In this document: positions 1-32,000 of the stretch, in pieces
Layout: each line of letters begins with the position of its first letter
Position numbering within the stretch: position 1 is the stretch's first letter
Source of the DNA: Pseudomonadota bacterium
GTDB taxonomy: Bacteria > Pseudomonadota > Alphaproteobacteria > Caulobacterales > Hyphomonadaceae
DNA length: 32,000 nt
Assembly (NCBI GenBank): GCA_038746145.1
Contig: JBCDKW010000005.1
Coordinates: 77,032-109,031, forward strand
Reading direction: 5' to 3'
Translations under genes and position numbers: made by a program
The notes under the pieces: model-generated
What the model saw: the letters and a program-made list of their open reading frames with translations, nothing else
The model's database searches: none
Told to the model about the DNA's origin: nothing

Positions 1-866
1 TGCCTGTGCGTGGGCGTGTGATCAAATTGGGCGCAGGGACGCTGTCGCCGATCCTGAAGCGGCATGCCTATCCCGATCATCTGGCCGAAATTCTCGGTGA
101 GGCGCTGATGCTGTCGGCGCTGGTGGGATCCGGCATGAAGTTTGAGGGCAAGGTGCTTGCCCAAGCCGAGGGCGACGGACCTGTTTCGATGCTGGTTGGT
201 GAGTACACTAAAAGCGGCGGGCTGCGCGCCTATTCCAAGCATGAGCCTGAGCGCTGGGCTTGGCTGAATAAGGTCAACAAAGGCGACAAGCCGCACATGC
301 CGCAATTGTTTGGGGCGATGGGGCGGCTCGGCCTGATCATCCTGCACGATAATCCGGATATGCAGCCCTATCAGGGCATTGTTCCTCTGGCGAAGGGCTC
401 TTTGAGCGCCTGCGCGCAGGAGTATTTCATCCGCTCTGAGCAGGTGGATACGCGCCTGCGCATGGTGGTTGAAAAGGACGCGGCCGGCGAGTGGCAGGGC
501 GGTGGCATGATGATCCAGCGAATTGCACCGGATGATGCACGCGGTGACACTGAAGAGGGCTGGCGTCAGGCGGAGGCCTATTTCTCTACGCTTAATGATA
601 CTGAGCTGATTGATCCGGCTCTGCCGTCTGGTGAGCTGCTGTATCGCTTGTTCCACGAGGTCGGCGTAAGCATGGATAAGGACCCACAGGTCCTGGTCGA
701 TGAATGCTCATGCTCGCGTGAACGCCTCGTCGGGACGCTGGACGCGATGGCGGATGAAGCGCTTCGTGACATGGTTGAACCGGACGGGACGCTGAAGGTC
801 GATTGCCAGTTTTGTGCGCGTGATTACGTGATCGCCATTGACGAGGTCACACAGGCGGTCAGTTAG
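1..866 (+). CDS. hslO: Hsp33 redox-regulated chaperone, 5'-truncated by the window edge
   Basis: The C-terminal zinc/redox switch CSCSRE...CQFCARDY (CxC...CxxC) is present. The N-terminal part (VRGRVIKL...GDGPV) aligns about 20 aa into E. coli Hsp33, so the true start lies upstream of the window. The reading frame continues from base 3. Confidence 0.9.
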   Translation, partial: PVRGRVIKLGAGTLSPILKRHAYPDHLAEILGEALMLSALVGSGMKFEGKVLAQAEGDGPVSMLVGEYTKSGGLRAYSKHEPERWAWLNKVNKGDKPHMPQLFGAMGRLGLIILHDNPDMQPYQGIVPLAKGSLSACAQEYFIRSEQVDTRLRMVVEKDAAGEWQGGGMMIQRIAPDDARGDTEEGWRQAEAYFSTLNDTELIDPALPSGELLYRLFHEVGVSMDKDPQVLVDECSCSRERLVGTLDAMADEALRDMVEPDGTLKVDCQFCARDYVIAIDEVTQAVS

Positions 867-949
867 CGCAATGACGCTAAAGTGTCGCGCGACGGTTTGA
901 GTCTTGCCTCAATTCAGATCTATGACAGGCTCCGAGTAAAGGAGCTGAC

Positions 950-1540
950 ATGGCTGAGTTCGGACCCAATGGAGCCGTTATCACCGCACCGACGCAAGCA
1001 GACTATGCGGCAGCACCGCCCAAGATCAAGCGGGTCGCGCTCGCCTGTTTTCTGTGCGGTGTCGCGGCCTGTTTGAGTGTCACGCTTGTGGCTTTGGGGC
1101 TGTTTGGACTTGGGCGTGCGATCATCATAATGGATGATGATCTGAATGTGATCAGTGGCCGTGGGATGTTGGCCGGGGCTGGCTTTGCGATGTTCATATC
1201 TCTGTTCAATTGGTTCGTGTTCTACATCACTGTGCCAGCGGCATGGCTGACAATCGGCCTCTCGATCGGCCGGTTTCCGCATCGCAGGATCACCGCGGCC
1301 GCGCCCTATTATCGTTGGTCAGCGATTTTAGGGGCGCTCTTGGTGGGGGTGACCTGCTCTGTGTTCGCCGCGCTGGTTTATACAGATGGCGGTGAGCGCG
1401 GCGAGCTCGGTTACTGGTTCGGGGCAACCTTGATGGGGGTGTTTATTGGCGCGGTTTCCGGATTGATCTGTGGGGGGCTGTTCCGTGCCATTGTCAGACC
1501 CGCCAGCCAGATTAAACGCCATCAGCTTGAGGTGTTTTAG
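950..1540 (+). CDS. Hypothetical integral membrane protein (about 4 TM)
   Basis: ATG start preceded by AAAGGAG. There are several long hydrophobic segments ([48 protein letters not shown], etc.). I recognise no family motif. Confidence 0.6.
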
Positions 1541-1578
1541 GGGTTGAGACCTCACTCAAACGGGGCCACCTCTGGGCT

Positions 1579-2025
1579 ATGACGAAACCAAAGATTGATA
1601 TTTGGACCGATGGCGCGTGCAGTGGAAATCCCGGCCCTGGCGGCTGGGGCGCGCTGCTTGTGTCTGGCGGGAAACGCAAAGAGCTGCATGGTGGTGAGGC
1701 TGAGACGACGAATAACCGGATGGAACTCAGCGCCGCGATTGAGGCGCTAACTGCGCTGAAAAAGCCGAGCACCGTGCGCCTGCATACTGACAGCACTTAT
1801 GTCAAAGACGGCCTGACCAAGTGGATTCATGGCTGGAAGCGCAATGGTTGGAAAACCGCTGCGAAAAAGCCTGTGAAAAACAAAGACCTCTGGCAGGCCC
1901 TTGATGAGGCGTGTCAGCGTCATGAAATTGAGTGGATCTGGGTCAAGGGCCATGCCGGTGATGAAGGCAACGAAAAGGCCGACGAGTTAGCTCGGCTCGG
2001 AGCGGTTGAAGCGCGCGGCGGGTAA
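1579..2025 (+). CDS. rnhA: Ribonuclease HI
   Basis: 148 aa with the typical [20 protein letters not shown] start, TNNRMEL, and the HTDSxYV...WVKGHAG..GNE.AD.LA signature. Confidence 0.95.
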
Positions 2026-2101
2026 CAAGTTTGTGAGGTAGATGTGATCGCTGCTCATAAGTGCGCGTGGTAGATTTGGGAACCGCAAACAGGAGTTTCC
2101 C

Positions 2102-2542
2102 ATGCGCCTTATTTTGACCGCCGCTGCATTGAGTGTTGCGGCCGCTTGTTCCGGACAGACTGCGTCGACGGAGACGCCGACAGCGGTTCAAACCGTGACG
2201 GCTCCAACCGAAGACGCTCGCTTTATTGCCGTAATGAGCTATGCCGACTGGTGCGGCAGCTGCAAAGCGCTCGACCCGAAAGTGAAAGCTGTGCAGACGG
2301 CCAACACGTTTGACGGTGTTGAGTTCTTCACGCTCAATTACACCGCCCGCGATGATGAGGCCTTTTTTGAGGGCGCTGCGACGCTTGGTGTGGAAGATAC
2401 GCTGCGTGAGACGTTTTCCGCCAAGATCAAAACCGGTAAGCTCTACCTAATCGAACGCGAGACCGGCATGATTGTCTCAACCATCGACAAAAGCATGAGT
2501 GAAGCAGATATCACTCAGGCGATTGAAAGCGCGACGGCTTAG
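2102..2542 (+). CDS. Thioredoxin-fold lipoprotein
   Basis: Signal peptide with a lipobox (LSVAAAC), a WCGSCK CxxC active-site motif, and AGGAG-like GGAG upstream. Confidence 0.7.
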   Translation: MRLILTAAALSVAAACSGQTASTETPTAVQTVTAPTEDARFIAVMSYADWCGSCKALDPKVKAVQTANTFDGVEFFTLNYTARDDEAFFEGAATLGVEDTLRETFSAKIKTGKLYLIERETGMIVSTIDKSMSEADITQAIESATA

Positions 2543-3381
2543 ACGCCTTCGAAGCGTCCGTCTTTCGCCGCGGCGTCATAGTCGGCTTTGATCTGCGCGT
2601 ATTTCATCTCAATGAATTGCGCGAAATTCGGGTGCGTGAAGATATAGAGGCGATTGGCTTCAACACAGTCTGAGACCCATCCCGCCACAAGTCCGGCGTC
2701 TATGCCGTTTTCGATCACGGATGACATTTGCTGATATTGTGGGTCTGACGCAGCTTCTTCTTGCGTTGGCCCGCCGGAGGGTTTCGCGAAGCCTGTATTG
2801 TGTATGTTCGTTTTGACCCATGCCGGGCAAAGGACACTCACGCCAATATTTTGACTAGCGAGGTCAATTTGAAGCGACTCCGAATAACCAACGACAGCAT
2901 ACTTCGTCGCGTTATAAGGGCCCATATTTGGGGCAGCGATATGACCGGCCATAGAGGCGGTATTGATGAAGTGGCCCCCTTCGCCATGGCTGGCGATGAG
3001 CGGCGTGAAAACCTCAACACCGTAAGTCACGCCGAGCAGGTTAATATCGACAATCCAGCGCCAGTCCTCAGTCGCAATCGCGCCGGGCTGCCCGCCAATG
3101 GCCACGCCAGCATTGTTGACGACGATATGGACCTTGCCGAAGCGGTCAGTGGTGGCCTTCGCAGCAGCTTTGATGGCATTGAGGTCTGCAACGTCGCAGA
3201 CGACGGTATCGGCTTGCGCGCCCAGTGCTTCAATCTCAGATTTGACGGTTTCGAGACCGTCTGCATTGAGATCGGCCAGCATCACGTTTGCGCCGCGTTT
3301 AGCGAAATCATGTGCCATAGCGCGGCCGAGGCCACTTGCTGCGCCTGTAATGAATGCTGTTTTGCCGGAGATTGAGGTCAT
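2539..3381 (-). CDS. Short-chain dehydrogenase/reductase (SDR)
   Basis: TGAASGLGRA cofactor loop, NNAG, and a YNATK catalytic Tyr-x3-Lys. I prefer the Met at 3381 (MTSISGKTAFITG) to the ORF-track start at 3414. It gives a normal SDR N-terminus and removes the overlap with the upstream gene. Confidence 0.88.
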   Translation of the reverse strand: MTSISGKTAFITGAASGLGRAMAHDFAKRGANVMLADLNADGLETVKSEIEALGAQADTVVCDVADLNAIKAAAKATTDRFGKVHIVVNNAGVAIGGQPGAIATEDWRWIVDINLLGVTYGVEVFTPLIASHGEGGHFINTASMAGHIAAPNMGPYNATKYAVVGYSESLQIDLASQNIGVSVLCPAWVKTNIHNTGFAKPSGGPTQEEAASDPQYQQMSSVIENGIDAGLVAGWVSDCVEANRLYIFTHPNFAQFIEMKYAQIKADYDAAAKDGRFEGV

Positions 3382-3388
3382 CTGTCTT

Positions 3389-4105
3389 TCACTTTTCTGA
3401 TGGAGCCATAGCATATGCTGGATATGTTAAATCGCATCTCCAAGCCGGGTAGCCCCCGCTTTCTTTTACTGGAAATCGATCCTGTAGGATTGAGATTTTG
3501 ACCCGCTCGAATATGCTCTCTTCAGAGATGTATTTCGGGTCAGACAAGCATTTTCCTTCTACGTCATGTGCGCGTCCGTCTTTGTCTACATCGAAGATCA
3601 TTTCGCATTTCGCTGCCATATCTGCCGATAGTCCATCAGCGGCAAAGTTTTTGTCGAGGTGTACCATATACGAGGTTCTACCGTAGAGAAGCTCTTGTCT
3701 GGTATAGGGGTCTGACGGGTCTTCATCGCGAAAGTGGATACCATCTGGAACGGTCTCTAATGCGTCGCGACGATCGTTACAAAAATTATAGGTCTGCTGT
3801 TCTAGGTACGTCAGGTTGTAAAAATACGCGTCTTGTTCGACGACTTCCAGAAGTTTTGCCAAGTCCTCGTTTGTTGAGCATACAGTGCCACTGAGAGATT
3901 GACGCTTAATGATGTCCTCTCGAAGCTTTATCAGCCCACTCTTTCGTAATCCGCCCTTCGAATCCAAAGCGGCTGTGTATCTAGTCTTCAGATAAGAGAT
4001 GTCCGCGGGATCCGTTGGGTTTTTGCAACTGTCCTCGATGTCCTGCGCGCCAGCTGGAAGCGTCAGGGCGAAGGTGACGAGTAAAGGTAGAAATCTAATG
4101 CTCAT
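3389..4105 (-). CDS. Secreted hypothetical protein with a possible TonB_C-like C-terminal domain
   Basis: Signal peptide MSIRFLPLLVTFALTLPAGAQD, with GAGGGA 8 nt upstream of the ATG at 4105. The C-terminal approx. 80 aa (CEMIFDVDKDGRAHDVEGK...FERVKISILQDRFPVKESGGYP) resembles the TonB C-terminal pattern. The gene is visibly AT-richer than its neighbours. Confidence 0.55.
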   Translation of the reverse strand: MSIRFLPLLVTFALTLPAGAQDIEDSCKNPTDPADISYLKTRYTAALDSKGGLRKSGLIKLREDIIKRQSLSGTVCSTNEDLAKLLEVVEQDAYFYNLTYLEQQTYNFCNDRRDALETVPDGIHFRDEDPSDPYTRQELLYGRTSYMVHLDKNFAADGLSADMAAKCEMIFDVDKDGRAHDVEGKCLSDPKYISEESIFERVKISILQDRFPVKESGGYPAWRCDLTYPAYAMAPSEK

Positions 4106-4128
4106 CACCCCGATCCCTCTTCAACGCT

Positions 4129-5118
4129 TTATGCGTCAACGGTCCCCTTCGAGAAAGCCGCGAGACGTGAATTAATGATCTCGTCGGCTTCTTTCATGAT
4201 GCGGTCGATGAGTTCTTTACAGGTTGGGATATCGTTGATCAGGCCTGCGACCATGCCGCAGGACCATGCGCCGGCATCCATGTCACCTTCGCGCATGATG
4301 CGTGGATAGACACCTGCGACTTCCTCAATGATGTCCTCGAATTTGAGGTCCGGGCCGAGGGCGCGCTCTTTTTCGAGCAGGCGCTCAACCGCGTCATTGG
4401 TTAGAACACGTTCAGTGTTGCGCAGAGGGCGCATGACGAGGCGTGTGTCGAGCTCAGAGGCGGCGACGATCGCCTCTTTGACGTTCTGGTGAACCGGGGC
4501 TTCTTTCGTCGCGATGAAGCGTGTGCCCATATTCATGCCTTCTGCGCCCATGGCGAGAGAGGCGACCAGAGAGCGGCCATCGGCCTGTCCACCGGAAGAG
4601 ACGAACGGGATTTCCAGCTCGTCTGCTGCGCGGGGTAGCAGGATCATATTCGGGACATCGTCTTCGCCCGGATGACCGCCGCACTCAAAGCCGTCAACAC
4701 TAACCGCGTCACAGCCAATGGCTTGGGCTTTCAGGGAGTGGCGTACAGACGTGCACTTGTGAATGACTTTGATACCGGCATCTTTGAGGTGCGGCATAAC
4801 CTCTTGCGGGTTACGGCCAGCGGTCTCAACCGCTTTGACGCCGCCATCAATGATCGCTTTGACGAGGCCCGGATAGTCCGGTGGCGTCAGGCTGGGCAGG
4901 AAGGTCAGGTTTACGCCAAAAGGCTTGTCCGTCATGTCCTTACATTTGGCGATTTCATCGGCGAGCTTTTCCGGCGTGCCGAGCGTCAGACCGGTAATGA
5001 TGCCGAGGCCGCCCGCATTGGAGACCGCTGCGGCCATCTCCGCGAAGCCGACAAAGTGCATGCCGCCCTGGATAATCGGGTGTTCAATGCCGAACATTTC
5101 TGTGATCTTGGTCTTCAT
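4129..5118 (-). CDS. Nitronate monooxygenase / FabK-like FMN oxidoreductase (NMO family)
   Basis: N-terminus FGIEHPIIQGGMHFVGFAEMAAAVSNAGGLGIITG plus GFECGGHPGE and the SGGQADGRS TIM-barrel FMN motifs. Strong GGAGGAG RBS. Confidence 0.85.
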   Translation of the reverse strand: MKTKITEMFGIEHPIIQGGMHFVGFAEMAAAVSNAGGLGIITGLTLGTPEKLADEIAKCKDMTDKPFGVNLTFLPSLTPPDYPGLVKAIIDGGVKAVETAGRNPQEVMPHLKDAGIKVIHKCTSVRHSLKAQAIGCDAVSVDGFECGGHPGEDDVPNMILLPRAADELEIPFVSSGGQADGRSLVASLAMGAEGMNMGTRFIATKEAPVHQNVKEAIVAASELDTRLVMRPLRNTERVLTNDAVERLLEKERALGPDLKFEDIIEEVAGVYPRIMREGDMDAGAWSCGMVAGLINDIPTCKELIDRIMKEADEIINSRLAAFSKGTVDA

Positions 5119-5209
5119 GGGACTGCTCCTCCAATGCTTTTATTCCATCGCACAATGCAGGATGAAAGGGGGTCTAGGCAAGACTGACGTTGCGGAGGGC
5201 GGCTGAAAA

Positions 5210-5245
5210 CAAAAAAAGCTCCGGCGAGGAGGCCGGAGCTTTTTG
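5210..5245 (-). terminator. Rho-independent terminator downstream of ctrA
   Basis: Stem AGCTCCGGC (5217-5225) pairs with GCCGGAGCT (5232-5240) around a 6-nt loop. On the minus strand the stem is followed by a T7 run (the plus-strand A-run at 5210-5216). Confidence 0.8.
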
Positions 5246-5266
5246 GGTTATATTGGCTGTCGTGCG

Positions 5267-5968
5267 TTAGGCGGCGACGGCTTCTTTCTTCGGTTTTGGA
5301 TCACGCAGAACATAGCCGCGGCCCCAGACTGTTTCGATATGATGCTCGCCGCCTGTGGCCTGCTGCAGTTTCTTGCGCAGCTTACAGATGAAGACGTCGA
5401 TAATCTTCAGTTCCGGCTCGTCCATACCGCCATAAAGGTGGTTGAGGAACATTTCCTTGGTGAGCGTTGTCCCTTTGCGAAGGGAGAGAAGCTCGAACAT
5501 CTGGTATTCTTTGCCGGTCAGGTGGACGCGCTCATCGTCGACTTCGACTGTTTTCGCATCAAGGTTCACGAGGATGTCGCCGGTGCGGATCACGCTTTCG
5601 GCGTGGCCTTTAGAGCGGCGAACGATGGCTGTTATGCGCGCGATCAGCTCATCTTTGTTAAATGGCTTGGTTAAGTAGTCATCGGCACCGTAGCCGAGTG
5701 TTTTAACCTTCGCTTCAATGTCAGGATTACCAGACAGGATCAGGACAGGTGTGTTTACACGCGCCATGCGAAGCTGTTTGAGGACATCATAGCCGGAGAT
5801 GTCTGGCAGAGAGAGGTCGAGAATGATGATGTCGTACTCGTAGACCTTGCCGAGGTCGACGCCTTCTTCACCAAGATCCGTTGCGTAAATGTTGAAGCCT
5901 GCAGCCTTCAGCATCAGTTCAATCGAACGAGCGACGGCATTGTCGTCTTCAATCAGTAGTACTCTCAT
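5267..5968 (-). CDS. ctrA: Cell-cycle master response regulator CtrA (OmpR-family)
   Basis: Near-colinear identity to Caulobacter CtrA as I remember it: MRVLLIEDD...[14 protein letters not shown]...LDL.LPD.SG.DVL..LR......P..ILSG...[53 protein letters not shown]...[16 protein letters not shown]. Confidence 0.97.
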
Positions 5969-5980
5969 ATTCAGCTCCCC

Positions 5981-6056
5981 GAATCAGTCTGGGTTTATTG
6001 TTAGCTTTCTCGTTAACCATTGTGAATCTAGGTAATGAAGGTTACCACGGATTTAA
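5981..6056 (-). promoter_or_regulatory. ctrA promoter region with CtrA half-site, near-consensus CtrA box and two GANTC (CcrM) sites
   Basis: TTAACCAT at 6013-6020 is an exact match to the published CtrA 8-mer half-site. TTAC-N7-TTAA lies at 6042-6056. GAATC lies at 5981-5985 and 6024-6028. GGGGAG RBS 7 nt before the ATG. Confidence 0.5.
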
Positions 6057-6092
6057 CATTCGGTTTCGAAACGATTTTTTTGTTCATACCTC

Positions 6093-6932
6093 TTAACAAG
6101 CGATCGATTGCCCATTGTCTTCAAGCAGCGTGTGCGCAATGGCAATCGCGTCCTGAATGGGCTGCGAATTTGGGTCCGTAGAGATTAATGTGCGCTGTGA
6201 GCGGATGGCTTCGCGCACGGCTTCATCTCTCATAATCGTTCCCGCAAGAGCCGGGCGGAAGGTCAGGAAGGTCTGACACGCGCGGGCCACAGCTTCGAAG
6301 GTGCGTTGACCGGCAGCGCGCGTTTCACACTGATTGATCGCGACGACTTGTTCGACGCTCGGCGCATAGCCGCGCAGCACTTTCATAAAGGCGTAGGCGT
6401 CTGTCATTGAGGTCGGTTCGTCTGTGATGATCATGACGACTTTGTCAGCCGCACGCGCCAGACGCATGCAGTTATTCTCAATGCCGGCCCCCAGATCGAG
6501 GATGACCTGATCATATTGCAGGGCGAGGGCGGAGAGGCCAGCGGCGAGGCGGGCCACTTCTTCGGAAGAGAGCTCTGCCAGTGCACCGGATCCAGAACGA
6601 CCGGGAAGGACGTCGAAACCACCTGAGGATGATCCGCCGTCGACGGGTGTGACTGCATCTTCAAGTTCGACCCAGCCTGCGATAACGGCTGCGAGGTCTG
6701 TTTCGGGCGCAATACCAAGTTGGACATCGACATTTGCAAGGCCGAGGTCGCCATCGACGAGTAGCGTCTTCTTTCCGGCTTGCGCGAAGGCACTGGCCAG
6801 CGTGATCGACATGAAGGTCTTACCAACACCGCCTTTGCCTGAACCGACGGCGATGATTGAGGCTGGGGTAACGCGGCGCTGCGGTTGCTTGCGCTGCGGG
6901 CGTTCCATGGATTTTGGAAGTAGGAAGCTCAT
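6093..6932 (-). CDS. flhG: MinD/ParA-family ATPase, flagellar number regulator FlhG/FleN-like
   Basis: Deviant Walker A GSGKGGVGKT, then LLVDGDLGLANVD, then Walker B VILDLGAG. The gene is translationally coupled to flhF (TAATG overlap at 6932). Confidence 0.8.
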   Translation of the reverse strand: MSFLLPKSMERPQRKQPQRRVTPASIIAVGSGKGGVGKTFMSITLASAFAQAGKKTLLVDGDLGLANVDVQLGIAPETDLAAVIAGWVELEDAVTPVDGGSSSGGFDVLPGRSGSGALAELSSEEVARLAAGLSALALQYDQVILDLGAGIENNCMRLARAADKVVMIITDEPTSMTDAYAFMKVLRGYAPSVEQVVAINQCETRAAGQRTFEAVARACQTFLTFRPALAGTIMRDEAVREAIRSQRTLISTDPNSQPIQDAIAIAHTLLEDNGQSIAC

Positions 6933-7936
6933 TATGCAGCTCCTCTCAAGGCGACATGGGCAGGCGCATCCTCAGTGAGGAGCTGTGCCAACCGGTTCGG
7001 CGTGGCCGGGATAAGGCCTCCACCGATAAAAGGTGTTACGGCGAGATGCGCGAAAGCGATCCCGGCACTCGACAGGGCAGAGACGATACCGCCTCTCCGG
7101 CGTGTGACGTCGAGTTTTGTGACGATGGCGCGTTTGACGCCGCAGCGGGCAAACGCTTTGGCCATATCGGCCTGATCTTCGGGGTGACCCTCCGCGCTGA
7201 TGACCAAGACTGGCTCTGCTTTAATAACAGGCAGAAGGTCCTGCAGGCTTTGCATATCGTCCTGTTCGAAGGGGACGATAGCGGGCAGGTCGATGACACA
7301 GCGCTGTTTGTTTTCGCGGATCGTCTTAAGGACGCTGAATAGAGCGTCTGGCGTGTTGATGCTTCTGATCTGATCCTGCTCGCGCTCCAGATAGGCCGCG
7401 AGTTGTGCGCCACCTGCTGTGTAGTCTAGGTCCGCGGCGACGGGGAGGATTTCTGATTTTGTGACTGAGGCGCGCCGGGTTAGCTTGGCGGCGACGGCGG
7501 TACGTCCATGCCCCGGAGGGCCGACGAGTACAATGTCGCGTTCCAGACGCGGCGCGATTGGGCGGCAGGTGATGGTTTTGTCCAGACCGGCTGCGATCGC
7601 GCTGGTTGGTTCTGTCTGATGGATATCCGCTGTGAAACCGGCATCGGCAACACGCTCTGCGAAACGCTGGGGCGCGCCGTGCCAGAGCAGGGCGTCGCGT
7701 ACACGGTTGCGAAGTGGATTATCGTTCAGTCTCGGTGCAAGTGGGGCACCCAAGCGTGAAACGTTATCGCCGATCGACGGCACCATGCCGCCCCCAAGCT
7801 TGTCTGTGGCCGCCCTGACCTCGACACCGCCCGGCACTTCGCGCTCTGACAGAATGATGGCGTCATCACCCATCTCGGCGAAGATCAATGCCTTGGCAGC
7901 CTCTAAGGACTCAGCGGCAAACATCTTCATTCGCAT
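6932..7936 (-). CDS. flhF: FlhF-like SRP-type GTPase with degenerate G motifs
   Basis: FlhF-type N-terminus MRMKMFAAESLEAAKALIFAEMGDDAIILSEREVPGGVEVRAA. The NG domain has G1 GPPGHGRT (canonical GxxGxGKT), G3 DLPA (canonical DTAG) and G4 TKLD conserved. GGAG RBS. Confidence 0.8.
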   Translation of the reverse strand: MRMKMFAAESLEAAKALIFAEMGDDAIILSEREVPGGVEVRAATDKLGGGMVPSIGDNVSRLGAPLAPRLNDNPLRNRVRDALLWHGAPQRFAERVADAGFTADIHQTEPTSAIAAGLDKTITCRPIAPRLERDIVLVGPPGHGRTAVAAKLTRRASVTKSEILPVAADLDYTAGGAQLAAYLEREQDQIRSINTPDALFSVLKTIRENKQRCVIDLPAIVPFEQDDMQSLQDLLPVIKAEPVLVISAEGHPEDQADMAKAFARCGVKRAIVTKLDVTRRRGGIVSALSSAGIAFAHLAVTPFIGGGLIPATPNRLAQLLTEDAPAHVALRGAA

Positions 7937-8071
7937 ACAGATACTCCACTTTGATGAAGCGACTGTCGGATGAATTGGTTAACAGAATCTCTCGATTTGT
8001 TAGCTTTTCACAGAATGCTGCGTTTCTGTGGATAAGTTTTTAGCGGGTTTGCTGCTTTTGTTCCTATCGCC

Positions 8072-8329
8072 TCACGCCGCGCGGCGCTGGTCGACGATCT
8101 CGCTGAGTGTGACGCCGAGTTGTCCGTCAGCAATGACCAAACGGCCCCGTGCCATGAGGCGATCCGAGACATAGATGTCGACTTGATCGCCGGTCTCACG
8201 GTCTAGGGCAAGGATATCACCATGCGACATCGCCAGAAGCTCATCGACGGGAATGCGGGCTTCGCCGAGCACAACGTCCACGCGAACAGGGGCATCCATA
8301 AGTGTATTTTCGAGCGCGCGATTGAGCAT
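8072..8329 (-). CDS. fliN: Flagellar motor switch protein FliN (SpoA domain only, 85 aa)
   Basis: VRVDVVLGEARIPVDELLAMSHGDILALDRETGDQVDIYVSDRLMARGRLVIADGQLGVTLSEIV is a typical FliN/SpoA C-terminal domain. Confidence 0.85.
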   Translation of the reverse strand: MLNRALENTLMDAPVRVDVVLGEARIPVDELLAMSHGDILALDRETGDQVDIYVSDRLMARGRLVIADGQLGVTLSEIVDQRRAA

Positions 8330-8395
8330 GAGGTTAACTATTCCGAATCAGTTGGCTGAATTCAAGTGCCCTTAGAAAAGTTGCGGCTTTGTGAA

Positions 8396-8776
8396 TCAGA
8401 CCGTGCTTGCGTCATTAGAAGTTTCAAAAAGATCAGCTTGGCCATCGATCAGCGTTGTCGCGAGGCGCCTGACGTTTTCCAGCGCAGTTCGTCTTTCTTC
8501 TTCGTTGAGGGCGGCTGTGTCGAGATGGCGTGTGAGGGTGATGACCTGCTCCAGTGCGGTTTTCAGCTGGTCGGACAGATTCTCGGCATCCTTTGCGTGC
8601 GCCTTCAACGTGTCGTCTTTCACGAGCGCTGCGCTGCTGTCGCGTGTGTCTGCTAGAAGAGCAGATAGCTCATCGGCCGTCAGAACGATGTCGCTTTTAT
8701 GCTCGGCCGGGCGTTCCGGCGGCGTGAAGTCACTTTGGAAGGTAAAGGGGCTGAGATTGGCGACCTTGCGTTTCAT
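8396..8776 (-). CDS. Short FlbE/FliH-like flagellar assembly protein (assigned by position)
   Basis: 126 aa, coiled-coil-like and acidic. It has an ATGA overlap with fliG and occupies the flbE slot of the Caulobacter fliF-fliG-flbE-fliN order. I did not verify any diagnostic motif. Confidence 0.4.
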   Translation of the reverse strand: MKRKVANLSPFTFQSDFTPPERPAEHKSDIVLTADELSALLADTRDSSAALVKDDTLKAHAKDAENLSDQLKTALEQVITLTRHLDTAALNEEERRTALENVRRLATTLIDGQADLFETSNDASTV

Positions 8777-9681
8777 TCAATGAGATCCTGATCAGGCTTT
8801 GATGCCGATAATAGGTCGCCGCGCCTTGCCAGTTTACGCGCTGTTTTTGCGATTTCTCTGCGGGCCTCTTCGATCTCGGCGCGGCGGAAGGGCCCGCTGC
8901 TTTCGATTTCACTGCGCAAGACATCGCCTGCGCGGGTGGTCATGTTGCGATAGAATGCGTCAGCGGTTCTGGTGTTTGCGTTCTGCAAAGCGATGATCAG
9001 CAGTGCGCGATCCGTGTTTGCCAGCAAGGTCTGCAGGCTACCTGGGTCGAGTGTTGCCAAATCATCAAACGTGAACATGAGCGCTTTGACGCGGTCTGCG
9101 CTGCCCGGCTCGATTTCATCGAGGCTGGCCATCAGGTCAGCTGCATTCGTGCTGTCGACCACATTCATAATCCCAGCGAGGCGATCTGGGCCGGAAGATT
9201 GAACCGAGCTTGCCTGCGTGCGGGCTGCGAAGGCTGTTTCTACTGCTGTCAGGGCCGAGGGATGGAGCGTGTCCATCCGCATCAGGCGATGCAGCGCTTG
9301 CACGGCGGTCTGTTTCGGCAGGTTCTGGAGCGTCGCTGCTGCCGTATGCTCCGGCAGGATTGAGAGCACAAGCGCTGTGACCTGCGGGCTTTCCTGATTC
9401 AGGAAAGTGAGGATTGCGTTGAGCTGATTTGTACCGAGCGTGGACAAGCTGCCTGATGTTTTAGTCGTGTCCTGGTCGCGGGCCATGTCTTTTAGAAAGG
9501 CATCGCCGATACCGGCTGTTTCTTTGTCAGCATCAATCGATTGCATGTCGGCTCTCAGCCGATCTGTTTCGTCAGGTGACAGCAGATCCCAGACCGCATC
9601 TGCGTCGGACCCGAGCGCTTTCATTAGAGCTGCACTGCGCGAAGATCGCCCTGGTGAGCGTGTTGGGGCTGGCAGGGTCAT
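8773..9681 (-). CDS. fliG: Flagellar motor switch protein FliG
   Basis: Middle-domain ESPQVTALVLSILP (EHPQ-type motif), MFTFDDL, and the C-terminal torque-helix region NMTTRAGDVLRSEIESSGPFRR with the conserved Arg residues. 302 aa. Confidence 0.9.
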   Translation of the reverse strand: MTLPAPTRSPGRSSRSAALMKALGSDADAVWDLLSPDETDRLRADMQSIDADKETAGIGDAFLKDMARDQDTTKTSGSLSTLGTNQLNAILTFLNQESPQVTALVLSILPEHTAAATLQNLPKQTAVQALHRLMRMDTLHPSALTAVETAFAARTQASSVQSSGPDRLAGIMNVVDSTNAADLMASLDEIEPGSADRVKALMFTFDDLATLDPGSLQTLLANTDRALLIIALQNANTRTADAFYRNMTTRAGDVLRSEIESSGPFRRAEIEEARREIAKTARKLARRGDLLSASKPDQDLIE

Positions 9682-10316
9682 TGATTATCCTCCTGCATCC
9701 AGCGGCGGATGAGGTTTGCGGATCGCTCAGGCGCTGCATTGGCGAGGGCAGCTGCTTTGCGATGTGAGTTGTCATTTAGGGGCTGAAAGTGCGTGTCTTC
9801 TTTTGTGCCACGTTGGGGTGTTGGAGGCGCTTGCTGCTCCTTCCGCTTCTGCTCCGGGGCCCGCACATAAAGAATAATGAGCGATATTAAGGCGATGCCG
9901 AGCGCGCCCAGTTCTGCAATCTCAAGCGGGGTCAATGCGCCTCGCAGTGTTCCGGCAAAGGGTTGTTGGATGATTTCGAGACGGTCTCGGTCGACTTGAA
10001 ATCCGCGCGCAACGGCAAGGTTTGCGATCATCGGTGCATGTTCTGACGCTGCACCTTCACTTAGCGCCTGGCCATGAATCAGGACGAGCCAGTCATAGCG
10101 GCCATCTGCATTGCGTTGAATTGAGGTTCTGACGCGATCTGGTCCGACAAACGGCTCTATTAGAGCGGTAAAACGATGTTCCTGTGGTGAACCAATCGTT
10201 TCCGTCTGCGGTGGTGCACCGAACAGGGCGAGCGCGCGCAAAAACAAAACCCCCGCCACCATGGTCATGGCAGCGAGGGCAAGGGGTCGAGTGGTGGTCG
10301 ATCTGGTATCGTCCAT
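9678..10316 (-). CDS. Miniature FliF-like MS-ring protein (TM1, one ring-building motif, TM2, FliG-binding tail)
   Basis: 212 aa in the fliF position, with an ATGA overlap to fliG. It has two TM helices. The periplasmic approx. 110 aa resembles the two halves of FliF RBM3 (LIEPFVGPDRVRTSIQ...; MIANLAVARGFQVDRDRLEIIQQPF compared with Salmonella ...EAMGFSDKRGDTLNVVNSPF). The C-terminus NLIRRWMQEDNQ resembles the FliF tail ALVIRQWMSND. Confidence 0.55.
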   Translation of the reverse strand: MDDTRSTTTRPLALAAMTMVAGVLFLRALALFGAPPQTETIGSPQEHRFTALIEPFVGPDRVRTSIQRNADGRYDWLVLIHGQALSEGAASEHAPMIANLAVARGFQVDRDRLEIIQQPFAGTLRGALTPLEIAELGALGIALISLIILYVRAPEQKRKEQQAPPTPQRGTKEDTHFQPLNDNSHRKAAALANAAPERSANLIRRWMQEDNQ

Positions 10317-10440
10317 AAACGCATGCCTTGCCTAATGCTCTTGGCGACCAGCAATAGGACGGTTTGCGTAAACGACGCTTTAACTCTGTTTGAGCGCAAG
10401 GGTTCTCGCGCGCTCAAGTCGTTTTTTTAGGACAGAAATC

Positions 10441-10719
10441 CTAGCGGTACTGTTGAATGCGCGTGGTGCGCAGGCCTTTACGGCCGTGATCATTGTACAG
10501 TTTTGCCCAGCCAGCGAACTCTTCTGCGCTGAGACCGTAGCGATCAAGCGCGTCTTCTTCGCTAAGCAGGCCGCCTGAGACGGCAGCGACAACTTCGGCT
10601 TTGCGGCGTGTGACCCAGCGTGTCACGCCAGGCTTTGGGAGGTCTTCAAGGGTCAGCGGACGGCCATCCGGGCCTTTCACACTGATGGATTGTGCATTCT
10701 GCGCCATGTTTTCCACCAT
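10441..10719 (-). CDS. sciP: SciP-like small CtrA-inhibitory transcription factor (DUF1153 family)
   Basis: RWVTRRKAEVVAAVSGGLLSEEDALDRYGLSAEEFAGW...HGRKGLRTTRIQQYR matches the SciP/DUF1153 pattern. An alternative start at 10707 has a better SD (GGTGGA). Confidence 0.85.
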   Translation of the reverse strand: MVENMAQNAQSISVKGPDGRPLTLEDLPKPGVTRWVTRRKAEVVAAVSGGLLSEEDALDRYGLSAEEFAGWAKLYNDHGRKGLRTTRIQQYR

Positions 10720-11015
10720 TCTTGGTTTTTGGTTAGGCCGCTTTCTGCAGCCATGACCCAGACATACAGGACGCGAATTAAGGCCTGTTTCACCGCGTAA
10801 TTTTTATTTTCATCAAAATTCGACGGGTTCTCAGACAAGCCATTAGGGGACTGTTTGGAAAGCTGTGCCGGAATGGGATTGCCCCAAATGACAGGCGAAT
10901 ATTTGTGCAACGCAACAAAAAATCGCTTTGACCACGTTGTCATAGGCAATCGCCTCTTGATTCCGAGCTCCAAACATGGGCGATTGCGGCAATCTTATTT
11001 TCGGAGCGGGAATCG

Positions 11016-13700
11016 ATGGCGGATACTGTCACTCAAGCAGATACGAAATGGGTTTATTCCTTTGGTGGGGGAGGATCCGAGGGTGATGCCTCGATGCGCA
11101 ATCTGTTGGGGGGCAAGGGCGCCAATCTGGCCGAGATGGCGAGCTTAGGTTTACCTGTGCCTCCGGGGTTCACGCTGACGACCGATGTTTGCACCGCTTA
11201 TTATGAACTTGAGCGGACGTATCCGGACGCGCTGAACGCGCAGGTTGATGAGGCCTTGGCGCAATTGGAAACGCAGACTGGAAAGGTTTTCGGTGACGCA
11301 GCGAACCCGCTTTTGGTCTCTGTTCGCTCCGGTGCGCGTGCCTCTATGCCGGGCATGATGGATACGGTCCTGAACCTCGGCCTGTCCGAAGAGAGTGTTC
11401 AGGGGCTGGCGGCGAAAGCCGGAGAGCGCTTCGCCTATGACAGCTATCGCCGCTTCATTCAGATGTATTCCAATGTCGTGATGGGTCTCGGCCACGACAC
11501 GTTTGAGTATATTCTAGACGATTACAAAGAACGCGAAGACTATCAGCTCGATACGGAAATGGGCGCTGAGGATTGGAAGGCAATCGTCGGGCAATATAAA
11601 AAAGCCGTGCAGGATGAGCTGGGTAAACCGTTTCCGGATGATCCGCGTGAGCAGCTTTGGGGTGCCATCAGCGCTGTGTTCGGATCATGGATGAATGACC
11701 GCGCCATTCTGTATCGTAAATTGAATGATATCCCGGCCGAATGGGGCACTGCGGTCAACGTGCAGGCGATGGTGTTCGGTAATATGGGCGAAAGCTCTGC
11801 CACGGGTGTTGCGTTTACGCGGGATCCATCAACAGGTGAGAACACGTTCTATGGTGAATTCCTGACCAATGCGCAGGGCGAGGATGTGGTGGCCGGTATC
11901 CGCACGCCTGCACCGATTTCGCGGGCAAGGGCTGATGAGCTGCAGTCAGATGAAGCACCGCTCGAAGAAGTGATGCCGGGCGTTTATAAAGAGCTGGTCG
12001 CGGTCGCCGATAAGCTGGAGAGCCACTATCGCGATATGCAGGACATTGAGTTCACGGTTGAGGACGGCACGCTTTACATGTTGCAGACGCGTGGCGGGAA
12101 GCGCACGGCCGCTGCGGCGCTCAAGATTGCCGTCGATATGGCGAAAGAGGGATTGATTTCTGAGGATGAGGCTGTGTTGCGGCTGGAGCCGTCGCAGCTT
12201 GATCAACTCTTGCATCCAACGATCAAACCGGATGCGGCGCGCGATGTCGTCGTGACCGGCCTTCCGGCTTCACCCGGCGCTGCTGTGGGTCAGGTTGTGT
12301 TCGACAGTGATGAAGCCGCGCACCTCGCAGAGGCGGGTAAGGCGGTTATTCTGGTGCGCGTTGAGACCAGCCCGGAAGATATTCATGGCATGCACGCGGC
12401 CAAAGCGATCGTAACGGCGCGGGGCGGGATGACCTCACACGCAGCCGTGGTGGCGCGCGGCATGGGACGTCCCTGTGTCTGCGGGGCGGGTCATCTGCAG
12501 ATTGATGCAGAGGCGGGTGTGTTCCGCGTCGGTGGGCGTGAGGTCAAAAAAGGCGAGATCATCACGGTAGACGGTGCTGAGGGCCAAGTGCTGTTCGGTG
12601 AGGTTGATATGCAGCAGCCTGATCTTTCGGGTGACTTTGGCCTGTTGATGTCTTGGGCCGACAAGGTCCGGGCGCTGCGCGTGCGCACGAATGCCGAGAC
12701 GCCGGGTGATGTGGCCGTTGCAAAAGACTTTGGCGCTGAAGGCATTGGGCTTTGCCGCACGGAGCACATGTTCTTCGACGCGGACCGCATCCCTGTTGTC
12801 AGATCCATGATTTTGGCAGGCGACAAGGCCGGACGCGAGGCGGCGCTCGCGAAATTGCTACCGATGCAGCGCTCCGACTTTGAGGCAATTTTTGCGATTA
12901 TGGGCGAGCTGCCGTGCACGATCCGCTTGCTCGATCCGCCGCTGCACGAATTCATGCCGCATAGCGATGCTGAGATGGAAGAGGTTGCTGCGTCATCCGG
13001 TGTTGATGTGAAAACATTGAAAGCGCAAGCGAGTGCGCTGCATGAGAGTAATCCGATGCTCGGTCATCGCGGCTGCCGGCTTGGGATCACTTATCCCGAA
13101 ATCTATGCGATGCAGGCGCGCGCGATTTTTGAAGCGGCTGTGGCGGTCGCAAAAGCGGGTGTTGCGACTCCGAAACCGGAAGTGATGATCCCACTTGTGG
13201 CGACGCGTGCGGAGCTGGATATTTTGAAAGCGGTGGTTGATGAAGCGGCGCAGGCTGTTTTTGCAGAGCAAGGTACATCTCTAGAATATCTGGTTGGCAC
13301 GATGATCGAGCTGCCGCGTGCTGCGCTTCAAGCTGGCCAGATTGCGCATACAGCCGAATTCTTCTCGTTCGGTACAAATGATCTGACTCAAACAACGCTA
13401 GGGATTTCGCGCGATGATGCGGGGCGCTTCCTAGCTGATTATGAGCGGCAGGGAATTTACGAGAAAGACCCGTTTGTCACGATTGATCAGGATGGCGTTG
13501 GAGAACTGGTTCGGCTGGCTTCGGAGCGCGGCCGTGCGACGCGCGAAGCCATCAAGCTCGGCATTTGTGGTGAACATGGCGGCGATCCGGCCTCAGTCAT
13601 CTTCTGTCACGAACTGGGACTGGATTATGTCTCATGTTCGCCATATCGGGTGCCAATTGCGCGGCTCGCAGCGGCCCATGCAGCACTCAAAAGCAGCTGA
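11016..13700 (+). CDS. ppdK: Pyruvate, phosphate dikinase
   Basis: 894 aa with N-terminal GGKGANLAEM, the phosphohistidine loop TARGGMTSHAAVVARGMG, and the C-terminal PEP-utilising GLCRTEHMF and FFSFGTNDLTQ motifs. Confidence 0.97.
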   Translation: MADTVTQADTKWVYSFGGGGSEGDASMRNLLGGKGANLAEMASLGLPVPPGFTLTTDVCTAYYELERTYPDALNAQVDEALAQLETQTGKVFGDAANPLLVSVRSGARASMPGMMDTVLNLGLSEESVQGLAAKAGERFAYDSYRRFIQMYSNVVMGLGHDTFEYILDDYKEREDYQLDTEMGAEDWKAIVGQYKKAVQDELGKPFPDDPREQLWGAISAVFGSWMNDRAILYRKLNDIPAEWGTAVNVQAMVFGNMGESSATGVAFTRDPSTGENTFYGEFLTNAQGEDVVAGIRTPAPISRARADELQSDEAPLEEVMPGVYKELVAVADKLESHYRDMQDIEFTVEDGTLYMLQTRGGKRTAAAALKIAVDMAKEGLISEDEAVLRLEPSQLDQLLHPTIKPDAARDVVVTGLPASPGAAVGQVVFDSDEAAHLAEAGKAVILVRVETSPEDIHGMHAAKAIVTARGGMTSHAAVVARGMGRPCVCGAGHLQIDAEAGVFRVGGREVKKGEIITVDGAEGQVLFGEVDMQQPDLSGDFGLLMSWADKVRALRVRTNAETPGDVAVAKDFGAEGIGLCRTEHMFFDADRIPVVRSMILAGDKAGREAALAKLLPMQRSDFEAIFAIMGELPCTIRLLDPPLHEFMPHSDAEMEEVAASSGVDVKTLKAQASALHESNPMLGHRGCRLGITYPEIYAMQARAIFEAAVAVAKAGVATPKPEVMIPLVATRAELDILKAVVDEAAQAVFAEQGTSLEYLVGTMIELPRAALQAGQIAHTAEFFSFGTNDLTQTTLGISRDDAGRFLADYERQGIYEKDPFVTIDQDGVGELVRLASERGRATREAIKLGICGEHGGDPASVIFCHELGLDYVSCSPYRVPIARLAAAHAALKSS

Positions 13701-13841
13701 TTCCGCGACTAAAAGCAGTTGCTAACAGGGTCAGAGCTTTTGAAATTTCAACGAAATCGTGTTGTTTTTGCAACAATTCAGCCATTGTGACGTTTCCATA
13801 TAAAACGTGCGCCCGTGTAAAATTGTAGAAAATGCAAGGGT

Positions 13842-13856
13842 TTAAACAAAGGTTAA
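13842..13856. promoter_or_regulatory. Perfect CtrA box TTAA-N7-TTAA
   Basis: TTAAACAAAGGTTAA lies in the 360-bp AT-rich ppdK/sleB-like intergenic region. GATTC (GANTC) sites follow at 13871-13875 and 13882-13886. Confidence 0.4.
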
Positions 13857-14060
13857 TACGACTTGCAGCTGATTCACCCTTGATTCAGGTTAAACGTTTA
13901 TGAAAAAAGTCCGTTGGATAGGCGGTATTTTGGTTGATTTCCCTGTGTTCGACCAAATATCTGCATTCGTGAAAGGCGCCGTAAAAGCGTTGTAACAGGG
14001 AAAAAGGTTCACATCTTGCAGGCTCCGGAAGAGTAGCCGCGAATTGGTGGAAAGTTTCAA

Positions 14061-14969
14061 ATGCAGTCTCCTCTCTCCAATCTGTCTGGACAGCCTTTTG
14101 CGTCCCGCGTTTCGGCGTGGTGGCACCGTCAGACGCCTGACGACCAGACTAAAATCAAAACCAATACGGGTTTTGGCGCAGTTTGTGCGCTGACACTGGT
14201 TCTGGGTCTGCCGATGGTATCCCACAGTGCTGCGGTACAGACTGTTGAGCAGGACTGGCGGGTCAAGAATGAACAGCTCGCTGTCGCGGGCGATGCTGGC
14301 GCTCTTGTTCGGTCCAATAAGAATACGCCATCGCTTTTGCGCCAAGACTGGCTGCGCAGCGTTGAGTATTCGTTGGAGCGCGATCCAAGCTCGGCACTGT
14401 CACAGATTTCTGCTCTGGAACGCGACCGTGCAGCTCTGAAAAATCTAAAGAGTTTTGAGCCTCTTCACCTCTCCCGCGCGGAAGACATGGCGAAACAAAC
14501 TCAGTGTTTGGCGCAGGCGGTTTATTACGAAGCCCGTAGTGAGCGTACCGAAGGTCAGCTCGCTGTTGCCGAGGTGATCGTCAACCGCGTGAAGGACCAC
14601 CGCTATCCGAATACAATTTGCGACGTCGTCTTCCAGGGTGCAACGCGCACAACGGGTTGCCAGTTCACATTTACCTGTGATGGGGCGATGAAAAAGCAGC
14701 CAAATGGCTGGCGCTGGGAAAAAGCGCAGACCATTGCGAGCCACGTTGTTATGGGTCTGAACGAGAAGAAGACCCGCGATGCGACGCACTATCACGCAAC
14801 CTATGTCAATCCGGTTTGGAATTCAGGCCTGATCAAGACACGCCAGATCGGGACGCACATTTTCTACCGGTTCCCGCGTGGCGGTGAATGGCAGCTTGCT
14901 AGTGCGCGTCAGAAAAAACGTCTGGCGCAGCGCCGCTCAGGCTTGCAGACTTTAACGCCTGCGCCTTAG
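14061..14969 (+). CDS. SleB-like cell wall hydrolase (Hydrolase_2 family) with N-terminal membrane anchor/signal
   Basis: QCLAQAVYYEARSE..GQLAVAEVIVNRV....YPNTICDVVFQG......CQFTFTCDG...ATHYHA.YV.P.W is the SleB/CwlJ catalytic domain signature. There is a hydrophobic N-terminal segment. Confidence 0.85.
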   Translation: MQSPLSNLSGQPFASRVSAWWHRQTPDDQTKIKTNTGFGAVCALTLVLGLPMVSHSAAVQTVEQDWRVKNEQLAVAGDAGALVRSNKNTPSLLRQDWLRSVEYSLERDPSSALSQISALERDRAALKNLKSFEPLHLSRAEDMAKQTQCLAQAVYYEARSERTEGQLAVAEVIVNRVKDHRYPNTICDVVFQGATRTTGCQFTFTCDGAMKKQPNGWRWEKAQTIASHVVMGLNEKKTRDATHYHATYVNPVWNSGLIKTRQIGTHIFYRFPRGGEWQLASARQKKRLAQRRSGLQTLTPAP

Positions 14970-15003
14970 CCGCGTCGCGTTTGCGTAAATCTTTAGGGTG
15001 ACG

Positions 15004-15046
15004 AAAAAACAAAGCCCGCACTTTTTGAAGGTGCGGGCTTTATTCT
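15004..15046. terminator. Bidirectional rho-independent terminator (cysNC and the sleB-like gene converge)
   Basis: An 11-bp stem AAAGCCCGCAC (15011-15021) pairs with GTGCGGGCTTT (15031-15041). It has a T-run on the minus strand (the plus-strand A6 at 15004-15009) and TATTCTT on the plus strand. Confidence 0.85.
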
Positions 15047-15048
15047 TA

Positions 15049-16959
15049 TCAGTTCTCCAGAAAGCCTTTGCTTTCTAGCCAGACGAGAATTTGATCTGCC
15101 GCATCCTCAGGGGATTTGTTGACCGTATTGATAACGATCTCGGCATTTTCCGGCGCCTCATAGGGGCTATCGATGCCTGTGAAGTTCTCAATCTCACCGG
15201 CACGCGCTTTCTTGTAGAGGCCTTTCACATCACGTTCTTCCGCAACCTCTAGAGGCGTGTCGACGAAAATCTCGATATATTCGTTCTCTGCCATCAAATT
15301 ACGCGCCATGCGGCGCTCTGATTTGAAGGGCGAAATGAAGCTGACAAGTGTCAGAAGACCTGCGTCGCTCATCAGTTTTGAGACATTTGCAACGCGGCGA
15401 ATATTTTCCACACGGTCAGAATCTGTAAATCCGAGATCACGGTTCAGGCCGTGGCGGACATTATCACCATCTAGCAGGAATGTGTGTTTGCCGAGCGCAT
15501 AGAGCTTTTTCTGTAGCGCATTTGCGATCGTGGACTTGCCTGATCCGGAAAGGCCGGTGAACCATAGCACAGCAGGTTTCTGCGCTTTCTGCTCTGCCAG
15601 CGCATCACGCGTGACGTCCATGGCCTGCCAGTGAATATTGCTCGCGCGGCGCAGGGCGAAATCAACGAGGCCCATTCCGACCGTATCATTGGTGACCCTG
15701 TCAATGAGGATGAAACCACCCATTTCGCGGACACTGTCATACGGATCGAAGGCGATGGGTTTATCGAGCGACAGAGTTGTCACGCCGACCTCGTTCAGCT
15801 CCAGCTCCTTGGCAGGCTTTTCTTCCAGCGTGTTGATATCAATGCCGAATTTCGGACGATTAAGGGTCGCCGGGATGGTATTGGTTCCCATCTTCACGAG
15901 ATAGCGACGCCCTGGCAGCATCGGCTGATCCGACATCCAGAGGATGCGGGCTTGGAACTGGCTTGAGGCTTCTGCAGGGCTGTCTTTCGAAGACAGGACA
16001 TCGCCACGGGAGATATCGATCTCGCGGTCGAGGGTGAGGGTGATTGATTGGCCGGGCACGCCTTCTGGCAGGTCGCCCATCATAGTCACAATGCGCTCGA
16101 CAACAGCCTCTTTGCCGCTTGGTGTGACGCGCAATGTGTCACCGGGTTTGACATGACCGGAGACAATCGTGCCTGAGAACCCACGGAAGTCGAGGTTTGG
16201 TCGATTGACCCACTGGACCGGCATCCGAAACGGCCCCTGATCGCGGCGGTCACCAACTTCGACGGTTTCGAGATAGTCGATCAGGCTCGGGCCGGTATAC
16301 CAGTCCGTATTGCCCTGCGGTGCGGTAATGTTGTCGCCAGCAAGTGCGGACATCGGGATCGGTGTGATATCGACTTCACGGCCAAGCGTCTCTGCGAAGG
16401 CATCGAAATCGGCTTTGATCTGATTGAATGTGTCTTCGCTGTAGTCGACCAGGTCCATCTTGTTGATTGCTAGGACAAGCTTGCGGATACCGAGGCTGGA
16501 GACGATGAACGCATGACGGCGTGTCTGGGTCAGGATGCCTTTGCGCGCGTCAATCATCAGAATGGCAACGTCGGCTGTTGATGCGCCTGTCGCCATGTTG
16601 CGGGTGTACTGCTCGTGGCCCGGCGTGTCGGCGACGATGAACTTGCGCTTTTCGGTTGAGAAGAAGCGATAGGCAACGTCGATGGTGATGCCTTGCTCGC
16701 GTTCAGCCGCGAGGCCGTCGACGAGAAGCGCGAAGTCAATATTCTCACCCTGCGTGCCTGAGCGTTTAGAGTCCGCTTCAAGCGCAGCGAGCTGGTCTTC
16801 ATAGATCAGCTTGGAATCGTAAAGGAGGCGGCCAATCAGGGTGGATTTGCCGTCATCGACACTGCCGCAGGTAATAAAGCGCAGCAGTGATTTGTTTTCG
16901 TGGGCTTCAAGATAGGCGCCCACATCTTTTGCAATCGCGTCGAGGTCTGTCTGGCGCAT
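15049..16959 (-). CDS. cysN: Bifunctional sulfate adenylyltransferase subunit 1 / adenylylsulfate kinase (CysN-CysC fusion)
   Basis: GTPase motifs [14 protein letters not shown] and NKMD in the N-terminal 440 aa. APS kinase P-loop GLSGSGKST and [11 protein letters not shown] in the C-terminal approx. 190 aa. Confidence 0.95.
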
Positions 16960-16962
16960 TTA

Positions 16963-17237
16963 GGGTGTGGCCTCATAAATTTTGCCGCAGCGGGCGGCGG
17001 GATTTTTTGATCCTGCTAGGAGCATCAGCGTAGAAAGCCATTTGGCTTTCAAGCTTATGCGACGCGGCAGGGGCGAAAAAGAGCGGTGCACGGTGTGGTT
17101 CGGCAAAGCCTTCATCCGCTGAGCGGCGGTCTGCAGCGTCAAAGCACTCGATCTGGGCTTGCCCCGCTCTTCATGCTTTTTCTTGCACACCTTGCCCATC
17201 GAATGACCTCTGCAACAAAATTTATGAGTCCACACCC
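16963..17237. mobile_element. 275-bp MITE (non-autonomous element) with about 31-bp imperfect TIRs and a TA target-site duplication
   Basis: The left end GGGTGTGGCCTCATAAATTTTGCCGCAGCGG matches the reverse complement of the right end, GGGTGTGGACTCATAAATTTTGTTGCAGAGG (27/31). It is flanked by TA at 16961-16962 and 17238-17239. Removing the element and one TA restores TAT TTT TAA ATG CGC, a tight cysD-stop/cysN-start junction. Confidence 0.8.
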
Positions 17238-18139
17238 TAAAAATACCCCTCTTGTTTTTTCTTCTCCATTGAAGCGGCCTGGTCGCGGTCAATGACGCGG
17301 CCCTCGCGCTCGGAGCTGGTGGCGAGGAGCATTTCCTTAATGATCTCATCTAGCGTATCCGCTTCGCTTTCCACCGCGCCGGTCAGCGGGTAGCAGCCCA
17401 GCGTCCGGAAGCGGACTTTTTTCATGACAGCGGTCTTGCGCAGATCTTCTGGAACGCGGTCATCATCCACCATAATTTCCGTGCCCTCCCAGTTCACGAC
17501 AGGACGCTCAGCGGCGTAGTAAAGCGGGACAATCTCAATTTTCTCGCGGCGAATGTACTGCCAGATATCCAGTTCGGTCCAATTTGACAGCGGGAACGCG
17601 CGAACACTCTCACCCGGTGCGAGGCGGGCATTGTAGAGGTCCCAAAGTTCGGGGCGCTGATTCTTTGGGTCCCAGCGATGTTCAGCGGTACGGAATGAGA
17701 AGATCCGTTCTTTGGCCCGGGACTTTTCCTCATCGCGGCGCGCACCCCCGAGGGCAGCGTCAAACTTATACTTGGTTAGTGCTGCTTTCAGCGCTGAGGT
17801 TTTCATAATGTCGGTATGAAGCGCAGACCCGTGCGTGAAAGGGCCGACACCGTCTTTTATGCCATCCTCATTTGTATGGACGATGAGATCGAGACCAAGC
17901 TCTTTGGCTTTGCGGTCTCGAAAAGCGATCATTTCGCGGAACTTCCAAGTCGTATCGACGTGCATGAGCGGGAAAGGTGGCACACCCGGATAAAAGGCTT
18001 TCATCGCAAGGTGCAGCATGACCGCGCTGTCCTTGCCGACGGAATAAAGCATTACCGGATTTTCAGTGGCTGCGGCGACTTCACGGATGATGTGAATGCT
18101 TTCCGCTTCTAGTCGATCTAAGTGTGTAAGAGAGGTCAC
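17237..18139 (-). CDS. cysD: Sulfate adenylyltransferase subunit 2
   Basis: [20 protein letters not shown]...MLYSVGKDS (PAPS-reductase-like PP-loop), 300 aa, GTG start. The present stop TAG is built from the TA duplication plus the first base of the MITE. Confidence 0.95.
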
Positions 18140-18313
18140 GCTTGGGAAGGTCCATAAAGAGGTTTTCAGAAGCCCTTCCTATAAACAGTATGCTATATGG
18201 ATCAACACTTTAGCAGCGATGTTTGAGGCTCTATGCGCATAGATTTTAACATTTGGGCACATTGTCGACGGCTATTGAGGGAGACCTCGCCGGATCAATC
18301 CAAATCTGAGGGC

Positions 18314-18565
18314 TTAGCCATTGCGCAATTTGGGTAGTGGAATGTCCACTTCAGCACGCTGATCTTCCCTGATAAGCGCACGTTCCATTTGGATACAAGA
18401 GGCCTTTAGGGCGCTGAGCGAGTGCTGCAGATCCTCGACGAGTAATGGAAATTCGGTTGCCTCGAACGAGCTTGGGTCGCTTGCTATCCGACCTGTGTCG
18501 AAGGCGGCCAGCGTTTTTAGCGCATGTTCCATCATCAGGTGTGACTCGCGCCAATGTCTTTTCAT
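18314..18565 (-). CDS. Hypothetical 83-aa protein
   Basis: An ATG-initiated ORF with no recognisable motif. A perfect CtrA box lies 46-60 bp upstream. Coding status is unverified. Confidence 0.4.
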   Translation of the reverse strand: MKRHWRESHLMMEHALKTLAAFDTGRIASDPSSFEATEFPLLVEDLQHSLSALKASCIQMERALIREDQRAEVDIPLPKLRNG

Positions 18566-18611
18566 GGTTGTATCCCGTTCTCTTATTACGGGAATTATTG
18601 CAATATCTCTA

Positions 18612-18626
18612 TTAAATCAACATTAA
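18612..18626. promoter_or_regulatory. Perfect CtrA box TTAA-N7-TTAA
   Basis: TTAAATCAACATTAA overlaps the thioesterase stop codon and lies upstream of the 83-aa ORF. Confidence 0.35.
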
Positions 18627-19165
18627 GTTGAATTTTTTTGATCTGCTTTTCCGTCAAGAATATCCTGACGCAATTCAATGAAGGTTTTCGTCAGAGGTGG
18701 AGATGTTGTGTCATGGCCAACCGTCTCAAGAACCATTGCCGGATTGACGTAGGAGCGATTTGTCGCCGCGAACTTTGCCAAAACGTTCACAGTCGCATGT
18801 GTGCGGCCATTCAGGATGAAATTGTGCTGTAGGCAAACATAAGTGTCATCCCAGCAAGTGACCTGTGTGTTCAGGTCAAAGCCCTGTGGAAATTTCAGCA
18901 TCTTAGAGATCACGACTTTCTCTGAGAGAATGACGGGAATCCAGCCTCTTTTTCGCATCGTGCCCCAGCAGCCTGAGCGAATGATGAAATTGATCGTTCC
19001 AAGGTCGCTGAAAGAGAAATAGCGGCTGTTCGTGAGGTGCGCGAACATATCCTGATCTGTCAGCCAGACACTGAACTTCAGCTTGTACAGATCTGTGATC
19101 TTACCGTCTTTCTTAGAGAAGATGGCATTCAGAAAAACGCGGAGCAGGCGGAAAAACAGGTTCAC
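18623..19165 (-). CDS. Hotdog-fold acyl-CoA thioesterase-like protein (4HBT_2-like)
   Basis: The pattern WLTDQDMFAHLTNSRYFSFSDLGTINFIIRSG...MRKRGWIPVILSEKVVISKMLKFPQGF...WDDTYVCLQHNF matches thioesterase-family proteins (..D.D...H.NN.RY....DLGR......G......GW.PV......F...L..F). GTG start with an AGGGAG SD, 12 nt after the upstream stop. Confidence 0.65.
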   Translation of the reverse strand: MNLFFRLLRVFLNAIFSKKDGKITDLYKLKFSVWLTDQDMFAHLTNSRYFSFSDLGTINFIIRSGCWGTMRKRGWIPVILSEKVVISKMLKFPQGFDLNTQVTCWDDTYVCLQHNFILNGRTHATVNVLAKFAATNRSYVNPAMVLETVGHDTTSPPLTKTFIELRQDILDGKADQKNST

Positions 19166-19177
19166 TTTGGCACTCCC

Positions 19178-20518
19178 TTATGAGGTGAGTATGTGGGCCT
19201 GCATATCCCGCGCCAGTTGAACATTAAAGTTTGTGATGTGCGAAACAGCCTCATAAGAAAACGTTGCGCCCGTATACCAAGTCCGGTTTTTGCCTTGCAT
19301 CGTTTTTAATCTGCTAAGCAGCCCGTTTCTGATTGCGTCGAAATCGTAGAAAGGGTGATACTTCCACATCTTTTGCAGGATAATATTTGTCACTTCAGCC
19401 CCCTGTCTGCCGACATCATTACGCAAAATTTCTTTCAGTTCGTCGCCACTAAAATCACCGGATAATTGGCCGGATAGGTAAACGTCACCGCCTAAGTCCG
19501 GCTCGTGTCCATCATGCCTTGCGGAAAGAAGCTGCCCAAGATCTGCGCCCGGCACAACAGCCTCCTTATAGCTTTCCGTGTCCACGTCAGTGAACCAATT
19601 GTCGGCTGTGAAAAGTGTTGTCGTGTAGCCGTTCCAGCGGATGGAATCGATCACGAAAGCTTCGTCATCATTCGGAGTGAGGAGTTTTCCGAAGTCATCC
19701 AGCGGTATGGCACAGACAAGCTGATCGAACTCGTAATCCTCCGATCCGTTGATCACGACTTTGATTGTATCGCCGCCGCGATCAATTTCGGTGACTCTTG
19801 CGTTCAGGTGCAGATCGAAATCTGCGGCGACTTTGTTCCAGAATTTCGCCCAACCGATTTCAGGCATCTTCAGCTGTTTCAAGAGCCCCGTGAACAGCAG
19901 GTTCATGTCATTCCAGTTTAGAGCCTGTACGGTCGAGGCTTCGTTCACAAACCCGTAGGCAATATTCGTCGTTGAGCGATGCATAAAATGCTCGATTTTT
20001 CCGAGACGGCGTTCTGCAAGCCAATCACCAATCGGCATGGCAGCCTGTTCGAGGGCCCATTTTGGGGGTTCGGGCGCTTCAAGCGCTTTCTGAAGCTTCG
20101 CTTTATCTGTCCAATACCGATAGAGCTGACTGATCAGATTGGGCCCGGGTCCTTTGCGGATGTAGCGGGTAAATTTGTCGCCTGCAAAACGCTGTTCTTT
20201 CAGGCCGACCATTTTGAGGCCGAACTCTTTCATCCAACGGTTCGTGACCTTGTGTGAAAGGGTCGCGTAGCAGGTCCCCATTTCGACGACTGTATCACCA
20301 TGAATGTATGTAAAAGATTTCCCGCCGACCTGCGGTAGCGCTTCAAAAACAGTAATGGATGAGAATCCTTGCTCTTTAAGCAAGCGCGCAAGACTTAACC
20401 CAGCAGGCCCACCACCAATAATTGCGATTCTATTTTGCTTATCTTGTGTAGGTTGAGTTGCCGTCAAAGCATTCCCACCGGGCGCATTGTAATCACCGTT
20501 ATTCGTGAACTTCATCAT
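19178..20518 (-). CDS. NAD(P)/FAD-dependent oxidoreductase (amine-oxidase / protoporphyrinogen-oxidase-like fold)
   Basis: Dinucleotide-binding RIAIIGGGPAGLSLARLLKEQGF..ITVFEA.PQVGGKS followed by VVEMGTCY. 446 aa. The substrate cannot be inferred. Confidence 0.8.
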   Translation of the reverse strand: MMKFTNNGDYNAPGGNALTATQPTQDKQNRIAIIGGGPAGLSLARLLKEQGFSSITVFEALPQVGGKSFTYIHGDTVVEMGTCYATLSHKVTNRWMKEFGLKMVGLKEQRFAGDKFTRYIRKGPGPNLISQLYRYWTDKAKLQKALEAPEPPKWALEQAAMPIGDWLAERRLGKIEHFMHRSTTNIAYGFVNEASTVQALNWNDMNLLFTGLLKQLKMPEIGWAKFWNKVAADFDLHLNARVTEIDRGGDTIKVVINGSEDYEFDQLVCAIPLDDFGKLLTPNDDEAFVIDSIRWNGYTTTLFTADNWFTDVDTESYKEAVVPGADLGQLLSARHDGHEPDLGGDVYLSGQLSGDFSGDELKEILRNDVGRQGAEVTNIILQKMWKYHPFYDFDAIRNGLLSRLKTMQGKNRTWYTGATFSYEAVSHITNFNVQLARDMQAHILTS

Positions 20519-20618
20519 GCAGTCTCTATAGCAAATATTCCGAAATTGTTACCATGGAAAATGCAATTAGAACGCCAGTTTTGGCTGTTATTAAGCCTAT
20601 TGTGGCACGACGTTATAA

Positions 20619-22340
20619 ATGAGTGCTGTCCGTGATCCATCTGCAACAGTTTTTGCATTATTCGCGCCTTTTCCAAAGGCACAGAATGGGCTGCAGGCGG
20701 ATATTTACCTGAGACAACAGATCCTTCTGACAAAACAGCAACTTCAGATGGGTCTGATCAATACTTTGGCTGCACTACTGGTGGGTGTGACGGCGTGGGG
20801 ATTTACGTCCAATTATACGGTCGGCGGCTGGACAGCTTTGGTCGCTTTTATCGGGATATTTCAGGTCTACGCATCGTGGCGCATGAGAAACAGCCCTGAG
20901 CCAACATCTGTATCGGGTAATTACCTGAAGAAGGCTGAATATGCATCGGTTATTGCTGGAATGCTCTGGGGATCTACAGGCTGGTTGTTCGGTTACGCCT
21001 CTGATGATGCTAATTTAAGTTTGTTCCTCTTCGTGATGCATGCGGGGATGTCGGCCGGTGTTGCCAGCATTATCACGCCTCTGCCGAGACATGTGATCAG
21101 GTTTGCAATCCCGTGCCTGCTGGCGCCTATGCTGGCGGTTTTCACTTATAGTGGCGATTTTGCATTACCAGTTACGATTATGAGCGTTCTGCTCCTGATG
21201 GCGCTAACCAATAGTAGCATTATGAGTTATCGTCAGTTCAAAGCCTCTATTGCAAGGGCTTACGAAACGACGGAAGCAAAGAATAATCTCTCTAATGCGA
21301 TCAATGCTTCGAACGATGCGTTTGCTTTGTACGGTCGTGACGGGGAGCTTGTCCTTGCCAATAAGCGCCACCAGGGTTCCTTCTCTGCAGACTTGAAGCG
21401 GGAGTTTTTCGGATCTGTCACTGATGTGGCCCGCACAGTTCGCCATAAGGATTTATGGCTGCTCAGATCTGTCAGAGATGTTGAGTCTGGCGGAACGGTC
21501 ATCGTGCACACGGATGTCAGCGCTATGAAACTGCGTGAGCGCGAATTGGTTGAAGCGCGCCGTGAAGCGGAGGAAGCCGATCAGGCAAAGGGACGGTTCT
21601 TGTCGACGATGAGCCACGAACTCAGACAGCCGCTCCACGTGATTATTGGGAATTCAACCCTGATGTCGACGGGGTCTCTGGTTGAGTTGGAACCGAATGA
21701 AGTTCAGGAATATGCTGATGACATTCATGCAAATGGGCAGCATTTGCTCCGGCTGATTGACGACATCATCGACTACTCGAAAGTCGGTCTTGGACGATTT
21801 ATGCTCAATCCTGCCCGAATTGATTTCCGGTCCATGATTGCGAAGTCTGTTTCACTTGCAGCGAATTTTGAAGGTATTTCAGACTTGTCCGCTCTTGACG
21901 TAAGCGTCAGTTCGAATCTGAGAGATCTCTATATTGATGAGTTTGTGGCGCAGCGCATTCTGATATCGCTACTCTCCAATGCATTCCGCCATGCGGGAGA
22001 CGACCCGCGTCTTGTGATCAAAGGACGTCTCGATGGCAAAGGGCGGCCTTACATTTCGATTCGGGACTTTGGACCGGGTCTTTCCGATGATGATCTGGAG
22101 CGGGTCTTTGAGCCGTTCTATCAAAAGGACAACTCTCTGAGCCGCGAAACCAGCGGGGCAGGGCTTGGTTTGACGCTGTGTCGTCATCTGGCGCGTCTTC
22201 AGGATGGCGATGTGATTTTGAAAAGTCGTCTCGGAGCCGGGACAAGTGCAACGCTGATCTTCCCCACTGGCAGTTATATCGCACCGGATGCCTACGGCGT
22301 AGCCGATCAAGACGCTGAAACGATAGCAGAGACGGCCTAA
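20619..22340 (+). CDS. Membrane sensor histidine kinase (6 TM, PAS-like, HisKA, HATPase_c), no cognate regulator adjacent
   Basis: Six N-terminal hydrophobic helices. H-box FLSTMSHELRQPLH, N-box LLSNAFRHAG, G1 IRDFGPGL and G2 GAGLGLTLCRHLA. Confidence 0.9.
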   Translation: MSAVRDPSATVFALFAPFPKAQNGLQADIYLRQQILLTKQQLQMGLINTLAALLVGVTAWGFTSNYTVGGWTALVAFIGIFQVYASWRMRNSPEPTSVSGNYLKKAEYASVIAGMLWGSTGWLFGYASDDANLSLFLFVMHAGMSAGVASIITPLPRHVIRFAIPCLLAPMLAVFTYSGDFALPVTIMSVLLLMALTNSSIMSYRQFKASIARAYETTEAKNNLSNAINASNDAFALYGRDGELVLANKRHQGSFSADLKREFFGSVTDVARTVRHKDLWLLRSVRDVESGGTVIVHTDVSAMKLRERELVEARREAEEADQAKGRFLSTMSHELRQPLHVIIGNSTLMSTGSLVELEPNEVQEYADDIHANGQHLLRLIDDIIDYSKVGLGRFMLNPARIDFRSMIAKSVSLAANFEGISDLSALDVSVSSNLRDLYIDEFVAQRILISLLSNAFRHAGDDPRLVIKGRLDGKGRPYISIRDFGPGLSDDDLERVFEPFYQKDNSLSRETSGAGLGLTLCRHLARLQDGDVILKSRLGAGTSATLIFPTGSYIAPDAYGVADQDAETIAETA

Positions 22341-23119
22341 GCCCAGAGTTTGTCGAGTTCGGCCGCGATCGCGAAGCTGCGTTTGGCGGCAGTCCCTTTA
22401 ATTCGTAATCCGATCATGGCGGATCCTTCCAGCGCTGAAGGATCCTGTGAGCGCCGTGCCCAGCGTGAGCCGGCGACGAAGCCTTCGTCCAGGTCGGATA
22501 GGAATGCACCGAATTCATCTTCGCGGCCATTTGCGAAGAGCGGGAGCCAGACTAGAAAGCGGGCTTTCGGCCATTTGGTCATGGCGCGGGGCACCCAATT
22601 TGCCAGCGCATCCATATCGGCGTCTGTCTCATAGCTTGGATCGAGCATGATGAGCATGTCTTCGCCGCGGCGCGGTTGCAGTCGAAGGGCGCCGCGATAG
22701 CCGTCTTCCTTGCGGATAATGGTGCGGGGGTCTTTGCGAAGGGCCTGCTCTAGTGCGGCATGCTCGGTCGGGTGTTTTTCGAACAGCGCGATGCGGGCGT
22801 TTGGTCCGAGGAGTTGTGCGGCGAGACCGGGCGAGCCAGGATAGGAGCCCGGTCCTTTGGCTTGCACATGAGCAAGCCACGGCTGAAGCGCGCGGGCCGC
22901 ATTCGCCGCCTTTGGCATCGCGAGAACGCCAAGCTTTGCTTCGCCGGTCTTTTGCGCCTTATCGCCTGTTAGATCATAGAAGCCGCGTCCCGAATGGGTT
23001 TCGACGTAGAGGAGTGGGCGGTTTGATTTCGCTTCCTCCTCCAGCACGGCATGCAGGACAGCATGCTTGAGCACATCGGCGCGGTTTCCTGCGTGATAGC
23101 CGTGCTGGTAGGAGAGCAT
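22337..23119 (-). CDS. rlmJ: 23S rRNA (adenine2030-N6)-methyltransferase RlmJ
   Basis: N-terminus MLSYQHGYHAGNRADVLKHAVL matches E. coli RlmJ MLSYRHSFHAGNHADVLKH. It also has YPGSP and the DPSYE (DPPY-like) motif. Confidence 0.9.
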   Translation of the reverse strand: MLSYQHGYHAGNRADVLKHAVLHAVLEEEAKSNRPLLYVETHSGRGFYDLTGDKAQKTGEAKLGVLAMPKAANAARALQPWLAHVQAKGPGSYPGSPGLAAQLLGPNARIALFEKHPTEHAALEQALRKDPRTIIRKEDGYRGALRLQPRRGEDMLIMLDPSYETDADMDALANWVPRAMTKWPKARFLVWLPLFANGREDEFGAFLSDLDEGFVAGSRWARRSQDPSALEGSAMIGLRIKGTAAKRSFAIAAELDKLWA

Positions 23120-23122
23120 GAT

Positions 23123-24877
23123 TTAGCTTTCGCGGTCTGCCAATGAGGCCTTGCGGATCGCCTCAAACTCATTTCCCGGATACCAAGTCGGCCAGTCGGT
23201 CGAGTTGATGATCCCGAGACCAAGTTCATAAAGCACGGTGACGTCTTCTTCAAAGCCGGACATGTCCCAGCTGTCTGAATACTCGTCCATCGGCTTATGA
23301 TAGCGCTGGGCCGTGTACACCTCAGCGAAGGCGCGGCCTGTAGCGACACCGCCATCCAATTTGTCAAAGCCGCCATCGGCATAGAGCATCGGCACGCCTT
23401 TTTTCGCAAAAGAGACGTGATCGGAGCGGTAGAAGAAACCGGCCTGCGGGTTTGGATCCGGCACGATAACGCGACCGTCTTCATCGAGGATGGTTTTCAG
23501 GCGATCCTCAAGTTCAGACGCGCCATAACCGACGACAACCATATCTTTCGTGCGTCCAATCGGGAGCATACCGTCCATGTTTAGACCAGCGACAATCTGG
23601 TTCAAAGGGACGGTTGGATTTTCGGCAAAGTAGGCCGAGCCGAGCAAGCCGCTTTCCTCAAGTGTGACAGCGAGGAAGAGGGCGGATCGTTCAAGCTCTT
23701 GGGCCGCCATCGCTTCGGCAATTTCGATCAGCGCTGTTGTGCCCGTGGCATTATCGACCGCACCGTTGAAGATGTTGTCGCGGTAGAAGTCCTGGGTCGG
23801 TTCACCCGCTTTTTCTTCGGATTTCTTGCCCAGATGGTCCCAGTGCGCTGTGAACAGGACGTGCTCATCCGGTGCGGTTTTGCCCGGAAGGATACCGACG
23901 ACATTGCGCGATGTCGTGGTCGAGACGCTTTGGGTGATGTTTCCGCTGGCGGTCAGCTCGCCCATGTCGACGGGCGTGAAGCCTTGAGTCTTCGCGGCGG
24001 TTTTCATCTCTTCGAAGTCGAGGCCTGCCTCCGCGAACAGGGAGCGTGCAGTTTCGACGGTGATCCAGCTCTCGAACGCGGTGCGGCTGTCACCGCCATC
24101 GCTGCGGACCAGATCGGCTTGCGCGCCGGACCATGAGTTGGCGACCACGTCCCAGCCGTATGAGGCAGGCGCGGTTTCGTGGACCACTATGGCGCCTGTT
24201 GCACCTTGGCGGGCGGCTTCCTCAAACTTATAGGTCCAGCGACCGTAATACGTCATCGCCTTGCCCTTGAAGAGGTCTCCTTCAAGCGCGTAACCCGGAT
24301 CATTGACCAGCATGACCACGGTTTTGCCTTTGGCGTCGAGGCCAGCATAGTCGTTCCAACCGAACTCCGGCGCGACGACCCCGTATCCGACAAAGACAAG
24401 CTCGCTATCGGCCCAATCGAGTTCGTTGACGCTTTGGCGTTTGGTCCAGAGGACGGCGTCTTCTTTCAGCGTCATGGGATAGTCATCGCCGGAACGGCCA
24501 CCCGCGAAAGACAGGCTGGACTTGGCTTCATCAAGGCTTTGTTCGACCATGCCGACGGTTTGGAAATAGGTGCCGTTTTCGCCGCCGGGTTGGACGCCGA
24601 TGCGGGCGAATTCCTGTGCCAGCCAGTCTGCGGAGAGCTCGCCAACTGGTGAGCCGGGTCCGCGGCCTTCGAAGGCATCATCGGACAGCGTTTTGATGCG
24701 CTTCGCCATGTCCTTTGCGGTGATGGCTGCGGTGGTGTCGCTCGGCAGAGGTAGCGGTAGCATGACGGTTTCTGTGGCTGCGGTCGTGCTAGTTTCTGTC
24801 GTGTCGGTGGGTGGCGTGTCGCTGGAACACGCTGCCAATAAAGCGAGCGCGCACGCGGCGAGGGTCATGCGGGGCAT
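23123..24877 (-). CDS. M28-family metallopeptidase lipoprotein with PA domain
   Basis: Lipobox LALLAAC after the Met at 24877 (AGGAG SD 10 nt upstream). It has the M28 Zn-ligand context HWDHLG, AVDNATG and LEESGLLGS, with a PA-domain insert (GKTVVMLVND). Confidence 0.85.
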   Translation of the reverse strand: MPRMTLAACALALLAACSSDTPPTDTTETSTTAATETVMLPLPLPSDTTAAITAKDMAKRIKTLSDDAFEGRGPGSPVGELSADWLAQEFARIGVQPGGENGTYFQTVGMVEQSLDEAKSSLSFAGGRSGDDYPMTLKEDAVLWTKRQSVNELDWADSELVFVGYGVVAPEFGWNDYAGLDAKGKTVVMLVNDPGYALEGDLFKGKAMTYYGRWTYKFEEAARQGATGAIVVHETAPASYGWDVVANSWSGAQADLVRSDGGDSRTAFESWITVETARSLFAEAGLDFEEMKTAAKTQGFTPVDMGELTASGNITQSVSTTTSRNVVGILPGKTAPDEHVLFTAHWDHLGKKSEEKAGEPTQDFYRDNIFNGAVDNATGTTALIEIAEAMAAQELERSALFLAVTLEESGLLGSAYFAENPTVPLNQIVAGLNMDGMLPIGRTKDMVVVGYGASELEDRLKTILDEDGRVIVPDPNPQAGFFYRSDHVSFAKKGVPMLYADGGFDKLDGGVATGRAFAEVYTAQRYHKPMDEYSDSWDMSGFEEDVTVLYELGLGIINSTDWPTWYPGNEFEAIRKASLADRES

Positions 24878-24951
24878 GGTGTGACTTCTCCTGTCAAATG
24901 TCTCCGTGTGCTGTGTGACACAGGCCGGATTAGGCGACAAGAATGGGGGTG

Positions 24952-27255
24952 CTAGTCGACTGTGTTCATGAAGGAGGGCAGCCAGCCCTCATGCGCTTCG
25001 CGAAGCCGGGAGAGAGGTATGTAGAGAGTGGGAGCTCTTTCGCTAACCCACTCTATAGAGAGGTCAGTTGCCCGATACATTTGGGGCGAACTAAAAGCGC
25101 CACAATCCTGGACTTCGATCTCATGCTTTCTCGCGATTTCGTAAATTTCGCTTATTTTCCCAGTGCTGATCAAATAACGACCTGTTGTTTCGCCGAATAG
25201 GAATTCAGTTGAGCTTACATCAAGCTCTTCAAGGCTCCATCCGAACTTTTCATCTTCTATATTAATTCCCACAGTTATCTTTGATGCCAGAGCCATCTCC
25301 GCTGCCGCGCAAGCGATACCGCCGTCACTAACATCGTGCACTGCGTTGATGAGGCCTGAATGTACTAATGTCTGGATGAAATCCGCATTCCGCTTCTCCG
25401 TCTCCAAATCCACAGGCGGCGGAGGCCCAGCCTCTTCGCCGTCGAGGCCTAGCATTTCGCGGGCGTAGAGCGAGGCGCCGAGGTGGCCTTTGGTTTTACC
25501 GATCAGGATCAGGACATCGCCCGGTTGCGCGCCTTTTAGCGTGGAAATCTTATCTACATCCTCGATCAGGCCGACGCCACCGACGACCGGAGTTGGCGGG
25601 ATGCCGACGCCGTCTGTTTCATTATAGAGGCTGACATTTCCCGACACGACTGGGAAATCGAGCGTTTTGCAGGCTTCAGCCATGCCCTCAATCGCCTTGA
25701 CGATCTGGCCCATGACTTCGGGGCGCTCAGGGTTGCCGAAATTGAGATTGTCGGTGATCGCGATGGGTTTTGCGCCGACCGCCGATAGATTGCGATAGGC
25801 CTCTGCCACGGCTTGCTTGCCGCCTTCATATGGATCAGCGGCGACATAGCGCGGCGTGCAATCGGATGTGATGGCGAGCGCTTTATTGGTGCCGTGGATG
25901 CGCACGATCGCGGCATTGCCTTGGGACTGCGAGCTGTCGACCGTGTCGCCCATAACGTGGCGGTCATACTGTTCCCAGATCCAGCGCTTGGAGGCCATAT
26001 CGGGGCAGGACATGAGCTTAAGCAGGACCTCGCCATAGTCTTCCGGCTCGGGATATTTCGACAGGTCGAGCGGTTCACGCTTTTTCGGCTCAACCCAGGG
26101 GCGGTCATAGTTTGGCGCGTCTTCGGCGAGCGGTGGGACAGGGATATCGCACACCGTTTCGCCGAACTGTTTCAGGACCATACGGCCCGTATCGGTCGTG
26201 ATGCCGATGACTTCGGCGTCGAGGTCGTATTTGTCGAAGATGGCTTTCGCGACGGCTTCTTTGCCGGGCTTTAGGACCATCAGCATGCGTTCCTGGCTTT
26301 CGGAGAGCATGATTTCGTAAGCGCTCATTCCGGTTTCGCGTTGCGGAACTTTGTCCAAGTCCATCTCAATGCCGATGCCGCCTTTATCGGCCATCTCTAC
26401 GCTGGAGGATGTCAGACCCGCCGCGCCCATGTCCTGGATCGCCTGGATGGCGTCGGTCGCCATGAGTTCGAGGCAGGCTTCGATGAGGAGTTTCTCTGTA
26501 AACGGATCGCCGACCTGCACGGTTGGGCGGTTATCCTCGTCACCTTCGGAGAATTCCGCGCTGGCCATCGTCGCGCCGTGAATGCCGTCTCGCCCGGTCT
26601 TGGACCCGACATAGAAGATCGGGTTTCCGGGCGTGGCACCGCGGGCATAGAAAATCTTGTCCTGGTCGGCGAGGCCGACCGCCATCGCATTGACGAGGAT
26701 GTTGCCATTATAGCCAGCGTGGAACTCGGTCTCTCCGGCCACAGTCGGCACGCCGACACAGTTGCCATAGCCGCCAATGCCGGCAACGACGCCCTCAACA
26801 AGGCTGCGCGTTTTGGGGTGGCTGGGGTCGCCGAAACGGAGCGCATTGACCAGCGCAATAGGGCGCGCGCCCATTGTGAAGACATCGCGCAAAATGCCGC
26901 CTACGCCAGTCGCCGCGCCTTGATACGGCTCGATGTAGGACGGGTGGTTGTGGCTCTCCATTTTGAAGATGGCCGCTTGTCCATCGCCAATGTCGATCAC
27001 GCCAGCATTTTCGCCGGGGCCTTGAATGACGTGCTCATTCTTGGTCGGGAATTTTGAAAGGTGGCGACGCGAGGATTTGTAGGAGCAGTGCTCGCTCCAC
27101 ATCACGCTATAAATGCCGAGTTCGACCAAGTTTGGATCGCGCCCAAGGCGGGTGATCAGGCGATCCCATTCCTCGGCATTGATCCCGTGCCCGGCGGCAT
27201 CCGCCGCGGTCTGTGTGGCCTGCATGGCGGCGATGATGGCGGATGTATCAGTCAT
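24952..27255 (-). CDS. purL: Phosphoribosylformylglycinamidine synthase subunit PurL
   Basis: [29 protein letters not shown] and two AIR-synthase-like repeats. 767 aa. Confidence 0.97.
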
Positions 27256-27423
27256 GCGCGGCCTTTAGCGCGGACGCTGGGGATTCGGAAGTGGGTTTGT
27301 TGCGTGACACTAAACGCAACTTGAAATTTTGTTAAAATTCTTTTCTACCACTAAAAGATGTGTTATCGGTCATCTCTATCGCATTGAATATTGTGAGACT
27401 TAAAGAATTGTGGGGTGGTTATC

Positions 27424-29499
27424 ATGAATACTATTGATCCAAGGCAAAAGCAGGCGAATGAGATACGAAAGCAGGCGACTGAAATCGCTTCGAGTCGTGT
27501 TCGGAAGCCGCATCTACGTAATGGTGAAGAACAAGACTTGGGCGGTTATGATCCGAACTGTCCTCATGTTCGCCAACGTCAACGCGGTGGAGCGATCGAA
27601 AATAAAATTCCCTATCTGACTTTCTCGAAAGGGTTAGCGCATGATGACGAAACGGGACTCCCGACCCGCGCGAGCGTGCTTAATTTGCGTAAGGCAATCA
27701 ACCAGAAAAAAGTCGACGACTTCAATGATATTGGCATTGCATTTAAAGATACTTCAAACAGGCGGTTTTTCTCTGTAGCTGGCCAAACGTCTATCGCTAA
27801 TGGTTTCGTCGTTATTAATGGGCGCGCGCATCGGCGCTGGGAGGCGCCCACAGCAGGATATGTCTTTGATTTGCAGGGGCCAGATGCTCAGGCAGTTACA
27901 ATGCCGCCAGCGCCGCGCGCCTTTCCGCGAGCGGGTAGAACAGAACCCGATGCCGAATTGGTTGCCGATATGGCTGAGGTATACTGGTTTGGTCTATTAC
28001 GCGATGTGCCATTCTCTCACTTCAAAAAAGGGCGAAAGAACAAAGGGAATTATCCGGCGACTCCGAGTGGCGTGGATGTCGGCGATGCTATCAATTATCT
28101 GAAGAAGTTGGATTTCTACAAAAAAGATTTTCCGCGATATGGTGCTGTCAAAGGCAAAAACTACGGCGCGGCCTGCAGTGTTCGCCCTCACGCTGATACT
28201 TTAAGCGCGCAAAATATCTTCAGAGGTCAAACGCCGGGTGATCAAATCGGTCCGTACATCAGTCAGTTTCTACTTATCGGGAATGATGGTGCAGGTGGGG
28301 CCGATGATAAAGCGACGGATGGCCTTATAAAGTACGGTTCTATTCGCATTGATCAACGTGTTCGTGAGGCAAAAGCGCATGTTGATTACATGACTGTCTG
28401 GAATGAGTATCTGGATGTGCAGGACGGCGCGAATGTCTCGCGAACACAGAAGTTTGTATCAAACCCAAATTCAGCTGGTGGAGCTGGTGACAACTTTCGC
28501 TTTATTGCAACACCTCGCGACTTAGCGACATATGTCCACTTCGATGCGCTTTACGAAGCGTATTTAAACGCGTGTCTCTGGCTCCTTTCTGCTGGAGCAC
28601 CACTTGATCCTGATTTCAAAAAAGTGGCGGGCGAGCCTGATGGCGCGGTCGAAGGTTTTGCACTTTATGGGGGACCGCACATTCTGTCGCTTGTAACAGA
28701 AGTTGCGACGCGTGCGCTAAAAGCTGTAAGGTATCAGAAGTTCCAAAATCATTTGCGTCTACGTCCTGAAGCTTTGGCAGGTCTTCTAGCTGCCGAACCT
28801 GACATAGCAAAGCCGACCGTAGACCCGCTTATTGACGCGTTGAAAGCACCGAACGGTCGGAACGTCGTTGATTTATTGGCCAAAGTTCAGTCGCACAATC
28901 AGGCAGTTAACAGCAAAAATCGCAAGAAAATGGGGCAGTATCTGGCCGCTCAATCACAAAATCCGCTTGCCGCTCGTGACGATCTTCCATTGCTGCCAAT
29001 GGCCTTTCCTGAAGGTTCTCCCATGCACCCAACTTACGGGGCTGGGCATGCAACCGTCGCCGGAGCATGTGTGACGATGCTGAAAGCTTTTTTTGATGAA
29101 GATGCAGAGCTTCGCATTGATAAGGACGGTAAACACATTGCGATTGCGCCTAATGACCCGCATTGCGATGGGAGTGTACCATTTGCCTATGAAGCAATCG
29201 CAGATGGCACGAGCCTGTGCAATGTGTACTCAAAGAAAGCGGACGCCTTAACTGTCGGCGATGAATTGAATAAGTTGGCCTCAAATATTTCCATTGGGCG
29301 CAATGTGGCCGGTGTTCACTATTATTCTGATTATATCCAAAGCTTGGTCATGGGCGAAGAGATTGCAATCGGTGTCTTGAAGGAACAGGCCGTGACTTAC
29401 ACTGGAACGGAAGATTTAAAGATGACTTTTGAATCGTTTACTGGAAAGTCGGTCCAGATCAGGAATCCTAATCCGCATATATCTATACTGAGTGCGTAG
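27424..29499 (+). CDS. Vanadium-dependent haloperoxidase-like protein (PAP2 superfamily, bromoperoxidase type)
   Basis: The three PAP2/V-HPO motifs are in the correct order: KAVRYQKFQNHLRLRPE (K..RP), PMHPTYGAGHATV (PSGH-like) and GRNVAGVHYYSDY (R..H...D). The N-terminal part follows the V-BPO pattern (NGEE...FSKGLAHD...EVYWFGLLRDVPF). There is no signal peptide. I prefer the ATG at 27424 to the GTG at 27415. Confidence 0.8.
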   Translation: MNTIDPRQKQANEIRKQATEIASSRVRKPHLRNGEEQDLGGYDPNCPHVRQRQRGGAIENKIPYLTFSKGLAHDDETGLPTRASVLNLRKAINQKKVDDFNDIGIAFKDTSNRRFFSVAGQTSIANGFVVINGRAHRRWEAPTAGYVFDLQGPDAQAVTMPPAPRAFPRAGRTEPDAELVADMAEVYWFGLLRDVPFSHFKKGRKNKGNYPATPSGVDVGDAINYLKKLDFYKKDFPRYGAVKGKNYGAACSVRPHADTLSAQNIFRGQTPGDQIGPYISQFLLIGNDGAGGADDKATDGLIKYGSIRIDQRVREAKAHVDYMTVWNEYLDVQDGANVSRTQKFVSNPNSAGGAGDNFRFIATPRDLATYVHFDALYEAYLNACLWLLSAGAPLDPDFKKVAGEPDGAVEGFALYGGPHILSLVTEVATRALKAVRYQKFQNHLRLRPEALAGLLAAEPDIAKPTVDPLIDALKAPNGRNVVDLLAKVQSHNQAVNSKNRKKMGQYLAAQSQNPLAARDDLPLLPMAFPEGSPMHPTYGAGHATVAGACVTMLKAFFDEDAELRIDKDGKHIAIAPNDPHCDGSVPFAYEAIADGTSLCNVYSKKADALTVGDELNKLASNISIGRNVAGVHYYSDYIQSLVMGEEIAIGVLKEQAVTYTGTEDLKMTFESFTGKSVQIRNPNPHISILSA

Positions 29500-29551
29500 A
29501 ATTTGATTTAGGGTGGTTTTGCCGAGATCTTTCAGTAAATAGAATTGTCAG

Positions 29552-29602
29552 GCAGCGATCATAAAGCAGTCGAATGGACCTTTTTGATCGCTGCAGCTTT
29601 TA
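29552..29602. terminator. Convergent-gene hairpin (candidate terminator)
   Basis: A perfect 10-bp stem GCAGCGATCA (29552-29561) pairs with TGATCGCTGC (29585-29594) around a 23-nt loop. Only a weak T tract (AGCTTTTA) follows on the plus strand. Confidence 0.4.
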
Positions 29603-29609
29603 TCCCTGT

Positions 29610-30794
29610 CTATCGCGTGCCGAGATAGGTCCAGCTTCGCAGGATCGCCTCTAATAGGCCACGCTTGAACACGGTGCGCCAAAGACTGGTGAAGGCGATG
29701 CTGAAGAGCGCGACGATCAGAGCAATCGCGATGCAGGCCGCAGCGCCGATTTGCATGTAGAGGCCGAAACCATATTCGTAGAATACGAGTGATAGCAGTA
29801 AGCCCTGTAGCAAATAAGCTGTGAGCGATGACGTCCCGCCGCGTGCGAAGAACAGCTTTATCGGGCCGTTTGGGGTCAACGACCATTTTGCAATCAGGCC
29901 GAGATAGCCTGCTGTCGCAAAGGGACTGCCAAGAAAGATCAAGGTATTTCCCCAAGCCGTTCGCGCGCTTAATGCGGTTGATCCTGTCAGCACCAACCAT
30001 GCGCCTGCCAGACTAATGAGTAATCCGATGGGAAGATAAATTCGCCGGCATTTCTGCCAGAATGGCGCGCCTGGATTGGAAATCAGATTGTTTCGGACGG
30101 CTGCCAAGCCGAACAGGAAAAACGACATTACTGCCAAGCCCTGTCCGAAAAGGCCGTAAAAGACGAAGCCCGTCCATTCGCCTATGCGTGCTGAGATGAC
30201 GGGAACGAATCCGCCATCTGCAAAGATCTGTGTTCTGACGGCCTCAGATTCGATCATTTCTTGAACGGCGATGTCCATTTCGCCTGGTGATGACGTTGCG
30301 AAGGCTGCAATGCTGATCAGTAAGAGAATTTGCACGCCATAGAAAATGATAGCGAGCCTGATGAGTGTCTGCGGTTTTGCATTTTTGAAGGCAAGGAGCA
30401 GAATTCCAAGAACGGCATAGATGAAGAGGATGTCGCCCTGAAAGAGGAAAAGAATATTGATCGCGGCGAAGAAAAACAGGCCGATAATGCGTCGCCAGTA
30501 GCGTCCGGAAAACCCAATACCTCGTCGCTCAGCCGCCATAATCTGATAGGCAAACCCGACCCCAAACATGAATGAAAACAGCGTGTAAGACTTCGCCGTG
30601 AAAAGCGCATTCACGGTAAAATAGGCTGCAAAGTCGGCCGAGTTTTCCAAACCGCCCGCTTTGTAAAGGTTTTGAGCAAACGGGTAGGCAAAATAGGCGA
30701 CATTGACCAAAGCGATCCCGATGAGCGCCCACGCTCTCGCGAGATCCGGAAACATCTCACGTCCTGCGTCTTGAGTTTCCTGAAGATATGACAT
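29610..30794 (-). CDS. DUF418/YeiB-like polytopic membrane protein
   Basis: N-terminus LARAWALIGIALVNV..., then KSYTLFSFMFGVGF and FQGDILFIYA, resembling the YeiB/DUF418 pattern. I prefer the ATG at 30794 (GGAGG 7 nt upstream) to the TTG at 30809. Confidence 0.72.
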   Translation of the reverse strand: MSYLQETQDAGREMFPDLARAWALIGIALVNVAYFAYPFAQNLYKAGGLENSADFAAYFTVNALFTAKSYTLFSFMFGVGFAYQIMAAERRGIGFSGRYWRRIIGLFFFAAINILFLFQGDILFIYAVLGILLLAFKNAKPQTLIRLAIIFYGVQILLLISIAAFATSSPGEMDIAVQEMIESEAVRTQIFADGGFVPVISARIGEWTGFVFYGLFGQGLAVMSFFLFGLAAVRNNLISNPGAPFWQKCRRIYLPIGLLISLAGAWLVLTGSTALSARTAWGNTLIFLGSPFATAGYLGLIAKWSLTPNGPIKLFFARGGTSSLTAYLLQGLLLSLVFYEYGFGLYMQIGAAACIAIALIVALFSIAFTSLWRTVFKRGLLEAILRSWTYLGTR

Positions 30795-30859
30795 GCTGAA
30801 GCCTCCCAACGCAGCCTTTTGAAAGGGAAACTTGAATTGTGTTGAACGTCAAGGACAGC

Positions 30860-31522
30860 CTAGGCTGCACTCATCAAGCTTTCGAAGACACCCTGCCCGT
30901 CGCTGCCGCCTTCGTGGCCGCCTATGGCGCGTTCCGGGTGGGGCATCATGCCGAGGACGCGGCCATTTTCGCTTAAGATTCCAGCAATATTGCGGGCTGA
31001 ACCGTTTGGATTGTCGACGTAGCGGAACGCGACGCGGCCTTCTTTCTCGAGTGCATCTAGGGTGTCTTCATCAGCGACGTAATTGCCGTCATGGTGAGCA
31101 ATTGGGATGGTGACGTCGCACTGGCCGGAATAGGCGTTGGTGAACGCGGAGTTAGCGCTTTCGATCTTGAGCGCCTGTGGTTTGCAGACGAAGTTGAGTG
31201 AGGTGTTGCGCATCAGGGCGCCGGGGAGAAGCCCGGTCTCACAGAGAATTTGAAAGCCGTTGCAGACGCCGAGGATATAGCCGCCGCGCTCGGCGTGTTT
31301 GTGCAGCTGGCTGATGACCGGACTGTTCGCGGCCATCGCGCCTGTGCGCAGATAATCGCCGTAGGAAAATCCACCGGGGACCATGACGAGGTCTGTGTCC
31401 TCCGGGATAGTCCCATCCTTGTGCCAGACCATTGCGGGCTCTTGGCCGGTGGCCTGGCGCAGTGCGACTTGTGCGTCACGATCACAGTTTGATCCGGGGA
31501 AGACGATGACAGCGGTTTTCAT
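30860..31522 (-). CDS. purQ: Phosphoribosylformylglycinamidine synthase glutaminase subunit PurQ
   Basis: [35 protein letters not shown] (catalytic Cys) and MPHPER. The ATG at 31522 has a GAGGAG SD. The ORF-track start at 31528 is a GTG inside that SD. Confidence 0.95.
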
Positions 31523-31671
31523 GGCCACTCCTCTGCTTGCTTGCGCTTTAGCAGGGAGTCGCAGGCCTTGGGAATAGGGCTGACGCGGCTCTCCGCTTCA
31601 CCCCTAAGGGGAATTAAGTTGTGGTGTCGGCAAATCTTCGCGATACCGACTTTAATTCGAGGAGATTGCTG

Positions 31672-31968
31672 ATGCGGACCGCGCTTTTTGCTTTGACCGG
31701 GCTTTTGATTTTGCCGGCATGCTCAACGATATCCGGCGTTGGAAAGGATGTCAGCGCGGTTGGGCGCGGGATTAGCCATGTCGCCGATGAAGTTCGCGAA
31801 GAAGTTTTCGTCCGTGACAGCGATAGGCGCTATGCTGAAACGCGCTACACCAATCAGTCGTCTGTTCGGCCTACGGTCGTTGTTAAAGAACCGTGCGATC
31901 CAAGCGCGGGCGAGCTGAGAGGCGGATCGGGGCTTCCGCCATGTCCGCGTGTCTACTATAAACAGTAA
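31672..31968 (+). CDS. Entericidin-like lipoprotein with a C-terminal extension
   Basis: MRTALFALTGLLILPACSTISGVGKDVSAVGRGI matches the EcnA/B family pattern (lipobox + T..G.GKD....G..I). GGAG lies 8 nt upstream of the ATG at 31672. A 55-aa extra tail carries two Cys. Confidence 0.6.
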   Translation: MRTALFALTGLLILPACSTISGVGKDVSAVGRGISHVADEVREEVFVRDSDRRYAETRYTNQSSVRPTVVVKEPCDPSAGELRGGSGLPPCPRVYYKQ

Positions 31969-31990
31969 TCGTAAAACGAGGAGTGATCCG

Positions 31991-32000
31991 ATGAAGGCTC
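31991..32000 (+). CDS. Start of an unidentified CDS running off the window
   Basis: ATGAAGGCTC is preceded by GAGGAG 7 nt upstream. Only 10 nt are visible. Confidence 0.3.

Follow-up and report, generated by a model that had tools for sequence, protein, structure and literature searches.

Here we describe a 212-aa protein, mini-FliF, encoded in the fliF slot of a flagellar-type gene cluster in a genome of the Hyphomonadaceae. Judged from sequence profiles and a predicted structure, it is a genuine but domain-reduced FliF, and we consider, with a probability of roughly 0.6, that it heads a retained, export-less FliF/FliG/FliN module derived from a canonical cluster. In what follows, "the window" designates the whole 32-kb stretch of DNA that was analysed.

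A short gene in the fliF slot

Mini-FliF and the gene upstream of it are located as follows:

9678-10316, minus strand: mini-FliF, whole gene including the stop codon (212-aa ORF in the ORF list)
10441-10719, minus strand: sciP, encoding the CtrA inhibitor (DUF1153; NF051866 124 bits against a cut-off of 100; Pfam DUF1153 2.3e-36)

An earlier, sequence-only reading of this DNA had placed a 212-aa gene in the fliF slot, coupled to fliG by an ATGA overlap, and the ORF list confirms it: the TGA of mini-FliF and the ATG of the ORF at 8773-9681 overlap in these four letters, and the downstream ORF is FliG-like by Pfam. The slot itself is genuine, the closest canonical clusters being arranged as sciP-fliF-fliG-fliH-fliN. 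The same reading had seen no room for a longer gene, and rightly so: mini-FliF cannot be longer, because its ORF opens at the first start codon past an in-frame stop, and the spacer that separates it from sciP (10317-10440) measures 124 bp.

An exhaustive HMMER search gathered a family of 104 cluster representatives, essentially all of them 197-235 aa long and none of them a full-length FliF; a repetitive match of 1382 aa (P0088) was treated as spurious. The clusters, about 100 in number, are only 20-30% identical and their length is nonetheless constant, which excludes a recent truncation of mini-FliF as well as the recent frameshift that had already been discounted from the sequence. A tblastn search against plasmids gave no match. 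In NCBI pipelines the proteins of this family are labelled 'hypothetical', and no Pfam or NCBIfam model covers them.

Domain architecture and relationship to FliF

The segments of the gene, as they can be delimited from the AF2 model, hydropathy and alignments, are the following:

10218-10289, minus strand: TM1, residues 10-33 (AF2 helix 10-33 and hydropathy peak 20-26)
9957-10187, minus strand: periplasmic domain, residues 44-120, a predicted single, uninterrupted RBM3-type ring-building motif (AF2, Foldseek, profile)
9861-9929, minus strand: TM2, residues 130-152 (AF2 helix 130-161 and hydropathy peak 137-145)
9771-9860, minus strand: cytoplasmic linker, residues 153-182, variable and predicted to be disordered (pLDDT 34-52)
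9681-9770, minus strand: C-terminal tail, residues 183-212, two helices, putatively FliG-binding by homology (family motif and alignment)

The peptides quoted in the sequence-only reading are all present in mini-FliF, namely LALAAMTMVAGVLFLRALALFG (residues 12-33), LIEPFVGPDRVRTSIQ (52-67), ARGFQVDRDRLEIIQQPF (103-120), LGALGIALISLIILYV (136-151) and NLIRRWMQEDNQ (201-212). In a Kyte-Doolittle scan, the value of 1.6 is exceeded only by windows with centres at residues 20-26 and 137-145, and two TM segments are therefore expected; with the two AF2 helices (10-33 and 130-161), these peaks uphold the view that both TM1 and TM2 have been kept. TM1 is the best-conserved part of the protein among close relatives, and TM2 matches, in alignments, the TM2 region of both Salmonella FliF and the full-length FliF of a related canonical cluster (L012).

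Overall, the AF2 model consists of a TM helix, one αββαβ domain, a second TM helix and two C-terminal helices. The periplasmic segment extends over only about 95 residues and contains one RBM, predicted with a pLDDT of 83-91 as helix 44-57, strands 62-68 and 74-80, helix 94-103 and strand 112-117. In Salmonella FliF, RBM3 comprises residues 228-270 and 382-438, and the β-collar residues 271-381 (PMC8270960). Family-profile positions 45-73 align with FliF 240-268 and those from 84 onward with FliF from 396, so that the alignment jumps from 268 to 396 and skips the collar, which is also absent from the model, where a loop of about 5 residues is all that separates β1 (62-68) from β2 (74-80). Nothing in mini-FliF aligns with FliF residues 50-230, either by profile against Salmonella FliF or by hhalign against L012 FliF. 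The single RBM of the model, this lack of alignment and the jump over the collar all bear out the earlier proposal that RBM1, RBM2 and the β-collar are missing. The accompanying claim, that the periplasmic segment resembles only the flanks of RBM3, stood in part: the likeness to RBM3 holds, whereas the two pieces are no leftovers and would together form one complete αββαβ motif (pLDDT ~90). G58, the counterpart of FliF G258, is invariant in the family (93/93 sequences), and L52, I53 and I66, which correspond to I252, L253 and V266 at the ring interface of FliF (PMC8270960), are mostly hydrophobic.

The tail carries a motif kept throughout the family, A-x3-A-x2-D-P-x3-A-x-[VIL]-[ILV]-R-x-W-[MLI] (cf. 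DPxxxAxVIRxWM), in which P196 and W206 are each conserved in 92 of 93 sequences and R204 in 88. It aligns with the C-termini of the FliF proteins of Salmonella, Vibrio and a third PDB entry, as well as with that of L012 FliF. A tail resembling the FliG-binding end of FliF, as noticed from the sequence, is therefore kept, the motif recurring in 88-92 of 93 members and matching three solved C-termini. The linker, for its part, holds 8 of the 20 amino-acid differences between mini-FliF and its relative L001.

Recognition of this homology requires deep profiles or structures. Mini-FliF matched no Pfam model even at E<=1 and no NCBIfam model even at E<=0.1; PF01514 and PF08345, the models that the sequence-only reading had put forward, found nothing in the protein itself, and TIGR00206, on which the neighbouring canonical L012 FliF scores 284 bits, failed as well. 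Among the relatives, 28 of 93 matched PF08345 weakly (best 1.2e-4). While a shallow profile of 7 sequences retrieved nothing from the PDB, the profile of 93 sequences reached Salmonella FliF at E 3.2e-8, over RBM3a (240-268), RBM3b (396-438), TM2 and the tail, and hhalign paired mini-FliF with L012 FliF at a probability of 95.5% (E 1.4e-8). The ten best Foldseek matches of the model are all FliF RBM3/MS-ring chains, headed by Salmonella FliF RBM3/collar chains (E 4e-4 to 3.5e-3, probability 1.00); these E-values are modest (4e-4) and the TM-scores low, the query being the whole model including the TM helices. PrgK domain 2 and EscJ came next, at E ~2e-2. Profile and fold agree, then, on the FliF homology that had been claimed.

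The operon and its partners

Downstream of mini-FliF, the cluster continues as follows:

8773-9681, minus strand: FliG2, a short FliG of 302 aa (Pfam FliG_C 2.6e-30, FliG_M 2.7e-15)
8396-8776, minus strand: X, 126 aa, in the fliH slot with a 4-nt overlap with FliG2 (assigned by position and N-terminal motif)
8072-8329, minus strand: FliN2, 85 aa, SpoA domain only (FliMN_C 2e-22)
6932-7936, minus strand: FlhF-like SRP-type GTPase, 334 aa, with an altered P-loop (TIGR03499 2.5e-17, below cut-off)
6093-6932, minus strand: FlhG/MinD-like ATPase, 279 aa (AAA_31, CbiA and MinD models)
5267-5968, minus strand: ctrA, last gene of the cluster (NF045991 CtrA, 412 bits against a cut-off of 350)
5213-5244: bidirectional terminator past ctrA

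No other flagellar genes were found in the 32-kb window. FliG2 scores 134 bits with TIGR00207, below the cut-off of 227, and in its AF2 model the M and C domains are confident and the N-domain is reduced to 3 helices of low pLDDT. Its family retains ExPQ..R, MFTF and the equivalents of K264, R281, D288/D289 and R297, these motifs being found in 77-90 of 90 members. X has no match in Pfam, NCBIfam or the PDB. The corresponding slot of the canonical clusters is occupied by FliH (PRK06032, 1e-45), an N-terminal motif F-x-F-x3-F is common to X and to these FliH proteins, and hhalign aligns them weakly (E 0.003, probability 11%); from the slot and this short motif, X is probably an N-terminal remnant of FliH. 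FliN2 just exceeds the TIGR02480 cut-off (84.6 bits against 84.05). The FlhF-like protein matches FlhF chains in the PDB, and its P-loop, GPPGHGRT, is invariant in 5 orthologues, GxxGxGKT being found at this position in the canonical proteins of L012 and L013. The counterpart of the FlhG-like protein in Hyphomonas neptunium is annotated as MotR.

A miniaturised version of a canonical cluster

The nearest canonical clusters (L012 and L013) read sciP-fliF(536)-fliG(340)-fliH(228)-fliN(117)-(motA)-flbD-flhA-flhF-flhG, and that of the window sciP-FliF(212)-FliG(302)-FliH remnant(126)-FliN(85)-FlhF-FlhG-ctrA, with protein lengths in aa. Gene order and linkage to sciP are those of the canonical class-II cluster, and identities between the two sets amount to 39% for FliG (L012, over residues 92-299), 44% for FliN (residues 43-117 of the L012 protein), 44% for FlhG (L012 FlhG-slot protein), 31% for FlhF and 61% for SciP. 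The mini cluster differs in lacking flbD, flhA and motA, in the appended ctrA and in the arginine that replaces the P-loop lysine of FlhF. In Caulobacter, sciP corresponds to CC_0903 and fliF to CC_0905. Judged by these comparisons, the whole cluster is a miniaturised derivative of a canonical alphaproteobacterial class-II cluster.

The upstream region points in the same direction. sciP lies directly upstream of the mini operon in all seven distinct related loci, operon order, sciP linkage and 4-nt overlaps being likewise kept in 7/7 contexts, and it also precedes the full-length fliF in L012 and L013. Within the spacer lies a further feature:

10368-10383, minus strand: conserved 16-nt element TTAA-N7-TTTAC, CtrA-box-like, 52 nt before the mini-FliF ATG

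The element occurs once in the 32-kb window, with 0.06 matches expected. Each of 10 related loci likewise has exactly one copy, which invariably falls between sciP and mini-FliF and reads on the same strand as the operon. In the canonical clusters, the sciP-fliF spacer holds TTAA-N7-TTCAC, so that a related element TTAA-N7-TTYAC is common to both types of cluster. TTAA-N7-TTTAC is the probable promoter element of the mini operon, and its resemblance to CtrA boxes suggests that CtrA may bind and control it.

Selection and probable coexistence with a complete flagellar set

Most of the module is under strong purifying selection. Against the closest relative (L001), dN/dS is 0.07 for FliG2, 0.12 for X, 0.06 for FliN2 and 0.02 for the FlhF-like protein, the FlhG-like protein shows zero non-synonymous changes, and the ORFs are intact in every locus examined. 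Mini-FliF itself has a value of 0.53 (0.43 without the linker), and recent constraint on it is weakly documented, since no more than 34 substitutions enter this ratio and dS is oddly low.

Conservation of the operon extends to Hyphomonas: Hyphomonas sp. FCG-A18 (NZ_CP137142.1) carries it, and the H. neptunium copy is HNE_1390-1393. According to the literature, this species also has, in a separate motility island, a full-length fliF (HNE_0242, ~1.6 kb, COG1766), together with FliN, FliP, FliG and FliM. HNE_1391-1393 are expressed and co-regulated, and change together with flagellar genes in a divJ mutant (PMC7200025). A literature search on HNE_1391-1394 found nothing and no experimental link to motility. 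By analogy with H. neptunium, the one organism for which coexistence with a full-length FliF is known from the literature, the mini module most likely coexists with a separate and complete flagellar gene set. The headline of the sequence-only reading, a flagellar MS ring made of one-RBM subunits, finds no support in this comparison, since an organism bearing the operon also possesses full-length fliF, fliN and fliG. Its alternatives, a paralogue or a relic, came closer to the evidence, except that a dead relic is at odds with the purifying selection on most of the module.

A probable retained, export-less module and its alternatives

In the reading that we prefer, mini-FliF would have a cytoplasmic N-terminus, TM1, one RBM3-type motif from which the collar insertion has been excised, TM2, a disordered linker and a two-helix tail, the latter being the presumed counterpart of the FliF helices that co-fold with the FliG N-domain. 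It would open a conserved, translationally coupled operon of miniFliF, FliG2, the putative N-terminal FliH remnant and FliN2, placed directly downstream of sciP behind TTAA-N7-TTTAC and followed, in the window genome, by the FlhF-like, FlhG-like and ctrA genes. What appears to have been lost from the cluster would all serve type III export: RBM1/RBM2, the collar that sockets the rod, the ATPase-binding part of FliH, and FlhA. What appears retained would serve rotor building and placement: the RBM3 ring former, the FliF-FliG interface, the SpoA domain of FliN, FlhF/FlhG and, in FliG2, the residues that contact stators and FliM. The RBM2 ring of FliF houses the export gate (PMC8270960), and ring formation by RBM3 alone has been reported (PMC8786727). 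From sequence and model we infer that mini-FliF may oligomerise into a ring in the inner membrane through its RBM and that its tail may bind FliG2, thereby anchoring a FliG2/FliN2 platform on the cytoplasmic face, and that it would be unable to act as a secretion-competent basal body.

It is very improbable that the 212-aa protein represents the only FliF of its lineage, building a single-RBM MS ring in which gate and rod are accommodated in some other way. Mini-FliF does occupy the true fliF slot and is coupled to a FliG with intact stator- and FliM-contact residues, and the window shows no other flagellar gene and hence no second fliF; nevertheless, H. neptunium combines the same operon with HNE_0242 and its island, gate and rod are held precisely by RBM2 and the collar (PMC8270960), and the parallel loss of flhA and of the ATPase-binding part of FliH fits a loss of export rather than a re-engineered export apparatus. 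That the cluster is an eroding, functionless remnant of an ancestral flagellar system seems scarcely credible. All structural genes fall short of their canonical counterparts in length, flbD, flhA and motA are gone, the FlhF P-loop lysine has become arginine, and the dN/dS of mini-FliF (0.53) would suit such decay, but ORFs are intact in all loci examined, length has stayed constant over some 100 clusters of 20-30% identity, 4-nt overlaps and promoter element are conserved, the other module genes show dN/dS of 0.02-0.12 or, for FlhG, no non-synonymous changes, and H. neptunium expresses genes of the operon.

A different possibility, unlikely though worth serious attention, is that mini-FliF, FliG2 and FliN2 are accessory to the canonical basal body, being built into it or required for it, either as extra FliG/FliN subunits or as a C-ring chaperone or seed acting with FlhF/FlhG. 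FliG2 could use the canonical FliM and stators, because it retains ExPQ..R for FliM binding and the charges of the torque helix though the operon encodes no FliM. Moreover, the module is linked to FlhF/FlhG, which in other bacteria determine where polar flagella form and how many there are; its promoter element is of the same type as that of canonical fliF, and HNE_1391-1393 shift with flagellar genes in the divJ mutant. Against this, a collar-less RBM3 would misfit the 34-fold collar barrel of the canonical MS ring (PMC8270960); according to Lynch et al. (2017; cited in PMC13023049), every FliG N-domain requires a FliF tail of its own, which favours a dedicated pair over mixing; and the literature on HNE_1391-1394 yielded no experimental link to motility. 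Rather doubtful, finally, is a self-standing, export-less rotor of the Hyphomonadaceae outside the flagellum, in which a one-RBM ring with its own FliG/FliN assembly would engage stators or FliM and, wired to CtrA, SciP and a pseudo-GTPase FlhF, would work as a non-propulsive polar device: a landmark, a dock for stators or a second messenger, or a checkpoint sensor.

Several further candidates were dropped. The E-ring is made of MotE/FlbB/FlgY ARM-like proteins, and the periplasmic 'hat-like' fT3SS-related structure is present in many phyla without the mini-FliF family and is not FliF. Membership of such an operon was also considered for the orphan fliG of Rhodobacterales (P. inhibens PGA1_c18800); this gene is flanked by purB/'hypo' and an acyltransferase, a long way from ctrA, and there is no indication that the 'hypo' gene beside it is a mini-FliF.

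Comparison with known systems

With FliF (TIGR00206; PF01514 + PF08345), mini-FliF shares two TM helices around a periplasmic RBM, as well as RBM3a, RBM3b, TM2, the tail motif, the RBM3-ring fold and the slot upstream of a coupled fliG. It differs in its 212 aa against ~530-560 aa, in the lack of RBM1/RBM2 and hence of the export-gate housing, and in the replacement of the 110-residue β-collar insertion (271-381) by a short hairpin, which leaves no socket for the rod. The architecture of FliF, with three RBMs, is almost invariant, the FliF-FliG fusion of Chlamydia being the only exception noted in a survey (PMC4768692). This short FliF of the Chlamydiaceae (~330 aa; Bergeron 2016, PMC4768692) is also naturally reduced, with fewer RBMs, and occurs, as mini-FliF would, where no complete flagellar machinery for export and rod is assembled around it. 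Yet the Chlamydia protein retains two RBMs (an RBM2-like one and another) and carries a FliG M-like domain as a fusion, whereas mini-FliF has one RBM3-type RBM and a tail of the normal FliG-binding type, is accompanied by a dedicated FliG encoded as a gene of its own, belongs to another lineage, and is surrounded in addition by FliN, the putative FliH remnant, FlhF, FlhG, sciP and ctrA.

SpoIIIAG/SpoIIIAH and SctJ, ring proteins of the inner membrane with one or two RBMs, are, like mini-FliF, small and membrane-anchored, and their RBMs, located in the periplasm or between membranes, form homo-oligomeric rings; they lack the FliG-binding tail and the operon with FliG/FliN. Identity with SctJ/YscJ, the inner-ring lipoprotein of injectisomes with two RBMs, was rejected: TIGR02544 gives no match, there is one RBM, TM1 is uncleaved, and the neighbours are fliG, fliN and flhF. 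A SpoIIIAG-like identity was rejected as well. SpoIIIAG (5wc3) reaches a non-significant E of 0.86 with the family profile, has a single N-terminal TM and, like FliF RBM3, a β-barrel/β-triangle insertion, and belongs to the spoIIIA operon of Firmicutes, while mini-FliF crosses the membrane with two TMs, lacks the insertion and is encoded among flagellar genes of an alphaproteobacterium.

Concluding remarks

The mini-FliF family is a second, and cleaner, exception to the three-RBM architecture of FliF. It represents a natural minimal FliF, an RBM3 core without collar plus a tail, paired with its own FliG, FliN and probable FliH stub. It provides a natural test of which elements of the MS/C-ring interface are self-sufficient, and could be used as a compact model of RBM3 ring assembly and of the co-folding of FliF and FliG. 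It would also illustrate a selective erosion in which an ancestral flagellar cluster, at the sciP/ctrA locus, has lost the parts devoted to secretion and kept those devoted to rotor and placement. With low confidence, we favour a role at the new pole, where the module, together with FlhF/FlhG, may serve as an adaptor or landmark for the real flagellum. As such, it would be a testable candidate for a link between FlhF/FlhG-type placement, cell-cycle control by CtrA/SciP and the flagellum in stalked budding bacteria.

A reduced FliF between sciP and fliG

The slot usually held by fliF, upstream of a fliG-like gene, is occupied here by an ORF encoding only 212 aa, hereafter mini-FliF. It begins at the first start codon past an in-frame stop, so that no longer form is possible and the short gene noticed in the sequence-only reading is genuine. 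As that reading also described, its stop overlaps the next gene's start as ATGA, this neighbour is FliG-like (FliG_C, 2.6e-30; FliG_M, 2.7e-15), and a SciP gene (NF051866, 124 bits) lies 124 bp upstream. The cluster, entirely on the minus strand, comprises:

10441-10719 (-), sciP
9678-10316 (-), mini-FliF
8773-9681 (-), FliG2, the FliG-like protein
8396-8776 (-), X, a 126-aa protein of no family, in the fliH slot
8072-8329 (-), FliN2, a FliN of 85 aa
6932-7936 (-), FlhF-like SRP GTPase
6093-6932 (-), MinD/FlhG-like ATPase
5267-5968 (-), ctrA (NF045991, 412 bits)

Downstream of ctrA there is a bidirectional terminator, and no further flagellar genes were found beyond this cluster in the 32-kb window. 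Elsewhere in it, Pfam matches none of the ORFs 27415-29499 (+), 3389-4108 (-) and 950-1540 (+), which encode 694, 239 and 196 aa, and NCBIfam matches neither of the first two.

Taken singly, the mini-FliF sequence finds no match among Pfam or NCBIfam models or PDB sequences, which by the refuting condition of the sequence-only reading would count against a FliF identity. The protein is not an orphan: an exhaustive HMMER search gathered 104 cluster representatives, essentially all of 197-235 aa and none a full-length FliF. A profile built from 93 family sequences matches Salmonella FliF (E 3.2e-8) and three further solved FliF proteins, aligning its positions 45-73 with FliF 240-268 and 84-220 with FliF 396-559. 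Since RBM3 consists of residues 228-270 and 382-438 in the MS-ring structure, and the collar of 271-381 (PMC8270960), the match takes in the two parts of RBM3 together with TM2 and the C-terminal region that binds FliG, and it leaves out exactly the collar. RBM1, RBM2 and the collar are missing, as had been suspected. Over the same region, hhalign pairs mini-FliF with the full-length FliF of L012, a canonical flagellar cluster, at 95.5% probability (E 1.4e-8). Weak PF08345 matches occur in 28 of the 93 members; some members are labelled COG "FliF/YscJ" in IMG, and the family is annotated as hypothetical at NCBI. The family profile also hits P0088, a repetitive protein of 1382 aa (E 1e-5, five stretches against positions 17-74), which was judged a compositional or repeat artefact.

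In the AlphaFold model, TM1 (10-33) is followed by a confidently predicted alpha-beta-beta-alpha-beta domain (44-117, pLDDT about 90); after TM2 come a disordered linker and a pair of helices at the C-terminus. In Foldseek searches of the PDB its ten best matches are all Salmonella FliF RBM3 or MS-ring chains, and PrgK domain 2 and EscJ come next. The only invariant column of the family is the glycine equivalent to FliF G258, the counterparts of the ring-interface residues I252, L253 and V266 are mostly hydrophobic throughout, and D-P-x3-A-x-[VIL]-[ILV]-R-x-W-[MLI], the motif of the tail, hardly varies. Because profile, hhalign, AlphaFold/Foldseek and family conservation agree, mini-FliF is a FliF homologue that retains only the two TM segments, with an uninterrupted RBM3 between them, and the FliG-binding tail.

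A miniaturised and conserved flagellar cluster

The operon of mini-FliF, FliG2, X and FliN2 directly follows sciP in all seven distinct readable contexts (L001, L002 from Hyphomonas sp. FCG-A18, L003, L006, L008, L009, L010), which span mini-FliF proteins as low as about 25% identical to that of the window, and the 4-nt overlaps mini-FliF/FliG2 and FliG2/X are kept in them. FlhF-like, FlhG-like and ctrA follow FliN2 in five of the seven, not in the other two. In some genomes (L009, L010, and H. neptunium, HNE_0942-0944 versus HNE_1390-1393) the cluster is split into two blocks, sciP-miniFliF-FliG2-X-FliN2 and flhF-flhG(motR)-ctrA, which are contiguous in the window and in four other contexts. 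In four loci (L006, L008, L009, L010) the gene next upstream of sciP encodes an mnmA-like tRNA methyltransferase.

The decisive comparison for reading this cluster is with the nearest canonical relatives of FliG2, found in clusters of sciP, fliF (TIGR00206, 284 bits), fliG, fliH (PRK06032), fliN, (motA), a sigma-54 activator, flhA, flhF and flhG. Gene order is identical in the cluster of the window, but each structural gene is smaller there, and the cluster has neither flhA nor motA nor a gene for the flbD-like activator.

Lengths in canonical and window clusters, and dN/dS of the window against L001, a 91%-identical relative
FliF: canonical 536 or 558 aa; window 212 aa; dN/dS 0.53 (0.43 without the linker; just 34 substitutions)
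FliG: canonical 340 aa; window 302 aa, shortened N-domain; dN/dS 0.07
FliH slot (X): canonical 228 or 260 aa; window 126 aa; dN/dS 0.12
FliN: canonical 117 or 126 aa; window 85 aa, SpoA domain only; dN/dS 0.06
FlhF-like: dN/dS 0.02
FlhG-like, ctrA, sciP: no non-synonymous changes

The lost parts all serve type III export (RBM2 as the housing of the gate, the collar, FlhA and the C-terminal region of FliH), and the retained ones serve rotor building or placement. In both canonical clusters L012 (5890-15501) and L013 (5834-16311), sciP is directly upstream of full-length fliF and flhF-flhG come after flhA, an arrangement which suggests that the sciP-fliF linkage and the FlhF/FlhG pair are ancestral in such alphaproteobacterial clusters.

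The FliG2 family (about 90 clusters, 300-315 aa; organism-named members from Hyphomonas, Henriciella and Hyphomonadaceae) keeps the MFTF motif and the FliM-binding motif ExPQ..R as well as the equivalents of the stator contacts K264, R281, D288/D289 and R297. In the AF2 model, the M and C domains are confident and the N-domain consists of three helices of low confidence, as would be expected if its folding requires the FliF tail; Lynch and colleagues reportedly argued in 2017 that the FliG N-domain folds with that tail.

X (120-150 aa across the window and its orthologues in L002-L010) has no family match in Pfam or the PDB. It has an F-x-F-x3-F N-terminal motif in common with canonical-cluster FliH proteins, and its profile matches that of FliH weakly (E 0.003, 11% probability). 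Its centre looks helical by eye, and it ends in a near-invariant G-Q-x-[DNE]-L-F motif, for which no counterpart was identified in FliH.

In the FlhF-like protein, the P-loop reads GPPGHGRT, the Walker A lysine being replaced by arginine, and DLPA stands in place of the DTAG of SRP-type GTPases. Both are invariant in five orthologues 68-89% identical (window 6932-7936, L002 12365-13369, L003 12514-13527, L006 12460-13470, L008 11233-12237), whereas the FlhF of L012 and L013 keeps GxxGxGKT. Given its low dN/dS, it may be a conserved pseudo-GTPase.

A putative CtrA site

The CtrA box is TTAA-N7-TTAAC. A 16-nt element differing from it by one base, TTAA-N7-TTTAC, occurs a single time in the window (0.06 expected) and likewise in every one of ten related loci. 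It is always placed between sciP and mini-FliF, 52-89 nt before the start codon and on the strand of the operon; it would be a putative site for CtrA binding. The sciP-fliF spacer of canonical clusters carries TTAA-N7-TTCAC. In H. neptunium, a 744-bp CtrA ChIP peak was assigned to sciP, and HNE_1391-1393 are expressed and increase together in a divJ mutant (PMC7200025). Separately, perfect CtrA-box matches (TTAA-N7-TTAA) lie at 13842-13856 and 18612-18626 (+) of the window (two versus 0.14 expected), one between pyruvate phosphate dikinase-like and cell-wall hydrolase genes, the other adjoining the start of the thioesterase-like ORF 18623-19165 (-).

Relic, motor component or landmark

A dead relic is one rival reading of the mini cluster, and an unlikely one: the neighbours of mini-FliF have the low dN/dS values tabulated here. 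Mini-FliF itself has a dN of 0.045, like its neighbours, and a dS of 0.086, 3-5 times below that of FliG2 through ctrA; with so few substitutions and so low a dS, the case for its constraint rests on long-term conservation of length and motifs, not on dN/dS. The dS of sciP is similarly low (0.11; both within 9678-10719, versus 0.23-0.41 over 5267-9681), which may stem from recent recombination over this tract or from constraint at the nucleotide level.

That mini-FliF is the sole MS ring is a rival to be set against the H. neptunium genome, where a motility island (HNE_0239-0276) contains fliF (HNE_0242; 160 ten-base rows, about 1.6 kb; COG1766; closest homologue Caulobacter CC_0905), fliN (HNE_0244), fliP (HNE_0245), fliG (HNE_0246, COG1536) and a COG1868 FliM-type gene (HNE_0252) (PMC7200025). 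Listed apart are sciP (HNE_1390), hypothetical HNE_1391, "putative FliG" HNE_1392 and hypothetical HNE_1393, with an FlhF homologue, MotR and ctrA at HNE_0942-0944 (PMC7200025). Synteny and the Hyphomonas members of the family indicate that HNE_1391 is probably a mini-FliF. With a full-length fliF in the island and HNE_1390-1393 separate, the mini operon is thus an extra set in this species. SciP is a single-copy cell-cycle regulator, and in Caulobacter the distance from its gene (CC_0903) to fliF (CC_0905) is two genes; we therefore infer that the mini cluster probably occupies the ancestral locus and was eroded, the working flagellar genes being in the island.

Starting from the observed domain content, homology, operon structure and operon conservation of the cluster, a mechanism can be proposed. 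Mini-FliF would oligomerise through its RBM in the inner membrane, isolated RBM3 being able to make rings (PMC8786727), its tail would co-fold with the FliG2 N-domain, and FliG2, FliN2 and the FliH stub would form a C-ring-like platform. Lacking RBM2 and the collar, it could not be expected to hold the export gate or the rod (PMC8270960). Our favoured guess is that the platform works with FlhF/FlhG at the pole, where it would serve the flagellum encoded in the island as an adaptor or landmark; in a rival reading, the mini module would be an accessory built into that same motor.

No paper was found that deals with HNE_1391-1394 or describes a second set of FliF/FliG in Hyphomonas, and no curated model covers the mini-FliF family. 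Chlamydia provides the one published departure from canonical FliF architecture that we found, a FliF-FliG fusion of about 330 aa in which two RBMs are kept (PMC4768692). Mini-FliF is a member of the FliF superfamily with a new, minimal architecture, encoded in a miniaturised flagellar cluster.

Follow-up and report, generated by a model that had tools for sequence, protein, structure and literature searches.

The stretch of DNA analysed here (the window, 32 kb long) is core chromosome of an ordinary type, with Hsp33, RNase H, flagellar genes, PPDK, purL and others. Homologues of its CysD protein place the window in the marine Hyphomonadaceae, the top named matches being Hyphomonas and Henriciella; exact look-ups with CysD itself and with protein P0005 matched no record. 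The 32 kb contain no tRNA and no transposase, and no Rfam family reaches its gathering score. The two genes of interest, cysD and a cysNC fusion (cysN below), lie one after the other on the minus strand (Table 1), and both are complete: the cysN product matches its family profile from position 6 to position 630 of 632. Between the stop codon of cysD and the ATG of cysN lies a spacer of 277 bp.

Table 1. Features at the cysD/cysN junction, in window coordinates (a full stop in the strand column means that no strand applies)
Feature	Coordinates	Strand	Remarks
cysD (sulfate adenylyltransferase subunit 2)	17237..18139	-	NCBIfam NF009214 CysD, 525 bits, full length
cysNC (fused sulfate adenylyltransferase subunit 1 / APS kinase)	15049..16959	-	NF004035 (PRK05506), 1022 bits
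cysNC start ATG	16959..16957	-	
cysD stop TAG (target TA plus first G of the element)	17239..17237	-	
Native cysN Shine-Dalgarno, AAGAGGGG, within the end of cysD	17246..17253	-	sequence
Flank change, last Phe codon	17240	-	TTT in occupied alleles, TTC in 7/7 empty
Inserted element, 275 bp	16963..17237	-	absent from 7 related loci, present in 3
cysD-side inverted-repeat arm	17207..17241	.	31 nt of element + TA + two flank bases
cysN-side inverted-repeat arm	16959..16993	.	31 nt of element + TA + two flank bases
cysD-side TA, candidate target-site duplication copy	17238..17239	.	empty sites have a single TA at the same position
cysN-side TA, candidate target-site duplication copy	16961..16962	.	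sequence
Reading frame +1 relative to cysD, open across the whole element, ending at a TAA that abuts the cysN ATG	16960..17242	-	
GAGG, part of the cysN-side arm and paired in the stem; the cysN AUG follows 11 nt downstream	16971..16974	-	possible substitute ribosome-binding site (putative function)
Extra A, TAAATG in place of TAATG	16960	-	occupied alleles only

The initial annotation described this spacer as a 275-bp element with inverted-repeat ends, and a repeat search agrees. Read on the minus strand, the element begins GGGTGTGG and ends CCACACCC. Its terminal inverted repeats (TIRs) are 31 nt long and match at 27 of 31 positions; counted with their flanks, the arms extend to 35 nt and are 89% complementary. 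Within the 32 kb, a 22-nt terminal motif is present once at each end of the element and nowhere else, where shuffled sequence would give 0.01 occurrences. The TA dinucleotides reported on both flanks are there to be read in the sequence, with the qualification that TA is its own reverse complement, so that a lengthened inverted repeat would look the same as a target duplication. With slashes at the boundaries of the element, the junction on the minus strand runs ...GAG GGG TAT TTT TA/G GGTGTGGACTCATAAATTTTGTTGCAGAGG ... CCGCTGCGGCAAAATTTATGAGGCCACACCC /TA A ATG CGC... The element belongs to no family that could be recognized: comparison with Rfam, at the gathering threshold and at E<=10, gave no credible match, and its concatenated six-frame translation matched none of 5.8 billion predicted proteins. 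That it carries no transposase, as first noted, is borne out by these protein searches and by the Pfam comparison of its reading frames, in which not even a transposase remnant was found.

The history of the spacer can be read from relatives in which the same junction was recovered. Ten cysD/cysN junctions were compared, three of them occupied and seven empty. Besides the window, the element is present in L001 (GCA_038747305.1), whose CysD protein is 98% identical to that of the window and whose gap is also 277 bp, with the element in the equal place and orientation; and at the same junction position in L008, an ENA metagenome contig with a partial gene. The empty loci are L002 (GCA_039030935.1; CysD 97% identical to the window), L003 (a Logan contig; 100%), L012 (Hyphomonas sp. 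FCG-A18, CP137142; 95%) and L013-L016 (Logan contigs; 94%). In each of these the two genes overlap by 1 nt, and all seven read TTCTAATG, with TTCTAATG at the stop/start overlap. Because seven related Hyphomonadaceae loci carry this sequence uninterrupted, the spacer is an insertion rather than an old feature of the operon; loss of an ancestral spacer in the other lineages was ruled out, every outgroup having the identical TAATG overlap. By this comparison the ancestral junction is the 1-nt TAATG overlap of cysD and cysN, and the alleles confirm that a true and precise insertion took place, with the TA of the cysD stop codon as its site. The initial annotation had claimed a precise insertion at this point and had proposed sister strains as the place to look for an empty site; occupied and empty alleles are both found in close relatives. 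Its reading of the new TAG stop, made from TA and a G of the element so that the CysD protein is unchanged, also holds: the protein is 100% identical to that of the empty-site relative (P0002, from L003). All three known copies share one site and one orientation.

The insertion is less tidy in its flanks. Deletion of the element and one TA had been said to restore a perfect cysD-TAA/ATG-cysN junction. Performed in silico this gives TTTTAAATG, which has T for C and an extra A compared with the real TTCTAATG of all seven empty sites, and the mismatch weighs against the explanation preferred below. Every combination of element boundary with a duplication of 0-5 bp (3-bp TNA, 4-bp YTAR, 5-bp Tn7-like and TTAA among them) was tried; none regenerates TTCTAATG without two extra changes. 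Both changes are private to the occupied alleles and common to all three of them: the T at 17240 creates a U-run ahead of the UAG, and with the two together the inverted repeat grows to 35 nt, from 33. Quasipalindromes are known recurrent hotspots of template-switch mutation (PMC7202029), and the two private changes may be palindrome-extending template-switch mutations of this kind (‘quasipalindrome correction’).

The copies of the element resemble each other far more closely than do the genes on either side. Between the window and L008 the element differs at 3 of 275 positions (1.1%), and between the window and L001 at 23 of 275 (8.4%), with no indel; the corresponding synonymous divergence (pS) of cysD and cysN is 0.22-0.27 for L008 and 0.59-0.67 for L001. 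Other intergenic DNA of the window and L001 is about 63% identical and gapped, and roughly half of third codon positions differ within 30 nt either side of the element. Occupancy does not follow descent either. The local tree of cysD and cysN is (((window, L008), L003), L001), L002, (L012, L013), along which occupancy runs +, +, -, +, -, -, -. The total divergence of cysD from the window is 8.9% for the empty L003 (pS 0.37) and 16.5% for the occupied L001. Vertical, passive inheritance of a neutral insertion is excluded by these figures, as copies differ by 1-8% where synonymous sites differ by 22-67%, and the empty L003 nests among the occupied loci. The comparisons point to one of two alternatives: either the occupied allele, or the element, moved between lineages recently, or the element is constrained.

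Two further observations bear on movement. Between the window and L008, the three differences within the element are the only ones over about 367 nt (from 17257 to about 16890); this stretch reaches about 60 nt beyond the element, into cysN, and suggests a recent recombination tract. No comparable low-divergence tract exists between the window and L001. The flanks of L001 keep the markers of its own lineage as close as 6 nt to the element (TAC vs TAT on one side, AGA vs CGC on the other), a pattern hard to obtain by ordinary homologous recombination, which again counts against the explanation that follows. Within the element, the 23 substitutions separating the window from L001 are spread fairly evenly, and in this respect look like neutral divergence from a recent ancestor.

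The explanation that accommodates most of this, and to which about an even chance is given, is that a 275-bp non-autonomous, MITE-like TIR element inserted into the TA of the cysD-TAATG-cysN junction in one sub-lineage of the marine Hyphomonadaceae. The low divergence of the copies suggests that the occupied allele would then have moved between lineages later than the lineages themselves split. Two routes can be envisaged. In the first, the allele would spread by recombination: heterology would stop branch migration at the edge of the element, and local alleles would overwrite the flanks up to that boundary. The second would be site-selective transposition.

Dispersed copies and a parent element are what define a MITE. 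The initial annotation called this element a MITE, and part of the description stands: it has TIRs, it is small and without a transposase, it is non-coding, and it is polymorphic for presence and absence. Copies at a second locus, and a parent, did not appear in the collections scanned. The exact TIR pattern has no match in one genome per species for 185,579 species (GTDB representatives). The degenerate pattern, in which 19 bases are fixed and which diverged copies would escape, has four single, unpaired matches in the same genomes, all in unrelated phyla. In 241 million metagenome records (JGI/ENA) it has one paired match, which is the cysD/cysN junction of L008, and three singles. The single matches sit inside unrelated coding sequences without a partner arm, for example at LpxD and Lon N-termini encoding KI[DE]E[AT]TP, and are chance. 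A TIR scan of the viral collection IMG/VR found none; blastn of the element against plasmids (PLSDB) and phage genomes found no match; each arm, taken alone against plasmids, gave chance-level matches only. There is no second copy in the 32-kb window or in 120 kb of related loci. For an autonomous element sharing the TIRs the result is the same: no paired TIRs in the genome, metagenome and viral collections beyond the one junction, and no transposase in the window. The check first proposed was a BLASTN search with the element and its TIRs against the whole genome and relatives; the scans of related loci and collections return, apart from chance matches, the cysD/cysN junction only and no IS parent.

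The reach of these scans matters to their meaning. The species-representative set omits both occupied metagenome-assembled genomes, that of the window and L001, as is evident from the fact that their own copies would have matched the TIR pattern; the source of the window is seen over 32 kb only. Attempts to reach more junctions through proteins added little: a search with the CysN N-terminus returned short, distant fragments and was uninformative, protein cluster look-ups returned singletons only, and a search with an 83-aa neighbour protein reached a contig that ends short of the junction. The element may belong to a small family confined to the occupied genomes. That no second copy or parent turned up in the collections scanned leaves the multi-copy property of a MITE unproven, which is a further weight against the preferred explanation. 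The assignment to IS630 was drawn from the TA, which by itself is not diagnostic, and is not established.

One might instead suppose an ordinary multi-copy MITE, mobilized by an IS630/Tc1-mariner element, that entered a TA once and at random and was passively inherited thereafter. The TIRs, flanking TA, small size, absence of any ORF family and presence/absence polymorphism all fit, and further copies may lie in occupied genomes outside the collections or have diverged beyond the 19-base pattern. Nevertheless this appears unlikely: 185k genomes, 241M metagenome records, IMG/VR, PLSDB and phages yielded no other copy and no TIR-sharing IS; passive inheritance predicts divergence of about 22-67%, where 1-8% and no indels are seen; the empty L003 nests between occupied lineages; and the model of TA duplication is one base off.

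The alternative to recent movement is constraint, which can be looked for in the RNA and in the reading frame. As a structured element of 275 nt, the insertion folds far better than its shuffles, in keeping with the initial annotation, with z = -6.75 for the sense strand; the opposite strand does equally well (z = -6.78). Equal folding of both strands means that the fold reflects palindromy of the DNA, not strand-specific design of the RNA, and a sense-specific RNA fold was rejected on this ground. RNAalifold with the three copies keeps the TIR stem, and the predicted hairpin is closed by a stem of 31-35 bp in both the window and L001. In the interior it gives one compensatory pair, five wobble-compatible and eight broken; the 3' half of the interior is predicted to fold differently in the window and in L001. 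The count of one compensatory against eight broken pairs also speaks against the translation mechanism proposed below. The reading frame at +1 to cysD is open in all three copies (P(open) = 0.023 by shuffling) and contains an internal AGAGG-N7-ATG, its ATG at 17199..17197 on the minus strand; its dN/dS is 0.61 and it has no homologues, and a conserved small protein was rejected on that dN/dS. Tests of RNA covariation and of coding support neither kind of constraint. Because fold, covariation, spread of substitutions and dN/dS all look unconstrained, recent spread is favoured, and constraint is the lesser possibility.

A second perspective takes constraint as its starting point: a single old insertion was exapted to control cysN translation or stability, was held by purifying selection, and was lost from L003 by hairpin-stimulated precise excision. 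Several observations are congenial to it. In two independent comparisons the element changes at only about 1/8 to 1/20 of the rate at synonymous sites, without indels; site and orientation are the same in every carrier; cysD and cysN are both still selected; and Shine-Dalgarno, stop and AUG are juxtaposed at the base of the predicted stem. The idea is nonetheless improbable. The substitutions are even and leave no conserved cores; among interior pairs eight are broken, five wobble and one is compensatory; the window and L001 copies do not share an interior fold; both strands fold equally well; and Rfam offers no match. Moreover, the site in L003 is exactly ancestral, so that on this reading the two flank changes must have arisen twice.

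Whatever its origin, the element lies between two genes that are still in use. In the window and in L001 cysD and cysN are intact; pN/pS is 0.008-0.04 for the two genes, and 0.02-0.04 for cysN against the occupied relatives. By these ratios both genes are under strong purifying selection, and low pN/pS in intact genes means that cysN is still functional and still expressed. The uncoupling of cysN translation that the initial annotation stated is no more than a possible effect. L008 carries apparent lesions in both genes, a nonsense codon in cysN and a 65-nt deletion in cysD, in an assembly of about 3x coverage; they could mean that the insertion is harmful, which counts against the preferred explanation. 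No terminator-like site on the sense strand and no sigma-70-like promoter is predicted in the element.

The element would probably be co-transcribed within the cysDN mRNA. The native Shine-Dalgarno of cysN now stands 277 nt upstream of the AUG by linear distance, and 4 nt 5' of the predicted base of the TIR stem. Pairing of the stem would bring the cysD UAG and this Shine-Dalgarno beside the cysN AUG, at the 3' side of the stem base, and initiation at cysN, or coupling to cysD, may thereby still be possible. Hairpin-bridged initiation or re-initiation of this kind is tentatively the most likely reason that the insertion is tolerated, with somewhat less than an even chance. There are other ways past the element. 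A ribosome terminating at the UAG might melt the stem over roughly its first 12 pairs and so free the GAGG of the cysN-side arm (16971-16974); RNase III might cut the 31-35-bp stem, as in Correia elements (PMC2229807, PMC2649163), and expose the same GAGG; or ribosomes might read through the element in the +1 frame. For the last of these, cysD finishes with AGGGG-UAU-UUU-UAG in the window and L008, and with AGAGGGC-UAC-UUU-UAG in L001. The TTC>TTT change, private to the occupied alleles, is what would make the Phe codon slippery.

A more ambitious proposal joins site and mechanism: the element would be a junction-specific unit that repeatedly enters, or is kept at, the cysD/cysN overlap and brings with it an RNA device that compensates for the damage. 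The stem would rejoin ribosome-binding site and AUG, or a +1 frameshift at AGGGG-UAU-UUU-UAG would restore coupling through the open 92-codon frame, or both would operate; this is distinctly unlikely. Highly unlikely is a site-specific mobile element for the end of cysD and start of cysN, in the style of Tn7 at glmS, that entered the window/L008 and L001 lineages independently: identical position and orientation in flanks that are synonymously saturated while the copies differ by only 8%, flanks lineage-typical to within 6 nt, and confinement to one site in the collections scanned would all suit it, against which no recombinase or transposase is known for the element, its TIR and TA anatomy is typical of DDE elements of low specificity, the shared flank changes need recurrent mutation, and the independent data points are no more than two or three.

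Elements of comparable design help to place the preferred reading, that of a MITE-like insertion recently moved between lineages. The Correia elements (NEMIS) of Neisseria are likewise small and non-autonomous, with TIRs of roughly 24-26 bp and TA termini, and often lie inside operons. They are co-transcribed, and their long RNA hairpin, cleavable by RNase III, changes the expression of neighbouring genes (PMC2229807, PMC2649163). A Correia-like long stem (>20 bp) inside an operon is found here too, predicted at 31-35 bp and seen in sequence only. Correia elements differ in being 100-155 bp long and present in hundreds of copies per genome; the element studied here is 275 bp, bears no sequence similarity to them, and has no second copy found. 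RUP of Streptococcus pneumoniae and other IS630-mobilized MITEs share the TA target, the TIRs and the non-coding character (PMC2229807); in RUP, however, the TIRs match a resident IS630-Spn1, and no TIR-sharing IS was found for the present element, whose sequence is not shared with RUP either. The ERIC (IRU) sequences of enterobacteria are similar as imperfect palindromes in transcribed intergenic regions (PMC2229807). They are co-transcribed, alter the stability of flanking mRNA segments, and many have an open frame (PMC2229807); they differ in being 127 bp long, multi-copy and of another clade, without sequence similarity to the element. For both Correia and ERIC, then, effects of a co-transcribed hairpin MITE on neighbouring mRNAs are on record (PMC2229807, PMC2649163).

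The +1 frameshift cassette of prfB offers a likeness of another kind: in the window and L008 an SD-like run is followed, after a spacer of 3 nt, by a slippery U-run and then a stop codon, which is the geometry described for prfB (PMC12421855). In prfB the stop is UGA followed by C, and in the occupied alleles it is UAG followed by G; the SD-like run of L001 is weaker (AGAGGGC); and the +1 product of the element is not conserved (dN/dS 0.61). By sequence the likeness to prfB is a resemblance only.

The occurrence of closely similar copies at the same site, in discord with the tree, is real and unexplained. If the element should prove to be only a new MITE of low copy number, it would be a neat but ordinary case of an essential operon that tolerates a hairpin element. 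What gives it value is the discordance: divergence among the copies at one site is about 10 times lower than at neighbouring synonymous sites, and their flanks are lineage-typical. The junction thereby becomes a test case for how an insertion spreads across diverged lineages, whether through site-selective transposition or through recombination that a heterology brings to a halt; for quasipalindromes that reshape their own flanks; and for translational coupling that survives when a structured spacer of 275 nt separates a Shine-Dalgarno sequence from its start codon.

Between the window and L008, an occupied metagenome contig, divergence falls to 3 differences in a tract of about 367 nt that includes the element (window ~16890-17257), against about 5.5% elsewhere. 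The tract reaches about 60 nt into cysN, and this extension suggests, on sequence comparison, recent homologous recombination that carried the occupied allele. As assembled, L008 shows lesions in both genes (34-1944 and 2545-2745): an in-frame stop interrupts cysN at about codon 139, and a 65-nt deletion breaks the frame of cysD. As coverage of the contig is only about 3x, these lesions could be assembly errors; they could also be true decay of the operon after insertion.

A mechanical 129-aa ORF crosses the element (see table) and is open in all three element copies; it contains an internal AGAGG-N7-ATG, with the ATG at 17199..17197. Protein conservation was not found across the three copies (dN/dS 0.61).

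Single matches to the degenerate TIR pattern built from the element ends (L004-L007 and L009-L011) lie in unrelated phyla, within coding sequences for KI[DE]E[AT]TP-like peptides; in L009 and L011 the site is the LpxD N-terminus. These were rejected as element copies, being codon-level coincidences in such coding sequence.

Features of the window
Feature	Position	Strand	Description
Flagellar-type gene cluster	5267-10316	-	FliG, SRP54-type GTPase (FlhF-like), MinD/ParA-like ATPase, OmpR-type response regulator
129-aa ORF	16960-17349	-	+1 frame; starts inside cysD 3' end, crosses whole element, TAA before cysN ATG
Low-GC genes upstream of cysD	18000-22000		4HBT thioesterase, amine-oxidase-like flavoprotein, histidine kinase
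694-aa ORF	27415-29499	+	Flanked by purL and DUF418 gene

Upstream of cysD, GC falls to 0.48-0.50, compared with 0.55-0.60 elsewhere. Synteny here is kept in L001 (GCA_038747305.1, occupied) and in the empty-junction relatives L002 (GCA_039030935.1) and L012 (Hyphomonas sp. FCG-A18, CP137142); therefore, the region is probably not a recent island. Several ORFs near the flagellar-type cluster have no family match (8396-8776 and 9678-10316 among them), and a 700-bp non-coding gap lies beside the cluster at 10317-11015.

GC is also reduced at the 694-aa ORF, to 0.49-0.51. Two tandem near-repeats of 18-21 nt, AAAGCAGGCGAATGAGAT and AAAGCAGGCGACTGAAAT, occupy its 5' end (27447-27485). The ORF has no match in Pfam or NCBIfam; its product contains the motifs GSPMHPTYGAGHAT and RNVAGVHYYSD, which resemble PAP2/vanadium-haloperoxidase active-site motifs. 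As purL and the DUF418 gene directly adjoin in L002, the ORF looks, from this comparison, like a strain-specific gene insertion.
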